Source of the DNA: a virus
Virus record (IMG/VR): IMGVR_UViG_3300050159_000095
Reading direction: 5' to 3' (one strand)
Length of the DNA stretch: 64,000 nt
Shown here: positions 1 to 64,000 of the stretch, in pieces
Position numbering within the stretch: position 1 is the first letter of the stretch
How the letters are laid out: every line of letters starts with the position of its first letter
Made by a program: the position numbers and the translations under genes
Notes under the pieces: generated by a model
Databases searched by the model: none
The model's input: the letters and a program-made list of their open reading frames with translations, nothing else
What the model was told of the DNA's origin: nothing

Positions 1-94
1 TCGAGATTACACCGCGTTCTACGTACTGGCATCGCACCGTGGTCGAGGCCTTGCAACCAAGGCCGTACATTTCACTCAGAAACCAATCATCACA

Positions 95-736
95 GTGGAA
101 GATTGCAGGGTGGCTGACTTCCTGACCAAAGCTGGTGCTGACTTTGTCAAGGAGCCTGGGTTGTACGATACCTCGGAGTACTCGTTGGTTGAGCAGATGT
201 ACGCGAGCAACCGAGCCAAGCGTAGTCAGGTGTTCTTGATGAACCATATTGACGAAGGTCTCGTCCTCCTCGACATGATTGGGGCTTCAGATGAAGCCCG
301 CCGAGGTTATTGCCTGCATCCACTGCTGCAAAACGATGTGGATCTGCAGGCAAACTTTGACAACGTTGCTGAGAGCACGTCTCCCCGAACCATCGCTTTG
401 GCAATGGATTATCGTAGCTTTGCTAATGCGTGGCTGTCGGATAAGGTGACGATCAATAGTGACGGCCTGATGCCGTATTACGAGCTGAACGGTAAGCCAA
501 CTCCCGGCCCGCTCAGTGAGGTGCGAGACATGTTGATTGCTGATAAGGTGCAGAACTACAAGGATTTCATTCTGTACCACCGTACCACTCATCCACGCCG
601 TCTGAATTTGGAACGATACTTCCACGAGTGGATCATTGCACTTGGTGTTGCTAATCAGTTCGACCGGTGGTACCGCGAACTCTGCGCAATCACGTTCACA
701 ACTCCGGCAACATACACCCCGATTGGAAGCCTGTAA
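95..736 (+). CDS. hypothetical phage protein
   Basis: 213-aa ORF with GTG start, abutting next ATG at 737; no family recognised. Confidence 0.7.
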   Translation: MEDCRVADFLTKAGADFVKEPGLYDTSEYSLVEQMYASNRAKRSQVFLMNHIDEGLVLLDMIGASDEARRGYCLHPLLQNDVDLQANFDNVAESTSPRTIALAMDYRSFANAWLSDKVTINSDGLMPYYELNGKPTPGPLSEVRDMLIADKVQNYKDFILYHRTTHPRRLNLERYFHEWIIALGVANQFDRWYRELCAITFTTPATYTPIGSL

Positions 737-1126
737 ATGACCACAATTTCTCCAACCTCCATGTGTCACTTCACAACACAGTACGTATTTGACTGTGTTC
801 GGCATCCTGTCTTGACAGACAACACGTTGGCGGTTTCAAGTATCAGCACTGGCCACAACACAGTCGAGATCATCTTCCGTGATGATCTCGACTGTGGGGT
901 CGTCTCCCAGCTGACAAAGCTACGCAACCAACGCAAACGACTAGATATTGTGATTGAGTACCTCAACCCCAGCACCAACCAAGTGGTTCGAACTCACACA
1001 CTGGTTAATGCATCAGTTAAAGACCTCACGTTTAGTAGTCTATCACGTGCAACACTAGACGTCGGGACGATTGAGGTTGAGTTTGCATTTCAAACAAGCG
1101 TTATTACGCTCACCAACGAAGGATAA
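737..1126 (+). CDS. hypothetical protein, possibly tail-tube/Hcp-like fold
   Basis: Beta-strand pattern VEIIFRDD...LDIVIEYLN...HTLVNASVKDLTFSSL...IEVEF resembles gp19-like tube proteins; by eye only. Confidence 0.45.
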   Translation: MTTISPTSMCHFTTQYVFDCVRHPVLTDNTLAVSSISTGHNTVEIIFRDDLDCGVVSQLTKLRNQRKRLDIVIEYLNPSTNQVVRTHTLVNASVKDLTFSSLSRATLDVGTIEVEFAFQTSVITLTNEG

Positions 1127-1132
1127 CACATC

Positions 1133-1246
1133 ATGTCGATTAAGTGCTCTCTGTTTGGCTGTATCACAAGCCGCTACGATTACGTGACTGAGCGTCGAGT
1201 GTGGCTCAATCGGTGCCCTCGCTGCAACGCCGTACTTGACCGCTAA
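1133..1246 (+). CDS. small Cys-containing protein (37 aa)
   Basis: MSIKCSLFGC...RCPRCNAVLDR*; preceded by AGGA-like RBS; too short for ORF track. Confidence 0.5.
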   Translation: MSIKCSLFGCITSRYDYVTERRVWLNRCPRCNAVLDR

Positions 1247-1300
1247 CCTAGCTGTAACCCGCAATACATATACAGCATCTATCTAACCAAGGAAATCATC

Positions 1301-1558
1301 ATGCAATAGGTTTTTGAAAACGTCCAAATCGTATTCCACTTCAATAAGGCACACTTAGCCGATCCTGTGATCCCAATGTGGGTATTGAAAGTGAAAGGTG
1401 AAACGTACTACGTGTCTCACGTTGAGGTCAAGCCCAATGTTGGATTCTGTACGAAGGAAACTCCCAATAACCCTCACACAAAGGGTTCGATCAAGATCAA
1501 AGGGAATTTGACTATTTTCGCCAACGAGGAGGGCCAGCCTGAAGCGGTGATTTCCTGA
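1301..1558 (+). pseudogene. hypothetical protein with amber at codon 3 (or shorter ORF 1367..1558)
   Basis: AAGGAAATCATC-ATG CAA TAG at 1301-1309 is in frame with the open frame to 1558. Confidence 0.45.
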
Positions 1559-1578
1559 CTAGCATGTGGCGCCAGCTG

Positions 1579-2034
1579 TTAAGTGACCAAGTATCCTCGC
1601 GTCTTTCCGAACCTTGATGTATTGATTTGGATTGATCGCCCCAGCCTCTTGGTGATGGCGTCGTACAACCGGCGCCTAGATGGCTCTTCAGCTGTGAAGA
1701 ATACGGCAGCACTCTGACGATTTCGTAGGAACATTCTGAGTGCTGCACTAACGTGTCCGAGCACTTCTGTTGCGTTTCCTGCTCCTGTAATGTCGTATCG
1801 GGTGCCTTGGCTACCAACCTGACCAAATTCAGCTAACCAAACTGACCCTACTACGTCCAGATTCATCGAGTACGAGTTGGTTAAGTCTTCGAGCGATGAC
1901 TCATCCATGCGTGTTAGGTATATGATGTACTCCGTACCAGTTGACGTTTTGAATTGGTACTCGGCGTAATCCTGACCAACATCCCACCGATTGTTGGTCG
2001 AAATTTGGTAGTTTAGTAATTCCAATAGTTTCAT
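1579..2034 (-). CDS. late, putative internal head protein (paralog family A)
   Basis: MKLLEL N-terminus; GATAAATA late promoter upstream; shares ITGxG...F.A.ExSRxxLY..I.(K/R)RLG with 4479..4919 and 4921..5355. Confidence 0.75.
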   Translation of the reverse strand: MKLLELLNYQISTNNRWDVGQDYAEYQFKTSTGTEYIIYLTRMDESSLEDLTNSYSMNLDVVGSVWLAEFGQVGSQGTRYDITGAGNATEVLGHVSAALRMFLRNRQSAAVFFTAEEPSRRRLYDAITKRLGRSIQINTSRFGKTRGYLVT

Positions 2035-2119
2035 GGCTGGTGATGTGTTAGTGTGGTTGGTATTTATCGCCGCGTTGACTTATCAACCGCTTCTCCTTAT
2101 AATAGATAAATAGAACAAC

Positions 2120-2215
2120 GCCTCTGTAGTTCAACCGGATAGAACAGCGGACTTCTAACCCGTAGTATGACCAACGCAGGTCGAGGTGCGGGTTCGAATC
2201 CCGCCGGAGGCTCCA
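2120..2215 (+). tRNA. tRNA-Arg(UCU), atypical long variable arm
   Basis: Acceptor GCCTCTG/CGGAGGC + T-CCA; D stem GTTC/GAAC with A20; loop CTTCTAA; T arm GCGGG-TTCGAAT-CCCGC; 24-nt variable region. Confidence 0.85.
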
Positions 2216-2229
2216 ACAGGAACACAATC

Positions 2230-2268
2230 ATGTACATCCTTTTCGATCATTTCGACTTCATGAGTTAA
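2230..2268 (+). CDS. putative leader peptide MYILFDHFDFMS
   Basis: AGGA RBS upstream; stop directly followed by hairpin 2269-2312. Confidence 0.35.
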   Translation: MYILFDHFDFMS

Positions 2269-2326
2269 CCTACGTGGGTTATGGTTCAGGACGGTCCTGA
2301 ACACTGCGTAGGTGCTGGAGAAGTCG

Positions 2327-2584
2327 ATGAAACCATCACTCGGCCGAGCTGTGCGCCGGCACCACATTGCGCGATTGAAGCGAACCCGTAAAAACTATTG
2401 GTGGCCAGACAGGTCTGGTAACACACCAAGGCAACTCGGGATGCTCACTCAAACTCCTGCTATCTGTTCTTGCGACATGTGCGGCAGCCAACGAAAGTAC
2501 GAAGGCCGCACCCTACAAGAACTGCGTGAGATTGAGATGATGCGAGAACAAATGGAAGAACTGTTCGAAGGAGAAGACACATGA
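2327..2584 (+). CDS. small basic protein with CSCxxC motif
   Basis: GGAG RBS; RRHHIARLKR...TPAICSCDMCG; stop overlaps ATG of RF gene (ATGA). Confidence 0.8.
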   Translation: MKPSLGRAVRRHHIARLKRTRKNYWWPDRSGNTPRQLGMLTQTPAICSCDMCGSQRKYEGRTLQELREIEMMREQMEELFEGEDT

Positions 2585-3261
2585 AGACAATTGTTGAAAT
2601 CCATTCCGCTGAAGGCGGTGACGATAGCAAGCTGTTCGTCAAGGATATGGCCCAAGCATACATTAAGATGTTCCAGCGTCATGGCTGAAAGCATCGGGTA
2701 GTGTCTGAGCAGTTTGGTGAAATTCGTATTGAAGTCACCAATTGCGATCCGGCACTACTCAACAATGAGCCTGGTGGCCACAGACTGCAACGTACCCCAC
2801 CCACAGAAAAGCGAGGTCGCGTTCACACATCAACCGTTATGGTTGCTGTGATCAACGAGAGTGACTTTGCACAACCAAACTATGATGACATCGATCCTGA
2901 TGATTTCAAAGTGGAGTGGTATTCTGGCACGGGTGCGGGTGGACAACATCGCAACAAACACCAAAACAGCGTTCGCCTGACGCACATTCCAACAGGTCTT
3001 GTCGAAACGGCTCAGTGCCGTAGTCGCGAGAACTCAATGAATGAGGCAAAAGGCAGGCTGTTGAACACTTTGCGCAGCAATGCGAAGTATGCTAAGATTG
3101 TTGCTCAGTCAATTGAGCGCAAGAAGCAAATGGGTTCAGGTCAGCGTGGCGACAAGGTTCGTACGTATAGATTCCAAGACAACATTGCTACCGACAACCG
3201 CACAGGGAAGAAAGCTCCGCTGTCCAAAATCATGGACGGCAATTTTGAACTTTTGTGGTAA
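2581..3261 (+). CDS. class I peptide chain release factor (RF1-type PxT, lacks domain 1), in-frame TGA at 2686-2688
   Basis: EIHSAEGGDDSKLFV upstream of TGA; EPGGHRLQRTPPTEKRGRVHTS; GAGGQHRNK (GGQ); KVRTYRFQ. Confidence 0.9.
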
Positions 3262-3268
3262 GGATTGT

Positions 3269-3847
3269 ATGAGGGTATTTCAACCAACTTATTTGTATGT
3301 TAAGCAACACAAGTTAACAAAGAAACTATATTTTGGGAAAACAACACGCAATGACCCAGAACGGTATTTGGGATCTGGGTTGCATTGGCGTCGTCATTTG
3401 AAAGTCCACGGAAAACAACACGTAGTTACGTTGTGGACGTCATTGTTTACGATTGAGTCCGAATGCACGGAGTTTGCTGTAGCGTTTTCGGAAGTGTTTG
3501 ATATTGTTGAGAGCGACCAATGGTTAAACTTGATTGTTGAAAATGGTATAGGAGGAAAAGCCCAGGGCAGCACTCCCCCAGAAGAAGCAAGACGCAAGAT
3601 GTCTCTTGCACGGCTGGGTAAACCACCACCCAATAAAGGGAAACCACATACATCTGAAACGAGGGCGCGGATGAGCGCAGCCTCCCCTTGGAGAGGCAAA
3701 CAACAACCAAAGGACGCTGTTGCTAAGCGTTCTCAGACACGAAGGGGTATGATTAGACCAAAAGTAATCTGTACTCAGTGTGGGAAGTGTGGAGATGTTG
3801 GCACCATGCATCGTTGGCATTTTGACCGTTGTAAATGGGGAGGGTAA
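3269..3847 (+). mobile_element. GIY-YIG-like (Seg-type) homing endonuclease with NUMOD3 repeats
   Basis: YLYVKQH...LYFGKT..Y.GSG; repeats EEARRKMSLARLGK and HTSETRARMSAA. Confidence 0.8.
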
Positions 3848-3848
3848 C

Positions 3849-4454
3849 GTGCTACAATATCCGAGTATTGAAGGTTGGCGTACTGCTGAGATTGGCAAGC
3901 CGTGCATCGCATTTTACAAGTATGATGGCAGCAACCTGCGGTGGGAGTATGAGCCGAAGCGCGGTTGGAAGAAGATGGGAACGAGACGTCAGTTGTTTGA
4001 TGAAACTACCCCCTTATTCAACCAAGCAATTGAGCTGTTCCACGATCAGATGGCTGGTGTGATTGTAGACACAGTCAATCATGCGTTTGGCCGGAAGGTG
4101 GAGCGAATCACTGCATTCACAGAATTTTACGGGCCGTCGAGCTTTGCTGGCAGTCACGGGGAAGATGAGCAGAAAACACTAACGCTGTTTGATGTGTTTG
4201 TGTTCAAAAAGGGATTCATTCCACCTAAGCAGTTCGTCAAATTGTTCAGCCCGTATGATTGGTCTGCCAAAGTGGTTTACGAAGGTGTGATGGATCAGCA
4301 ATTCATTCACGACGTCTACAACGGGAATTACCCTGTCGAAGAAGGGGTGATATGTAAGGGAGCTGATTGGTCAACAAAGATCAAGACCCGGGCATACCTC
4401 GACAAGCTAATGCTTGTGAACAGAGGTTTGTGGGAAGAAGAGAAGAACGAATAA
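3849..4454 (+). CDS. RNA ligase-like nucleotidyltransferase
   Basis: Motif I KYDGSN; FTEFYG; LFDV; EEGVICK; KIK; GTG start assumed. Confidence 0.7.
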   Translation: MLQYPSIEGWRTAEIGKPCIAFYKYDGSNLRWEYEPKRGWKKMGTRRQLFDETTPLFNQAIELFHDQMAGVIVDTVNHAFGRKVERITAFTEFYGPSSFAGSHGEDEQKTLTLFDVFVFKKGFIPPKQFVKLFSPYDWSAKVVYEGVMDQQFIHDVYNGNYPVEEGVICKGADWSTKIKTRAYLDKLMLVNRGLWEEEKNE

Positions 4455-4480
4455 AAAAGGGCGCCTAGGCGCCCTTTTTT
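4453..4480. terminator. bidirectional intrinsic terminator
   Basis: AAAAAAGGGCGCC-TA-GGCGCCCTTTTTT between convergent genes. Confidence 0.85.
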
Positions 4481-4919
4481 ATTGCTTGCGACGAATTCTT
4501 ACTGTGAACTCAACGGTTGTTAGTGAACCCCTCTCAGTCGTCACTTTTGATAATCCCAACCGCCTAATAATGGCTCGGTACAAAGAGATCCGTGACTCCT
4601 CGTCAGCGCTAAAAAACAAGTTCATGTTTGGTTCGCGTGATTTGATGAACTTAGCAATGGAGTCAAGCACCGTTGCGAAGATTACAGGAGCGTGACCGGT
4701 ATTTGTGATGCCGTGACGGCTGTTGCTTCTGCTGTCAGGCTTCCGACCGAATTCAACCGAATATGTTGGATATTCGCCCCCCATATCATATTCCAAAAAC
4801 GAGATGTAGTAATTGCTACCGCCAACTGAAAATCCAGCTTGGTATTCTCCGGGCGCGTAGTCTTCTTCGTCATTCCATGACCACGAAGCTGGTTGAGAGA
4901 ATAGTTCAGCTAATACCAC
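4479..4919 (-). CDS. late putative internal head protein (paralog family A)
   Basis: GTG start (MVLAELF); ITNTG..VIFATV...FFSADEESRISLYRAIIRRLG. Confidence 0.7.
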   Translation of the reverse strand: MVLAELFSQPASWSWNDEEDYAPGEYQAGFSVGGSNYYISFLEYDMGGEYPTYSVEFGRKPDSRSNSRHGITNTGHAPVIFATVLDSIAKFIKSREPNMNLFFSADEESRISLYRAIIRRLGLSKVTTERGSLTTVEFTVRIRRKQ

Positions 4920-4920
4920 A

Positions 4921-5355
4921 TTATACCCCACTGACTCGGATACGCACAATAAACATCCCATGGATGTTTTTAGTTACAGCGGCCAACCCCAGCCGCCTGA
5001 TCACTGCTGCATATAGGGATCTGCGAGATAGTTCTTTAGCACTAAAAGAGAGGTCTACATTACCGCGTACAATGTTACGAACAAAATCTTGGATGATAGT
5101 AACTACTGTTGACATCACAGCGACAGAGTTTCCAGTCCCCGTAACGTCAAATAATCCCCTGCTATCCTTATACAGCATAAATTCAACTTCAAAGTGTGGA
5201 ATGTCTTCCGAACCATCGTATGAATCATGTAGTACAAACGTGATGGCATACTGATTGTCCCCGATTGTGAACTCAGCCTCTTGATATCCCTCATCAGGAT
5301 CTGTGTCATTCCAGTTATATTGGACTGGGTGACTGAAGACTTCTGCAATGAGCAT
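4921..5355 (-). CDS. late putative internal head protein (paralog family A)
   Basis: MLIAEVF; DVTGTG..VMSTV...FSAKELSRRSLYAAVIRRLG. Confidence 0.75.
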   Translation of the reverse strand: MLIAEVFSHPVQYNWNDTDPDEGYQEAEFTIGDNQYAITFVLHDSYDGSEDIPHFEVEFMLYKDSRGLFDVTGTGNSVAVMSTVVTIIQDFVRNIVRGNVDLSFSAKELSRRSLYAAVIRRLGLAAVTKNIHGMFIVRIRVSGV

Positions 5356-5357
5356 GA

Positions 5358-5762
5358 TTAGATGCGGTCATTGCCGATCATAAAACGACCATCGCCTGTC
5401 GCGCCACCAGGGTTGGTGATAGGAGTACGGTCGAGCTGTGGTTCAGCGGGCTTTTGTTCTGTGGCAGCTGGTTGCTGGTCAGCAGCCGCGGTCAGACGTT
5501 TAACGGCTGCACTTACCTTATTCAGGTTAACAAACGTAGCAGACAACCACTTCTTCTTATCAGCTGGATCTGTCAACTTATTGACGATTGACAGGGCGCG
5601 CTTACAAGCATCCAGACGTTGAATAGCATCTTCCAGCGATAGGTCTCCTGGCAATTGAACAACTTCATCCAATTGTTTGAACAGTTGCTTTGTTTCGCGC
5701 GATTCTGTGATATTTTCGACAGGAGTCATGCCAGCAAACTGGCGGATACGTTGGATGTCCAT
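5358..5762 (-). CDS. late putative head-associated protein
   Basis: MDIQRIRQFAGM...ITES N-terminus; ATAAATA on - strand at 5822-5828. Confidence 0.7.
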   Translation of the reverse strand: MDIQRIRQFAGMTPVENITESRETKQLFKQLDEVVQLPGDLSLEDAIQRLDACKRALSIVNKLTDPADKKKWLSATFVNLNKVSAAVKRLTAAADQQPAATEQKPAEPQLDRTPITNPGGATGDGRFMIGNDRI

Positions 5763-5826
5763 GAGAATTCCTAGGGTTGGGGGTAGATGAAAAATGTTGT
5801 AATATCTACCGATAAGTGAGGTATTT

Positions 5827-6360
5827 ATGGCATATTTGTTTATCGATTGTGAATTCACCGACTTCAAGCATATGGACCTAATCTCCATCGGAGCCGTGAC
5901 GGAAGATGGTGACCATGAATTCTACGTGGAGATTACAGATCACATTGCGGACTACCGGTCTGATTTTGTGAACCAAGTGGTCATGCCACTGCTGGACTAC
6001 AGCAAATACGGTAAATCGTATGACTGGGCATGTTTGGGTCTAAAAGATTGGATCGACAGCCTACCATACCCCGAGATTACCGTCGTGTGTGATTATGTTG
6101 GTGATTGGCACCTTATGTCTGATATGCTCCAGCGACAACGCCCTGAAAAGAACATTCACGCTCAAATGCTAAATGCTTCGTTCATGCAGATGCTGCATCA
6201 CCGTGGTATACACACTTCGGAGCTGATTTCAAAAGCATACGGCGCTATGGTTAACGCACAGCCAGAGTATTTTACACAAGATCCCCGTCAACACCACGCG
6301 CTAGTTGACGCTAGGGCATTTAGGCACGCGTGGACAAAGGGATACAATGCAGCACTCTGA
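5827..6360 (+). CDS. DEDDh 3'-5' exonuclease/exoribonuclease
   Basis: FIDCEFT (ExoI), DYVGDW (ExoII), HHALVDA (ExoIII). Confidence 0.85.
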   Translation: MAYLFIDCEFTDFKHMDLISIGAVTEDGDHEFYVEITDHIADYRSDFVNQVVMPLLDYSKYGKSYDWACLGLKDWIDSLPYPEITVVCDYVGDWHLMSDMLQRQRPEKNIHAQMLNASFMQMLHHRGIHTSELISKAYGAMVNAQPEYFTQDPRQHHALVDARAFRHAWTKGYNAAL

Positions 6361-7279
6361 TAAAAAACTACTAGGCGGACTGTACGGTGCAATTGTTGGC
6401 GATGCACTCGGCGTTCCGTATGAGTTCCATGGTCCGGGAGAGATTCCGCCGGCCAACCACATCGTAATGGATCCAACGTATCCTGGGTTTAGCCGTTCAT
6501 ATGACGGCGTACCTCCCGGAACGTGGTCTGATGACACATCACTTCTGTTGTGTTTGCTCGACGCTAAGCTAGAGCAGCCTGAAGATTGGGCACCAGCTTT
6601 TGTTGGACGAGCACAAGCATGGCGATTCCACGGACTGTATGCTGTGGATGGAAAGAAGTTTGACATTGGGATGCAAACTGCGGCTGCGCTGTCAGATTTG
6701 TTGGGAGGTGCTGATCCTCTGGCCAGAACTGATGATGCAAGCGCTAACGGAAACGGTGGGTTGATGCGGGTGATGGGTATGATTCTGCCGCTGTTGGTAA
6801 CGGGCGTCGAACCTGCTGAAATGTTTGACGCATGTGCTACCCAATCAATTCCAACTCATGCCCATGCGATCAGCAGGATGTGCTGTGGACTGTACGGAGT
6901 CACTGCTCTCTATGTATACCGGGGCGATCCCGTATCGGTCGCAGTAACGAAGGCGATCGAGTTTGCCACTAACCATGTGTCATCAGACGTGGCCGCGTTG
7001 AATGTGGTACTTGATGCTGAGACAAATAGAGCAACTGGATCTGGGTACGTAGTCGACACGTTTTGGACTGCTGTGAAGTGTCTTCTAGATACCACCACGT
7101 ATGAGGGTGCTGTGAAGAGGGCAATCATGTACGGTAACGATACCGATACGACAGCCTGTGCTGTTGGCGGACTTGCTGGTTTGATGTACGGTTACGACAA
7201 TATCCCAGCTGAGTGGCTAGAGCAACTGCGTGGGAAAGAAATTGTTGAACCGCTGATAAACTGTTTACTAGGAGAATGA
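6347..7279 (+). CDS. ADP-ribosylglycohydrolase (ARH/DraG family)
   Basis: GAIVGDALGVPYEF; WSDDT; NGNGGLMR; GNDTDTTACAVGGLAG. Confidence 0.92.
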   Translation: MQHSDKKLLGGLYGAIVGDALGVPYEFHGPGEIPPANHIVMDPTYPGFSRSYDGVPPGTWSDDTSLLLCLLDAKLEQPEDWAPAFVGRAQAWRFHGLYAVDGKKFDIGMQTAAALSDLLGGADPLARTDDASANGNGGLMRVMGMILPLLVTGVEPAEMFDACATQSIPTHAHAISRMCCGLYGVTALYVYRGDPVSVAVTKAIEFATNHVSSDVAALNVVLDAETNRATGSGYVVDTFWTAVKCLLDTTTYEGAVKRAIMYGNDTDTTACAVGGLAGLMYGYDNIPAEWLEQLRGKEIVEPLINCLLGE

Positions 7280-7280
7280 G

Positions 7281-7682
7281 ATGAAGTACCCCAAGCAGGT
7301 GATAGTGGTCCGTAAGGACCTCAATATGCGCAAGGGCAAGATTGCCGCACAAGCAGCGCATGCTTCTATGGCTGTTCTGCTCAACTACGGTAGTTATGCT
7401 GCCGCAGACGGTTTGGTTAGTGAGTTTCGACTGGATCTAACCAAACCAGCCCTCAATCAGTGGTTGTCGGGCGCGTTTACAAAGGTGTGCGTTAGTGTTA
7501 ACAGTGAGCAAGAGCTCTTGGAATTGTGCGAAAAGGCACAAGGTCTTGGCTTCATGCATGCACTGATCACCGATTCCGGCAAAACTGAGTTCAACGGCGT
7601 GCCAACAAAAACTTGTGCTGCCTTCGGACCTGAATGGAATGATGAACTGGACAAATTGACTGGACATCTTCCGTTGCTGTAA
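7281..7682 (+). CDS. pth2: peptidyl-tRNA hydrolase Pth2
   Basis: KQVIVVRKDLNMRKGKIAAQAAHAS; KVCVSV; ITDSGKTEF. Confidence 0.92.
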   Translation: MKYPKQVIVVRKDLNMRKGKIAAQAAHASMAVLLNYGSYAAADGLVSEFRLDLTKPALNQWLSGAFTKVCVSVNSEQELLELCEKAQGLGFMHALITDSGKTEFNGVPTKTCAAFGPEWNDELDKLTGHLPLL

Positions 7683-7684
7683 AA

Positions 7685-7712
7685 GAAAAAGCCCACCTAG
7701 GTGGGCTTTTTC
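7685..7712. terminator. bidirectional intrinsic terminator
   Basis: GAAAAAGCCCACC-TA-GGTGGGCTTTTTC. Confidence 0.85.
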
Positions 7713-7716
7713 TTTG

Positions 7717-8373
7717 TTACCTGCGCACTTCAAGTGCGATCTCTAGCTCGCCAGTGTCGTACAACATTTGAGGGGTGAGGTTGTTCTTTCGTTCCTCAAT
7801 TAGAGCGACCAGCTTAGGGAAGCGCGTTTCGTAGTCTGGGAGTGTCTTGAGACCCCAGTACACCATTTCCACACAACTGACGTTTTGATCGGAGATGATG
7901 TCAAACAACGTATCATATTGTTTGCCAAGTTCGGTCTTCACAGCGTCCATCACCTCGGTCCACTCCTCAGGCGAAACGCCTTTTGGATGCAGAAGGACCA
8001 CACTGTCACAGTCAAACACTTCCATAAACGTAGAGTAGTGCACGCCACACATCGTCGCTTCGATCAGCTTATACCCCAAATGTCCCTCAAGGTCACCCTC
8101 CACGTTCATCAATGCGTGTGTATAGTGTGACAGTTTGTGATCTACGATCGCTGATGCAATTGCGATAAGGTAAGTGGTTAAGTGTGCCTTACGGCGGGTT
8201 AAAATGATGTAGTAGTTGCTTTTTAGCAATTCGCGAATGCGGTCGTGGTCAGATTCTGTCAAACAGTAATACATCCCACCGTTGATTACTGCTTGCGTTC
8301 GGTTCCAATGAATTGTTGAAAACCAGTTAACCAGACCGTCCCACACACCCATTAGACTCGCAGGAACTTTCAT
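7717..8373 (-). CDS. permuted papain-like amidase (YiiX/YaeF, C92-like), late
   Basis: YTHA His motif before LIEAT, YDxxF and SCVEMV Cys motif; ATAAATA at 8399-8405 on - strand. Confidence 0.8.
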   Translation of the reverse strand: MKVPASLMGVWDGLVNWFSTIHWNRTQAVINGGMYYCLTESDHDRIRELLKSNYYIILTRRKAHLTTYLIAIASAIVDHKLSHYTHALMNVEGDLEGHLGYKLIEATMCGVHYSTFMEVFDCDSVVLLHPKGVSPEEWTEVMDAVKTELGKQYDTLFDIISDQNVSCVEMVYWGLKTLPDYETRFPKLVALIEERKNNLTPQMLYDTGELEIALEVRR

Positions 8374-8414
8374 TATTTCTCCTTGGTTGAATATACCCTA
8401 TTTATCGATCTTTG

Positions 8415-8444
8415 TTGTCTTACCCTAGATACGACATATATACT
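8415..8444 (+). promoter_or_regulatory. sigma70-like promoter for the Ro60 leader
   Basis: TTGTCT-N18-TATACT. Confidence 0.5.
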
Positions 8445-8450
8445 GAAATC

Positions 8451-18100: not shown

Positions 18101-18621
18101 GACGCTGGATTAACAGCTGCGCGCGATGCATATCGAACGCTGCCGCTGGCGTCTGTTAGATCAGAAGATGCTAGCGACACAGCACCAGTCTTCCCGTTAA
18201 CGCTCGGCACCGCATTGTTGGCTTTAGTGGCAATGGCAGCAATTGACGTGTTTGATGAAAAGTCGTAAGTATCCTTGTCGGTTAGTGAGGATATTGATGT
18301 CACTCCTCCGCCAGATCCACTGCCCGAAACTGCTGGTAAGGTCGAGGGGTTAAAATCAATCGTTGCACCATCGTATACGGACGACCAAGATTGATTATTT
18401 GCTAGAATGGTTGTCTCCATTACGTTAACCGATGTAAGTGGAAGTGTCCCTCCGTTTGCAGCAATCAACGCCAACAAATCCCGCTGGATGATCTCTTCGT
18501 GACTTAGTGTAGATGCCAACATCACAATTTTTAATGTGGCGGTTGAGTACAGGACAACTGCTGGTACTGTAGTTGTCGTATTGAATACGTGCTCATTCGT
18601 GATATATTGAGATACAGACAT
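15112..18621 (-). CDS. tailspike/tail-fibre-like virion protein with beta-helix and C-terminal carbohydrate-binding-like domain
   Basis: Gly/Ser/Thr-rich, ~1170 aa; VPSVNGKTGAVSL repeat; FFGAVGN and GTNDTAA motifs typical of tailspike beta-helix start; ATAAATA at 18648-18654. Confidence 0.75.
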   Translation of the reverse strand: MSVSQYITNEHVFNTTTTVPAVVLYSTATLKIVMLASTLSHEEIIQRDLLALIAANGGTLPLTSVNVMETTILANNQSWSSVYDGATIDFNPSTLPAVSGSGSGGGVTSISSLTDKDTYDFSSNTSIAAIATKANNAVPSVNGKTGAVSLASSDLTDASGSVRYASRAAVNPASIPASTKQIIVGGYASAGDCPDHAYTWSSAAPSANYDPLTYFADTSARGGYWIINEDVLDYRFFGAVGNSKGVQSFALTSGSTTAVLANGSFTASDVGKIIGFNVGGPAVAAIFRFDLIGNLYASSRTLTINGVAITFVASGATGNQVNVGATIYDTAVNIVSFVNANTSALACTASVDNQSGLTGDSITIKLTANTPGYAGNNIVVSWSDGNNLIWPYYPTFYNGSNSGPLVTTISAVTNATTIVLGTAASATIYPSAINYAHYGTNDTAACAAAHSICGLGATGSNGGTDIWNTVVGTAIGGQAVAGVRKIVVKPSKAGGAYFVTQPLLINNGSDIKIERGAVVRAAPGFPAERAVFETRLMQDKYGYNYPTNSWILSGYGMIECVWADRGLWARTSNYGYVGDKLNIVGAKWKGIQIGDSTAGNGVVGGTGYPGTWSNNIGDVMVQGSGIQTNMSPSGVGITITVASGSTAVTGTGTSFDVSWQGYMLYNSSGMFIGKVASVTSATSLTLTAAASQAFTSVRYIVGGFNSPDSIGIHNKRGTDMVWTGPIEVVGYRYGILLDSAVSVGPSHVWTWGGGGPTKACYVSRSAMSTLISPEGDTPCSLGDTKIGTCYFFWSTDDLVIQDGSRCFSAGDGINALNGSLNNEVVYARKENYATGKRLTFFGAAYNSSGNSISLLRASSASVTYDEGAITFLGGFKTRGSNIQNMGFCSVDTPNANHKQWLDNTDFSVIRQPGVINVSTGTNYVAERWWFNTDATTGTRTAQVVTSSPGASAQRGKNSLQISQTAALNGTYHSLFQNIPYDSLWGINNRTLTLLIRTSLVSGTYPGGVINATLVFNFGTGGSASQTVNIGSIYVGAQYNAIPVQAYFAPGGVTIGTNPYVQLVLSIPVSNTASFVLNLSDIELVDGYVMMAERQVSQPEKTNITAMKQFYETGSVYAPSTTAFWVPLITKYKVPTVAVVGGSASQISATGFLLTPTAAGTVTYTADASV

Positions 18622-18723
18622 ATAAGCCCTCGGTGTAGGTAATGGGGTATTTATCAATCGCCCGTTGATCTGTCAACGACTTTCCCTTATAGTGATCTTA
18701 TCTTCACTACGGACGTTTTCCAA

Positions 18724-19797
18724 ATGAAACCTCTGTTCGCCACCGAAACCAACACAGCAGCAAGCACGATCGCGTTCCAGGACATCACTCCTGCAGCGGT
18801 GCCTGCTGTCATTCAACCAAAAGTCCCAGTACGCGCGGTGACTGACAACGAAATCGACCAGCTCGGACAAAAGGTCAGCTCTCACGCTGCGAAAACCGCT
18901 TCGCAGATCATGGCACAAGTTCGTGCCAGCGACGTTGACGGTTTTGGCGACAAGCTGAACGAACTTGTTGCAGTGTCCAAGCGTCTCGATCCGAAAAAGA
19001 TGGGCAACAAGGGCCTGATCAATAAGGTCATGAACCTGTTCGGTGAAAGCAAAGAGGCTCTGCTTGCTCAATACCAAACGGTTGAGCAGCGCATGAACGC
19101 GCTGGTGGGGGAGATGGATAAGACTGTCGTGCACCAGCAGAAGCGTGTTGGTGATCTGGAACAGATGTACGCCGACAATGAGGCTGCATTCCACCAGTAC
19201 GGTGCTGAAATCGAAGCATGTCAGATGATTCTGGAAGCCCTGAAGGCTCAGCTGGCCAACGAACAACAGGCACAAGATGCATTTGCAGCCCAGCGTCAAC
19301 AAGACCTGATGAACCGAATTCATCGCGCTGAGAAGAAGGAAGATGACTTTGTCCGCGGCCAGCAGCTGTGTAAGCTCGCAGCCCCCGAAATCCGCGCGAT
19401 GCAAGACAACGCTCGCTCTCTCGTCACCACCTTCACTGATATCAAGAACACGACCGTTCCTGCATGGCAGGGGGTGTTCTCTCGCTACATCCTGTCAATG
19501 GAGCAGAAGCGTGCCGCTGAACTGGCCACGTCTGTGCAGAACGCGACGAATGAGGCATTCCGCATGCAGGCTGATCAACTGCGCCAAAACGTGCAGACGA
19601 TCGCAACTGCGAAGGAACGCAGTGTGGTTGACATCGAGACCCTGGAACACATGCAACAACAACTGCTTGGCGCTATTGACGACGCCAAGCGAATCGCAGA
19701 CGAGGGTGCACGTAGTCGTGCTGAAGCTCGCGTCAAACTGGCAGACATGGACAAGCAGATGATTGCCCGTGCCGCTCTCCCTCAACTGACCAAGTAA
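18724..19797 (+). CDS. telA: TelA/KlaB-like toxic anion resistance protein
   Basis: Coiled-coil; LGQKVSSHAAKTASQIM; YQTVEQRM; FTDIKNTTVPAW. Confidence 0.85.
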   Translation: MKPLFATETNTAASTIAFQDITPAAVPAVIQPKVPVRAVTDNEIDQLGQKVSSHAAKTASQIMAQVRASDVDGFGDKLNELVAVSKRLDPKKMGNKGLINKVMNLFGESKEALLAQYQTVEQRMNALVGEMDKTVVHQQKRVGDLEQMYADNEAAFHQYGAEIEACQMILEALKAQLANEQQAQDAFAAQRQQDLMNRIHRAEKKEDDFVRGQQLCKLAAPEIRAMQDNARSLVTTFTDIKNTTVPAWQGVFSRYILSMEQKRAAELATSVQNATNEAFRMQADQLRQNVQTIATAKERSVVDIETLEHMQQQLLGAIDDAKRIADEGARSRAEARVKLADMDKQMIARAALPQLTK

Positions 19798-19810
19798 GAA
19801 AGGATTCACC

Positions 19811-20566
19811 ATGACTGGTATCGTTCTCCAAAAGCGTGTCGAACAAGTCGGCATCATTCTCCAAAAGCGTGGCATCACCAAAGCGCCGTCCACCCGTGTG
19901 GGTCTGGCCCTTGATGTGTCTGGCTCTGCTCGCTCATTCTATACGAGCAGCACTATGCAAAATACGATCGATCGCCTGCTGGCTGTCGCCCTGAAGTTTG
20001 ACGACAACGGCGAACTGGATTCGTGGCTGTTTGACAGCAGTGTCCACGACATGCCTGTGATCACTGAGCGTGATGAAGGCTCCTACGTCAAGAAACAAAT
20101 CCTCTCCCGCTCCGGACTGTGGGGTGGCACCAACTACGCACCTCCGATCGCTGCCGCCATGGAACACTATTTCCCAACCACGCCAAAAACGGTGGAAAAA
20201 CAAGTTCCGGCTTCTGGGTTCTTTGGTAAGCTGTTCGGCAAGACGGAGACTGTTGTTGAAACGGTGCCGGTTGCTACCGCAGCCAATCTGGACCCAGCTA
20301 TGCTGCTGTTCATTACCGATGGTGCTAACGGTGACCCACAGAGCACTGAGACTCTCCTGCGCAAGGCTGCTGCGTCGAATGTGCAAATCTACTTCAACAT
20401 GGTTGGTGTTGGCGATCCTCGTGAGTTCGCCTTCCTGCAACGTCTCAGCGACGAGTTGCCGAATGTGGGCTTCGTCAATCTCGCATCACTCGACATCACT
20501 GACGAACAACTGTATGAACAAGTTGTGTCGCAAGAGTTCTGCGACTGGGTGAAGAAGCAAGCCTAA
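19811..20566 (+). CDS. vWA domain protein (Ter-cluster type)
   Basis: MIDAS LALDVSGSA; FDDNGELDSWLFD; GGTNYAP; FITDG; FLQRLSD. Confidence 0.85.
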   Translation: MTGIVLQKRVEQVGIILQKRGITKAPSTRVGLALDVSGSARSFYTSSTMQNTIDRLLAVALKFDDNGELDSWLFDSSVHDMPVITERDEGSYVKKQILSRSGLWGGTNYAPPIAAAMEHYFPTTPKTVEKQVPASGFFGKLFGKTETVVETVPVATAANLDPAMLLFITDGANGDPQSTETLLRKAAASNVQIYFNMVGVGDPREFAFLQRLSDELPNVGFVNLASLDITDEQLYEQVVSQEFCDWVKKQA

Positions 20567-20574
20567 GGAATAAC

Positions 20575-21885
20575 ATGTCAACCAATACGCTGTACATCCC
20601 CAAGAAACTGTACGTTGGCTTCCAAAACCGTAGCGATACGTTCACTGGCAAGCTGGCGTATGTGATTTATGAGGATCACTCTGGCAAGAAGCGCAAACAA
20701 AAGTCGTGGGAGGGTTGGCGGGACAAAAACATCCCCGTTGTCGAAGTAGACAATGCGCCGACCCCCAACTTCACCCTGAATAAGGGCGTTCAGCGTAGCC
20801 GCGAATGGTTCGGCACTGGTCGCTCTATGGTTCGTGTGTGGGATCCGCGTGACTTCGAATTTGAGATCACCGTGGACAACCTGTTGAACGTGCTGATGCA
20901 CGCTGACGTGTCGAAGCGCGACATCACTGAGCCATGCGTGTACGCATGGCAAGGCACCAATCTGGTTCTGCTGCCTACCAACAGCGTTGAGTACCAAGAA
21001 TCGATTAAGCACACTGCAAAGCAGTCGCTGAAGGTGTCGGCGCGGGATCTTGTGGTTGGTCACACTTACTCGATTAAGCAAGACAGCACAACAACCGTTG
21101 TGTACCTCGGTCGATTTGATCGGTATGAGACCGTTACGGTTTATGACGAAGCAGTCCAGACTCGGTACAATTGGCAACGCCACATCAAGGGATACGAACA
21201 CAAGAAAAAGGCAAAAAAGCACGTGTTCATCAATCCCGAGACAAAGATGGTTGATGTTCGTGAGCCGTCTACGTTGATTGCTGCATGTGTGTCTGATGAA
21301 GTCCATCCCGAGCTTGCAACGCTAATGGATGCGTACTACAAGACGGGGGAATCTCAGCCTGCTGCAGGGGTTACTTTGATTCCCTGCAACTACAGCGCCG
21401 GCGATTGGTATGAGGTGGCTGATAACAAGTTCGTCAAGGTAAGGATTGTGGACAAGTATATTCGTGACGGTGGATACCACGCCAAGCCGCTGTACACGGG
21501 TAAATTTCACTTCAGCGTAGAGGTTTCGCAATACGGCAAGTACGATGCGGCTGCCAATACCTTTGTTGTGTCGTACCAAACGGAAATCGGTCATAGTAGC
21601 TACTATGACCGGAAGTATCAAACACACAACAATACAGGGATCTCTAATAGTGATCCTGATGTCCAACAGTTGTTAGGTGATCTGACACAAGCATACATTG
21701 CTACGCGTCCCTCAGAACAAGAGATCAATGAAAAGCACAACGGTAGTTACGACACCGACTATTACGGTCACGCAAAAGAACAAACAAAGAAAGCAGCTGA
21801 AGAAGTGATGAAGAGGCACAAGACTGGCCGGCCGGCGCTCATTTTGGCTGACGGGAAAGTCAGTGAAACTCACATCTGCTACTAA
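20575..21885 (+). CDS. hypothetical protein
   Basis: 436-aa ORF, AAGG RBS; no family recognised. Confidence 0.8.
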   Translation: MSTNTLYIPKKLYVGFQNRSDTFTGKLAYVIYEDHSGKKRKQKSWEGWRDKNIPVVEVDNAPTPNFTLNKGVQRSREWFGTGRSMVRVWDPRDFEFEITVDNLLNVLMHADVSKRDITEPCVYAWQGTNLVLLPTNSVEYQESIKHTAKQSLKVSARDLVVGHTYSIKQDSTTTVVYLGRFDRYETVTVYDEAVQTRYNWQRHIKGYEHKKKAKKHVFINPETKMVDVREPSTLIAACVSDEVHPELATLMDAYYKTGESQPAAGVTLIPCNYSAGDWYEVADNKFVKVRIVDKYIRDGGYHAKPLYTGKFHFSVEVSQYGKYDAAANTFVVSYQTEIGHSSYYDRKYQTHNNTGISNSDPDVQQLLGDLTQAYIATRPSEQEINEKHNGSYDTDYYGHAKEQTKKAAEEVMKRHKTGRPALILADGKVSETHICY

Positions 21886-21900
21886 TCAAAGGAAATAAAC

Positions 21901-22335
21901 ATGTCTACTATTGACCAAACAATTCAAACCCTGTTCGCCAAGCTGGCTGAACGCAAAGCAAAGGTCGCCTCTCTAAAGGCAGATGTTGCGAAAGCTTGGA
22001 AGACGACCGGTGCCTTCCGTCTGATCGGCTCAACCAGTACAACCAACATTCAAACCGCCAATGTGGAAACTTTGGAAGAAGTCGCCACTCAGGTGATCAT
22101 TCTCACTGACGCTCAGGACAAGGCGAGCGCCAAGCTGTCTCGCCCCAGTAAGCAAAAGGTGCAGAACTACACTATTGACGATTGGTTCAATGATCTGCAA
22201 AAGCGTCTTGCCATGATCGATGTGCGTGAGGAAGAGAAGCAGTTGGAAGCACTGGAGCAGCGTCTCAACAGCGTGCTGTCGCCGGAAGAACGCCGCCGCA
22301 TTGAGGTTGAACTACTGGCCAAGGAACTCGGCTAA
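21901..22335 (+). CDS. hypothetical coiled-coil protein
   Basis: AAGGA RBS; heptad-rich. Confidence 0.8.
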   Translation: MSTIDQTIQTLFAKLAERKAKVASLKADVAKAWKTTGAFRLIGSTSTTNIQTANVETLEEVATQVIILTDAQDKASAKLSRPSKQKVQNYTIDDWFNDLQKRLAMIDVREEEKQLEALEQRLNSVLSPEERRRIEVELLAKELG

Positions 22336-22350
22336 GTTCACCAACTGAAA

Positions 22351-22380
22351 AGAAAACGGGGCTTCATTGCCCCGTTTTCT
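22351..22380. terminator. intrinsic terminator
   Basis: AGAAAACGGGGC-TTCATT-GCCCCGTTTTCT. Confidence 0.75.
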
Positions 22381-22436
22381 TTCCGTCGCATCGCGCTTAT
22401 AGTTATCGAACTTTCAACACAACGGAGGTTTCTCAT

Positions 22437-23462
22437 ATGAAACATTACCTCAGCAGCTTCTGGTTCACCGTCATCGCCGCCGTTCTCGGCTACATGCTCG
22501 GCGGTCTGGCAGGCGTCGCAATCGTCCTGATCCTGGGCGTCCTCGAAACGTCGCTGTCGTTCGACAACGCCGTCGTCAATGCCAGCGTTCTGAAGAACTG
22601 GGATGAACAGTGGCGTCAACGCTTCCTCGTCTACGGTATGCCGATCGCTGTGTTCGGCATGCGGCTGGTGTTCCCCCTGCTGATCGTCATGATCGCTGCA
22701 TCGATCGGCCCCGTTGACGCACTGATGCTGGCAGTCAACGACCCGAAGCAGTACGAAACGATTCTCAGTGGCGTTCATCACGAAATCTCTGCCTTCGGTG
22801 GCGCATTCCTGATGATGGTGTTCCTCGCATTCTTCTTCGACGAAGAAAAGGATCTTCACTGGGTGGATGTGATCGAAACACCCCTGGTGCGCCTCGGCCG
22901 GCTCGATATGGCCGCCGCTCTGATCACTCTGATCACCGTTGGTATCGCTTCGTACTTCGTGCCTCATGCTGAACAGGCCTCGTTCCTGGTCGCCGGTATC
23001 GCCGGTCTCGGCTCGTACATCCTGGTCGACGGCATCGGTGCTCTGATCGGCGGTGAAGAGCACGGCGACGACGTGGCTGCAAACATCGTCAAGCAGGGTT
23101 GGGCTGGCTTCATGTATCTGGAAGTTCTGGATGCCTCGTTCAGCTTCGACGGCGTGATCGCTGCGTTCGCTCTGACCAACAACATCTTCGTCATCATGAT
23201 TGGTCTGGCTGTTGGTGCGATGTTCGTGCGATCGATGACTCTGCATCTGGTGGAAGCCGGCACTCTGACCGAGTTCCGCTACCTGGAGCATGGCGCGTTC
23301 TGGGCGATTGGTGCTCTCGCGATCCTGATGTTCGTCAGCGTGGGCGTGCACGTGCCGGAAGTTGTCACTGGTCTGATCGGCGCAAGCGCCATCGGTCTGG
23401 CTCTGTGGTCGTCGGTTCGTGCGAACAAGGCCGAACTGGCCCTCGAACGCGCTGATCTCTGA
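22437..23462 (+). CDS. DUF475/TerC-like integral membrane protein
   Basis: LETSLSFDNAVVNA; YLEVLDASFSFDGVIAAFA; FRYLEHGAFWAIG. Confidence 0.9.
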   Translation: MKHYLSSFWFTVIAAVLGYMLGGLAGVAIVLILGVLETSLSFDNAVVNASVLKNWDEQWRQRFLVYGMPIAVFGMRLVFPLLIVMIAASIGPVDALMLAVNDPKQYETILSGVHHEISAFGGAFLMMVFLAFFFDEEKDLHWVDVIETPLVRLGRLDMAAALITLITVGIASYFVPHAEQASFLVAGIAGLGSYILVDGIGALIGGEEHGDDVAANIVKQGWAGFMYLEVLDASFSFDGVIAAFALTNNIFVIMIGLAVGAMFVRSMTLHLVEAGTLTEFRYLEHGAFWAIGALAILMFVSVGVHVPEVVTGLIGASAIGLALWSSVRANKAELALERADL

Positions 23463-23481
23463 CCTGTTGACATCAACATCG

Positions 23482-23509
23482 AAAAGGGTGACACTGCGTC
23501 ACCTTTTTT
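23482..23509 (+). terminator. possible intrinsic terminator
   Basis: AAAAGGGTGAC-ACTGC-GTCACCTTTTTT. Confidence 0.6.
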
Positions 23510-23522
23510 CATTGGAGACTTC

Positions 23523-23894
23523 ATGCATCCCAACCACCTCTCTTGGATCGCCGAGCACCAAGACGTCGTGTACATGGTCGAAGCGAACTCGTTCGAGACG
23601 CTGTCGCTGTGGCAGCAACACCACAAGGAACTGAACTGGCAAGAGGTGACGCGCGGTGGCCCGATGTTCCAGCTTGGTCAACTCGCTGACCGGCCGGTCG
23701 TCCTGAGCGTCAACATCTTCTCGATCCTCGGTCACAAGGTGATGTCGTACGACCCGACCAGCCAAGTCGTCGACTGGGTGATGATCGAGGACTTCCTCGA
23801 GAAGAGCTGGCCGAACGCCAAGAAGACCAACGCGATGAACTTCTTCAACGCCGTCCACGACATCCGCCGCCTGAACGAGGAGGTGCCAGCATGA
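23523..23894 (+). CDS. hypothetical protein
   Basis: GGAG RBS; ATGA overlap with next gene. Confidence 0.75.
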   Translation: MHPNHLSWIAEHQDVVYMVEANSFETLSLWQQHHKELNWQEVTRGGPMFQLGQLADRPVVLSVNIFSILGHKVMSYDPTSQVVDWVMIEDFLEKSWPNAKKTNAMNFFNAVHDIRRLNEEVPA

Positions 23895-24628
23895 TCACGC
23901 ACATCTCATTCGACGTCTGGAACACGCTAATCAAGCCGAACCCGGAGTTCGCGCTTGCCAGAACGAAGTTGATTGCCCTGGCTCTCAACCTCGATGAGGC
24001 ATACGTCAAGACGGCGTACACGCACGTCAAACGTGTTGTCGATGGGATGGCTGAACGTGAAGGCAAGGCGTACTCGACGGAAGAGGTGTACAAGCTGTTG
24101 TTCTCGTCGATGTGCGTCAGCGTGTCACCGGCTCTGGCGAAAGAAATCCGCCTGTCTGTCGACGAACTGTTCCGCTGCCTGCCACCGACGATCGGCCATG
24201 GTGTTCGCGAAATGCTGGACTGGCTGACGCGCAGCCGGATCACAGCGAGCATCGGCAGCAACTCGAACTACATCTCTGGCAGCGTGATGTTGCCGTGGAT
24301 CGAAAGCGCGTGCAGTCACCAGTTCGCATTCAGCCTGTTCTCCGATCTCGAGCTGACTGCGAAGCCGTCGAAAGAGTTCTTCGAGCTGCTGTACGATCAC
24401 GTCAACGACGATCGCTACCCCGAGACCAGCCACTTCCCGGTGCAGGACCCGAAGCAGATCCTGCATGTCGGCGACAACGAGATCTGCGACGTGTTCGGCG
24501 CGCAGCGATGCGGCATGCACGGTTTGCTGATCGTCAATCCCGATACTGTTGCGGAGCAGGTTAAGCTCCGCATTGGGGGTGGAGAACGACTACAACCTGT
24601 CGTTCTCCACCAGCTGATCAACAACTGA
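23891..24628 (+). CDS. HAD-superfamily hydrolase
   Basis: SFDVWNTL; SNS; KP; HVGDNEICD. Confidence 0.88.
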   Translation: MITHISFDVWNTLIKPNPEFALARTKLIALALNLDEAYVKTAYTHVKRVVDGMAEREGKAYSTEEVYKLLFSSMCVSVSPALAKEIRLSVDELFRCLPPTIGHGVREMLDWLTRSRITASIGSNSNYISGSVMLPWIESACSHQFAFSLFSDLELTAKPSKEFFELLYDHVNDDRYPETSHFPVQDPKQILHVGDNEICDVFGAQRCGMHGLLIVNPDTVAEQVKLRIGGGERLQPVVLHQLINN

Positions 24629-24642
24629 TAGTGAGGTATCCC

Positions 24643-25473
24643 ATGCCAACATATACACGTTTTGCCGCTCACCAGTTTTCCGATCTGGAGACTGCAAGTT
24701 TCGACCCTAAGACATACTCTCGTCTAAAGTTTGGTAGTGACCAAGCTGCTCGAGTGATGGGTCACCGTCTGGCGGCTGAGTTCTTCTTTGCACATGGAGA
24801 CAAACTACTGGCAAACGATATTGTAGTATTTGCCTCTCCGTACAACTATCTACCGAACGCCGCCACTGTGATGACACAACATTTCATCGCTCGTCTGAAC
24901 GAGCTGTTAGTGTTCTCTCAAGGTAAACACGTGGACTATTCACTGGTCCACCGCAAAGTCAGCTACACCGCAGACTACGGCTTTCTGTCCAAAGAAAAAC
25001 GCAAAGGACTGATCGACAACGATTCATTCTCTCTGAACCGCGACTTCATTGCCGGTAAGTTGTTGCTGTTTGTGGATGATGTGCGGATCACCGGCACCCA
25101 TGAAGATAAGCTGATGGAGGTTCTGCAACGAGATCGGATCGACAACGACGCAATGTTTCTGTATTTTGCTAACTACACAGGAACAAAAGCTGACATTGAA
25201 GGTCAATTGAACTTCGCCGCAATCCAAGCCATGGAGGACTTCGCCGCTCTGACCAAAGAGCCGAATCACCACGTGATCATTCGTCCGATCAAATACATTC
25301 TGTCTCGCCCCGTTGAAGAACTTAAAGCTTCCCTGCCGGGGTTCAACGACGACGTGGTGTTTGCAATGTATTATGGGTGCCTCGCGGAGGGATATTACAA
25401 AGTACCCTCGTATCAAGCGAACTTCGCAATCCTTACAGCTGAGAAGGAACGCCGATCCTCACTGGACCGTTGA
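24643..25473 (+). CDS. phosphoribosyltransferase (Ter-associated type)
   Basis: PRPP-binding loop LLFVDDVRITG; YSRLKFGS N-terminal motif. Confidence 0.8.
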   Translation: MPTYTRFAAHQFSDLETASFDPKTYSRLKFGSDQAARVMGHRLAAEFFFAHGDKLLANDIVVFASPYNYLPNAATVMTQHFIARLNELLVFSQGKHVDYSLVHRKVSYTADYGFLSKEKRKGLIDNDSFSLNRDFIAGKLLLFVDDVRITGTHEDKLMEVLQRDRIDNDAMFLYFANYTGTKADIEGQLNFAAIQAMEDFAALTKEPNHHVIIRPIKYILSRPVEELKASLPGFNDDVVFAMYYGCLAEGYYKVPSYQANFAILTAEKERRSSLDR

Positions 25474-25536
25474 CGATAATAACCCGACATCGGATAATAC
25501 TGATCGTCTATCAACAACCTCTCTAAGGAGATTCAC

Positions 25537-26166
25537 ATGACTGGTATCGTTCTCACCAAAGGTGGCCGCATCAACCTCGCCAAGGAAGCACCGAGCCTCA
25601 CCAAGGTTTCCGTTGGCCTCGGTTGGAAGCCGAACAACTTCAACACTGGCACTGATTTCGACCTGGACGCCAGCGTGTTTATCTGCACCAACGCCAGCGG
25701 CAGCGCGCAACTGATCAGCAACGACTACTTCGTGTTCTATGGCAAGCACACTGAGCCGGAAGGTGCTGTTGAGCACAGTGGTGACAGCCGTAACGGCACG
25801 CTCAACATCGACTTCGGTGTGGATGCCAACGGCCGCAAGATTGAGGTGGACGAAATCGTCACTGTCGACTTCACCAAGCTGGCCGCCAATGTCGATGAAC
25901 TGTCGTTCATCGTGACAATCCACGAAGCGGATGACCGCAAACAGAACTTCGGTCAAGTGTCCGGCAGTGTGATCGTGCTGCGCGACGATGTGTCCGGCAA
26001 GATTCTCGGCTCGTACTCGCTGGAAGACGACTTCTCCACTGAAACCGCCGTCCAGTTCGGCTCGCTGTACAAGAAGGACGGCGCATGGTTGTTCAAGGCT
26101 GTCGGCGCCGGCTACAACAAGGGTCTGGCTGACTTCGTTCTGGCATACGGCGGCACTCTCGCCTAA
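25537..26166 (+). CDS. terD: TerD-family stress protein
   Basis: VGLGW; FDLDAS; FVFYG; HSGDSRNG; NFGQV; FGSLYK..GAWLFKAVGAG. Confidence 0.95.
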   Translation: MTGIVLTKGGRINLAKEAPSLTKVSVGLGWKPNNFNTGTDFDLDASVFICTNASGSAQLISNDYFVFYGKHTEPEGAVEHSGDSRNGTLNIDFGVDANGRKIEVDEIVTVDFTKLAANVDELSFIVTIHEADDRKQNFGQVSGSVIVLRDDVSGKILGSYSLEDDFSTETAVQFGSLYKKDGAWLFKAVGAGYNKGLADFVLAYGGTLA

Positions 26167-26171
26167 TAGCC

Positions 26172-27020
26172 ATGCCAAAGCCTTTGGTGTTCGCTGACGC
26201 GCCGAAGCTGCAAAAGCAGGAAAGTGGCCCTACGCCACTTTCCTTCCCACAAGCTTCGTCCAGCCAAAAACAACCCACCCAGGCGCCCTCGAGGGCGCCT
26301 GGAGGTCTGTCGTTTGACAATGTGGTTGTTCCAACTCGGGTGCCTGTTCAGGTAAATCCGAGCAAGGTGTTCGAACGCATCGTGTCGCCTCAGGCCAAGG
26401 ACTCAATTGCTGCATTCAGGGCTGGCTACGCTGACCTGTATCGCTCCAACCAAATAAGCATTGATACGCAAATTGAACAACTGCTCCCGCTCAAGCTGGA
26501 TGTTGTTGTTAACTGGGGCGCAAAGACGTTTGATCGTGTGCGGTCTAGCTCCAATGAAGTCACTAAGATTGTGCAATTATTCTCTACCTCAAATGGTAAT
26601 GAGCTAATGGCACAAGCTCAGGCAGCCTTGTTGCCGCAACAAGGCTGGCTCGCCAAAATGCGTAGCAAGGATCCGTTCGTGTATGAAGCACCTCTAGAAG
26701 TGATCAAAAACGCAATCCCTGGGTGGATGCAGCGTTGTGATCAACTGATCACAAACACAACCAAAAATCATCAGGACATGCTGATTAAAATGACCACCTT
26801 CTCTGTCGTTGCCGATACGGTAGGAGAGCCGCCTGATCATACACTCGCAATGGCAATGCATAATCGCCGTCTCATGCTGCAGCAAGGCACGATGCAGGCT
26901 GAGATGCTTACTCGCCAACTGAAGGATACACGGTCGCAAATGCTCCAAATGCAGATGCAGATCGATCAACTGCTCAACATCACGATGCCTGCATACAGGT
27001 CGGCACAAGCGAGGAAATAA
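26172..27020 (+). CDS. hypothetical helical protein, possibly TelA-related
   Basis: Helical Gln/Leu-rich C-terminal half; last gene of Ter cluster. Confidence 0.6.
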   Translation: MPKPLVFADAPKLQKQESGPTPLSFPQASSSQKQPTQAPSRAPGGLSFDNVVVPTRVPVQVNPSKVFERIVSPQAKDSIAAFRAGYADLYRSNQISIDTQIEQLLPLKLDVVVNWGAKTFDRVRSSSNEVTKIVQLFSTSNGNELMAQAQAALLPQQGWLAKMRSKDPFVYEAPLEVIKNAIPGWMQRCDQLITNTTKNHQDMLIKMTTFSVVADTVGEPPDHTLAMAMHNRRLMLQQGTMQAEMLTRQLKDTRSQMLQMQMQIDQLLNITMPAYRSAQARK

Positions 27021-27021
27021 C

Positions 27022-27249
27022 ATGACGTGTACCCATTCGCGCACTCTGTCTGCATATTTGAAACACGATGACCGGACCGACATCAAAATTCCTCATCTGA
27101 ATTACCACAAGAACTCCACGTATCCGAGCGGAGGCATCTTTCGCGGTGATGATACGCAATTTACAGTGTGCATGACCTGTGGACAAATCATGAACTGGGA
27201 GCTGATTGAAGATTCTGATTTCGTTGACTCAGACCCTGAGCTTGAGTAA
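27022..27249 (+). CDS. hypothetical protein
   Basis: CxH and CxxC motifs; abuts previous stop. Confidence 0.65.
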   Translation: MTCTHSRTLSAYLKHDDRTDIKIPHLNYHKNSTYPSGGIFRGDDTQFTVCMTCGQIMNWELIEDSDFVDSDPELE

Positions 27250-27283
27250 ACTCACGGCTCCCCTGCAACGTAAGGAGTTACTC

Positions 27284-27520
27284 ATGACCCGCACCAAACA
27301 CCTCGCCGCCACGCTGGCCCCTGTCCGCGAACGCCAGCAACAGGTTGTGTTCGATGTCAACAATGACGAACACATGCAGGCATTCGAGATGTTGATCACG
27401 CAAGGCAAGCAGCATCCGACCCTGCGGTTCCGTCTCGAACACCCGTACGTGAATGTCCGTGCGATGATGACCGAAAAGGTGTGCCGTGCACACCTCGCTA
27501 CCCGAAAACAAAATGTCTGA
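27284..27520 (+). CDS. hypothetical protein
   Basis: AAGGAG RBS. Confidence 0.75.
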   Translation: MTRTKHLAATLAPVRERQQQVVFDVNNDEHMQAFEMLITQGKQHPTLRFRLEHPYVNVRAMMTEKVCRAHLATRKQNV

Positions 27521-27803
27521 TTCGTGCCTGCTGTGTGAGCGCCCTCTTGGTGAGGTGCGTGTCCAAGAACACCACCTCATTCCAAAGACATTCAAAGGAA
27601 AAGTGACAATTCCATTGCACGGCATTTGTCACCAAAAGATCCACTCCACGTTCAGTGAACGTGAGCTGCTTCACTACTACCACACCATTGAACGACTTCT
27701 GGAACACTCCGAAATCCAGAAGTTTATAGCGTGGGTCAAGAAGAAGCCGCCGGAGTTCTACACTCCTCATAAAGATACGTCATCGCGACGTCGTCACCGA
27801 TGA
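27513..27803 (+). CDS. small HNH endonuclease
   Basis: CLLC..EHHLIPK...CHQKIH. Confidence 0.85.
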   Translation: MSDSCLLCERPLGEVRVQEHHLIPKTFKGKVTIPLHGICHQKIHSTFSERELLHYYHTIERLLEHSEIQKFIAWVKKKPPEFYTPHKDTSSRRRHR

Positions 27804-27818
27804 GGTGGGTTTGGGTTG

Positions 27819-27826
27819 TATAAATA
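27819..27826 (+). promoter_or_regulatory. T4-type late promoter
   Basis: Perfect TATAAATA upstream of 27832 and the spanin genes. Confidence 0.75.
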
Positions 27827-27831
27827 GCCTC

Positions 27832-28017
27832 ATGACAACCCAAAAAGACCCTCAACTCCAAAAAATGCAAGCAGCGATTGACCGCCTCGAGAAGGTGGTC
27901 TCTGTGCTGAACCTTCGACTATCTAAGGTTGAAGCTGAGAACAAACGATTGCGTGGTGCGGTTGGTCGTGCCAACAATCAGATTGGACACGTTGAGCGTC
28001 TTACGATGAAAAAGTGA
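27832..28017 (+). CDS. small coiled-coil late protein
   Basis: Directly behind TATAAATA. Confidence 0.65.
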   Translation: MTTQKDPQLQKMQAAIDRLEKVVSVLNLRLSKVEAENKRLRGAVGRANNQIGHVERLTMKK

Positions 28018-28024
28018 CGCTAAC

Positions 28025-28414
28025 ATGCCGTTCCTATCCCTGTTTGGTAAGTACTGGAAATATCTGCTCGTTGCGGCACTTGTGGCCGGCGCATTCCTGT
28101 ACATCAACGGTCTAAAGAGCACAATTGCAGATCAAGAAAAGCAGATCGATGCTCTAACATTAGAGAACCAAATCGTCAAAGACAACAACGCAAAGTTGGA
28201 GGGTGCGATCACCGCATCTAACGAAGCGATTGGTAAATTGTCTACGGGTGCTGCTGATACCAAAAAACAGTTCGATAATCTCAACACCACTGTCAAAAAT
28301 CAGACAGCTGGATTAGAGCTGCGTCTGCGTGGCATCCTAGCGGAAAAGAAACCGCAGACGTGCGAAGACACGATTCAATACTTGCTGCGTGCTGTTGAGG
28401 AGTACTCCAAATGA
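28025..28414 (+). CDS. inner-membrane spanin (Rz-like)
   Basis: N-terminal TM helix followed by coiled coil; ATGA overlap with lipoprotein gene. Confidence 0.8.
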   Translation: MPFLSLFGKYWKYLLVAALVAGAFLYINGLKSTIADQEKQIDALTLENQIVKDNNAKLEGAITASNEAIGKLSTGAADTKKQFDNLNTTVKNQTAGLELRLRGILAEKKPQTCEDTIQYLLRAVEEYSK

Positions 28415-28785
28415 AAGCGCTGATCGCACTAATCATCGCCGTATCATTGGCGGGATGCCAAACTACGGTGATCAAAAAGGAAATTGTAACAGTTGACAAA
28501 CCTATTGCATTTGTTCCAAAGCCACCCGAAGTGCCCAAGTTTGTGTCTGAGGTGGACAAGCTGAGTCCAGCCGACGCAGCGGATCCTGGCAAAGTTGGCG
28601 TTGCGTACAAATACGACATGCTACAACTACGTAAATTGTTGATGGTGTATGAGATGATTGTTGAACAATACCGCCAATCCTCCCAGAACTTCGACAAAAT
28701 CAACGCCGAAATCAACGCCCTGTTCAACAAGATCAACGAGGCAGAAGCTGCTAAGGTCAAGGCGTTGACGGAGCCGTCAAGATAA
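28411..28785 (+). CDS. outer-membrane lipoprotein spanin (Rz1-like)
   Basis: Lipobox LAGC; Pro-rich PKPPEVPK. Confidence 0.8.
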   Translation: MKALIALIIAVSLAGCQTTVIKKEIVTVDKPIAFVPKPPEVPKFVSEVDKLSPADAADPGKVGVAYKYDMLQLRKLLMVYEMIVEQYRQSSQNFDKINAEINALFNKINEAEAAKVKALTEPSR

Positions 28786-28826
28786 GCGATAATTGACTGA
28801 TCGCGTTACCCTTATGTCGGAGGCTC

Positions 28827-29366
28827 ATGTTTGGTTTGTTTCTCAAGCGCACTGACAATTATTCCCACCTCGATCTCGACCTTGTTGATGATCTAGCAGA
28901 TACTCCAGCGTCGGATGACTACGGCATTATCAGCGACTGGACTACTACGTCTGATGTGTGGGCTACACTGTCGGAAGCCGACCAGCTGATGATGTACCAA
29001 CACCAACCAGCAGCAGCACGGCGTGGGATCATCCGCTCCAAGCTGCTGATCGACCGTCCGTTGTACATCAGCAACGCCACGCAAATGGTTAACAATGCCC
29101 TGCCCAACCTGGCTGCTGCGCAACGAACTGAGGTCACACGAGCTGTCATCAACGTTGCCATGAACTCTCAGTATACCGCTCTGATTGATGAAGCGGAGAA
29201 GCGTGCTGCTGATCGTGCTCGCCGGCTTCAAGCTGACCGACGCCACACGGAAACCCTCGAGTCGTTGCGAGCCATCAAACAGTCGATCAACCAAATGAAT
29301 GTGGTTGATATTGCAGTCAACTTCGTGAAAGCACATCCGTTCTTGACGGGGCTTTTGTTGCCGTGA
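28827..29366 (+). CDS. hypothetical protein
   Basis: GGAGG RBS. Confidence 0.75.
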   Translation: MFGLFLKRTDNYSHLDLDLVDDLADTPASDDYGIISDWTTTSDVWATLSEADQLMMYQHQPAAARRGIIRSKLLIDRPLYISNATQMVNNALPNLAAAQRTEVTRAVINVAMNSQYTALIDEAEKRAADRARRLQADRRHTETLESLRAIKQSINQMNVVDIAVNFVKAHPFLTGLLLP

Positions 29367-29414
29367 CCGCTTTTGCGGTCATAAATACACCACAACTTTA
29401 CTTTGTGGTGCAAT

Positions 29415-30152
29415 ATGAGCGGACCAGGACCAGAAAACGAATTCTCTCGCAAATCGTCAGAAATGCGCTACCCTTCCCAGTACGATAACAAGGACTGGGG
29501 CGCCGTCACCAAACTAAAGCGTCGCAAGGTAACAAGCAAGGACAGTAAGACAGGGGCCACGTACGGCTCTCGTGCAATCATGACAAAAGAAAACACCCTT
29601 CCTACGTTCTCTGCTTATTTGGCAGAAGGTGATGATATCACTACCCTACCTGATTCGGTCATCGGTGAGATTAAGAGTAACATCAACAAAGGCGCAAAGG
29701 ATCTGGCCCAGAAGTGGAAGAACGCGATTGAGCTGGTGCATACTGCATATCACGTTGCAAACGTCCGTCGTCCAACCCCCAACGACAAAGGTGCTTGGAA
29801 GCAGTACGAAGCCCTCTTGAAGGTGGGTGTGGAAGCACTATCCAAGACGCGTGGTATCAACGGATCGTGGCGCACAACAAATATGCTTGTGCGTGAAGCT
29901 GCAAACACCCCAATGCCCAAACCAGTGGAAGGAGACGTTGGGAAGCGTCGCTTCTTCGTTGAGATCCCTGGAATGGCTGCAATGGAAGCTGATGCAAAGA
30001 ATATCGACGAGGTGATCGACGCGTTCACAAACAAGCTACGCCGCAACGGCGCAACTGTTCGAGTAGAAGAGCGTACGAAAACACACGCAATTTTGGGCGT
30101 CTACGTCAACGACGTTAAGCGAGACAAAGTCATCGTTAAAGAAGTGTCATAA
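29415..30152 (+). CDS. late hypothetical protein
   Basis: ATAAATA at 29381-29387; start uncertain (29415 or 29463). Confidence 0.7.
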   Translation: MSGPGPENEFSRKSSEMRYPSQYDNKDWGAVTKLKRRKVTSKDSKTGATYGSRAIMTKENTLPTFSAYLAEGDDITTLPDSVIGEIKSNINKGAKDLAQKWKNAIELVHTAYHVANVRRPTPNDKGAWKQYEALLKVGVEALSKTRGINGSWRTTNMLVREAANTPMPKPVEGDVGKRRFFVEIPGMAAMEADAKNIDEVIDAFTNKLRRNGATVRVEERTKTHAILGVYVNDVKRDKVIVKEVS

Positions 30153-30213
30153 TTGTTGACTACCCTTATCGATTGTTGTATTGTATCCGGTACAACAATA
30201 AGAAAGGGTTCCC

Positions 30214-31074
30214 ATGGCCAGGAAACGCCTCAACGGCTCTACACCATCGTTCTGTTTTATTGCACCCACGCAATATCTTGACCAAGCAGCTTCTGCTAGC
30301 AACACTCACCTCGTACTTGCACACCTCGTTGACCACGACGAGGCATATGCAAACTACTACAAGACGCGGGGCGAACTTGGCGACTTCATCATGATGGACA
30401 ACAGTGCGTATGAGCTTAAAGAGCCATACGCACCCGAAAAGCTGATCGAGCTGGCACGCAAGTGTGGCGCTCAGTATGTTGTTCTTCCTGATTATCCGTT
30501 CCAACCAAGCACAAAGACTGTTGAAGCAGCTCAGAAGTTCATTCCTCAATTCAAGAATGAAGGGCTCGGTACATTCTTTGTCCCTCAGTCAACTGTTGGC
30601 GACCTTGAAGATTGGATCCAATCGTATACCTGGGCTGCAAATAACCCCGACATTGACATCATCGGCATGTCAATCCTCGGTGTTCCCAACGCAATCCCGT
30701 ATGTTGAGCCAGCTTACGCTCGTGTTGTAATGACACAGATTCTGTTGGATCGGGGCTTGTTTGCGAAACACAAACACCACCACTATCTCGGTCTCAATGC
30801 TGGTCCTGCCCTGGAGATTCCATCCCTCCTTCGCATGAACGTGCTGGATACGATTGACAGCTCCAATCCTGTGTGGATGGCAATTCTCGGTCATCGCTAT
30901 CAACCCAACACCGACTCGTACCTTGCCGTCCGCAAAGTCAATACCCCAGTTGACTTTGCCATCAAGCGATCGAAGGACGCTGATACGTTAGAACGCGTTA
31001 CACATAATGTTGCAATGACTCAAAAGCTGTTTACGGAAGCCAACAGCCAACGTGTGTGGTATGCGCAGGAGTAA
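30214..31074 (+). CDS. TGT/DpdA-like guanine transglycosylase-fold protein
   Basis: MDNSAYE; VLPD; HYLG; DSSNP motifs resemble TGT-like TIM barrels; QueE and QueD in window. Confidence 0.55.
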   Translation: MARKRLNGSTPSFCFIAPTQYLDQAASASNTHLVLAHLVDHDEAYANYYKTRGELGDFIMMDNSAYELKEPYAPEKLIELARKCGAQYVVLPDYPFQPSTKTVEAAQKFIPQFKNEGLGTFFVPQSTVGDLEDWIQSYTWAANNPDIDIIGMSILGVPNAIPYVEPAYARVVMTQILLDRGLFAKHKHHHYLGLNAGPALEIPSLLRMNVLDTIDSSNPVWMAILGHRYQPNTDSYLAVRKVNTPVDFAIKRSKDADTLERVTHNVAMTQKLFTEANSQRVWYAQE

Positions 31075-31077
31075 GCG

Positions 31078-31743
31078 ATGAGCTATCCTCTTGACCAACA
31101 ATTCAGAGACGCTTGTGCTGACTCTATGCAGCACAATCTAGACTCAATGCATAAGCTGCGCCCAGACACCACCTCTACAATCCGTGAGATGATTGCAGTA
31201 GCTCGCATGCCATACAGTACATCAAACATTGACACCGAAGGCGACACTCTGGACCGCCATTCCTGGTCTCCGTACGGAAACGCATTGGAGGTAGTTGACG
31301 TTGCTATGTGGTACCACGTGGGTAATGACGTTGACACAATTGTTTGCCGATCACTACCGAACCAGCACCAGCGAAAGATTGACATTGGTACGACGCATGG
31401 CACAGTCCAAGTAAAGCGAGCTCGTATTGGTACGTACGGCGACGTCTTTATCTCCAGAGATGAGATCAAAGGTGAAGCAGTTTGGATTGACTTCATTGAC
31501 GGAGCCAACCGCAAATTATACAGGCTATCACGTGAAACATTCCGATCATATGTTCGCGAACGCGAATGGGCGGCAATTGAACCGTGGAAGCTGGCTTCCG
31601 TTGACCGCACGACGGACACGATTGGGTGGCATTTGAAACCGGCATGGGCGATTGAATGTGGATGGTTAACTGTTGTTGACATACCCAATCATATTCAAGT
31701 ACCATACTACGATCACCGCACGAAGACGGTTGAGGTAAAGTAA
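31078..31743 (+). CDS. hypothetical protein, possible PD-(D/E)xK fold
   Basis: KID...VQVKR pattern; weak. Confidence 0.5.
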   Translation: MSYPLDQQFRDACADSMQHNLDSMHKLRPDTTSTIREMIAVARMPYSTSNIDTEGDTLDRHSWSPYGNALEVVDVAMWYHVGNDVDTIVCRSLPNQHQRKIDIGTTHGTVQVKRARIGTYGDVFISRDEIKGEAVWIDFIDGANRKLYRLSRETFRSYVREREWAAIEPWKLASVDRTTDTIGWHLKPAWAIECGWLTVVDIPNHIQVPYYDHRTKTVEVK

Positions 31744-31744
31744 A

Positions 31745-32305
31745 ATGTTCATCAAACCCACATACGCAATTGAACAAGGCTGGATTCGTGGAATCACAGA
31801 TCCAGCTAAGCAGGTTCAACCTAACGCCATCGACTTTACGCTGGACAGACTGGCGATGGTTCAGCAAAATCAAGGCCCACTTCCATTCCTAACTGAAGAT
31901 CGTAAAAATATGCGCACTTCTGTTGATGTTGAGCTATCGCCTCAACTGACGTGGACGAACAAGGAAGATCAATCCACGTGGACAACGGAACGCTTGTGGC
32001 ATATGCACGCAGGTCGGGTATACGACGGCATGTCTGATATGTACGTTGAGCTGCCTGACGGAGTCGCGGCAATTTTGTACACCCGCTCCACACTAGCTCG
32101 CAACGGCGTATTCCTGATGAGTGGCCTGTACGACAGCGGATACAAGGGCCATATTGGATTTACCATCTATCCCATTGCCGGCCCGTTCACTATCGGACCG
32201 GGTACACGCGTTGGTCAGATCGCGTTCGTTCGAGCAGAGTCTGCAGGCCTGTACGCAGGTGGATGGAATCATAACGAAGGTACTCACTACACGGAGACAA
32301 AATGA
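31745..32305 (+). CDS. dCTP deaminase/dUTPase family
   Basis: QVQPNAIDFTL; RSTLARNG; GLYDSGYKG; RVGQI. Confidence 0.88.
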   Translation: MFIKPTYAIEQGWIRGITDPAKQVQPNAIDFTLDRLAMVQQNQGPLPFLTEDRKNMRTSVDVELSPQLTWTNKEDQSTWTTERLWHMHAGRVYDGMSDMYVELPDGVAAILYTRSTLARNGVFLMSGLYDSGYKGHIGFTIYPIAGPFTIGPGTRVGQIAFVRAESAGLYAGGWNHNEGTHYTETK

Positions 32306-32490
32306 CAGACACAGAACGCATTGAGCGCCTCGAGCGCCTCGTATCAACACAACAAGTAGTAATCGGCGACCTTCAGCGGAAGGTGGACTACATTGCTCTG
32401 GGGCTCGGTCTCAAGCCTGAATCGACAGGCGGCCGTACAGAGACAGGTATGGGCCCAATCATTACTCCGGAAAAGTCAGGATACGTATGA
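32302..32490 (+). CDS. small hypothetical protein
   Basis: ATGA overlaps at both ends. Confidence 0.7.
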   Translation: MTDTERIERLERLVSTQQVVIGDLQRKVDYIALGLGLKPESTGGRTETGMGPIITPEKSGYV

Positions 32491-33110
32491 CAACAGGCAA
32501 GAAGCCACGCGGCTATATTGAAAAAGCTTTATTCATCGACTGTGAAACGTCAGGTCTTGCATATAACTGCGACGACCCTTCGTATGATCCAGCAACCGGA
32601 CAGAAGTTCCAAGCGGTCTCCTTTGGCTTGATTGTGGTCAACATGAATACTCTCAGGGTTGTTGAGAAGCTATATGTTGAGATCAAGTGGGACGGAGAGA
32701 GTGTGTGGGATAAGCGCGCTCAATCTGTACACGGTTTGTCCTTGGAATACCTAGAAGACAACGGCCTCTCACCTGAAGACGCAGTAGTTGAAATCGCCAC
32801 GTTGATTATCAACCATTGGGGTCCTGACGGTGTTGTGTGTCTAGGTGGACATAATGTGGCTACGTTTGACAAGTGGTTCCTGCAGCGTCTATTGCGTAGC
32901 CAGGGAATCAATATTCGGTTCGGCAGCAAGACAATTGATACAAACGCAATTGGTCTAGCCACATTTGGGACACATAACAGCGACGATTTGTTCGAAGCTG
33001 TTGGTCTGCCAACTCGAGACCCCGAGCGCCACAATGCCCTCACTGATGCTATGAACTGCGTTGAAGTGATTCGAGTGGTTCGTAGCGTATTCAACCAATG
33101 TCTGGAATAA
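32487..33110 (+). CDS. DEDDh exonuclease (DnaQ-like)
   Basis: FIDCETSGL; GHNVATFD; HNALTDA. Confidence 0.9.
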   Translation: MTTGKKPRGYIEKALFIDCETSGLAYNCDDPSYDPATGQKFQAVSFGLIVVNMNTLRVVEKLYVEIKWDGESVWDKRAQSVHGLSLEYLEDNGLSPEDAVVEIATLIINHWGPDGVVCLGGHNVATFDKWFLQRLLRSQGINIRFGSKTIDTNAIGLATFGTHNSDDLFEAVGLPTRDPERHNALTDAMNCVEVIRVVRSVFNQCLE

Positions 33111-33112
33111 TA

Positions 33113-33328
33113 ATGACCAAGAAAATTCGTATTGAAAACGCTGACACATCCAATTGGAAAGTATCCGTAGAAGTGTGGCAAGTTGGCAGCGCTGTAGAAG
33201 GTGGTGATAACAAGCCTGACACCAAACTGCGGACAGTTGAAATCAACAATACTTGTCAGCTTGCAGAAGAGTACATTCACAGCGGACAGTATCTCATTGT
33301 CCGGGAAGCCGTTCCGAGCGAGAAGTAA
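33113..33328 (+). CDS. hypothetical protein
   Basis: Tightly packed between neighbours. Confidence 0.65.
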   Translation: MTKKIRIENADTSNWKVSVEVWQVGSAVEGGDNKPDTKLRTVEINNTCQLAEEYIHSGQYLIVREAVPSEK

Positions 33329-33783
33329 TGTCACAGCCAAAATTCATCACCAGCCCATCATACGACGCGCTACATAGCGCTGCTGTAATGATGGTTCGCG
33401 AAATTCGCACAATGGGATGGATTGACGCAGTTGTCGCCCCAGCTCGGGGCGGCCTATTGTTCGGCGTCATTGCATCGCATAAACTAAATGTACCACTGAT
33501 CCCAGTCAGCTACTCATCCAAGAGTGGAGCGGGAGACGATAAGAACCATTCGAACGAATTGCCGGAAATGAGCGGATCAATCAATACGATCCTGATTACG
33601 GACGACATCGTTGATTCTGGTAAGACGCTTAAGGAAATGGTGCGGCACTACGAAGACCATGGAATCAAGGTCCTAACAGCTGCATTTCACTTCAAAGAAT
33701 CAGCTGTGTATCATCCATCGGTGTACTACTGGCGCATCCCGGAGGATAGTGAGTTCATCAATTATCCGTACGAGTTGTCGTAA
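33328..33783 (+). CDS. purine phosphoribosyltransferase (Gpt/Hpt-like)
   Basis: ARGG; LITDDIVDSGKT; INYPYE. Confidence 0.9.
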   Translation: MSQPKFITSPSYDALHSAAVMMVREIRTMGWIDAVVAPARGGLLFGVIASHKLNVPLIPVSYSSKSGAGDDKNHSNELPEMSGSINTILITDDIVDSGKTLKEMVRHYEDHGIKVLTAAFHFKESAVYHPSVYYWRIPEDSEFINYPYELS

Positions 33784-33998
33784 TGTACACAATTGTCAAT
33801 GTTATCCGTGATGCACTAACAGGTCAACTGCGATTTGCAAGTAAGCTGGTGGTTGCAAATCGCCGGTCTATTTGCAACTCGTGTGAGGTTCGAAACGTGA
33901 AAACCAACACATGCACTGCATGCGGTTGTTATCTTCCGTGGAAAACACAGCTCAAATCATCTTCGTGTCCGATGGAGCTATGGCAAGCGGAACCTTGA
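33783..33998 (+). CDS. small Cys-rich protein
   Basis: RSICNSC..CTACGC..K....CPMELW. Confidence 0.75.
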   Translation: MYTIVNVIRDALTGQLRFASKLVVANRRSICNSCEVRNVKTNTCTACGCYLPWKTQLKSSSCPMELWQAEP

Positions 33999-34002
33999 CC
34001 TG

Positions 34003-34031
34003 TTGACATTACGGGTCAACTGACGGATAAT
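34003..34031 (+). promoter_or_regulatory. sigma70-like promoter
   Basis: TTGACA-N17-GATAAT. Confidence 0.55.
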
Positions 34032-34138
34032 ATCAACGTCGTAACCGCAACGGTTGATCGGGCGCTGTTGACGATATTACGGTTACCCGGTAACGTAGTA
34101 TTAACCCGAATTTCGTTGGGATTTAAGGAGTATTTCTC

Positions 34139-34711
34139 ATGAGTAACAAACTGACGCTGTCTTGGCCTGATCGTTTTGCAGTGATCGATCACTACAAACC
34201 CAGTGATGACCGAGTGTGTAGCGTGTTCGGGATCACCCCCGATGAACTGTTGATCGCACGACAGCTTCGTGCACACGGCACGATCATGGTCAATGATGCA
34301 CTGGACGTGCAACGCTATGCCAACGTGTTCGACCAAGACACCTCACCTTCCACTCGTCCTACCTCTACACTCGTTCAGCCGAACGCTATCCGCCCTACCG
34401 CTGCACCGACCCGTCCAGCTGGTGGATCTACCACCTACGTCAAGCCTGAGTCCGCAACCAAGCGTCCCAAAGAGCCGCAAAAGCGTGGTCGTAAGGGCGA
34501 CAAGATCGCTCGCGCGCTCGCATCTGTTCCCACTTCGCAGGTGCCCGTTGACCAGTTCATCCGTCAACACGACGTCTCCTTGGCTGTTCTCCGCCAATCC
34601 AAGCGCTTCCTCGACGCTCTGCCTGTTGAACAACGCCGTGCTATCGGCAAGATCAACGTGCGCCAAGACAAGTCGTCCAAGGTGCTGATGATTTGGCGCG
34701 AAACCGAGTAA
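34139..34711 (+). CDS. hypothetical basic protein, possible DNA binding
   Basis: AAGGAG RBS; two folded segments joined by Pro/Thr linker. Confidence 0.8.
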   Translation: MSNKLTLSWPDRFAVIDHYKPSDDRVCSVFGITPDELLIARQLRAHGTIMVNDALDVQRYANVFDQDTSPSTRPTSTLVQPNAIRPTAAPTRPAGGSTTYVKPESATKRPKEPQKRGRKGDKIARALASVPTSQVPVDQFIRQHDVSLAVLRQSKRFLDALPVEQRRAIGKINVRQDKSSKVLMIWRETE

Positions 34712-34772
34712 CTGCTTCGGTACCGCAATACATATAAGGGCTACCGGTTGGGTAGCCCTTATCTTATATCGC

Positions 34773-35384
34773 ATGCCATCTCCTAAGCAACTGTCCACTC
34801 TAGAACGATATGTGGGTGCAATCCACGAAATCCTGATCGACCAAATATCTGGCGTACGATCTGGTGCTCCGAGACAAATTGTATCCAATCGTTCTGTGTT
34901 CATTCGAATGCTTGGACAGCTGCTGTATGAAGCACCAAATCTCCACACTGGGAAGTGTAGCGTACGTTTGGTTGAGCAAAAGCTGAAAAACTTCAACACG
35001 AAGCCGTGTCACGAACACCATCACGGTCGTCAAAAGGGCGGGCTAGCTCTGGTTCAGCTGGTTGACGCAGCTGTTGTGTCTGGTATTGATCCGACCAAGG
35101 ATCAAGTGCGCGACATTGCACTCCAATACTGCCAGGTGCACTACACAACAGCAAAAGAGAACGCACTGCTACGTAAACAACAGCGCAAATGCTCAAGTGA
35201 GGCGGCGTATAGGCGGTCAAACATTGTGTTGATTGACGCGCCGGATCTGTTTACGCACCAAGGCAGACATCCAGAGCAATGGAAGCAAGCAATGCGTGAC
35301 AAGTATCAACCAATCATTGATGCTATTCACAACCCCCCTATGCCAAATGCCCCAATTATTGAACTTCCACTTGTCATACACTAA
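34773..35384 (+). CDS. hypothetical protein
   Basis: 203-aa ORF; HEHHH motif. Confidence 0.65.
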   Translation: MPSPKQLSTLERYVGAIHEILIDQISGVRSGAPRQIVSNRSVFIRMLGQLLYEAPNLHTGKCSVRLVEQKLKNFNTKPCHEHHHGRQKGGLALVQLVDAAVVSGIDPTKDQVRDIALQYCQVHYTTAKENALLRKQQRKCSSEAAYRRSNIVLIDAPDLFTHQGRHPEQWKQAMRDKYQPIIDAIHNPPMPNAPIIELPLVIH

Positions 35385-35425
35385 CAAGTGAGGGAGACTG
35401 CTACTATTACCTGAAAAGGATAACA

Positions 35426-36322
35426 ATGAAACACGAAATCTCAGAAATCTTCCTGTCGCTTGAAGGTGAAGGCCCATTCACTGCTCATCCAACAGCCTAC
35501 ATCCGTTTCGGCAGGTGCAACCTGAAGTGCCCTCACTTCAACAACCACAGTAAGGAAGTGACGGATAAGGGCTATGCTCCTATCAGCTTCAATCCAGCTG
35601 ATTACCAAAGCATTCACGACATCCCTCTGATCAAGATGGGCTGTGATAGCCAATACGCAGTCAATCCCGCGTTTGCGCATATGTGGGAAAAGATGACAAC
35701 TGATGAATTGGTTGATCGGTTGGTTGATATGCTTCCCGGAAAGTCTTGGGTGCACCCCGTCACTGGTCTGCCTGTGATCCTGTCTCTAACAGGCGGTGAA
35801 CCCACTCTAAAGTGGAAATTCATCCCTGACATTCTCAACCATCCGAAGATGCAGGATTGCAAGCACGTTCTGGTTGAAACCAACTGCACAGTGCCGTTCA
35901 AGCGTCAATTCACGATGGACATCTCAGAGTGGATGAGCAAAGATCCTGAACGCACGTGGACGTGGAGTAATTCGCCAAAGCTATCCGCTAGCGGTGAGAA
36001 GTGGGAAGATGCGATCATCCCCTCCATCGCCAATCTACAGCGTGAGATCATTGGTGACTACACCTGCGATCGCGTGAACCAATACTTCAAGTTTGTTGTC
36101 GGACCTCGCGAAGAGGACTTTGAGGAAGTTGCACGGGCAATGGAAGAATACTACGCTGCCGGCATCCCACGTACACCGAATGTGTGGATTATGCCAGAAG
36201 CGTGCACTCAAGAGCAGCAGCAGTCAATCGACCAGCAAGTTGCAAAGATGTGCATGGAGAAAGGCTACATGTTCTGCTATCGTTTTCAGAATGCTCTTTG
36301 GGGTAACGGCGTGGGTACCTAA
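35426..36322 (+). CDS. queE: 7-carboxy-7-deazaguanine synthase (radical SAM)
   Basis: EIFLSLEGEG; RFGRCNLKC..CDS; LTGGEP; VETN; SPKL; YFKFVV; WGN. Confidence 0.9.
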   Translation: MKHEISEIFLSLEGEGPFTAHPTAYIRFGRCNLKCPHFNNHSKEVTDKGYAPISFNPADYQSIHDIPLIKMGCDSQYAVNPAFAHMWEKMTTDELVDRLVDMLPGKSWVHPVTGLPVILSLTGGEPTLKWKFIPDILNHPKMQDCKHVLVETNCTVPFKRQFTMDISEWMSKDPERTWTWSNSPKLSASGEKWEDAIIPSIANLQREIIGDYTCDRVNQYFKFVVGPREEDFEEVARAMEEYYAAGIPRTPNVWIMPEACTQEQQQSIDQQVAKMCMEKGYMFCYRFQNALWGNGVGT

Positions 36323-36332
36323 TCCATTGCCG

Positions 36333-36363
36333 TAAAGAAGCCGCAGAATCTGCGGCTTCTTTA
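36333..36363. terminator. bidirectional intrinsic terminator
   Basis: TAAAGAAGCCGCAG-AAT-CTGCGGCTTCTTTA. Confidence 0.85.
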
Positions 36364-36365
36364 CT

Positions 36366-37109
36366 TCACTCACCAAGATCCTTATTGGGACACTTCCAAT
36401 GAAATCCCCCCGCGTGGTAAATTTGTCCTTTGAAGTATTTGTACAGAGTTGATGGGTCGACCCCTGTAGCACGCTTCATTGCCACGCCCGATGGATATGA
36501 AGCAATGAAGTTCCACTCCATATCGTATTGTTCGTATACATTTTTGGTGGTCCGCACATCCTTGGTAACTGCTTCCTTAGGTTGATCACTATAAGACCAC
36601 TGATAGCCAGCTACGGTCTTGGTGTTGTGCTTACCACTACAGGCATTAAGGATCGCAGTGTGTGAGACACCCATTGCCTTCGCCGCTTGTGTCACCGCAG
36701 GCCAACATTTGATCAGCGTCCCGTCAGTAGCGAATTGGTAGACAGCCTTTGGCGGTAGTCTTCCGTTCTTATTCCCAGCCTTACCAGCTCCCTTAATCCC
36801 GCCACCTCCAGGATGGCGATTAGTTAGGATTCCTCCGTCTTTCCGCATTCCGTATTGCTTAATCATCTGCTTCTCGGTGGTTGCTGTATGGGTTTGATCA
36901 ACACACGGATGCACGGTAAGTGTTGGTGTCAGACCTTCAAAAAGTATGCTGTTAATAACGTCACACTTTTCCGGGTTGGCTGTCTTCCCAGACTTAGCCT
37001 CTCCAATATGATCTTGTAACCTTTTGTTTGTCGTTGCCCCAGACCCAGCACCCACGTAAAATGGTTGTTGATTCCTCGGGTCAATGAGCTCATAGACATA
37101 GTGTTTCAT
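36366..37109 (-). mobile_element. GIY-YIG (LEM-3-like) homing endonuclease with NUMOD1-like repeats
   Basis: HYVYELIDPR..PFYVGAG; LTN; two repeats VYQF..DG..I..W...AAK. Confidence 0.85.
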
Positions 37110-37404
37110 GATGGTTCTCCTTGCTCGTATTTATGCTCCGGTAATGGAGTGGGAACAAATCATGACGACATATTCATTGGCAGGATGGCAACAAGGACAA
37201 TGCTCTTTGTACACAACTACCGGCACGTTGGAAGAAATGAAGCGACTGTTGATCCAAGAATTTACAAAATGGGTTCCGTTCGAAGACATTAGGTTTGGAG
37301 AGGTGGAAGATCGCGTTGATGTGTATCTAGCATTCGTTGGTGAAACATACGATCCAGCCCAACTACATTTTGTCATTGAACCACTCAATGGCGTGGGTAC
37401 CTAA
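37108..37404 (+). CDS. hypothetical protein ending in same GVGT* as QueE
   Basis: True start uncertain (maybe 37162). Confidence 0.55.
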   Translation: MMVLLARIYAPVMEWEQIMTTYSLAGWQQGQCSLYTTTGTLEEMKRLLIQEFTKWVPFEDIRFGEVEDRVDVYLAFVGETYDPAQLHFVIEPLNGVGT

Positions 37405-37405
37405 C

Positions 37406-37612
37406 ATGACGACACAAACTGACATCACTGAGTACTACGTGAATTGCCCAGGTAGTTCCACGGGGTATGCACATATCACTGGAGCTCGGACAATTGAAGA
37501 AGCTATGCAGCTTGTGCAGAATGCGTACGCCAACTGTGGCAAGCGAGAAATTGTGATTAAGCGCTACCGTTTGGAAAGCTCACACAGCATTTTCATCAAC
37601 ACTGATCAGTAA
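37406..37612 (+). CDS. small hypothetical protein
   Basis: ATG 2 nt after previous stop. Confidence 0.6.
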   Translation: MTTQTDITEYYVNCPGSSTGYAHITGARTIEEAMQLVQNAYANCGKREIVIKRYRLESSHSIFINTDQ

Positions 37613-37650
37613 ATCTAAATAGCGAGATACCACTAACAGAGGAGCTCGCT

Positions 37651-37908
37651 ATGAAGATGAAAGTTGCCGATCGCCCACGTATTACTCTTTACGAGTTCCT
37701 AGAATTAGTGCTCATGTGGCACTGTAGCGGTGACATTCCCATGGACCGCGTTTCGATGTGTACATTCATTGAGGACGAGCATTTTGCAGAGTTCTTAATG
37801 AGTGTGCAGCATTGGTGTGGCGTACTCGGGTTGACAATCCCCGATCGCTCCGACGTTATTAAGACGTTGCATCAACTGTACAATGACCCAGCGCTGCTCA
37901 ACAGTTGA
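37651..37908 (+). CDS. hypothetical protein
   Basis: GAGGAG RBS. Confidence 0.75.
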   Translation: MKMKVADRPRITLYEFLELVLMWHCSGDIPMDRVSMCTFIEDEHFAEFLMSVQHWCGVLGLTIPDRSDVIKTLHQLYNDPALLNS

Positions 37909-37953
37909 GGTCTAACCGGCATCCCATATATAATTACTCAAAAGGAGTTTATT

Positions 37954-38385
37954 ATGGGATACGACCACAAAGTCGTCTACCGCGCTGGCACCATTCCTTA
38001 CGTTGTGGAAAATGGCCAGGTGTTGATGATGTTCATGAAGCCATCTAACCCAGATTACGGTGGCGAAGCGTTCCAGATTGCCAAAGGCAAGGTGGAAGAC
38101 GGTGAAGAGACCAAAGAAGCAGCTTTGCGTGAAGCAAACGAAGAGCTTGGATTGTTCATTGGTAACATCACCATTATTGAGGACCTTGGTGTTTTCCTGG
38201 GTCGCACGTCGTTGTACGTTGCCAAAGTGAAAGATCGTGATATGTTTGGCCTTCCGGGGATGGAAACCGGAGAAGTCGCGTGGATGACTGCAGAACAGTT
38301 CGACCTGACAGGACGTGACCTGCACCGCCCTGTTGTCAAAGCCGCCTACCGCAAGATCGCAAAATTGGAAAACTTGCAACTCTAA
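37954..38385 (+). CDS. NUDIX hydrolase
   Basis: Nudix box KGKVEDGEETKEAALREANEELG. Confidence 0.92.
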   Translation: MGYDHKVVYRAGTIPYVVENGQVLMMFMKPSNPDYGGEAFQIAKGKVEDGEETKEAALREANEELGLFIGNITIIEDLGVFLGRTSLYVAKVKDRDMFGLPGMETGEVAWMTAEQFDLTGRDLHRPVVKAAYRKIAKLENLQL

Positions 38386-38429
38386 CCATTGCCCGCATAA
38401 ATATCTGACCTATCCACGAGGAGAAGATT

Positions 38430-39095
38430 ATGAGTAATGCATGGGATATTTCCAACATCCGTCGCCTAGCTGGCCTACAAGCAACACAACTGACGGAAAG
38501 CTGGCACGATGATGACGACAATGACGAAGATCCTGACGCAACGATTGCGTCGGAAGACAAGCGCCAGAAGGCCTTTGAACGCCGCAACAAGAAGGATTTG
38601 AACGCTCCACCAGCACCTAAGAAGGCTGCTGAAGAGAAGAAGAGTGAGCCAAAGGCCACCCCAGCCGAAGAGAAGAAGGAAGAAGCGAAAGCTGAAGCCA
38701 AGCGGCGCGGCAAAGCTCCAAATCCTGAGAGCTTTAACCAGCAAGCAAAATCCAAGGCTGGAAGCATGACTCGCAAGGAGTTCCTGAAGTGGGCTTCCGA
38801 GACGCACGGTAAAGGTACAGCATACTCTTCAGCTTTGTTCGCAAAGTATAACCCTAAGAGCGGCCGTGCTCCTAAGGAAGAAGTGAAGGAATGCTTCGTG
38901 TTGGTACATCCATTCATGAAGTCATACCTGCTGGCTGAGAACTATGAACTAAACCAGATGCAATGGATTGATACCGCAAGCTCGTTAGAACCGCTCGTGT
39001 TTGAGACGCAAGCAGAAGCTGACAAAACAGCCAAGTATATGGCTGAATGGAAGGGACAAGCAGCTGTTGTTCAGAAGATTGTGTTTGAAGACTGA
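38430..39095 (+). CDS. late putative head-associated protein
   Basis: ATAAATA 38397-38403; ISNIRRLAGL...LTES; Lys/Glu-rich. Confidence 0.75.
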   Translation: MSNAWDISNIRRLAGLQATQLTESWHDDDDNDEDPDATIASEDKRQKAFERRNKKDLNAPPAPKKAAEEKKSEPKATPAEEKKEEAKAEAKRRGKAPNPESFNQQAKSKAGSMTRKEFLKWASETHGKGTAYSSALFAKYNPKSGRAPKEEVKECFVLVHPFMKSYLLAENYELNQMQWIDTASSLEPLVFETQAEADKTAKYMAEWKGQAAVVQKIVFED

Positions 39096-39112
39096 TCACC
39101 GTAGATGCAAAT

Positions 39113-39140
39113 AAAAAGGGAGCCTAGGCTCCCTTTTTTT
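39113..39140. terminator. intrinsic terminator
   Basis: AAAAAGGGAGCC-TA-GGCTCCCTTTTT. Confidence 0.85.
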
Positions 39141-39195
39141 GTGAGTTGTCTACGTGCGAGAATTAGTAGATTATGAATCATCTTTAGGAGATACT

Positions 39196-39696
39196 ATGAC
39201 CATTCTCAAAAAACTGACATTCACAGCATTGATACTGACCGCAACTGTATACGCCCAACAAGCTCCGGAACTGCCAGACCTGAAGATGACGCCTGGTGCT
39301 GTGCGTACAACCAATCCTGATGATGTGTGCTCTCGCCCCGGACACAAAGTGTCAACCAAGGATGTGCGGAATGTTCCCGAATCAGTGAAGAAGGCTGTGT
39401 ACAAGGCATACGGTAACCCTGGTGGCAACCATACTGGATTCTGTGCTGGTCCTCGTGGTTGTGAGGTTGACCATCTAATCAGTCTGGAACTGGGTGGCAG
39501 CAATGACATCACCAATCTGTGGCCAACGCCGTACGTTGGTGTGTGGAACGCCTCAATGAAGGATCGTCTAGAAAACAAGCTGCACTACATGGTGTGCAAG
39601 GGTGAAATTCCTCTGACGCAAGCCCAGCATGAAATTGCTACTAACTGGAAAGCTGCTTGGGTGAAGTACGTCAACAAAGGCAATCGGAAGGACTGA
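39196..39696 (+). CDS. exported HNH-like protein
   Basis: Signal peptide ending VYA; CEVDHLISLELGGSND.TNLWP; KDRLEN. Confidence 0.7.
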   Translation: MTILKKLTFTALILTATVYAQQAPELPDLKMTPGAVRTTNPDDVCSRPGHKVSTKDVRNVPESVKKAVYKAYGNPGGNHTGFCAGPRGCEVDHLISLELGGSNDITNLWPTPYVGVWNASMKDRLENKLHYMVCKGEIPLTQAQHEIATNWKAAWVKYVNKGNRKD

Positions 39697-39698
39697 TC

Positions 39699-40040
39699 AT
39701 GAGTGATTTTATGCACGACCTGATGCGAGGTTGGTTTCTGAAAAACGACACAAAGACACTCAAAACGTTGAGCCAAGGTGAGGTCAACGAATACCTTGAA
39801 AGTTGGTTCTATTGTGACGCATCAATCTATGATCTAGATCTCGATGTGGTGAATGCTTTTTCGGAACAACATTCATTGGTTGAATGGTTCGGAACATCTG
39901 TGGTTGAGTATGATTATGATGCAGCCAGAGCTTTCTACCAGAAGTTAATGACCGACAATGCAGGGTACATTCAAGAGATACAAGAAGAACAGCGGTTAAA
40001 TGCTGATGGATTTCAAATCCAACAAGTGGTGTCTTGGTAA
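39699..40040 (+). CDS. hypothetical protein
   Basis: ORF following 39696. Confidence 0.7.
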   Translation: MSDFMHDLMRGWFLKNDTKTLKTLSQGEVNEYLESWFYCDASIYDLDLDVVNAFSEQHSLVEWFGTSVVEYDYDAARAFYQKLMTDNAGYIQEIQEEQRLNADGFQIQQVVSW

Positions 40041-40045
40041 AGCGC

Positions 40046-40089
40046 AAAAAGGGGAGACGTTGTCTCCCCTTTTTGTTTGCCTATATAAT
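40046..40089 (+). terminator. terminator overlapping a sigma70-like promoter
   Basis: AAAAAGGGGAGAC-GTT-GTCTCCCCTTTTT; TTGTCT 40060..TATAAT 40084. Confidence 0.65.
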
Positions 40090-40162
40090 ACTGACTGAGG
40101 TCTCGGGCTCATCCCTCAAATAATTCTGCGCCCACAATGACAACAATAATATGGAGACCAAC

Positions 40163-40666
40163 ATGTCATTTCAACCAATCCAATACAAGTACGTGTCAAC
40201 AAAAGAATATGTTGACGCTTTCCCCGTTGCCTACCGTCAGTGGCGAGCAGACAGCCATTGTAATCTGATTCACGGCTACGCATTTAGCATGAAGTTCTAC
40301 TTCGGCACAAACGATCTTGACGTTCGTAATTGGGCGGCTGACTACGGTGGCCTGAAGGAGCTGAAGAACGTCCTGCAAGACCAGTTTGACCACACCCTGC
40401 TGGTTGCGGAAGATGACCCGGAACTAGCTACGTACAAGCTGCTTCAAGAAAAGAAGATGGCTAAGCTGACAATTTTGCCGAAGCTTGGATGTGAAGGTTT
40501 GGCTGATCAACTATACAAGTTCGTAAACGGCGTATACATCCCCGACTACTGGGGTCCTGGTGAAGCTAACCGTCTGTGGTGCTTCCGTGTTGAAGTACGT
40601 GAGACGCAAGCAAACATGGCGTTCCGCGAAGGCCACCGTGAGTGGGGTGAGGATCTGTTCGCATGA
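40163..40666 (+). CDS. queD: 6-carboxy-5,6,7,8-tetrahydropterin synthase
   Basis: HCNLIHGY; DYGGLK; FDHTLL; GCEGLA; VRET. Confidence 0.88.
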   Translation: MSFQPIQYKYVSTKEYVDAFPVAYRQWRADSHCNLIHGYAFSMKFYFGTNDLDVRNWAADYGGLKELKNVLQDQFDHTLLVAEDDPELATYKLLQEKKMAKLTILPKLGCEGLADQLYKFVNGVYIPDYWGPGEANRLWCFRVEVRETQANMAFREGHREWGEDLFA

Positions 40667-40980
40667 TCTACACCGCCGATGACATTACATCTACGCTGCA
40701 TAATGCAGACACTGTTGGTGATATTGACTGGATGCATCTAAGCGATATCGCTCATCAAGTGTACCATCCTAGCTGCTTTGAGCGTTATTCCAAACTGGAT
40801 AAGCAAACCAACCAACCCCTGTGTGCCATCATTGACGACAAGAAGCATCTAGTGCGTAAGGTATACGTAGATGGTTGGTGCGTGTGGGGTGTGACTACCA
40901 TGTGGATGGAAGACCCCGCAGCGTCCAAACAACTCCCGTTGTGGGCGAAGTTCCAATTCGGCACGTTTCCGGACCTCTGA
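40663..40980 (+). CDS. hypothetical protein
   Basis: ATGA overlap with queD. Confidence 0.65.
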   Translation: MIYTADDITSTLHNADTVGDIDWMHLSDIAHQVYHPSCFERYSKLDKQTNQPLCAIIDDKKHLVRKVYVDGWCVWGVTTMWMEDPAASKQLPLWAKFQFGTFPDL

Positions 40981-41028
40981 AATAGGCTGCACCATAAATA
41001 CGCCACAATCCGAATTAGGAGCCTGGAT

Positions 41029-42309
41029 ATGTCATTAAAATTGATTCGCCAAGCGCAAGCCGTATCGCGCATGGGAAATACCGAACTCGAGCTCGCTCGC
41101 CACGTTCAGTCCGTTTTGAAGACGCCTTCGTTGGTGGAAGCCTTTGATGCGTCACAATTTGAAGTTACACCTGACCACTACAATGAGTGGCTGAGTGTAA
41201 TGAAGGACATGGCTGAGGAGCAGGGCATGAGCCTTGATCGTAAGCAAGCATTTAACGAAATCGCGTTCGAGGTACTAGACAACGATTCGTTCGTTGACGC
41301 ACTCGCAAGTGGTGACGCTGGTGATGCGGAACAAACCAAAGAGAATATCGTCAAAGCTTTGTGGCAAGCATACCAAGTTAACAAAGCACACGCTCGCGTA
41401 TCATCACACGTGGGCAGCAAAATCAACCAAGCCCAAGATGACGTTCGCACTCTTGGTGGTCTGGTTGGCGACCAAGAAGAAGAGACGAGTGGATTCGCTC
41501 AGGATTTTGCAGCTGCAAAGGGCACCGAAGATGAAGAATCAATGTTCCCGCGTCGACAAGCTCCGCGCGCACATAATCTACTATCGAAAGCTGTCGCACT
41601 GAAAAAGTCTCGCAAGAACCCGTTCCCTGCTGGGTCGCTTCGTGCTTCAATCTGGGCCGATGCGTACGGTGAAGAGAACGAAGAAGGTGATGACTTTGAT
41701 GCAGCAGGTTCAGATTCAATTGACGATCTGGAATCCGGCGACTTTGAATCAGACGTGGATGCGGACTCGATGTCTCCAGACGATCTGGCATCGCGCATCA
41801 CAGGTAGCACCGACGTTGACATCGACTTCGGTGAAGGTGAGCCTGATGACGATATCGATCAGCGTGTTGATGACCTAGAGCAGCGTGTGGCTGATTTGGA
41901 ACAAGGCGAAGCTGGTGAAGATGATCTGGAAGGATTGGATATGCCAGCTGGTGACCGCGACTCAGGCAGTGATGTTGATCTGAGCTCCGAACGCCAACCT
42001 GCCGCCAACCTGCGCACTCCAACAACTGCTGGATCGAACGACCGTGAGTACGACGAAGAGGAGCAAGTTCGCGATCTGTTCAAGCGTGCCATTACTTCTC
42101 CAAAGCAACACATGAATGATGCACTAAAAGGTGAGGAAACTGCCGGTTCTGAAGCTTGGAAAAAGCTGATGCTGCCGAAGAACCCACACCCGAAAGACTC
42201 GCCAGCGCACAAAGCATGGTTGAAGGGCATGAAGGCTGCCGCGAAGGATAGCCTCGGCATCGTAGACAAGCCCATGTCTACTAGTAAACAAAAGCCAAAG
42301 CGTCGGTAA
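41029..42309 (+). CDS. late, highly acidic low-complexity protein (scaffold/internal-protein-like)
   Basis: ATAAATA 40994-41000; AGGAG RBS; Asp/Glu-rich middle, basic C-terminus. Confidence 0.75.
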   Translation: MSLKLIRQAQAVSRMGNTELELARHVQSVLKTPSLVEAFDASQFEVTPDHYNEWLSVMKDMAEEQGMSLDRKQAFNEIAFEVLDNDSFVDALASGDAGDAEQTKENIVKALWQAYQVNKAHARVSSHVGSKINQAQDDVRTLGGLVGDQEEETSGFAQDFAAAKGTEDEESMFPRRQAPRAHNLLSKAVALKKSRKNPFPAGSLRASIWADAYGEENEEGDDFDAAGSDSIDDLESGDFESDVDADSMSPDDLASRITGSTDVDIDFGEGEPDDDIDQRVDDLEQRVADLEQGEAGEDDLEGLDMPAGDRDSGSDVDLSSERQPAANLRTPTTAGSNDREYDEEEQVRDLFKRAITSPKQHMNDALKGEETAGSEAWKKLMLPKNPHPKDSPAHKAWLKGMKAAAKDSLGIVDKPMSTSKQKPKRR

Positions 42310-42453
42310 ACAAACGTAACCGTCTCACAGTTGTGCGTGAGACGCAAGCTAGAAGGGATGTGATACAGTATCACATCCCTTCTTTGTTTCCGTTCTGGTA
42401 AATGGAGTTCGCCTAGATAGTTAACCGGTGCGCATATAAGGAGACGGTTCACA

Positions 42454-42819
42454 ATGAATGAACGCCCAATCGAATTCACACAAGTGATTGATAAACTTGA
42501 ACACCTAGCTTTGGACTCTGACATCTACTACCAACACCGTACCGACGGGACGCTTGATACTTGGTACAAACAACTGATGGAAATCGCTGTAGCTGACGTT
42601 CTGCTGTTGCCGATTGAGCGACAAGCAAGAAACCTCATGCCAATTGAAGAGATGGATGAGGTGGATGATGGAATGACGGAGGTTGCAGAACTGCTGGCAG
42701 CCACGTTCGACAAAGCTGTCCCAGCTGTTCGAGATGACCTACTTGAAGTGATAAAGCAATTCCCTGCGGATGATGCTCGCACAGCATTGAAGTTGAGACA
42801 TGAAGGCATGCTCAACTGA
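42454..42819 (+). CDS. hypothetical acidic protein
   Basis: AGGAG RBS. Confidence 0.75.
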   Translation: MNERPIEFTQVIDKLEHLALDSDIYYQHRTDGTLDTWYKQLMEIAVADVLLLPIERQARNLMPIEEMDEVDDGMTEVAELLAATFDKAVPAVRDDLLEVIKQFPADDARTALKLRHEGMLN

Positions 42820-42875
42820 TTTTACATCATCTGATAAACGAAAGAGCTTCGACAACAGTCAAGTAAATACTGCCC

Positions 42876-43403
42876 ATGAAATTACTTGAAATCAATGCTG
42901 GGAAGATGCTCACCCCAGACCACCACGAGTGGCTCTCATCTCGAACCAAAGGTGAATACCTGATAAATCCAACCACCGGACGTGTCGACATTGACGGCGG
43001 TCTGTGGCTGGAGACAGGCGATACACATTTCATCGTACCTATTGGTAACGTGTCAGGTAATGTGTACGGTGAGCAGTCCAGCCTCGAAGATTTCACAAAC
43101 GGTCCAACATATGTTGGACGAAATTTGTCATTCCGAGGTGCTCCAGCACTCAAATCATTTAACGGATTAGTGGGACACATCCCAAGGCGTTTAGTCATAG
43201 ATGGATCGCCACTTGGCATCTACACTGAGCGACACATGCTCAATGTGTTCAAGTGCAAAGCAACGGTTGGATACATTTTCTTTACGAAGAACTTCCCAGA
43301 GGCACAGGATCTAGTTAATGATTACAGGAACCAGGGTCGTGACGCCCTTGAAGCCCAAGAAGCCTTGATTGATATGGGCATGGCAAAATACGCGAGGTTC
43401 TAA
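42876..43403 (+). CDS. late putative internal head protein with LRR-like repeats
   Basis: GTAAATA 42863-42869; MKLLEI; GP..VG.N.S / L.S..GL repeats. Confidence 0.7.
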   Translation: MKLLEINAGKMLTPDHHEWLSSRTKGEYLINPTTGRVDIDGGLWLETGDTHFIVPIGNVSGNVYGEQSSLEDFTNGPTYVGRNLSFRGAPALKSFNGLVGHIPRRLVIDGSPLGIYTERHMLNVFKCKATVGYIFFTKNFPEAQDLVNDYRNQGRDALEAQEALIDMGMAKYARF

Positions 43404-44155
43404 TGAAACTATTCGAATTACACCAAGGAACATCAGCTAGCCTGAAAGACGTTGAGGCATATATGTCTGGCGGTATTGAGCGTGGCCCAATCCAAACAAG
43501 CGCTGGTGAGGTAATCGTTCTCGGAGCGGGCGTAGAAGCCGTCGCATACAAGGAGCGGGGTGTTATTGGTATCACAAAAGTGATGTCATCTTCTCAGGAA
43601 GACCTCAAGAACAATGCATACATCAAGTATGCAAACATATCTCGCCGCTTGTCAAAATCCAATCCGTTCCTCCCTCGTATTGAATCGATCACCCCTCAAC
43701 AAGTTCCCGCTGAAGAATGGAAGCGGTTGCGTGTTGCAGCGGGAGTTGAGAATGAACCAGAGGAGTATTATAATCATCCAGCTTATTTGATTACGATTAA
43801 GATGGAGAAATTGCTGCCGATTCAACGGGTTGGAATTGAGCATCTAGAAGCAATGTATCGCAAAGCGTTTGGTTCCGACCCTGATAACCTGGATAATAGG
43901 GACCGTGCACAGTACCGTAACGCATTGATACATCAATTGTCACGTGGCGTTGAAAATATTGCACGTAGTAACCAAGTGTATGACAAAGAATGGACAAAAG
44001 AACTGGATCCAAACCTAGTACAAGCCGTCCTTTTGATTAACGCAATCAAAAAGAAAGTACCGCAAACTGTGTGGTATGATTTACATTCAAAGAATGTGAT
44101 GGTTCGGTTTGCTGTCGGTGGTCCGCAGCTGGTCATTACTGATCCGCTCTGTTGA
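43403..44155 (+). CDS. late protein-kinase-like protein
   Basis: MKLFEL; LGAGVEAVAY Gly-loop; ITKV; MEKL; DLHSKNVM; ITDP. Confidence 0.7.
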   Translation: MKLFELHQGTSASLKDVEAYMSGGIERGPIQTSAGEVIVLGAGVEAVAYKERGVIGITKVMSSSQEDLKNNAYIKYANISRRLSKSNPFLPRIESITPQQVPAEEWKRLRVAAGVENEPEEYYNHPAYLITIKMEKLLPIQRVGIEHLEAMYRKAFGSDPDNLDNRDRAQYRNALIHQLSRGVENIARSNQVYDKEWTKELDPNLVQAVLLINAIKKKVPQTVWYDLHSKNVMVRFAVGGPQLVITDPLC

Positions 44156-44238
44156 AAGCTTCCCCTAAAGATGAGAAAGTATGAAAAGTGACGAGCAACG
44201 GCTCTGTGTCTAATACTTCAAAGAGGGGTCGTAAACGG

Positions 44239-45189
44239 ATGACAACTGTCAAGCAACAAAAGGAACAATGGGAGCAACTCCCACTGTTCACGGTCCTTCA
44301 CACGATGACGATCGACCCAGCTGTGGAATCGCTGGTTGCTCAATACGGTGAACGTATCGCAGAAAAGACCTCCAAGAACCATTACGGTGCATTCCATCCC
44401 GATCTCGTGTTCAGTCGTCTGACAGACACTACCGAGTCTGGGCAAGGTGGTAAGTACCAGCGCTGGGAACTGCAAGGTATCCCCGCTGTTGTTACTCCCA
44501 AGCGTCTTCGTACCTTCCGCAGCAATATGTGTTGCGTCTCGTGTGGGCTGGAAGCGAACATTTTCTTGGTTGAAAAACACCGCAATGATTTGCAGCAACA
44601 GTACATCAACCTGTACCACCTCGGCGAGAGGGGATTGGTCATGTTCTCCGTTGACCACATTCTGCCTGACAGTCTCGGTGGTCGCTACAGCGTGTCGAAC
44701 TTCCAGACGATGTGTCAGCCGTGCAATGCCAAGAAAATGAACCACATGTCGATGGCGGAAATTGACCGCGTGAAGAGCAATCCGGAGGATCACTTGAATG
44801 TGCATTTCCGCTCCACGCCGAAACGCGATTACATCTTTGCCCTAATGGATGTGCAGGCAGCAATGAACCAAACGACCGACAAGAAGGCCGCAATTCGCCT
44901 GCAATCCTTGCTTGATCAGACCCGGAAGAAAGTCCGAGCAAACACAACCGAACAGCAAGCGCTCACCACAGCAGCACACATCCGTGAAGAGATCCAGTAT
45001 GCGCTCGATCCGTCCAAACGACCGGCACCGACGCTGGTGCTCCCTGCACCCGTCGTCAACACTGGCAAGAAAGCAAAGAAGGCAAAGAAGCAAGTCAAAA
45101 AGAGCTTTGTGCGCCCGATCATGCACCGTGTGACAAACTTCTTCTCGTTGGTTACTCGTTTGTTCAAGCGTGGTCCGTTGACTTCTTAA
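44239..45189 (+). CDS. HNH endonuclease-domain protein
   Basis: CVSCG; VDHILPDSLGG...NFQTMCQPCNAKK. Confidence 0.85.
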   Translation: MTTVKQQKEQWEQLPLFTVLHTMTIDPAVESLVAQYGERIAEKTSKNHYGAFHPDLVFSRLTDTTESGQGGKYQRWELQGIPAVVTPKRLRTFRSNMCCVSCGLEANIFLVEKHRNDLQQQYINLYHLGERGLVMFSVDHILPDSLGGRYSVSNFQTMCQPCNAKKMNHMSMAEIDRVKSNPEDHLNVHFRSTPKRDYIFALMDVQAAMNQTTDKKAAIRLQSLLDQTRKKVRANTTEQQALTTAAHIREEIQYALDPSKRPAPTLVLPAPVVNTGKKAKKAKKQVKKSFVRPIMHRVTNFFSLVTRLFKRGPLTS

Positions 45190-45206
45190 CTAGAGCTCTT
45201 GATGAT

Positions 45207-45749
45207 GTGGGTATCGAAACTCCCAACATCATCATGCCCCACATTGTCTACGAAATCAGCGGGCCGAACAGTACCAGTGTGTACATCGGCTACTGTCCGC
45301 AGGACGCGGTTGAGCCAATCGCGCACTTCCTCGTCGGTGCAACCCGCAAGGAAGATCGCGGTGATGTCCGGTTTCTGGCTGATCATGGCAATGATGCCAC
45401 TGCACTCCGTCACACCGTGATTGACAAGGTTGACAGCGAAGTGGAAGCGTTTGACCTGCGCAACACCGCACGCGCGACCAATCCGTTCTCGTTCACCGGT
45501 CCCTCGCGCTGGCCGGAAGGTGCATACGAGAGGTCGCGCAAAGACAACCCCAGCAAATACGAAGCATCCGAGAAGCTGTGGAAGGCTCGCCAAATGAAGA
45601 CTGCACGAGATGCATACGCAGCTGGTCTCTGGACTGCTGCTCAAATCAAGGGCCTGACCGCTCACCATGACCGTGCTGATGTGGTCGCCGATCTCGACCT
45701 GTTGACTCCGAATGATTTTGGGGTAAAGTACGCGAATCATCTGAAGTGA
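45207..45749 (+). CDS. hypothetical, GIY-YIG-like N-terminus
   Basis: IVYEISG...VYIGY. Confidence 0.55.
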   Translation: MGIETPNIIMPHIVYEISGPNSTSVYIGYCPQDAVEPIAHFLVGATRKEDRGDVRFLADHGNDATALRHTVIDKVDSEVEAFDLRNTARATNPFSFTGPSRWPEGAYERSRKDNPSKYEASEKLWKARQMKTARDAYAAGLWTAAQIKGLTAHHDRADVVADLDLLTPNDFGVKYANHLK

Positions 45750-45762
45750 AAGAGCTGGAATC

Positions 45763-45909
45763 ATGAGCAAATTTGAATGCGTTTGTGCGACCATTGTGTT
45801 TGTTGCTATCTACGGAGGCCTCGCACTCAGTGGTACCCTGGCGGAAAAGCAAAAGACGGTCCGCTACACCGAATGTGTCAAGTACCACCAACCGAAGGAG
45901 TGCCAGTAA
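45763..45909 (+). CDS. small membrane protein
   Basis: GGA RBS; hydrophobic N-half; 48 aa. Confidence 0.5.
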   Translation: MSKFECVCATIVFVAIYGGLALSGTLAEKQKTVRYTECVKYHQPKECQ

Positions 45910-45910
45910 C

Positions 45911-46093
45911 ATGGATGCTTTTGAATGCCGCACCAATCACCTCGGCTACCGTCAATACTACGACGAGCATGGTGACGAGCGTTGCCCTGCTTGTGGCGGC
46001 CTGTACGTGAACGAAGGCCAAGGCAGCATCCACCCGAAGTGTGTTGACGTCCTGGATCTGAACGATGTTGAAGACCAGGAAGAAGAGCCGTGA
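45911..46093 (+). CDS. small CxxC protein
   Basis: RCPACGG; GTGA overlap with next gene. Confidence 0.6.
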   Translation: MDAFECRTNHLGYRQYYDEHGDERCPACGGLYVNEGQGSIHPKCVDVLDLNDVEDQEEEP

Positions 46094-46503
46094 CGCAAGG
46101 TATCCACGAGCGGCTCGCAGCATTCCTGGCAACTCCCAACCACGACCCTCACGGCGAGTGGCCTACCATCACTGCTGATGAACACCAAGAGTTCATCACG
46201 CTGATGTACGACGTGGCTCGTGCAAAATGGGGCGAAGATTGTGATGGTGACATGCCCATCAAGATTCGCACGTACGACCGCAAACGTGAAGATGATGTCA
46301 TCGACATGCCGATGCTTCGGCCCAAGCGCAACGCCACTCTCGACGAGACGGTGACTGCGGAGCTGAACAACATTCGTGGTGCGACGTATGCGATCGAAGC
46401 ATACAGTGCTCAGATTCGATATTCCCAAAATCGGATTGCGTACGCTCACGCAGAAGAAGCGAAACGGAAAGAAAGGATGGTCAAACGAAATGAACAAAAA
46501 TGA
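46090..46503 (+). CDS. hypothetical protein
   Basis: Packed ORF run. Confidence 0.7.
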   Translation: MTQGIHERLAAFLATPNHDPHGEWPTITADEHQEFITLMYDVARAKWGEDCDGDMPIKIRTYDRKREDDVIDMPMLRPKRNATLDETVTAELNNIRGATYAIEAYSAQIRYSQNRIAYAHAEEAKRKERMVKRNEQK

Positions 46504-46765
46504 GCTATTCGGCTCCAGTGTGCTCCTGCGAGTGCCTGGGCCGAATGCAGCTGATGAAATGATCGACGATCACCACCGCGCTGACAAGAACTTCGAGGTT
46601 GTGTACTACGCAACTGAAACATTTGAGAATGGTGTGGTGACGGATGTGGCCGTTTACCGAATCACTAATCCGCTGTACGATCCACGTCAGAAGCGCAATC
46701 CTGCGTTTTTTCACATTGCCGAAACGACTACTGAAGTCGTTGCTGTTGAAAGGAATTGCCAATGA
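46490..46765 (+). CDS. hypothetical protein
   Basis: Packed ORF run. Confidence 0.65.
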   Translation: MNKNELFGSSVLLRVPGPNAADEMIDDHHRADKNFEVVYYATETFENGVVTDVAVYRITNPLYDPRQKRNPAFFHIAETTTEVVAVERNCQ

Positions 46766-47313
46766 CTGAACGACAATCTGACCGGTTCGCCAACGACGTT
46801 CCGTACGACATCAAGCTCCACAACGGCCTCAATCACTTCGTGATCGTTGACACGCGCTCGTATTCGGGCAACTTCGAACGTGAAATGGGGGCGTTCATGG
46901 TGGGGGCGTTCAACCCCGACGGGTATCACGGCGGCCCGGAGTACGAAAAATTTGAAGAAGCAAAAGCAGCCGACCCCAGACTGGAAACACTCGAAGAAAA
47001 GGTCCGATTGATGCACCACGATGAATACGCGGAGGTTGCTACAACCATTTGGCCAACGCCCGGGCGGCTCAATAATGGCCGCGGTGGCCATTCTGACGAT
47101 GATGGCACCCAGGGCTACCCCGCGTATGAATCCGTTGCTGTTGGCTTGGAAGAGCCGCTGACGGAAGAAGAACTGCAGCTGGTGCTGGAGCGCGCCAAGC
47201 AATACGGCGCCTGTCCGTCCTCCCATATGGGCAAGAGTGAGCCGATTGCAGTTGTTGGCATTCGTCAACTGACGTTCGAGCACATCGTTCAGAAACGCAC
47301 GACTCGAGTTTGA
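46762..47313 (+). CDS. hypothetical protein
   Basis: VDTRSYSGNFEREM; IWPTPG; YESVA motifs. Confidence 0.8.
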   Translation: MTERQSDRFANDVPYDIKLHNGLNHFVIVDTRSYSGNFEREMGAFMVGAFNPDGYHGGPEYEKFEEAKAADPRLETLEEKVRLMHHDEYAEVATTIWPTPGRLNNGRGGHSDDDGTQGYPAYESVAVGLEEPLTEEELQLVLERAKQYGACPSSHMGKSEPIAVVGIRQLTFEHIVQKRTTRV

Positions 47314-47331
47314 TGCCTAATCGGTGAGCTG

Positions 47332-47369
47332 TTGACGTTTCACCCTTAACCGCATAGGATGGCTTCATC
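47332..47369 (+). promoter_or_regulatory. phage early promoter, family member 1
   Basis: TTGACG-N17-TAGGAT-GGCTTCATC. Confidence 0.7.
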
Positions 47370-47390
47370 TACACAGACCGGAACCATCCT

Positions 47391-48074
47391 ATGCTCGCTG
47401 AATTCCAACAACGTGCTCGGCGCAACCTGAACTTGGCTGATTTTGCCTCAGGTAGCCATCCAATCCACATGATTGATTCGGTTGCTGTTCCTCCTGTGGA
47501 TCGGCAATACATCCTGCGCATGATGGTCCGCAGCCCGGGTTCTTGTTGCCTCTACATCCCCAACGAACTTGACTGGTTGCGGAGTGAGATTGAACTCTTG
47601 TGTGATCTCCAAGATGATCTCGGCTTCAACAACCAGTACGTGTACGTCACTGTGCGTCACGGCATCGTCACATCCAGCCGCGATGCTGAATGGCATGTTG
47701 ACGGGTTCTCCATGCGATGCCCCCATCTTCCAGAGCAAGACTATGTGTGCAGCCATTCTGCTCCGACAGAATTCCTGCTGAACAACTGGGAGATCCCTGC
47801 CGACTTCGACCCGTTCAAGCACAACATTCATCGCTACTTCCAGGACCGTGAGGATCAGGGAGAGCGGTTTGTCGGGGCTCCCCATCGTGTCTATTTGATG
47901 GATCCGTACTGCGTCCATCACCGCCCACTGGTGGCGGCTGGTACGATGCGCACGTTCTGGCGCGTGTCGTTTGTGCCAATTGAGATTGAAGACGATACGT
48001 GCACTCAGAATCCGCTGTTGCCTCGCAAGGTGCATGGCCGCAGCGACATTCGCAATGTGCTCGTTCGTTATTGA
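47391..48074 (+). CDS. possible 2OG-Fe(II) dioxygenase-fold protein
   Basis: WHVDG (HxD) plus distal CVHH and RTFWRV. Confidence 0.45.
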   Translation: MLAEFQQRARRNLNLADFASGSHPIHMIDSVAVPPVDRQYILRMMVRSPGSCCLYIPNELDWLRSEIELLCDLQDDLGFNNQYVYVTVRHGIVTSSRDAEWHVDGFSMRCPHLPEQDYVCSHSAPTEFLLNNWEIPADFDPFKHNIHRYFQDREDQGERFVGAPHRVYLMDPYCVHHRPLVAAGTMRTFWRVSFVPIEIEDDTCTQNPLLPRKVHGRSDIRNVLVRY

Positions 48075-48083
48075 CTTGGCCCG

Positions 48084-48112
48084 TTGACGTTTCACCCTTA
48101 AACGCATATAGT
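48084..48112 (+). promoter_or_regulatory. phage early promoter, family member 2
   Basis: TTGACGTTTCACCCTTAA shared with 47332; TATAGT at N17. Confidence 0.75.
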
Positions 48113-48146
48113 AGCGTTATTGCGTTCAACACACAGGACTAAATCA

Positions 48147-49316
48147 ATGTCTGACATCGCTCTCGACGAATTCGAACAACTCGACGTTGCCTCCGCTGCC
48201 AGTGAAGCTGTGGGTGATGAGGACAGTGAAATGTTCGGCGACAAGGAGGTTCGCTGGTACCAGATCGCTGCTCGCAACGCCGTGGAAGCGCACCTGGAAG
48301 CGAATCGCAACGCTCGCATCCTGATCGTGCTGCCGACTGGCGCTGGCAAGACGATCACGTCTGGCCTCGTGTTTTCGTCGATCCGTGTGCGCAAGGCCCT
48401 CGGCATCGAGGACGGCAAGCCTCTGCGCCTGCTGTTCATCGCTCACAAGCACCGTCTGCTGTCGCAAGCTGAACTCGCATACGCTGACGCTGAAGGTGTG
48501 CAGTTCATCCAACAATCAGCGTTCAGCGATCTGCCGGCGGATCTGGAAGTGGATATCGTCTGTATCGACGAAGCTCACCACGAGGCCATGTCGACGATTC
48601 AGTACCATCTGGAAAAGCTCGGCAACTTTCCGATCATTGGCCTCACTGCCACTCCTGATCGTGCTGACGGTTGCCTGATCAAGTTCGACAACATCGTCAA
48701 TCCGATCTCTCGTGAACAAGCTGTGGCTGAGGGCTACCTGGCTCCCACCCACATTCACTCGTTCATCGACGTGCCGTCGAAGGAAAAGGTCGCTGTGCTG
48801 ACTGACATCTTCGCCGAATACGCATGGCAGATGGGTCAGACGATGGTGTTCGTCAAGACGAAGAAGGAAGTGAACGCGATCGCCACGGTGCTGGAAAACC
48901 TGGGCTACGATGCTGTTGGCATCACTGACCAGAATGAGCGGGAACTGAACAACCTGCTGGAAGCATTCTCACGTGGTGAGGTGAAGTTTCTGATCAACTG
49001 CAACAAGATCAACGAAGGTGTGGACGTCAAAGGCTGCACTGACGTGGTGCTTGGTCGCCAGTTCGGTTCGTATCCGCAGCTGAACCAAGTGATTGGCCGT
49101 GCTGCACGTCCTGACAGCGACTGCAACGTGTGGGAGCTCGTCAACCCGCTGTCTGGCCGCAATCTGGATACGACCGTTGTCGTTGGTACTCCGGAATCGC
49201 ATCGTCTCGTCAACAAGGAAGGTGGTCGCTGGGTTGAACGCCAGTTCAACTACATCACTCACCGCACTAACAAGCAGCTGGGTATTTCGTCTGGCATCCG
49301 AATCGTTCACCGTTGA
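48147..49316 (+). CDS. superfamily II (UvsW-like) helicase
   Basis: PTGAGKT; IDEAHH; GLTATPDR; EGVD; QVIGRAAR. Confidence 0.92.
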   Translation: MSDIALDEFEQLDVASAASEAVGDEDSEMFGDKEVRWYQIAARNAVEAHLEANRNARILIVLPTGAGKTITSGLVFSSIRVRKALGIEDGKPLRLLFIAHKHRLLSQAELAYADAEGVQFIQQSAFSDLPADLEVDIVCIDEAHHEAMSTIQYHLEKLGNFPIIGLTATPDRADGCLIKFDNIVNPISREQAVAEGYLAPTHIHSFIDVPSKEKVAVLTDIFAEYAWQMGQTMVFVKTKKEVNAIATVLENLGYDAVGITDQNERELNNLLEAFSRGEVKFLINCNKINEGVDVKGCTDVVLGRQFGSYPQLNQVIGRAARPDSDCNVWELVNPLSGRNLDTTVVVGTPESHRLVNKEGGRWVERQFNYITHRTNKQLGISSGIRIVHR

Positions 49317-49327
49317 GGGAGTCGAAC

Positions 49328-49540
49328 ATGGGACACTGTAAGGACTGCAAGTACTGGGAGCCTGGTGAGGGTTGGTTCTGCCGATCTGACCGAGGCTACT
49401 GCAATCAGCCGACTGGCGGTGAAGACCAGCCTGTGAAGCCTGAGCGTGGCCAGGGTGGCCACGGAGAGCCTGGTGATCCTGGTCGTCTGAAAACTGGTCC
49501 AAACTACGGCTGCATCCATTTCATCAAAAAGGTTAGTTGA
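49328..49540 (+). CDS. small Cys-containing protein
   Basis: CKDCKYW...GYC...YGCIHF. Confidence 0.65.
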   Translation: MGHCKDCKYWEPGEGWFCRSDRGYCNQPTGGEDQPVKPERGQGGHGEPGDPGRLKTGPNYGCIHFIKKVS

Positions 49541-49541
49541 T

Positions 49542-49967
49542 ATGCTCACTCTGCCCCCCGTCCGTGCTTCCAAGCTGTTTGACGCCACCACGGTGACTCG
49601 TGAGGAAATTGTCGATCTCCTTCGCCGCTGGGGGTATGACCATGGTGCCATCATCCACGGTCTTCTCCTACAGATCGCTGAACTGCGAGGGTTTGAGCCG
49701 ATCACGGTTGTTGACATCTATCCTGACCGCAATCACGGCTGGGAAGTGCTGCCGTGCGAGACGCTCAGTGCAGCCCAACAACTGGTTGGTGGATGTTGTG
49801 ACGGAGACACCCAACAATATCGCTACCTCGGCTGCCACGATTCTCACAGAGGAAAGAAGTACTTTGTGTTGTGGTGGGGGGGGGCCCACACCCCCCCCCA
49901 CGACCTCGTCAACAAGAAAATGAAACAATACGGAGCACGAGATGACCAATTCTACTGCAAAGACTGA
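49542..49967 (+). CDS. hypothetical protein containing G9/C9 tracts
   Basis: ORF; homopolymers at 49876-49884 and 49891-49899. Confidence 0.55.
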   Translation: MLTLPPVRASKLFDATTVTREEIVDLLRRWGYDHGAIIHGLLLQIAELRGFEPITVVDIYPDRNHGWEVLPCETLSAAQQLVGGCCDGDTQQYRYLGCHDSHRGKKYFVLWWGGAHTPPHDLVNKKMKQYGARDDQFYCKD

Positions 49968-50139
49968 ACTGAAGGTGTACGTGCAAGGTCACGGCATCTA
50001 TGGCTGCTTGATCGTGATCACACACAGCGAAGCGGACGCTCGTGAAAAGATGATGAGCGAATACACGTACGATCCGAACAAGGAACTGGACGCGTACGGT
50101 GTGGAAGGCTTCACATACTTCAACTACGGAGACGCGTGA
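49942..50139 (+). CDS. small hypothetical protein
   Basis: GGAG RBS. Confidence 0.65.
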   Translation: MTNSTAKTELKVYVQGHGIYGCLIVITHSEADAREKMMSEYTYDPNKELDAYGVEGFTYFNYGDA

Positions 50140-50351
50140 TGGGAAAGATCGTGGATGTTGAGATGGCAAACGGAAATCCGTTGATTGTTGAACGTCGTGG
50201 TGATGGCAAGTATGATGTGATCGTCGCTGACGTGGTTCGGCATCCTGGATGTGATGCGGAAAGCGTGATGCATGCGCTTGGACACTACATCCACAGCATG
50301 GCTCACAACTGCCGCAAATATCACAATGTGGCAGTTGACGCGAAACCCTAG
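50136..50351 (+). CDS. small hypothetical protein
   Basis: GTGA overlap. Confidence 0.65.
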   Translation: MMGKIVDVEMANGNPLIVERRGDGKYDVIVADVVRHPGCDAESVMHALGHYIHSMAHNCRKYHNVAVDAKP

Positions 50352-50374
50352 ATCCGTTATAGTGGCTTCATCAG
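50335..50374 (+). promoter_or_regulatory. phage early promoter, family member 3
   Basis: TTGACG-N17-TATAGT-GGCTTCATCAG, near-identical to 52248-52287. Confidence 0.8.
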
Positions 50375-50392
50375 CTAACACAGGAGATCAAC

Positions 50393-50965
50393 ATGGCCCG
50401 TTTCAGCGTCGGTGAAAAAGTAATCGCGTTCCGCTACATCATCCGCGGCAAGAAGGGCTTGTTCGGCAATCCGATGTTCTGGCCAGGCGAGGACGTTCTC
50501 GATGACGTCAAGATGCATGTGTTGACCGTGGATGAACACCACATGGTTGCCTGGGACCAAGATCCCAACCAGGAAAAGAAGTACGACGGCTTCCTGTTGA
50601 AGGACGCTACCGGTCAGGTGTGGTCGAACCAGTACCCAACGGCCGCGTACGGCCAAATCAGCGACGCGGCCGACTGGCGGTTCGACATGAAGTTCCCTGA
50701 CAACGCCGATTTCAACACTCTGTCTGACGAACAACTCGCCGTGTTTGAGGACGTCACGCAGGTGATCGACCGCGTCAAGCGTGGCATTGACCAGATGAAA
50801 GGCAGTTCGGACGGCCAGCGCAGCGTCCTGGCTGAGCAATTGCAGGTGCATCTCAACTGGCTGACCAAGAAAGTCAAGAAGGAAACTGGCGCTGACGTTG
50901 TGTTCACGCCGATCTGGAAGGATCATCCTGAAATCACTCACGCTACCCTCGTGTGGCCTCAATAA
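50393..50965 (+). CDS. hypothetical protein
   Basis: AGGAG RBS behind early promoter; NQYP.A.YGQ motif. Confidence 0.8.
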   Translation: MARFSVGEKVIAFRYIIRGKKGLFGNPMFWPGEDVLDDVKMHVLTVDEHHMVAWDQDPNQEKKYDGFLLKDATGQVWSNQYPTAAYGQISDAADWRFDMKFPDNADFNTLSDEQLAVFEDVTQVIDRVKRGIDQMKGSSDGQRSVLAEQLQVHLNWLTKKVKKETGADVVFTPIWKDHPEITHATLVWPQ

Positions 50966-50978
50966 GGAGAAACAAAAC

Positions 50979-51200
50979 ATGGCAAATCTCGCCCAATGGA
51001 TCGGCTTCATCGCCCTGGTCACTCTCGGTGCAAAGCTGGTATACAACGGAATTGCGCTGTCTTTCCTGACGTGGATCTTCTCGTCTAGTAACAGCAAGCC
51101 CAGTCCGGAAACTTTGGTTGGCCTCGCAATCGCGGCGGCGGGAGGATTCGTCTTGTACATCGCCAGCTACGCTGCTCCATTCACTATCAGTGTGCACTGA
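50979..51200 (+). CDS. small membrane protein
   Basis: AAGGAG RBS; hydrophobic helices. Confidence 0.7.
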   Translation: MANLAQWIGFIALVTLGAKLVYNGIALSFLTWIFSSSNSKPSPETLVGLAIAAAGGFVLYIASYAAPFTISVH

Positions 51201-51202
51201 TC

Positions 51203-51547
51203 ATGGCTATGTACAAAATCCGCAACACCAAAACTGGCCTGTACAGCAAGGGCGGAGACCGTCCTTCCTGGAGTAAGGCTGGCAAGGTGTGGAAGCGTCT
51301 CGGCGATTTGTCCTCCCACTTTACTCAGGTTGGTGCACGCGGTCGAAGTGTGTACCAGGATGCTGAAGTGGTGGAATTTGAATTGGTTGAAAAGCTGATC
51401 ACGCCCGCCATCAACTTCGTTCAAGAAGCGGACCGACGCAGGCAGGACAAGATTGAAGAAGCTGAACAACGGCGCCGCGACTATCAGTTCCAGCACGAGC
51501 AGGCTGAGTTGAAGCGCCTGCTCGCCAAACACGGAGTCCCCAAGTGA
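51203..51547 (+). CDS. hypothetical protein
   Basis: YKIRN..TGLYSKGG...WS..GKVW motif. Confidence 0.75.
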   Translation: MAMYKIRNTKTGLYSKGGDRPSWSKAGKVWKRLGDLSSHFTQVGARGRSVYQDAEVVEFELVEKLITPAINFVQEADRRRQDKIEEAEQRRRDYQFQHEQAELKRLLAKHGVPK

Positions 51548-52251
51548 ACATCACACTTCGTCCGGTCGTCGGCAGTGTTCAAACACGCATCATCGTTGAC
51601 AATCAATACGCTGGTTGGTATACTATGACCGACCGTAATGACAGCGACGAGATTGTCTACAGCTTGAATGAACAATTCCGTGGTAATGGGTTGATGGCGA
51701 AAGTGCTCGCCAAAATTCTCACCAACGCTGATCGGGATATCACTGCCCGCGTTGAGCCGGAAAACCGTGCCTCCCGCATTACGCTGAAGCGTAATGGCTT
51801 CGTTAAAACTGGCGAGGACGATGTGTGGATCTTCATGCGTTGGCACTGTCCGACCATCGCAGATGTCCCAACTCGTTCGCTGTTGAGTGCCCTGCGCAGC
51901 TACCGAGCGCACGGGTATGATTACTGGACGAACGAACCGCAGGCAATTGTACTCAAAGTGAGCCACAACCGTCGGGAAGTGTTCACCGAACAAGAGTTGA
52001 TGGCTGAACTGAGCAAGCGCCCACATATTGCAAATGCTCGGGAAGGAAAGGTCGTTCGGCGTCTGATGGCCACAAACCACATGACAGAAGCGGAAGTTCG
52101 TCGCCACCCGGTGTTGGGTCAACAGGTAGTCGACGCACAATACCCGAGCCGACGTGAGTGCACACCTAAGTGGGCTCGTACCACCGGGAAGCTGTACGGC
52201 AAAAGTTTCGCAAGACTGTTCAAGGTTAAGCGTCGCAAGTCTGGTCGTTGA
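51544..52251 (+). CDS. GNAT (RimJ/RimL-like) acetyltransferase fused to unknown domain
   Basis: YSLNEQFRGNGLM; V.PEN.ASR..L.RNGF; distinct C-terminal ~130 aa. Confidence 0.65.
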   Translation: MNITLRPVVGSVQTRIIVDNQYAGWYTMTDRNDSDEIVYSLNEQFRGNGLMAKVLAKILTNADRDITARVEPENRASRITLKRNGFVKTGEDDVWIFMRWHCPTIADVPTRSLLSALRSYRAHGYDYWTNEPQAIVLKVSHNRREVFTEQELMAELSKRPHIANAREGKVVRRLMATNHMTEAEVRRHPVLGQQVVDAQYPSRRECTPKWARTTGKLYGKSFARLFKVKRRKSGR

Positions 52252-52287
52252 CTCGAAACCCTAAATCCGTTATAGTGGCTTCATCAG
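52248..52287 (+). promoter_or_regulatory. phage early promoter, family member 4
   Basis: TTGACT-N17-TATAGT-GGCTTCATCAG. Confidence 0.8.
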
Positions 52288-52308
52288 TTAAACAACGAGA
52301 GCCCAACA

Positions 52309-53568
52309 ATGATTCATTTTGACCAGTCGCTGCTGTCCGTCGAAATCGTCCAACTGAAGATGGTGACAACTTCGCTGGGCGGCAGCATTTCTGTGGTGGA
52401 TGAAGCGGCTTCGGCGAAAGCCAAACGAGAAACGACGAAGCGTGTTGAAGTGCCGATGGCTGTCGCACGCGCGTTCATCATGAAGACCAAGAAGATCACG
52501 AAGTACATCAAGCCGGTGTACACCGCTGTCGTGCGTTACGGCAAACACGTGATCGCGCTGGAACGCCACCCTCTCGCTGGCCTGGGTGCGTTGGAAACTG
52601 AAGGATTCGACGGCAAGCCCCGTCGTTGGATCCCTGACTGCGAAGCGAACATCAACCAATTGATCAAGCCGATGCTTGCGTCCAACACTCACAAGTGGTA
52701 CTTCGACGGTCGCTATATGTTCTCTTTCGAACAAGATGACCTGCAGGTGGCAGCGGCCTGTGGCGCCAACCTGACCGAAGATGGGCGCTTCCGCAAGGTT
52801 CCTGTGACGTCGGTCGACCTGCAAGAGCTGAGCAACAAGGACAAGCTGGCTCCCTCGAACCGTTCGTGTATGGCATTCATCGCCACCAACGGTGCGTTCG
52901 CGATCTCTCCTCCGATCTGGAAAAACCTGTCGGACGTTGGCTCCACGCAGTTCAAGGGTGTGGACAAGGAAGACAAGATGGACAACATCACGGACGTTGC
53001 GTTTGCCAATCTGGGAACGGACACGGACGGCGTGACCAACATGGTCGGTGCTGGCACGTTCGATCGCATTGACGAAACGCTGTCCGTCAACCTGAATTTT
53101 GCGTTGAAGGCTGGCCAAGAAATCGGCCAGCAGTTCGGCTACGAGTTCGTGGAACCACTTCAACTGCCACGTCTGATGATCGAGCTCCATACCGTCAACC
53201 TGCCGACCGTTCCCAAGACGGTCAAGGCAACGTACGACATCGGTCTGAAGTTCACTCACGCGATGGCATGGCTGCTCGGCATGTCACGCAAGGCAAACGA
53301 CCTGGACACGTACATCGTGATGCGTTCGCTGATGAAGTACTTGACCAAGAAGGGCATCTTCCGCAGCAATGTGTTTGATGCGAGCCGCGTGTTCGTTGGC
53401 GGCCAAACGGCTGCTGACGTGCCCGTGAAGTCTCTGGTTGACATGATGAAAAATGTCGACCAACTGCGTCCCAACCTGTCCGTGTTCCTTGCAGAAGCAC
53501 GCCGTAACGGCAAGGGCGGTGCCACTAACATCCAAAACGTTGGTGGCCTGCTGAATGAGGAAGAATGA
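52309..53568 (+). CDS. hypothetical protein
   Basis: 419-aa ORF behind early promoter. Confidence 0.8.
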   Translation: MIHFDQSLLSVEIVQLKMVTTSLGGSISVVDEAASAKAKRETTKRVEVPMAVARAFIMKTKKITKYIKPVYTAVVRYGKHVIALERHPLAGLGALETEGFDGKPRRWIPDCEANINQLIKPMLASNTHKWYFDGRYMFSFEQDDLQVAAACGANLTEDGRFRKVPVTSVDLQELSNKDKLAPSNRSCMAFIATNGAFAISPPIWKNLSDVGSTQFKGVDKEDKMDNITDVAFANLGTDTDGVTNMVGAGTFDRIDETLSVNLNFALKAGQEIGQQFGYEFVEPLQLPRLMIELHTVNLPTVPKTVKATYDIGLKFTHAMAWLLGMSRKANDLDTYIVMRSLMKYLTKKGIFRSNVFDASRVFVGGQTAADVPVKSLVDMMKNVDQLRPNLSVFLAEARRNGKGGATNIQNVGGLLNEEE

Positions 53569-54095
53569 TGAAATTTCCTGAAGTCAAATATGATGTGCTG
53601 CCATCTGGGCAGCGATCATACTATCCACCCATGCGATTCGATATCGTACATGGTGCTGAACGGCTGTACATGTGGCCCGAGGATGTCACCGTGCCATTTG
53701 ATACCAAAGAAATCGCGGAGCAATGGATCATTGATCGCGTGGACGAAAACAAGCGTGGTGAATACACTGTACTTGAGATCCCCAATAACGTTGAGCCGAT
53801 GTGGTATGTCGAGCTCCGCAATGAGGTTAAGCCGGGTGTGTTTGTTGAGAACTGCTCGTGCCAGGTTGTCGAAGTGATCTCCGTTGACTACGACAGTGGA
53901 CACATGCATTGTGTGTCTGCTCATAACGGTCAACGGAGCGATTGCGATCTGTACCACTGCGGCATTGTGGTATTGTCGCCGGAAGAAGTAGAGCGGAAGA
54001 AAGCCATTTATGTCAACGCCGGTGGTGGTGAAGCTGGTCTGAGGGCTCTTGGCGAAGATTGGGTTGCCCGTTGTTGTGAACAGGAGGAAACCTGA
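53565..54095 (+). CDS. hypothetical protein
   Basis: ATGA overlap; CS..HC motif. Confidence 0.7.
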   Translation: MMKFPEVKYDVLPSGQRSYYPPMRFDIVHGAERLYMWPEDVTVPFDTKEIAEQWIIDRVDENKRGEYTVLEIPNNVEPMWYVELRNEVKPGVFVENCSCQVVEVISVDYDSGHMHCVSAHNGQRSDCDLYHCGIVVLSPEEVERKKAIYVNAGGGEAGLRALGEDWVARCCEQEET

Positions 54096-54119
54096 AAGCG
54101 TGTGATGTAAATATGCTTG

Positions 54120-54148
54120 TTGACTTCTCATCGTGTTCATGATATGAT
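54120..54148 (+). promoter_or_regulatory. sigma70-like promoter
   Basis: TTGACT-N17-TATGAT. Confidence 0.65.
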
Positions 54149-54236
54149 GCGAAGCATTGGGGAACGCAGTTTCGCGAACTTCAATGTAGTTCAACACTCT
54201 CTCAACTAAATGTCTGCGGACAGATAGGATACAAAA

Positions 54237-55313
54237 ATGACTCAAGAATTCACCCTCCTGCGTGGTGCACACGTCGACGTTCGTGGCATCGTCAACGCCA
54301 AGAAGCAACACGAAGCCGAGATCATCATTGACGGCAAGTTCTCCCACCGCTTCAGCCCCAAGTCGCGTGTCTCCAAGCACCTCGACGTGATGACTCCGAA
54401 GGATCTCGCTGAACGCCTCACCGGTGGCTCGTACTTCCTCATTGACGACAAACTCGTCGACTTCCGTGACGGCTCGTACAACGGCTTCATCCACACTGAC
54501 CAATCGGTCGGCAAGTTCATGGACATCCTGGGTTTCCAGGAACGCAGCCAACTCGGCGCCCTGCACCGCCGCAAGCGCCCTGCTGACGACGACGTCGGCG
54601 GTGACTACGTCCTGCGCAAGGTGTGGTCTGACCACGGCATCAAGGTTCCTGGCTATGATGAAGGTGGCGACTTCACGTCGCAACTGTCGTTCGTGTGGAA
54701 TCCGTACGTCAGGACGATCAACAGCGCCTACGACCTTGTGCGCCTGATCTGCACGAACGGTGCGATCGGCCTGACCAGCTTCCTGAACAGCAAGATCCCG
54801 TTGGTCAACCGCTGGGAGGAACACTTGGACATCGCTTCGCGTCAGATCCAGAACAAGGTGTCCAGCGTCGTGATCGACCGCGTGCAAGCGATGGGCACGG
54901 AACGTGCTTCGGTTGGCGACTGCCTGCTGCTGGAACAGCACGTGTTCGACCGGTTGCACAGCGCTGGTACCAAGTCACAGAACGAGCGTGAAATGTTGCT
55001 GAACCTGCTGGCTGTCGTGTCCCCGAAGGCCCATCTGAACGGCGTGTACAAGGACGGCGTGTTTGGCGACAAGACCCTGGCTGCCCAACTGCCCTCTCAC
55101 CTGACCGCATTTGATGCGTACAACATCGCCACGGAAGTGCGTACGCACAGCGCCGACTCGAAGAAGAGCTCGGACAACGCTCTCGACCGGTTCGCCAACG
55201 GACTGTTGTTCGATCGTGAGGACAACTTCGGTGCAGCCGCTGCTCGTCTGTCCGCGCCCAAGCTGAGCGCGTTCTCCGACCCCAACGCCGCGTTTTTTGG
55301 GCACATCAGCTGA
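54237..55313 (+). CDS. DUF932-like protein
   Basis: RLICTNGAI motif; YNIATE near C-terminus. Confidence 0.6.
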   Translation: MTQEFTLLRGAHVDVRGIVNAKKQHEAEIIIDGKFSHRFSPKSRVSKHLDVMTPKDLAERLTGGSYFLIDDKLVDFRDGSYNGFIHTDQSVGKFMDILGFQERSQLGALHRRKRPADDDVGGDYVLRKVWSDHGIKVPGYDEGGDFTSQLSFVWNPYVRTINSAYDLVRLICTNGAIGLTSFLNSKIPLVNRWEEHLDIASRQIQNKVSSVVIDRVQAMGTERASVGDCLLLEQHVFDRLHSAGTKSQNEREMLLNLLAVVSPKAHLNGVYKDGVFGDKTLAAQLPSHLTAFDAYNIATEVRTHSADSKKSSDNALDRFANGLLFDREDNFGAAAARLSAPKLSAFSDPNAAFFGHIS

Positions 55314-55337
55314 AAAGAGCCCTTCGGGGCTCTTTTT
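55313..55337 (+). terminator. intrinsic terminator (UUCG loop)
   Basis: Identical to the terminator at 10406. Confidence 0.9.
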
Positions 55338-55360
55338 GTTCCTGTTGCTTTTTTAGGGTT

Positions 55361-55747
55361 TTGCGGTATGATTACAGCATTCCCTATCTTGAGGAGATAT
55401 CCATGATCGAACGTCGCATTTCCGCTACACCCCACGATCCAACTGCGCTTGAAAAGCGTGGTCTGCAGCTTCTGGCAGTGATCGAATCCACTGCGATGAC
55501 GGATGATATCAACAGTTTCCTGAAGTTCTTGCTGAAGCAAGCACAGATCGCCCGGTCCAACGCTGCATTTGGTGGTGCGATGCATGACGGAGGTGCCAGT
55601 CAGCTGGAAGACCAAGTTGAAGTTTACTTGGCAGGCATCCGATTGTCCATCCCGGAGCAATGGACCAGCCGCAAGCAGAAGCACATGCGCGAAACCGATC
55701 CCGACTACGCTGTGTTCCTGAAGCTCAAAGAAAAATTTGGAGAGTGA
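55361..55747 (+). CDS. hypothetical protein
   Basis: Ends DPDY..FLKLKEKF; start may be 55404. Confidence 0.65.
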   Translation: MRYDYSIPYLEEISMIERRISATPHDPTALEKRGLQLLAVIESTAMTDDINSFLKFLLKQAQIARSNAAFGGAMHDGGASQLEDQVEVYLAGIRLSIPEQWTSRKQKHMRETDPDYAVFLKLKEKFGE

Positions 55748-55749
55748 GT

Positions 55750-56007
55750 ATGAGTAGCACCACAACGCTCAAACTTGGGCACCACATCTGGTTTGTGGTG
55801 CATCATACCGGCTCTACTATTACTGGGCTGGAGGAACACGATTTCCGCGAAGGTGGAGGGTTGCTCCTCCACCCTGGTAGCACGTGGGAGCAGATGTTCT
55901 TGTCTCACGTGGAAGCGCGTTGCGCTGAGGGGAAGGCATCACCGTTCTATGAGCAGGCTGTGCAACTTCTCGTGAGCATCGCCGACCAGGAATCTGTTGG
56001 AGAGTAA
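55750..56007 (+). CDS. hypothetical protein
   Basis: GGAG RBS. Confidence 0.6.
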   Translation: MSSTTTLKLGHHIWFVVHHTGSTITGLEEHDFREGGGLLLHPGSTWEQMFLSHVEARCAEGKASPFYEQAVQLLVSIADQESVGE

Positions 56008-56009
56008 CT

Positions 56010-56348
56010 GTGGTATTCGATGACCTGGACGACTTTGACATTGATGGGTATAATAGTGCTGGTGTGCACAGCTCCCACTATTACAACCGCAATGGAACGC
56101 GTCGGGACAACGACTACGACGACAACTACTGCTACGAACCGTCTCCGCCGGTCGTACCCAAGCCCGTTGCCCCTGCAGTACAACCTCAGTACGTATTCAT
56201 GAACAAATGGGAGCTGATCACCTCCACAGAAGTTCAGCATGCAATTTGCATGGCTCTGGCTGCCAAAGATCGGCAGATTCGTGAATACCAAGATGAAATC
56301 CTTCAACTGCACGAGAAGATCAATCGTGCTCAAACCGCACTGGAGTGA
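56010..56348 (+). CDS. hypothetical protein
   Basis: Asp/Asn/Tyr-rich N-terminus; start uncertain. Confidence 0.6.
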   Translation: MVFDDLDDFDIDGYNSAGVHSSHYYNRNGTRRDNDYDDNYCYEPSPPVVPKPVAPAVQPQYVFMNKWELITSTEVQHAICMALAAKDRQIREYQDEILQLHEKINRAQTALE

Positions 56349-57289
56349 CTCAAATGCAAGTAAAGCGAGTTGATTCGTCTGATGAGAATGTCAGCAAGTA
56401 TGTGTACGATTTCGGCAACGCTGTTGCCGAATCGGTACTGTACAAATATCCGACGTACGAAGAACGTACGGTGATCTGTTGTTCCACACAAAGCGGCTGT
56501 CCGGTTGGCTGCCGATTCTGCGGAGCAGGCGACAATTTCGTTCGCAGCCTCACTGCTGACGAAATTGTGGCTCAGGTGCAGTATCTGTTCACCGATCGCA
56601 ACATCGACCCTGCCCAAGTGAAGAAGGGTCAGATCATGTTCATGAGCATGGGCGAGCCGATGCTGAACAAGAATGGTCTGGAGGGTGCTCTGCGCAAGTT
56701 GCATCAGCTGTATCCGAATTTTGCGTTGCTGATCAGCACCAGCGGTCCTGCTGTTTCGTACTCGTGGCTGATCGAACTGTCGCAAGAGATCCCCACGATC
56801 GGCTTGCAGTTCTCTGTTCACGAGAGCACTGATGAGGCTCGCAACAAACTGATTCCGTTTGAGAACAAGTTGTCGCTGAAACAACTGTCCACAGTGGGTA
56901 CGGTGTGGTCGACCAACGTTGGTCGACAAGCATTCTTCAACTACTGCGCTCACGAAGGGAATACCAGCGAGGCTGATGCAGATCGACTGCTTGAGCTGTT
57001 CGATCCGCGTTGGTGGCAAGCCACGGTCAGCGTGATCTGTGAACGCGACGAAAGCATCGCCGCTGCCAATCGCCGCCAGCGCGAACTCGCAACCAACTTC
57101 ATGTCCCTCTTGCTGGAACGTGGTTTCAGTGTGCGGTGTTTTGACCCTGCTGGTCAAGACGACATTGGTGGTGGCTGTGGCCAGCTGTGGTATGTCCAGG
57201 ATTGGATGAAGAACCATTCTGATCTGGCTCGTCCGAGCATTGGCCGCCTCAGTGGCATCCCGGTTGTGCATGCTCCCAGGGAAGGATGA
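56345..57289 (+). CDS. RlmN/Cfr-family radical SAM RNA methyltransferase
   Basis: CCSTQSGCPVGCRFC; MSMGEP; QFSVH; DIGGGCGQL. Confidence 0.9.
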   Translation: MTQMQVKRVDSSDENVSKYVYDFGNAVAESVLYKYPTYEERTVICCSTQSGCPVGCRFCGAGDNFVRSLTADEIVAQVQYLFTDRNIDPAQVKKGQIMFMSMGEPMLNKNGLEGALRKLHQLYPNFALLISTSGPAVSYSWLIELSQEIPTIGLQFSVHESTDEARNKLIPFENKLSLKQLSTVGTVWSTNVGRQAFFNYCAHEGNTSEADADRLLELFDPRWWQATVSVICERDESIAAANRRQRELATNFMSLLLERGFSVRCFDPAGQDDIGGGCGQLWYVQDWMKNHSDLARPSIGRLSGIPVVHAPREG

Positions 57290-57290
57290 T

Positions 57291-57515
57291 ATGAAGGTTT
57301 CGGAACTGGACTACGAAGACGTGTTGCCTGGAACGCACGTCGTCTCAGACGCTACTGGCGTGTGGGGTGTAGTGAGTGGTAAGCAATGCACGCACTGGGA
57401 TCGACACGGAAATCCTGACCCTGATAAAATGTTCGTGTTCATCGATTGGGATAGTGGGTCCAAGTCCGTCCAACCGATTAACCTATTGGATAGAGTAACA
57501 ATCAGAAATACGTAA
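57291..57515 (+). CDS. small hypothetical protein
   Basis: AAGGA RBS. Confidence 0.65.
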   Translation: MKVSELDYEDVLPGTHVVSDATGVWGVVSGKQCTHWDRHGNPDPDKMFVFIDWDSGSKSVQPINLLDRVTIRNT

Positions 57516-57679
57516 AGTCTACCCGTGCACATAAGGATGCTTTAGCAACATCCTCAACATTGGAGACCGGGTTGCTTTCATGAACCTGATTGCTTGCGGC
57601 GGATACGCTTCAAACTATGTAGGAGCTGTGATTCTACGCGTGCCTACCAAGATCGTTAAGACCTTCAACCAAGATTGAT

Positions 57680-58000
57680 ATGCAAATCATTCCTCCAGAG
57701 TTCGTTCCGATCAAGTATCCTGGATACTACTGGAACACGCGCACCGAGACACTGTTCTCGTTGAAGTACGGTGTGTTGCGTCAAATGCAGCTGATAAAAC
57801 CAAACTGCTGGAATAAGTGGAATGGCCCGGGCTACCGCATCAGCCACGAAGGCAAGAAGCGGGCTGTCCTGCTGCCAGCTCTGAAGGCTGGCAAATGGAA
57901 CGCTAAGTCTACTGTGTTTCCGATTGAATGGAAAACGGGCTGTCAGTTTCCCATTGATCCAAAGTCTGTACCACCCGGCCGCACCGTCCGCATTTGCTGA
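57680..58000 (+). CDS. hypothetical protein
   Basis: YPGYYWN..T.TLFSLKYG. Confidence 0.7.
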   Translation: MQIIPPEFVPIKYPGYYWNTRTETLFSLKYGVLRQMQLIKPNCWNKWNGPGYRISHEGKKRAVLLPALKAGKWNAKSTVFPIEWKTGCQFPIDPKSVPPGRTVRIC

Positions 58001-58009
58001 AAAACCGAC

Positions 58010-58219
58010 ATGATTCCCAAGAAGCTGCTAACTCAACTAGCCCCACACGATCCAATTACGGACGATGATTATGGCTCATGCGTGCACTGTCGTCGTGTGC
58101 TGAGCGGTCGGTTTGCAGATCGATATCTGGAAGATCATACGTCGGCGTGTCCGTGGGTCAAGGCTCGGCGACTGTTGGGCGACAAGCTTCCTAAGAGCCG
58201 AGTTATGTTGCCCGGTTGA
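58010..58219 (+). CDS. small Cys/His protein
   Basis: CVHC...H..ACPW. Confidence 0.65.
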   Translation: MIPKKLLTQLAPHDPITDDDYGSCVHCRRVLSGRFADRYLEDHTSACPWVKARRLLGDKLPKSRVMLPG

Positions 58220-58345
58220 TCTTCAACGCGATCTCAACGACAGTATCCTCGTGCCGTTAGTTTAACAAGCACAGCGCGGAAACAAAGAGCCGCTAACTGT
58301 GGGTAAAACACGAAGCAGCAAACTCACACGGAGTATAGGGCAGTA

Positions 58346-58468
58346 GTGCTGGTGCGATTGGTCTCGCATCACCACGAAGTCGGGGCAAAGACCACCCCGC
58401 TAGACTGGAATCCGAACGTGTGATCAGGTTGAATGAGTTTCGGGGTTCGAATCCTCGCCGGCGCACCA
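58346..58468 (+). ncRNA. 123-nt tRNA-like RNA without canonical anticodon arm
   Basis: Acceptor GTGCTGG/CCGGCGC + A-CCA; T arm CGGGG-TTCGAAT-CCTCG; D-like TGCGA-TTGGTC-TCGCA; extended central stem. Confidence 0.7.
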
Positions 58469-58497
58469 AATCCTCAATTTTGACATAGGTATACAAC

Positions 58498-60792
58498 ATG
58501 CTCGTTGCACAAGACGACATCCATCTGGAACGCGGAAACACTGGCGCAGAAGCTGGTTTCACGATCAAGGCCACTGCAAAGGCGTTTGACATTCTGTCGA
58601 GTGGTCTATATGCCAACAAGATCCTGGCGATCATCCGTGAGCTGTCGTGCAACGCCCATGACAGCCACGTTGCTGCAGGCACCACTCAGCCGATTGAAAT
58701 TCGTCTGCCGACCACGCTCGATCCCACGTTCTACGTCAAAGACTTTGGCACTGGCCTGAGTGACTTCGACGTGCGTGGCTATTGGTTGCGCGATGACGGC
58801 ACCAAAGTGTCCCTGGAAGAAGGTGCCGAGCAAAGTCTGATCTCCGGCATGGGTGGCTGGGAGAAGAAGGGTGGCATCTACAACACGTACTTCGAGTCGA
58901 CCAAAACCTCAAGTAACGACTTCATCGGCCAACTGGGTCTCGGTAGCAAGTCTCCGTTCAGCTACACCACGTCGTTCATGGTTGAGTCGCGTCACCAAGG
59001 GATCCGATCTCTCTACACGTGCTTCAAGAACGAACAAGGAATGCCGAGCGTTGCCCTGATGGGCACTGAGCCGACGGAAGATCCGAACGGCGTCACCGTT
59101 TCCCTTTCCGTTCGTCCGTCCGATTCCGACAAGTTTGTTGATGCAGCGCGGAAAGCGCTGATGTACTTCGATCCGAAACCGGTGGTGATCGGCCCGTACG
59201 GATTCTCTCCATACTCGCTGGTTCATACTGTGACGGGCGATTCGTGGCGCATTCGCTCCACTGACTACTATGCGGACATGAATGGCCCGCACGTGGTGCA
59301 GGGCTTTGTGTCGTATCCTATCGACACCTACCAACTGCAGCAGTATGGTCTCAAAGATGAAGCTGCCCTGCTGGCAAATACCGACCTCGATCTGTATGTG
59401 CCAATCGGCAAGGTTGAGGTTGCTGCATCCCGTGAATCGCTGTCGTACGTGCCAGCAACGGTGACCAACCTGATCAACCACCTGCAGCAGGCCGCCCAAG
59501 AAATGCGTTCGTCGTTCCAGTCCGAATTTGACAAATGCAAGAATATGTGGGAGGCGATGATGCTGCGTCAGCAGTATACATTCCGCAAAGGCACCTTCTC
59601 CGACATCTTCAAAAAGATGCAGGATACTGCCCCGTTTCAGTACAACGACCGCGTGGTTCCTGATGAACTGACTCTGGACCTCAGCAAATTGACTGAAGTC
59701 CGTCTTGTGCGGATGGGCCTCGAGCGTACACGTAGAAGTGGCTACAAACAACACACTCTGGGTGTTTGGGATCCGAGCAATCTCACCAAAAAGATGGAGT
59801 TCAGTGTTCACGCCAACCTGCATCTGATCGTCGACGATGTTGGCTCTGGCAACGTGTCCAAGCGCGTTACTGAGTATCTGATCAAGCAGGGCGAGGTGAA
59901 TGGCAAGCGTGCACAAGCACTGCTGATCGGTTCACACACCAAGCGTGGCCCTGTAGATGACAAGCAAGCCCAACTTGTTGTTGACCAATTTGAAGGGATC
60001 GATCTCACCTACGTTTCCGAACTGCCTCAAGTTGTGACGGTTCGTAGTAGCCGTACGTACACCAAGCGTGAGCCAGGCGAAGTGTACGTGTGGACTGGGT
60101 TCACCAAGAAGCACAACTACTACGGCCGTGAGACTGGTCTCCATCGCAAGTTCAGTCGCAATACGTGGGACACGGAAGTGATCGACTTCGAAGACGGTGG
60201 CATTTATGTACCGATTGTTCGGTACGCTGCTCAGAAGGATGGTTATGAGTTCAACGGTATCCATGAGTTGTGGGAATCTGCACGGGCTCTCGGTCTAGTC
60301 TCAGTCGACCAAAAGTTGTATGGACTCAACGACAAAGACCTGAAGAAGATTCAAGATGATGCAGAGTGGGTAGACGTGTATACGTACGTCCGAGATGCAT
60401 TTGACGACGCCAACGTTGACGATCGGCTGTTCGCTAAGAACATCGTGGACTCTGTTTCTGACCAACTTGGTCGCCCTCTGATCAACTACATGGTCAAGAA
60501 CTGGGACAGTCTGAGCACAGGGTTGCAAGATGGTCCGTTCAAAGAACTCATGGCTGAGATTGTTCAGCTTGCTGGCGACGCGACTGTCAATCACCCCGCT
60601 GAGCACATTCGCCAAGTGATTGCACAGTTGAGGATTGCAGATGGTGATCGTGTGATGCGTCACGTCACCCTAACCAGTAAGTGGCAGAGCGTGGTTGACC
60701 ACTATCCAATGCTCACGTTCGTCAACTTCAAATATGCTGACGATATGCAGATCCGGAAGATCATCAAGTACGTTAACGCGATTGACGGTTGA
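58498..60792 (+). CDS. rIIA: rIIA-like protein (GHKL ATPase N-domain)
   Basis: IIRELSCNAHDS; KDFGTG; GQLGLGSKSPFSY; ASRESLSY. Confidence 0.9.
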   Translation: MLVAQDDIHLERGNTGAEAGFTIKATAKAFDILSSGLYANKILAIIRELSCNAHDSHVAAGTTQPIEIRLPTTLDPTFYVKDFGTGLSDFDVRGYWLRDDGTKVSLEEGAEQSLISGMGGWEKKGGIYNTYFESTKTSSNDFIGQLGLGSKSPFSYTTSFMVESRHQGIRSLYTCFKNEQGMPSVALMGTEPTEDPNGVTVSLSVRPSDSDKFVDAARKALMYFDPKPVVIGPYGFSPYSLVHTVTGDSWRIRSTDYYADMNGPHVVQGFVSYPIDTYQLQQYGLKDEAALLANTDLDLYVPIGKVEVAASRESLSYVPATVTNLINHLQQAAQEMRSSFQSEFDKCKNMWEAMMLRQQYTFRKGTFSDIFKKMQDTAPFQYNDRVVPDELTLDLSKLTEVRLVRMGLERTRRSGYKQHTLGVWDPSNLTKKMEFSVHANLHLIVDDVGSGNVSKRVTEYLIKQGEVNGKRAQALLIGSHTKRGPVDDKQAQLVVDQFEGIDLTYVSELPQVVTVRSSRTYTKREPGEVYVWTGFTKKHNYYGRETGLHRKFSRNTWDTEVIDFEDGGIYVPIVRYAAQKDGYEFNGIHELWESARALGLVSVDQKLYGLNDKDLKKIQDDAEWVDVYTYVRDAFDDANVDDRLFAKNIVDSVSDQLGRPLINYMVKNWDSLSTGLQDGPFKELMAEIVQLAGDATVNHPAEHIRQVIAQLRIADGDRVMRHVTLTSKWQSVVDHYPMLTFVNFKYADDMQIRKIIKYVNAIDG

Positions 60793-60851
60793 TCGATCAT
60801 GGGTAAGTGGATATACTTACCCCATTCATTTTTGAAAAAGGTAACGACATA

Positions 60852-62096
60852 ATGAACAGTTACATTCTGACTCGTGACGGGGCTGCCCTGGTGATCAACG
60901 GCAAGCAGTTCACACTGAACGATCAACATCCGAACTTCGCATTGGTGCTGGACAAGGTCCGCGCCAAGCAATGGGCAGACATCCCTGACCTAATCAACGT
61001 GTCCTTGGCACTCTCCAAGATGGCCAACGGTCTGATCACTGTGGACACGGAAGCTGCTGCTGTCTACTTCCGTGGTCAGCCGATCCACAACACCGCCGTC
61101 GATCACATGATCGCAATGATGCGTGACGGCTTCGATGTGGAACCAATGTCGAACTTCCTGGGCAACCTGTACCAGAATCCGAACCCGAAGACGATTCAGG
61201 CGGTGTATGGTTGGATGCAAGCGAACAACGTCACGATCACAGAAGATGGCTGCCTGATCGCATACAAACGCGTCCGCAGCGATTACCTGTCGTTCTACGA
61301 TGGAGCAACCAAACATGCGATCGGTCAAGTTACGTCGATTGCCCGGGAGCAGTGTGACCAAGCCAACGAGAACACGTGTTCGTCTGGTCTGCACTTCTGT
61401 TCGCACGCCTACCTGCCCCACTACTACAACGGCGAGGGCCGTGTGCTGATCCTGAAGATCAACCCCGCACACATCACTGCAATTCCGACTGACTACAACT
61501 TCGCCAAGGGCCGTACCTGCTCGTATGAGGTGATTGGTGAGCTGGACGGTGAAGCGCGCCAACTGATCGAACGTGAAGCTGTGATTACCACTCCGGTGAT
61601 GACCGAACAAACGAACGCAAGTGCCACTCAAGCGTTCAAGACCGGCTACCAAGCTGGTTACAAGGATGGTCGTGGCAAGCAGGCGTTCGGTAAGTCGGTG
61701 AATGCAGACTTGTGGGCTGATTCTGAAGAGTACAAACAAGGTTACCGCGAAGGTCGCGACGATGGTCGCAAGAAGCTGCCGAAAAAGTACGGTGACGGCA
61801 CTGGTACTCCGGATATTCAACTAGGCACTGCTCCTGCTGCGAACAACATCATTCCCACTCCGCTCTTGGATCGTGCACGCTTCATCACCAGCGACATGAT
61901 GGGTGTTCCCGTTAGCCAAATCAATGAAGCCACTGCGTTCGTGGCTGACCTCGGCGCAGATTCTCTCGATCTGGTTGAACTGGTGATGTACTTCGAGGAC
62001 GATTTCGGCATCGAAATCTCTGACGAAGATGCTGAACGCTGTGTGACTGTTGGTGATGTGTGTCAAATGCTGCTCAGCCGCGGCATTGGAGGCTAA
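60852..62096 (+). CDS. rIIB: rIIB-like protein fused to C-terminal acyl carrier protein domain
   Basis: [10 protein letters not shown]; CSSGLHFC; KINP....IPTDY...KGRTC; C-terminal [30 protein letters not shown]. Confidence 0.9.
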
Positions 62097-62295
62097 AGTG
62101 GAAGAGAAGCTGACTGAAGACACGAAAGTGTTCGGAGAGAATGTTTGGGTGTACTGCAATCAGCATCTCCGCCCACACTTGACTGGCTGGTGTACTGTCA
62201 GCTTGCACAACAAGGTGCAATTGGACGCAACCAATGTTGATCAAGCATTTGAAGAGTGCAAATTGAAAGGGTTCAAGCTATATGGAGAACCCTGA
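62050..62295 (+). CDS. small hypothetical protein
   Basis: [14 protein letters not shown]; real start likely downstream (~62098). Confidence 0.6.
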
Positions 62296-62476
62296 TCTGA
62301 AAATGCTTGTCTTTGTAGCGCTTGACAACGCAAAAGAAAACGGCTATGATGCGCTCATCAAGTCCGAAGCCGCTGTGGTGGCAGACGACATGATTGAGTA
62401 TGACGCCGCATTGGCGGATTACACACCTAACGAGCTGATCCCATACATTGAAATTTGGCAAAGGACTACCAAATGA
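62282..62476 (+). CDS. small hypothetical protein
   Basis: Packed ORF. Confidence 0.6.
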   Translation: MENPDLKMLVFVALDNAKENGYDALIKSEAAVVADDMIEYDAALADYTPNELIPYIEIWQRTTK

Positions 62477-63090
62477 ACATCCGCAACATCCTGACGTCTC
62501 TCATCCTGGTCACAGCAAGCCTCACGGCGATCGCCGGAGGCCTCGATTCAGACGCTGTTCGTCAAGCTGGCTTCAGCAAACTGTCAGAGGCTGAAAAGGC
62601 TGAAGTGCTGAAGGCCGTCGCGGACAAAGCATCCGTTAAGGATGCTGGCGCGCTTCAAATCGTGGCTGAAGCCGCGGCCAGCGAGCAAAATGCCAAGAAA
62701 GCGGATGCTTGGTTGAATGTTGGTGAGCGGATCGGCAAGATGATCGGTGGTGCAGCCAAGGAAGTTGGGGTTGCTGTCAACGACTTTGTGAAGACTCCTG
62801 TGGGTATGGTGGCAATGGCTCTGATCGTGTGGAACTACATGGGTGGCGTCATTGTTCACGTGTTTGGTAGTCTGCTCGTTCTGGCTATTGGTCTCGGATT
62901 CGTCCGTTACTTTGCCGCGCGCTATACCGGCACCGTCATCAAATACGATTCGGAAAAGCGTGACATCTTCGGTCGTTCCGTGAAGATCAGCGAAACACAC
63001 AATTCGTGGGATGGTGGCGACATCGCTTGGTTCATGATTGCCATCGCTCTTGTCATTATCGCATCTTTGATCACTATGTTCACGTACTAA
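62473..63090 (+). CDS. exported/membrane protein
   Basis: Signal-like N-terminus and three hydrophobic helices. Confidence 0.8.
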   Translation: MNIRNILTSLILVTASLTAIAGGLDSDAVRQAGFSKLSEAEKAEVLKAVADKASVKDAGALQIVAEAAASEQNAKKADAWLNVGERIGKMIGGAAKEVGVAVNDFVKTPVGMVAMALIVWNYMGGVIVHVFGSLLVLAIGLGFVRYFAARYTGTVIKYDSEKRDIFGRSVKISETHNSWDGGDIAWFMIAIALVIIASLITMFTY

Positions 63091-63136
63091 GAGGTGCCCC
63101 AGGGGCACCTCTTAGCGTCAACTCAAGAGGATCAAG

Positions 63137-63550
63137 ATGAATACATCGAAGGTAGTCGTCAAACGATCAAAGATTCACGGTCGTGGATTGTTTGCTGTCG
63201 CAGACATCAATCGTGGCAATGTGATCGGATACTACACAGGGCCGCTGTTGACACAACAACAAGTCGCACACTCTTCAAGTGACTGTGTGTATCTGTGGCA
63301 GCTGTCCAATGGGCTGTACATCGATGGGAAGAATGACCTGCGGTACTGCAACCATTCGTGCGATCCTAACGCACACAGCGAAGAAGTGACGCGTGGCGGT
63401 CAGTTGGCAATCATCTTTCGTGCCAGACGACAAATTCTGGCTGGAGAAGAGGTGTACATCGAGTACAACTTGCTGAATGCGGAGCCTGGTGATTTGCAGT
63501 TGTGTCATTGCGGATCTCCCAAATGTCGCGGGACGATGTTGGCTGAGTAG
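63137..63550 (+). CDS. SET-domain methyltransferase with post-SET
   Basis: SKIHGRGLFA; YCNHSCDPN; GEEVYIEY; CHCGSPKCRG. Confidence 0.92.
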   Translation: MNTSKVVVKRSKIHGRGLFAVADINRGNVIGYYTGPLLTQQQVAHSSSDCVYLWQLSNGLYIDGKNDLRYCNHSCDPNAHSEEVTRGGQLAIIFRARRQILAGEEVYIEYNLLNAEPGDLQLCHCGSPKCRGTMLAE

Positions 63551-63590
63551 AAAAAGGGGTGTTGATCAACACCCCTTTTTCGTTTATAAT
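63551..63590 (+). terminator. terminator overlapping sigma70-like promoter
   Basis: AAAAAGGGGTGTTG-AT-CAACACCCCTTTTT; TTGATC-N17-TATAAT. Confidence 0.75.
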
Positions 63591-63619
63591 CACCGCATGT
63601 TCATTACTACAAAGGCTGT

Positions 63620-64000
63620 ATGAGTTCTTCTATCAAGGCTGCCCTAACTGCCAATGCTTCGATTGCAGTTGCCAAAACGATCGGGGCGTTCTTCACTGGT
63701 TCTGCGTCAATGGCCGCTGAAGCCATTCACAGTGCTGCTGACTGTGGCAACCAACTGTTGCTGATGTGGGGCTTCAAGTCGTCTGACCGCGATGCTGACA
63801 CCAATCACCCACTTGGTTACGGCAAAAATGCCTACTTCTGGTCATTCATCGTGGCTCTCGTGCTGTTCACGCTTGGTGGCGTGTACTCAGCATATGAGGG
63901 ACTGCACAAGATGGCGCACCCCGAACCTCTGAAGTTCGTGGGTTGGGCGGTGGCGATCCTGGCATTCGGCTTTGTGATGGAGCTGCGCTCATTCCGCATC
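63620..64000 (+). CDS. cation diffusion facilitator transporter (runs off window end)
   Basis: Manual translation: AVAKTIGAFFTGSASMAAEAIHSAAD..HPLGYGK..YFWSFIVA..YEGLHK. Confidence 0.88.
   Translation, partial: MSSSIKAALTANASIAVAKTIGAFFTGSASMAAEAIHSAADCGNQLLLMWGFKSSDRDADTNHPLGYGKNAYFWSFIVALVLFTLGGVYSAYEGLHKMAHPEPLKFVGWAVAILAFGFVMELRSFRI

What the first reader, a model, noticed from the sequence alone, without database searches (positions are those of the whole stretch)
2327..3261. Phage RF1-type release factor gated by an in-frame UGA at a Trp position
ATG 2581 opens MKTIVEIHSAEGGDDSKLFV...FQRHG, then TGA (2686-2688), then the same frame continues (KHRVVSE...) to the PPT and GGQ motifs. The upstream part matches RF domain 2 (E. 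coli RF1 EVRAGTGGDEAALF...RRWRVE), and the TGA falls on the W. The UGA-A context is known to be leaky. No frameshift is needed, unlike prfB. PxT factors read UAA/UAG and not UGA, so synthesis would respond to host RF2 activity rather than to its own product. That would make it a possible sensor switched on when RF2 or termination is impaired. It also lacks domain 1 and is translationally coupled to a CSCxxC protein that may be a partner.
Basis: partly seen in the sequence, partly recalled or inferred. Interest (0 to 1): 0.85.

Follow-up and report, generated by a model that had tools for sequence, protein, structure and literature searches.

The report
UGA-gated short phage release factor
A giant phage carries a shortened RF1-type translation-termination factor whose gene holds one TGA stop at a conserved tryptophan codon; all 153 distinct related genes keep it, so it looks like a built-in gate tying the factor's synthesis to how well the cell stops at UGA.

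Summary
ATG 2581 opens a frame that is interrupted only by TGA 2686-2688 and runs on to TAA 3259-3261. Read through, it gives a 226-aa RF1-type release factor (PPT and GGQ motifs, no domain 1). The TGA sits on the Trp that is conserved in bacterial RF1.

The TGA is not an error, a pseudogene or a genome-wide recoding:
- All 153 distinct homologous sequences (42-81% amino-acid identity), from jumbo phages, metagenomes and a few bacterial chromosomes, have TGA at this codon.
- Codons on both sides are under equal purifying selection.
- The window otherwise uses TGA as its main stop codon.
- No tRNA(UCA) was found in the five related or distant phage genomes scanned: one whole, the tRNA-bearing regions of four.
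- There is no conserved downstream hairpin, so no SECIS-like element.
- More distant huge-phage homologues carry TGAs at other early codons, and one has a prfB-like CTT-TGA-C +1 frameshift site. Gating of phage release-factor genes by UGA is therefore recurrent.

Best reading: programmed UGA readthrough, probably as Trp, in competition with host RF2. This would be a trans version of prfB control. That the gate works as a sensor is inference.

The proposed CSCxxC partner protein is not conserved across the family.

I found no published description. This scan has noted the same design on other DNA, in notes from at least seven other genomes.

The parts
2075..2103 (+). sigma-70-like promoter TTGACT-17-TATAAT (11 of 12) ahead of the tRNA; possible start of the tRNA / small ORF / RF transcription unit
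   Evidence: A consensus match only; function not shown.
2120..2215 (+). tRNA-Arg(UCU), 96 nt. A tRNA-Arg(UCU) also lies just upstream of the RF gene in the relative G001.
2327..2584 (+). Small upstream ORF (85 aa, CSCxxC, no Pfam or NCBIfam match). Its TGA (2582-2584) overlaps the RF start codon (ATGA).
   Evidence: Not conserved across the RF family.
2568..2573 (+). Shine-Dalgarno-like AAGGAG, 7 nt before ATG 2581
   Evidence: read from the sequence
2581..2685 (+). RF gene, codons 1-35. In the model these form strand beta1 (2-11) and the helix (14-34) whose GGDDS tip corresponds to the U1-reading helix alpha5 of RF1.
   Evidence: pN/pS is 0.21-0.29 in seven of the eight pairs compared, the same as downstream.
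2686..2688 (+). In-frame TGA at the conserved Trp position (codon 36), context GGC TGA AAG
   Evidence: TGA in 153/153 distinct homologues.
2689..3261 (+). RF gene, codons 37-226 plus TAA: rest of domain 2/4, PPT loop (2797-2805), GGQ domain 3 (GGQ at 2938-2946)
3269..3847 (+). GIY-YIG / NUMOD3 homing-endonuclease-like gene directly downstream. A neighbour, not part of the device.
   Evidence: NUMOD3 1.7e-9; GIY-YIG 0.023, below cut-off

Best explanation
Bases 2581-3261 are one functional gene for a 226-aa class-I release factor of the RF1 type. It has decoding domains 2/4 with a PPT loop and a catalytic GGQ domain 3, and it lacks the N-terminal domain 1. The full protein can be made only if the ribosome reads through UGA at codon 36 in frame.

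The most likely decoder is near-cognate Trp-tRNA(CCA), which would restore the ancestral Trp. It would compete with RF2, the only factor that reads UGA. When RF2 terminates efficiently, a 35-residue peptide is released. When UGA termination is slow or RF2 is limiting, more full-length factor is made. This is the logic of the prfB (RF2) gate, but it works by readthrough instead of a +1 frameshift, and in trans: an RF1-type product (UAA/UAG) does not read its own gate.

Shown here:
- The stop codon is conserved.
- There is coding constraint on both sides of it.
- The window uses the standard genetic code.
- No opal-suppressor tRNA was found in the relatives scanned, and there is no SECIS-like structure.
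- The fold and the decoding residues are RF1-like.

Inferred: Trp insertion, dependence on RF2, UAA/UAG specificity, and the physiological purpose. Possible purposes are to add UAA/UAG termination capacity, or to free RF2 from UAA, when a phage whose genes end mostly in TGA loads RF2.
For: 1. One continuous RF1 match spans the TGA. RF1 scores 198 bits, RF2 117 and PrfH 47 against solved structures.
2. The AF2 model (pLDDT 90.3) superposes on ribosome-bound RF1 at TMq 0.86-0.87. Residues 1-35 form beta1 plus the alpha5-like helix of the decoding domain, so a product started after the TGA would lack them.
3. TGA is present at the same column in 80/80 IMG/VR loci, 80/80 metagenome loci and the 6 bacterial-assembly loci whose match spans codon 36. 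That is 153 distinct sequences down to 42% identity. It is the only internal stop in each.
4. The 'full-length' database proteins checked (P0011, P0107) show W there only because TGA was read as W.
5. pN/pS for codons 2-35 is 0.36 pooled, against 0.40 downstream, with pS about 0.8.
6. The genome uses code 11. Of 99 greedy ORFs, 56 end in TGA, many with ATGA overlaps. Across 64 kb of synteny with the 350-kb relative G001, the RF gene is the only gene with a conserved internal TGA; the only other conserved in-frame stop is a TAG at 1307.
7. No tRNA(UCA) was found: ARAGORN on the whole of G001 and on the tRNA-bearing regions of G002, G003, LR745206 and LR756504. Each of these genomes has a single RF-domain gene.
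8. RNAalifold finds no conserved pairs around the TGA in 23 diverse members.
9. The 3' context looks selected. The +4 base is A 110, G 26, C 17 and T 0. Codons 37 and 38 keep the same synonymous codon in 0.80 and 0.81 of distant pairs, against 0.38 overall.
10. Gating recurs independently. Distant huge-phage homologues have one or two TGAs at other early codons (LR745206, LR756504, LR756502, LR756501). LR745208 has GGAGGGG-T-CTT-TGA-C followed by a +1 continuation.
11. Contigs from four other runs are identical over the TGA.
Against: - There is no direct evidence of readthrough, of the inserted residue, or of dependence on RF2.
- No stimulatory element was found, so efficiency may be only a few percent.
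- The pay-off is unclear. An RF1-type factor cannot relieve a shortage of UGA termination directly, yet about 55% of the ORFs here end in TGA.
- The suppressor-tRNA scan relies on ARAGORN. Outside G001 it covered only regions where Rfam had found tRNAs, and the rest of the window's own genome is not held.
- One distant homologue (LR756511) has no internal stop, so the gate is not obligatory for every short phage RF.
- Relatives carry tRNA(CUA) amber-suppressor-like genes, whose relation to a UAG-reading factor is unexplained.
Confidence: 0.7

Rival explanations
1. Fixed attenuator, not a sensor. The UGA only holds synthesis of a potentially harmful domain-1-less release factor at a low, constant fraction of upstream translation. 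Changes in RF2 activity play no regulatory role.
For: No stimulatory RNA structure. The gene is often translationally coupled by ATGA to whatever ORF precedes it, so a downstream throttle would be useful. Conservation of TGA is explained equally well if TGG over-expression is deleterious.
Against: A weak SD or start codon could set low expression, yet all 90 members whose start was located begin with ATG. Independent lineages chose UGA again, and one chose the prfB-type CUU-UGA-C site, whose known role is RF2 sensing. No TAA or TAG gate was seen among the sequences examined here.
Confidence: 0.17
2. Split gene. Translation stops at the UGA and a separate product (186 aa in the window, from GTG 2701) is made by internal initiation or reinitiation. 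The 35-aa peptide is discarded or joins non-covalently.
For: Gene callers annotate 175-186-aa products. The window has GTG at 2701, five codons after the TGA.
Against: No start codon is conserved after the TGA; codons 37-46 are mostly ACT/ACC/CGC/CTG/ATA. The N-terminal 35 codons are always in the same frame, directly abutting, and under the same purifying selection. They form beta1 and the U1-reading helix of the decoding domain, without which stop-codon recognition is not expected.
Confidence: 0.05
3. Dedicated decoding. A phage-encoded opal suppressor tRNA, or a late switch to code 4 (TGA = Trp), reads the codon, as in TGA-recoded phages that carry RF1, a suppressor tRNA and TrpRS.
For: Such code-change modules exist in Jade phages (Borges et al. 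preprint, 10.1101/2021.08.26.457843). These jumbo phages carry 50-60 tRNAs, including CUA-anticodon tRNAs.
Against: No tRNA(UCA) was found in the five genomes scanned. TGA is the commonest stop in the window and no other gene in the syntenic 64 kb has a conserved internal TGA. Bacterial chromosomal copies keep the TGA beside normal RF1 and RF2.
Confidence: 0.05
4. Selenocysteine codon, or a decaying pseudogene or sequencing error.
For: TGA is the Sec codon. A single internal stop is the usual mark of a pseudogene.
Against: No conserved hairpin follows the TGA and ARAGORN reported no tRNA-Sec. The aligned residue in RF1 is Trp. TGA is retained in 153/153 sequences, with purifying selection on both sides. 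Independent contigs are identical.
Confidence: 0.01

Closest known systems
prfB (RF2) autoregulatory recoding: in-frame UGA at codon 26, +1 frameshift at CUU UGA C with an upstream SD-like element (Craigen and Caskey 1986, from memory; survey in 10.1101/2024.09.24.614795)
   Same: An in-frame UGA lies early in a class-I release factor gene. The yield of full-length factor should rise when UGA termination by RF2 is inefficient. The signal is conserved across many lineages.
   Different: Here the frame does not change, and there is no CUU slippery codon and no conserved SD-like stimulator. The product is RF1-type (PPT), so control would be cross-regulation by host RF2 and not autoregulation. The UGA replaces a conserved Trp codon. 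A distant phage homologue (LR745208) does use a prfB-like site.
Bacterial RF1 (prfA)
   Same: PCRF and RF-1 domains, the Q-R-x-P-x-T-E...G-R-x-H-T-S decoding residues, GGQ, and a fold matching ribosome-bound RF1.
   Different: It lacks domain 1 (the match starts at model position 106 of 347). It scores 176 bits against a cut-off of 400. It carries an internal UGA. It is an extra paralogue in phages and in a few bacteria that already have prfA and prfB.
Leaky UGA readthrough in RNA phage Qbeta (A1 protein, UGA read as Trp; from memory)
   Same: Phage gene; UGA decoded at low efficiency by Trp-tRNA with no suppressor; product ratio set by competition with RF2.
   Different: Qbeta readthrough adds a C-terminal extension to a complete coat protein, and both products function. 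Here the stop is at codon 36, inside an essential domain, and only the readthrough product can be a release factor.
PrfH (RF-H), the domain-1-less RF homologue coupled to RtcB
   Same: Also lacks domain 1 and keeps a decoding-like domain plus GGQ. Linked to ribosome rescue in conflict settings (PMC6514570). The window's neighbourhood holds RNA-repair-type genes.
   Different: Sequence relation is weak (TIGR03072 48.6 bits against a cut-off of 166.65; 47 bits to PDB 9mor). PrfH lacks the canonical PxT decoding loop (from memory; not checked here). No internal stop is described for it.
Giant-virus (Mimivirus/Megavirus) eRF1-like termination factor genes that need recoding (Jeudy et al. 2012; from memory, not checked here)
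   Same: A virus-encoded termination factor whose own mRNA needs readthrough or frameshifting at a stop codon.
   Different: Eukaryotic-type eRF1 in viruses of amoebae; unrelated protein family and hosts.
RF1 in the 'code change module' of TGA-recoded Jade phages (10.1101/2021.08.26.457843)
   Same: A phage-encoded RF1-type factor.
   Different: Those phages recode TGA across many genes and carry a suppressor tRNA and TrpRS, and the RF1 gene itself is in standard code. Here the genome uses TGA as a stop and only the RF gene has an internal TGA.

Membership tests
Class-I bacterial release factor, RF1 subtype | PCRF (decoding) and RF-1 (GGQ) domains | tested here: met
   Pfam PCRF 3.3e-20 and RF-1 1.9e-18, both over their cut-offs. 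Fold matches ribosome-bound RF1 at TMq 0.86-0.87.
Class-I bacterial release factor, RF1 subtype | PxT tripeptide and RF1-type third-base readers (Gln before the loop, His-Thr after it), as opposed to the SPF/Val of RF2 | tested here: met
   GGHRLQRTPPTEKRGRVHTS aligns to T. maritima RF1 GvHRvQRvPvTEsgGRiHTS. RF1 198 bits against RF2 117 bits. Codon specificity itself was not assayed.
Class-I bacterial release factor, RF1 subtype | GGQ catalytic motif | tested here: met
   G120-G121-Q122, invariant in 31 family members.
Class-I bacterial release factor, RF1 subtype | N-terminal domain 1 and full-length equivalog score | tested here: not met
   The match starts at model position 106 of 347. Score is 176 bits against the 400 cut-off of NF001859. 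The upstream ORF has no RF match. It is therefore a truncated RF1-type paralogue, not prfA.
prfB-type programmed +1 frameshift | CUU UGA C shift site, SD-like element upstream, continuation in the +1 frame | tested here: not met
   The context is CAT GGC TGA AAG and the continuation is in frame 0. No SD-like element is conserved. The feature is met in the distant homologue LR745208.
Programmed stop-codon readthrough | In-frame stop conserved among diverged homologues, with purifying selection on both sides | tested here: met
   153/153 TGA. pN/pS 0.36 upstream and 0.40 downstream.
Programmed stop-codon readthrough | Constrained 3' context or stimulatory element | tested here: inconclusive
   The +4 base is never T, and codons 37-38 show excess synonymous conservation. 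No conserved RNA structure was found. Shared ancestry was only crudely controlled.
Programmed stop-codon readthrough | Readthrough product detected | not testable with these tools
   Needs a reporter assay, mass spectrometry or ribosome profiling.
Genome-wide TGA reassignment (code 4 or 25) | In-frame TGA in many genes, loss of TGA as a stop, tRNA(UCA) | tested here: not met
   TGA ends 56 of 99 ORFs, many with ATGA overlaps. No other conserved internal TGA in 64 kb. No tRNA(UCA) in the five genomes scanned.
Selenoprotein gene | SECIS hairpin just 3' of the UGA | tested here: not met
   RNAalifold finds 0 conserved pairs in 23 diverse sequences.
PrfH (RF-H) | TIGR03072 score over its cut-off; RtcB partner | tested here: not met
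   48.6 bits against 166.65. No search for RtcB was made; the ligase-like ORF 3780-4454 had no Pfam match.

The most novel reading that the evidence does not exclude
The UGA gate is a true trans-acting sensor. Jumbo phages, and a few bacteria that acquired the gene, measure RF2-dependent UGA termination through readthrough at codon 36. They answer by making an RF1-type factor that changes UAA/UAG termination capacity. That factor may also set how well the amber-suppressor-like tRNA(CUA) genes of the same phage lineage compete at UAG. This would be the first cross-regulatory circuit between release-factor activities, and a conserved programmed readthrough in a dsDNA-phage translation-factor gene, evolved several times with different gate positions and once as a prfB-like frameshift.
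Probability: 0.35. Interest if true: 0.85.

Novelty: new variant of a known kind. Interest (0 to 1): 0.8.

Why it matters
Recoding-based control of a release factor is a textbook case known from a single gene, prfB. Here a different factor (RF1 type, without domain 1) is gated by a different recoding event: in-frame UGA readthrough at a Trp codon. The gate is present in more than 150 distinct sequences from jumbo phages of soil, leaf litter and fresh water, and from some bacteria. Related phage genes carry gates at other codons, or a prfB-like frameshift.

If the gate senses RF2 activity, phages would be monitoring and retuning host translation termination. That would also make conserved programmed readthrough in bacteria directly testable.

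It also matters for annotation. Gene callers truncate this gene to 175-186 aa, or call short contigs in code 4, so the family is systematically mis-annotated.

Tried and rejected
- Megablast of 2100-3500 against the phage collection found no match. tblastn found only homologues below 40% identity, several of them host prfA/prfB in contaminated 'phage' records.
- No whole genome is held for the window. tRNA content was therefore examined in relatives only.
- A first tblastn screen for in-frame stops was swamped by off-frame matches and was redone with best-frame filtering.
- The upstream CSCxxC ORF as a conserved partner is rejected: upstream ORFs differ among loci.
- A conserved RNA structure or SECIS is rejected: none found. 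The window's own fold has a z-score of -3.6 but is not conserved, so I gave it no weight.
- Identity of the tRNA(CUA) genes in relatives: no clear nearest isotype.
- Literature: five full-text searches and seven papers read gave no description of this gate. The library lacks most subscription journals, so absence is not proof.
- Sequencing runs: no RNA holder is listed, so nothing can be said about expression.
- Sampling 300 Alphaproteobacteria found no further chromosomal copy at E <= 1e-68. This means 'not found in those searched'.

Full report
**What is in the sequence**

Window 2581-3261 (+) starts with ATG, preceded by AAGGAG 7 nt upstream. It runs for 35 sense codons and meets TGA at 2686-2688. 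The same frame then continues to TAA 3259-3261. With the TGA read as a residue, the 226-aa product (P0001) matches the NCBIfam RF1 model in a single stretch: residues 3-223 against model positions 106-332 of 347, at 176 bits. RF2 scores 110 bits and PrfH 49 bits. Pfam finds PCRF at 3-88 and RF-1 at 103-207.

A family profile scores 198 bits against solved RF1, 117 against RF2 and 47 against PrfH. It pairs residue 36 with the Trp of T. maritima RF1 'erkGWnle'. The decoding stretch GGHRLQRTPPTEKRGRVHTS keeps the Gln, P-x-T, Glu, Gly-Arg and His-Thr-Ser of RF1. GGQ is at residues 120-122.

An AlphaFold2 model built on 31 family members has pLDDT 90.3. It superposes on ribosome-bound RF1 at TMq 0.86-0.87 and rmsd 2.6-2.9 A. 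Residues 2-11 form a strand. Residues 14-34 form the helix whose GGDDS tip corresponds to helix alpha5 of RF1. Residue 36 opens the next strand.

There is no domain 1, and the ORF upstream (2327-2584) has no RF similarity.

**Is the TGA real and is it selected?**

Contigs from four further leaf-litter metagenome runs are identical over 2300-3300.

The same TGA turns up in every collection searched:
- In IMG/VR, 80 of 80 related loci (52-75% identity) have TGA at the aligned codon, as the only internal stop.
- In the metagenome collection, another 80 of 80 do, 74 of them new; the closest is 81% identical.
- In species-representative bacterial assemblies, the six loci whose match spans codon 36 have it too. 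They include Thalassospira xianhensis, Jiella sp., Gemmobacter caeni, Sphingobium and Sphingomonas MAGs and a Pseudobdellovibrionaceae MAG.

Database proteins of 222-226 aa that show W at this position are TGA read as W by the gene caller, in the two cases I looked up. In total, 153 distinct nucleotide sequences all have TGA. The lowest pairwise identity among representatives is 42%.

Synonymous sites are close to saturation (pS about 0.8). Pooled pN/pS is 0.36 for codons 2-35 and 0.40 for codons 37-226. Both parts therefore encode protein in this frame, and a one-step TGA-to-TGG change has been rejected throughout.

**Is it a different genetic code or a suppressor?**

In the window, 56 of 99 greedily chosen ORFs end in TGA, many in ATGA overlaps. 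The window is syntenic with a complete 350,089-bp IMG/VR genome with direct terminal repeats, here called G001. A best-frame translated comparison over this synteny shows only two conserved in-frame stops: the RF gene's TGA, and a TAG at 1307 discussed below.

ARAGORN finds 56 tRNAs and a tmRNA in G001 but no tRNA(UCA). The same holds for the tRNA-bearing regions of two further relatives (G002, G003) and of two distant huge phages. Each of these genomes has exactly one RF-domain gene.

RNAalifold on 23 diverse members, from -30 to +62 around the TGA, predicts no conserved pair. So there is neither a SECIS nor a stimulatory hairpin.

What is conserved is the local context. The -1 codon is GGN, mostly GGC, encoding a Gly that RF1 also has. 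The +4 base is A 110, G 26, C 17 and T 0. Codons 37 and 38 keep the same synonymous codon in 0.80 and 0.81 of pairs below 70% identity, against 0.38 overall. +4U is the base that strengthens bacterial termination (PMC5289835, abstract seen).

**Recurrence**

Domain-1-less RF1-like genes of the huge phages of Al-Shayeb et al. are 33-38% identical to this one. They have F or L at the Trp position but carry in-frame TGAs elsewhere in the first 60 codons or so:
- LR745206 has two.
- LR756501 has two.
- LR756504 has one.
- LR756502 has one.

Their 47-kb surroundings look like standard code, with TGA rarely used at all. LR756511 has no internal stop. LR745208 has GGAGGGG-T-CTT-TGA-C followed by continuation in the +1 frame, which is a prfB-type site. 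So phage release-factor genes have been gated by UGA several times and in different ways. This argues for function and against a frozen accident.

**Where the family lives**

Most members lie on phage contigs, several of them complete genomes of 340-425 kb with about 50 tRNAs. The bacterial copies are a third paralogue beside normal RF1 and RF2. They sit in ordinary-looking chromosomal surroundings. None was found in 300 other Alphaproteobacteria sampled, which suggests sporadic transfer.

**Mechanism**

The most economical reading is programmed readthrough of UGA-36 by near-cognate Trp-tRNA in competition with RF2. It would yield a release factor that, judged by its decoding residues, reads UAA and UAG but not UGA. 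Output would then vary inversely with UGA termination efficiency. This is prfB logic in trans.

None of this was measured. The inserted residue, the efficiency, the dependence on RF2 and the codon specificity are all inferences. A plain attenuator role (rival 1) cannot be excluded. A split gene, a hidden suppressor tRNA, Sec, or decay are each contradicted by specific results, listed under the rivals.

The purpose is open. One possibility is that a phage whose genes end mostly in TGA (about 55% here) loads RF2, and extra RF1-type activity takes over UAA stops. Another possibility is a link with the tRNA(CUA) genes of the lineage.

**The partner idea**

The ATGA overlap with the CSCxxC ORF is real. 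However, the ORF in front of the RF gene differs among family members. It can be a 75-aa 'FGVDSIKDGLCPDGVKYDW' protein, a GIY-YIG endonuclease, Pth2 or another gene. Look-alikes of the window's ORF occur in only three loci. A conserved partnership is not supported.

**Novelty**

Five full-text searches and seven papers gave no description of this gate. The papers included the huge-phage, stop-recoding, jumbo-phage and release-factor-evolution papers. The library is incomplete.

This scan's own notes report the same UGA-gated short RF in at least seven other genomes, with similar conclusions. I treated those notes as leads and re-derived every point on this window's family. I class the finding as a new variant of a known kind, namely recoding-gated release-factor synthesis.

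Noticed in passing
window 1301-1558 (+): An SD-like AAGGAA and ATG CAA TAG GTT... open a small gene. Protein-level conservation with G001 and L119 begins right after the TAG (VFENxxIVFHFNKxH), and there is no ATG, GTG or TTG until 1367. The TAG itself is conserved in all three. This is a candidate in-frame amber codon, or a start-stop mini-ORF, in a lineage whose relatives carry tRNA(CUA).
   Followed up: partly
relatives G001 332868-332944 and 344214-344286; L206 13611-13686 and 13693-13769 (G002); L210 3129-3203 (G003): Amber-suppressor-like tRNAs with anticodon CUA occur in all three jumbo-phage relatives that also carry the UAG/UAA-type release factor. G001 has no tRNA-Trp(CCA) among its 56 tRNAs. 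The isotype of the CUA tRNAs could not be assigned by similarity.
   Followed up: partly
L199, L200, L201, L231 (LR745206, LR756504, LR756502, LR756501); L233 (LR745208): Distant short RF1-like genes of 485-735-kb phages have one or two in-frame TGAs at other early codons. Their decoding residues also differ (His replaced by Gln after the loop; Gln replaced by Val, Ile or Asn before it). LR745208 has a prfB-like GGAGGGG-T-CTT-TGA-C +1 site and a shortened recognition loop (QRTSNGRIHSS).
   Followed up: partly
L103, L107, L108 (Thalassospira xianhensis, Jiella sp., Gemmobacter caeni): Chromosomal copies of the gated short RF lie beside normal RF1 and RF2, in non-phage-looking surroundings (RNase H, redoxin/DsbD in Jiella). 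The Gemmobacter copy has PLG in place of PPT.
   Followed up: partly
window 2120-2215 (+) and 2075-2103: The tRNA-Arg(UCU) is 96 nt long; the homologous tRNA in G001 is 72 nt. It lies directly behind a near-consensus sigma-70-like promoter.
   Followed up: no
window 3269-3847 (+): A GIY-YIG/NUMOD3 homing-endonuclease-like gene lies directly after the RF gene. Similar endonuclease genes lie directly before the RF gene in other family members (L017, L051, L075, L076, L078).
   Followed up: no
G001 304515-304896 (-): The phage relative encodes its own tmRNA (tag ANEGNFRLAA). Together with Pth2 (window 7281-7682) and the short RF, this suggests a set of ribosome-rescue and termination functions.
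   Followed up: no
window 2689-2694 and family codons 37-38: There is excess synonymous conservation of the two codons after the TGA (ACT ACC, GCT ACC or AAG CAC classes), and no member has T at +4.
   Followed up: partly
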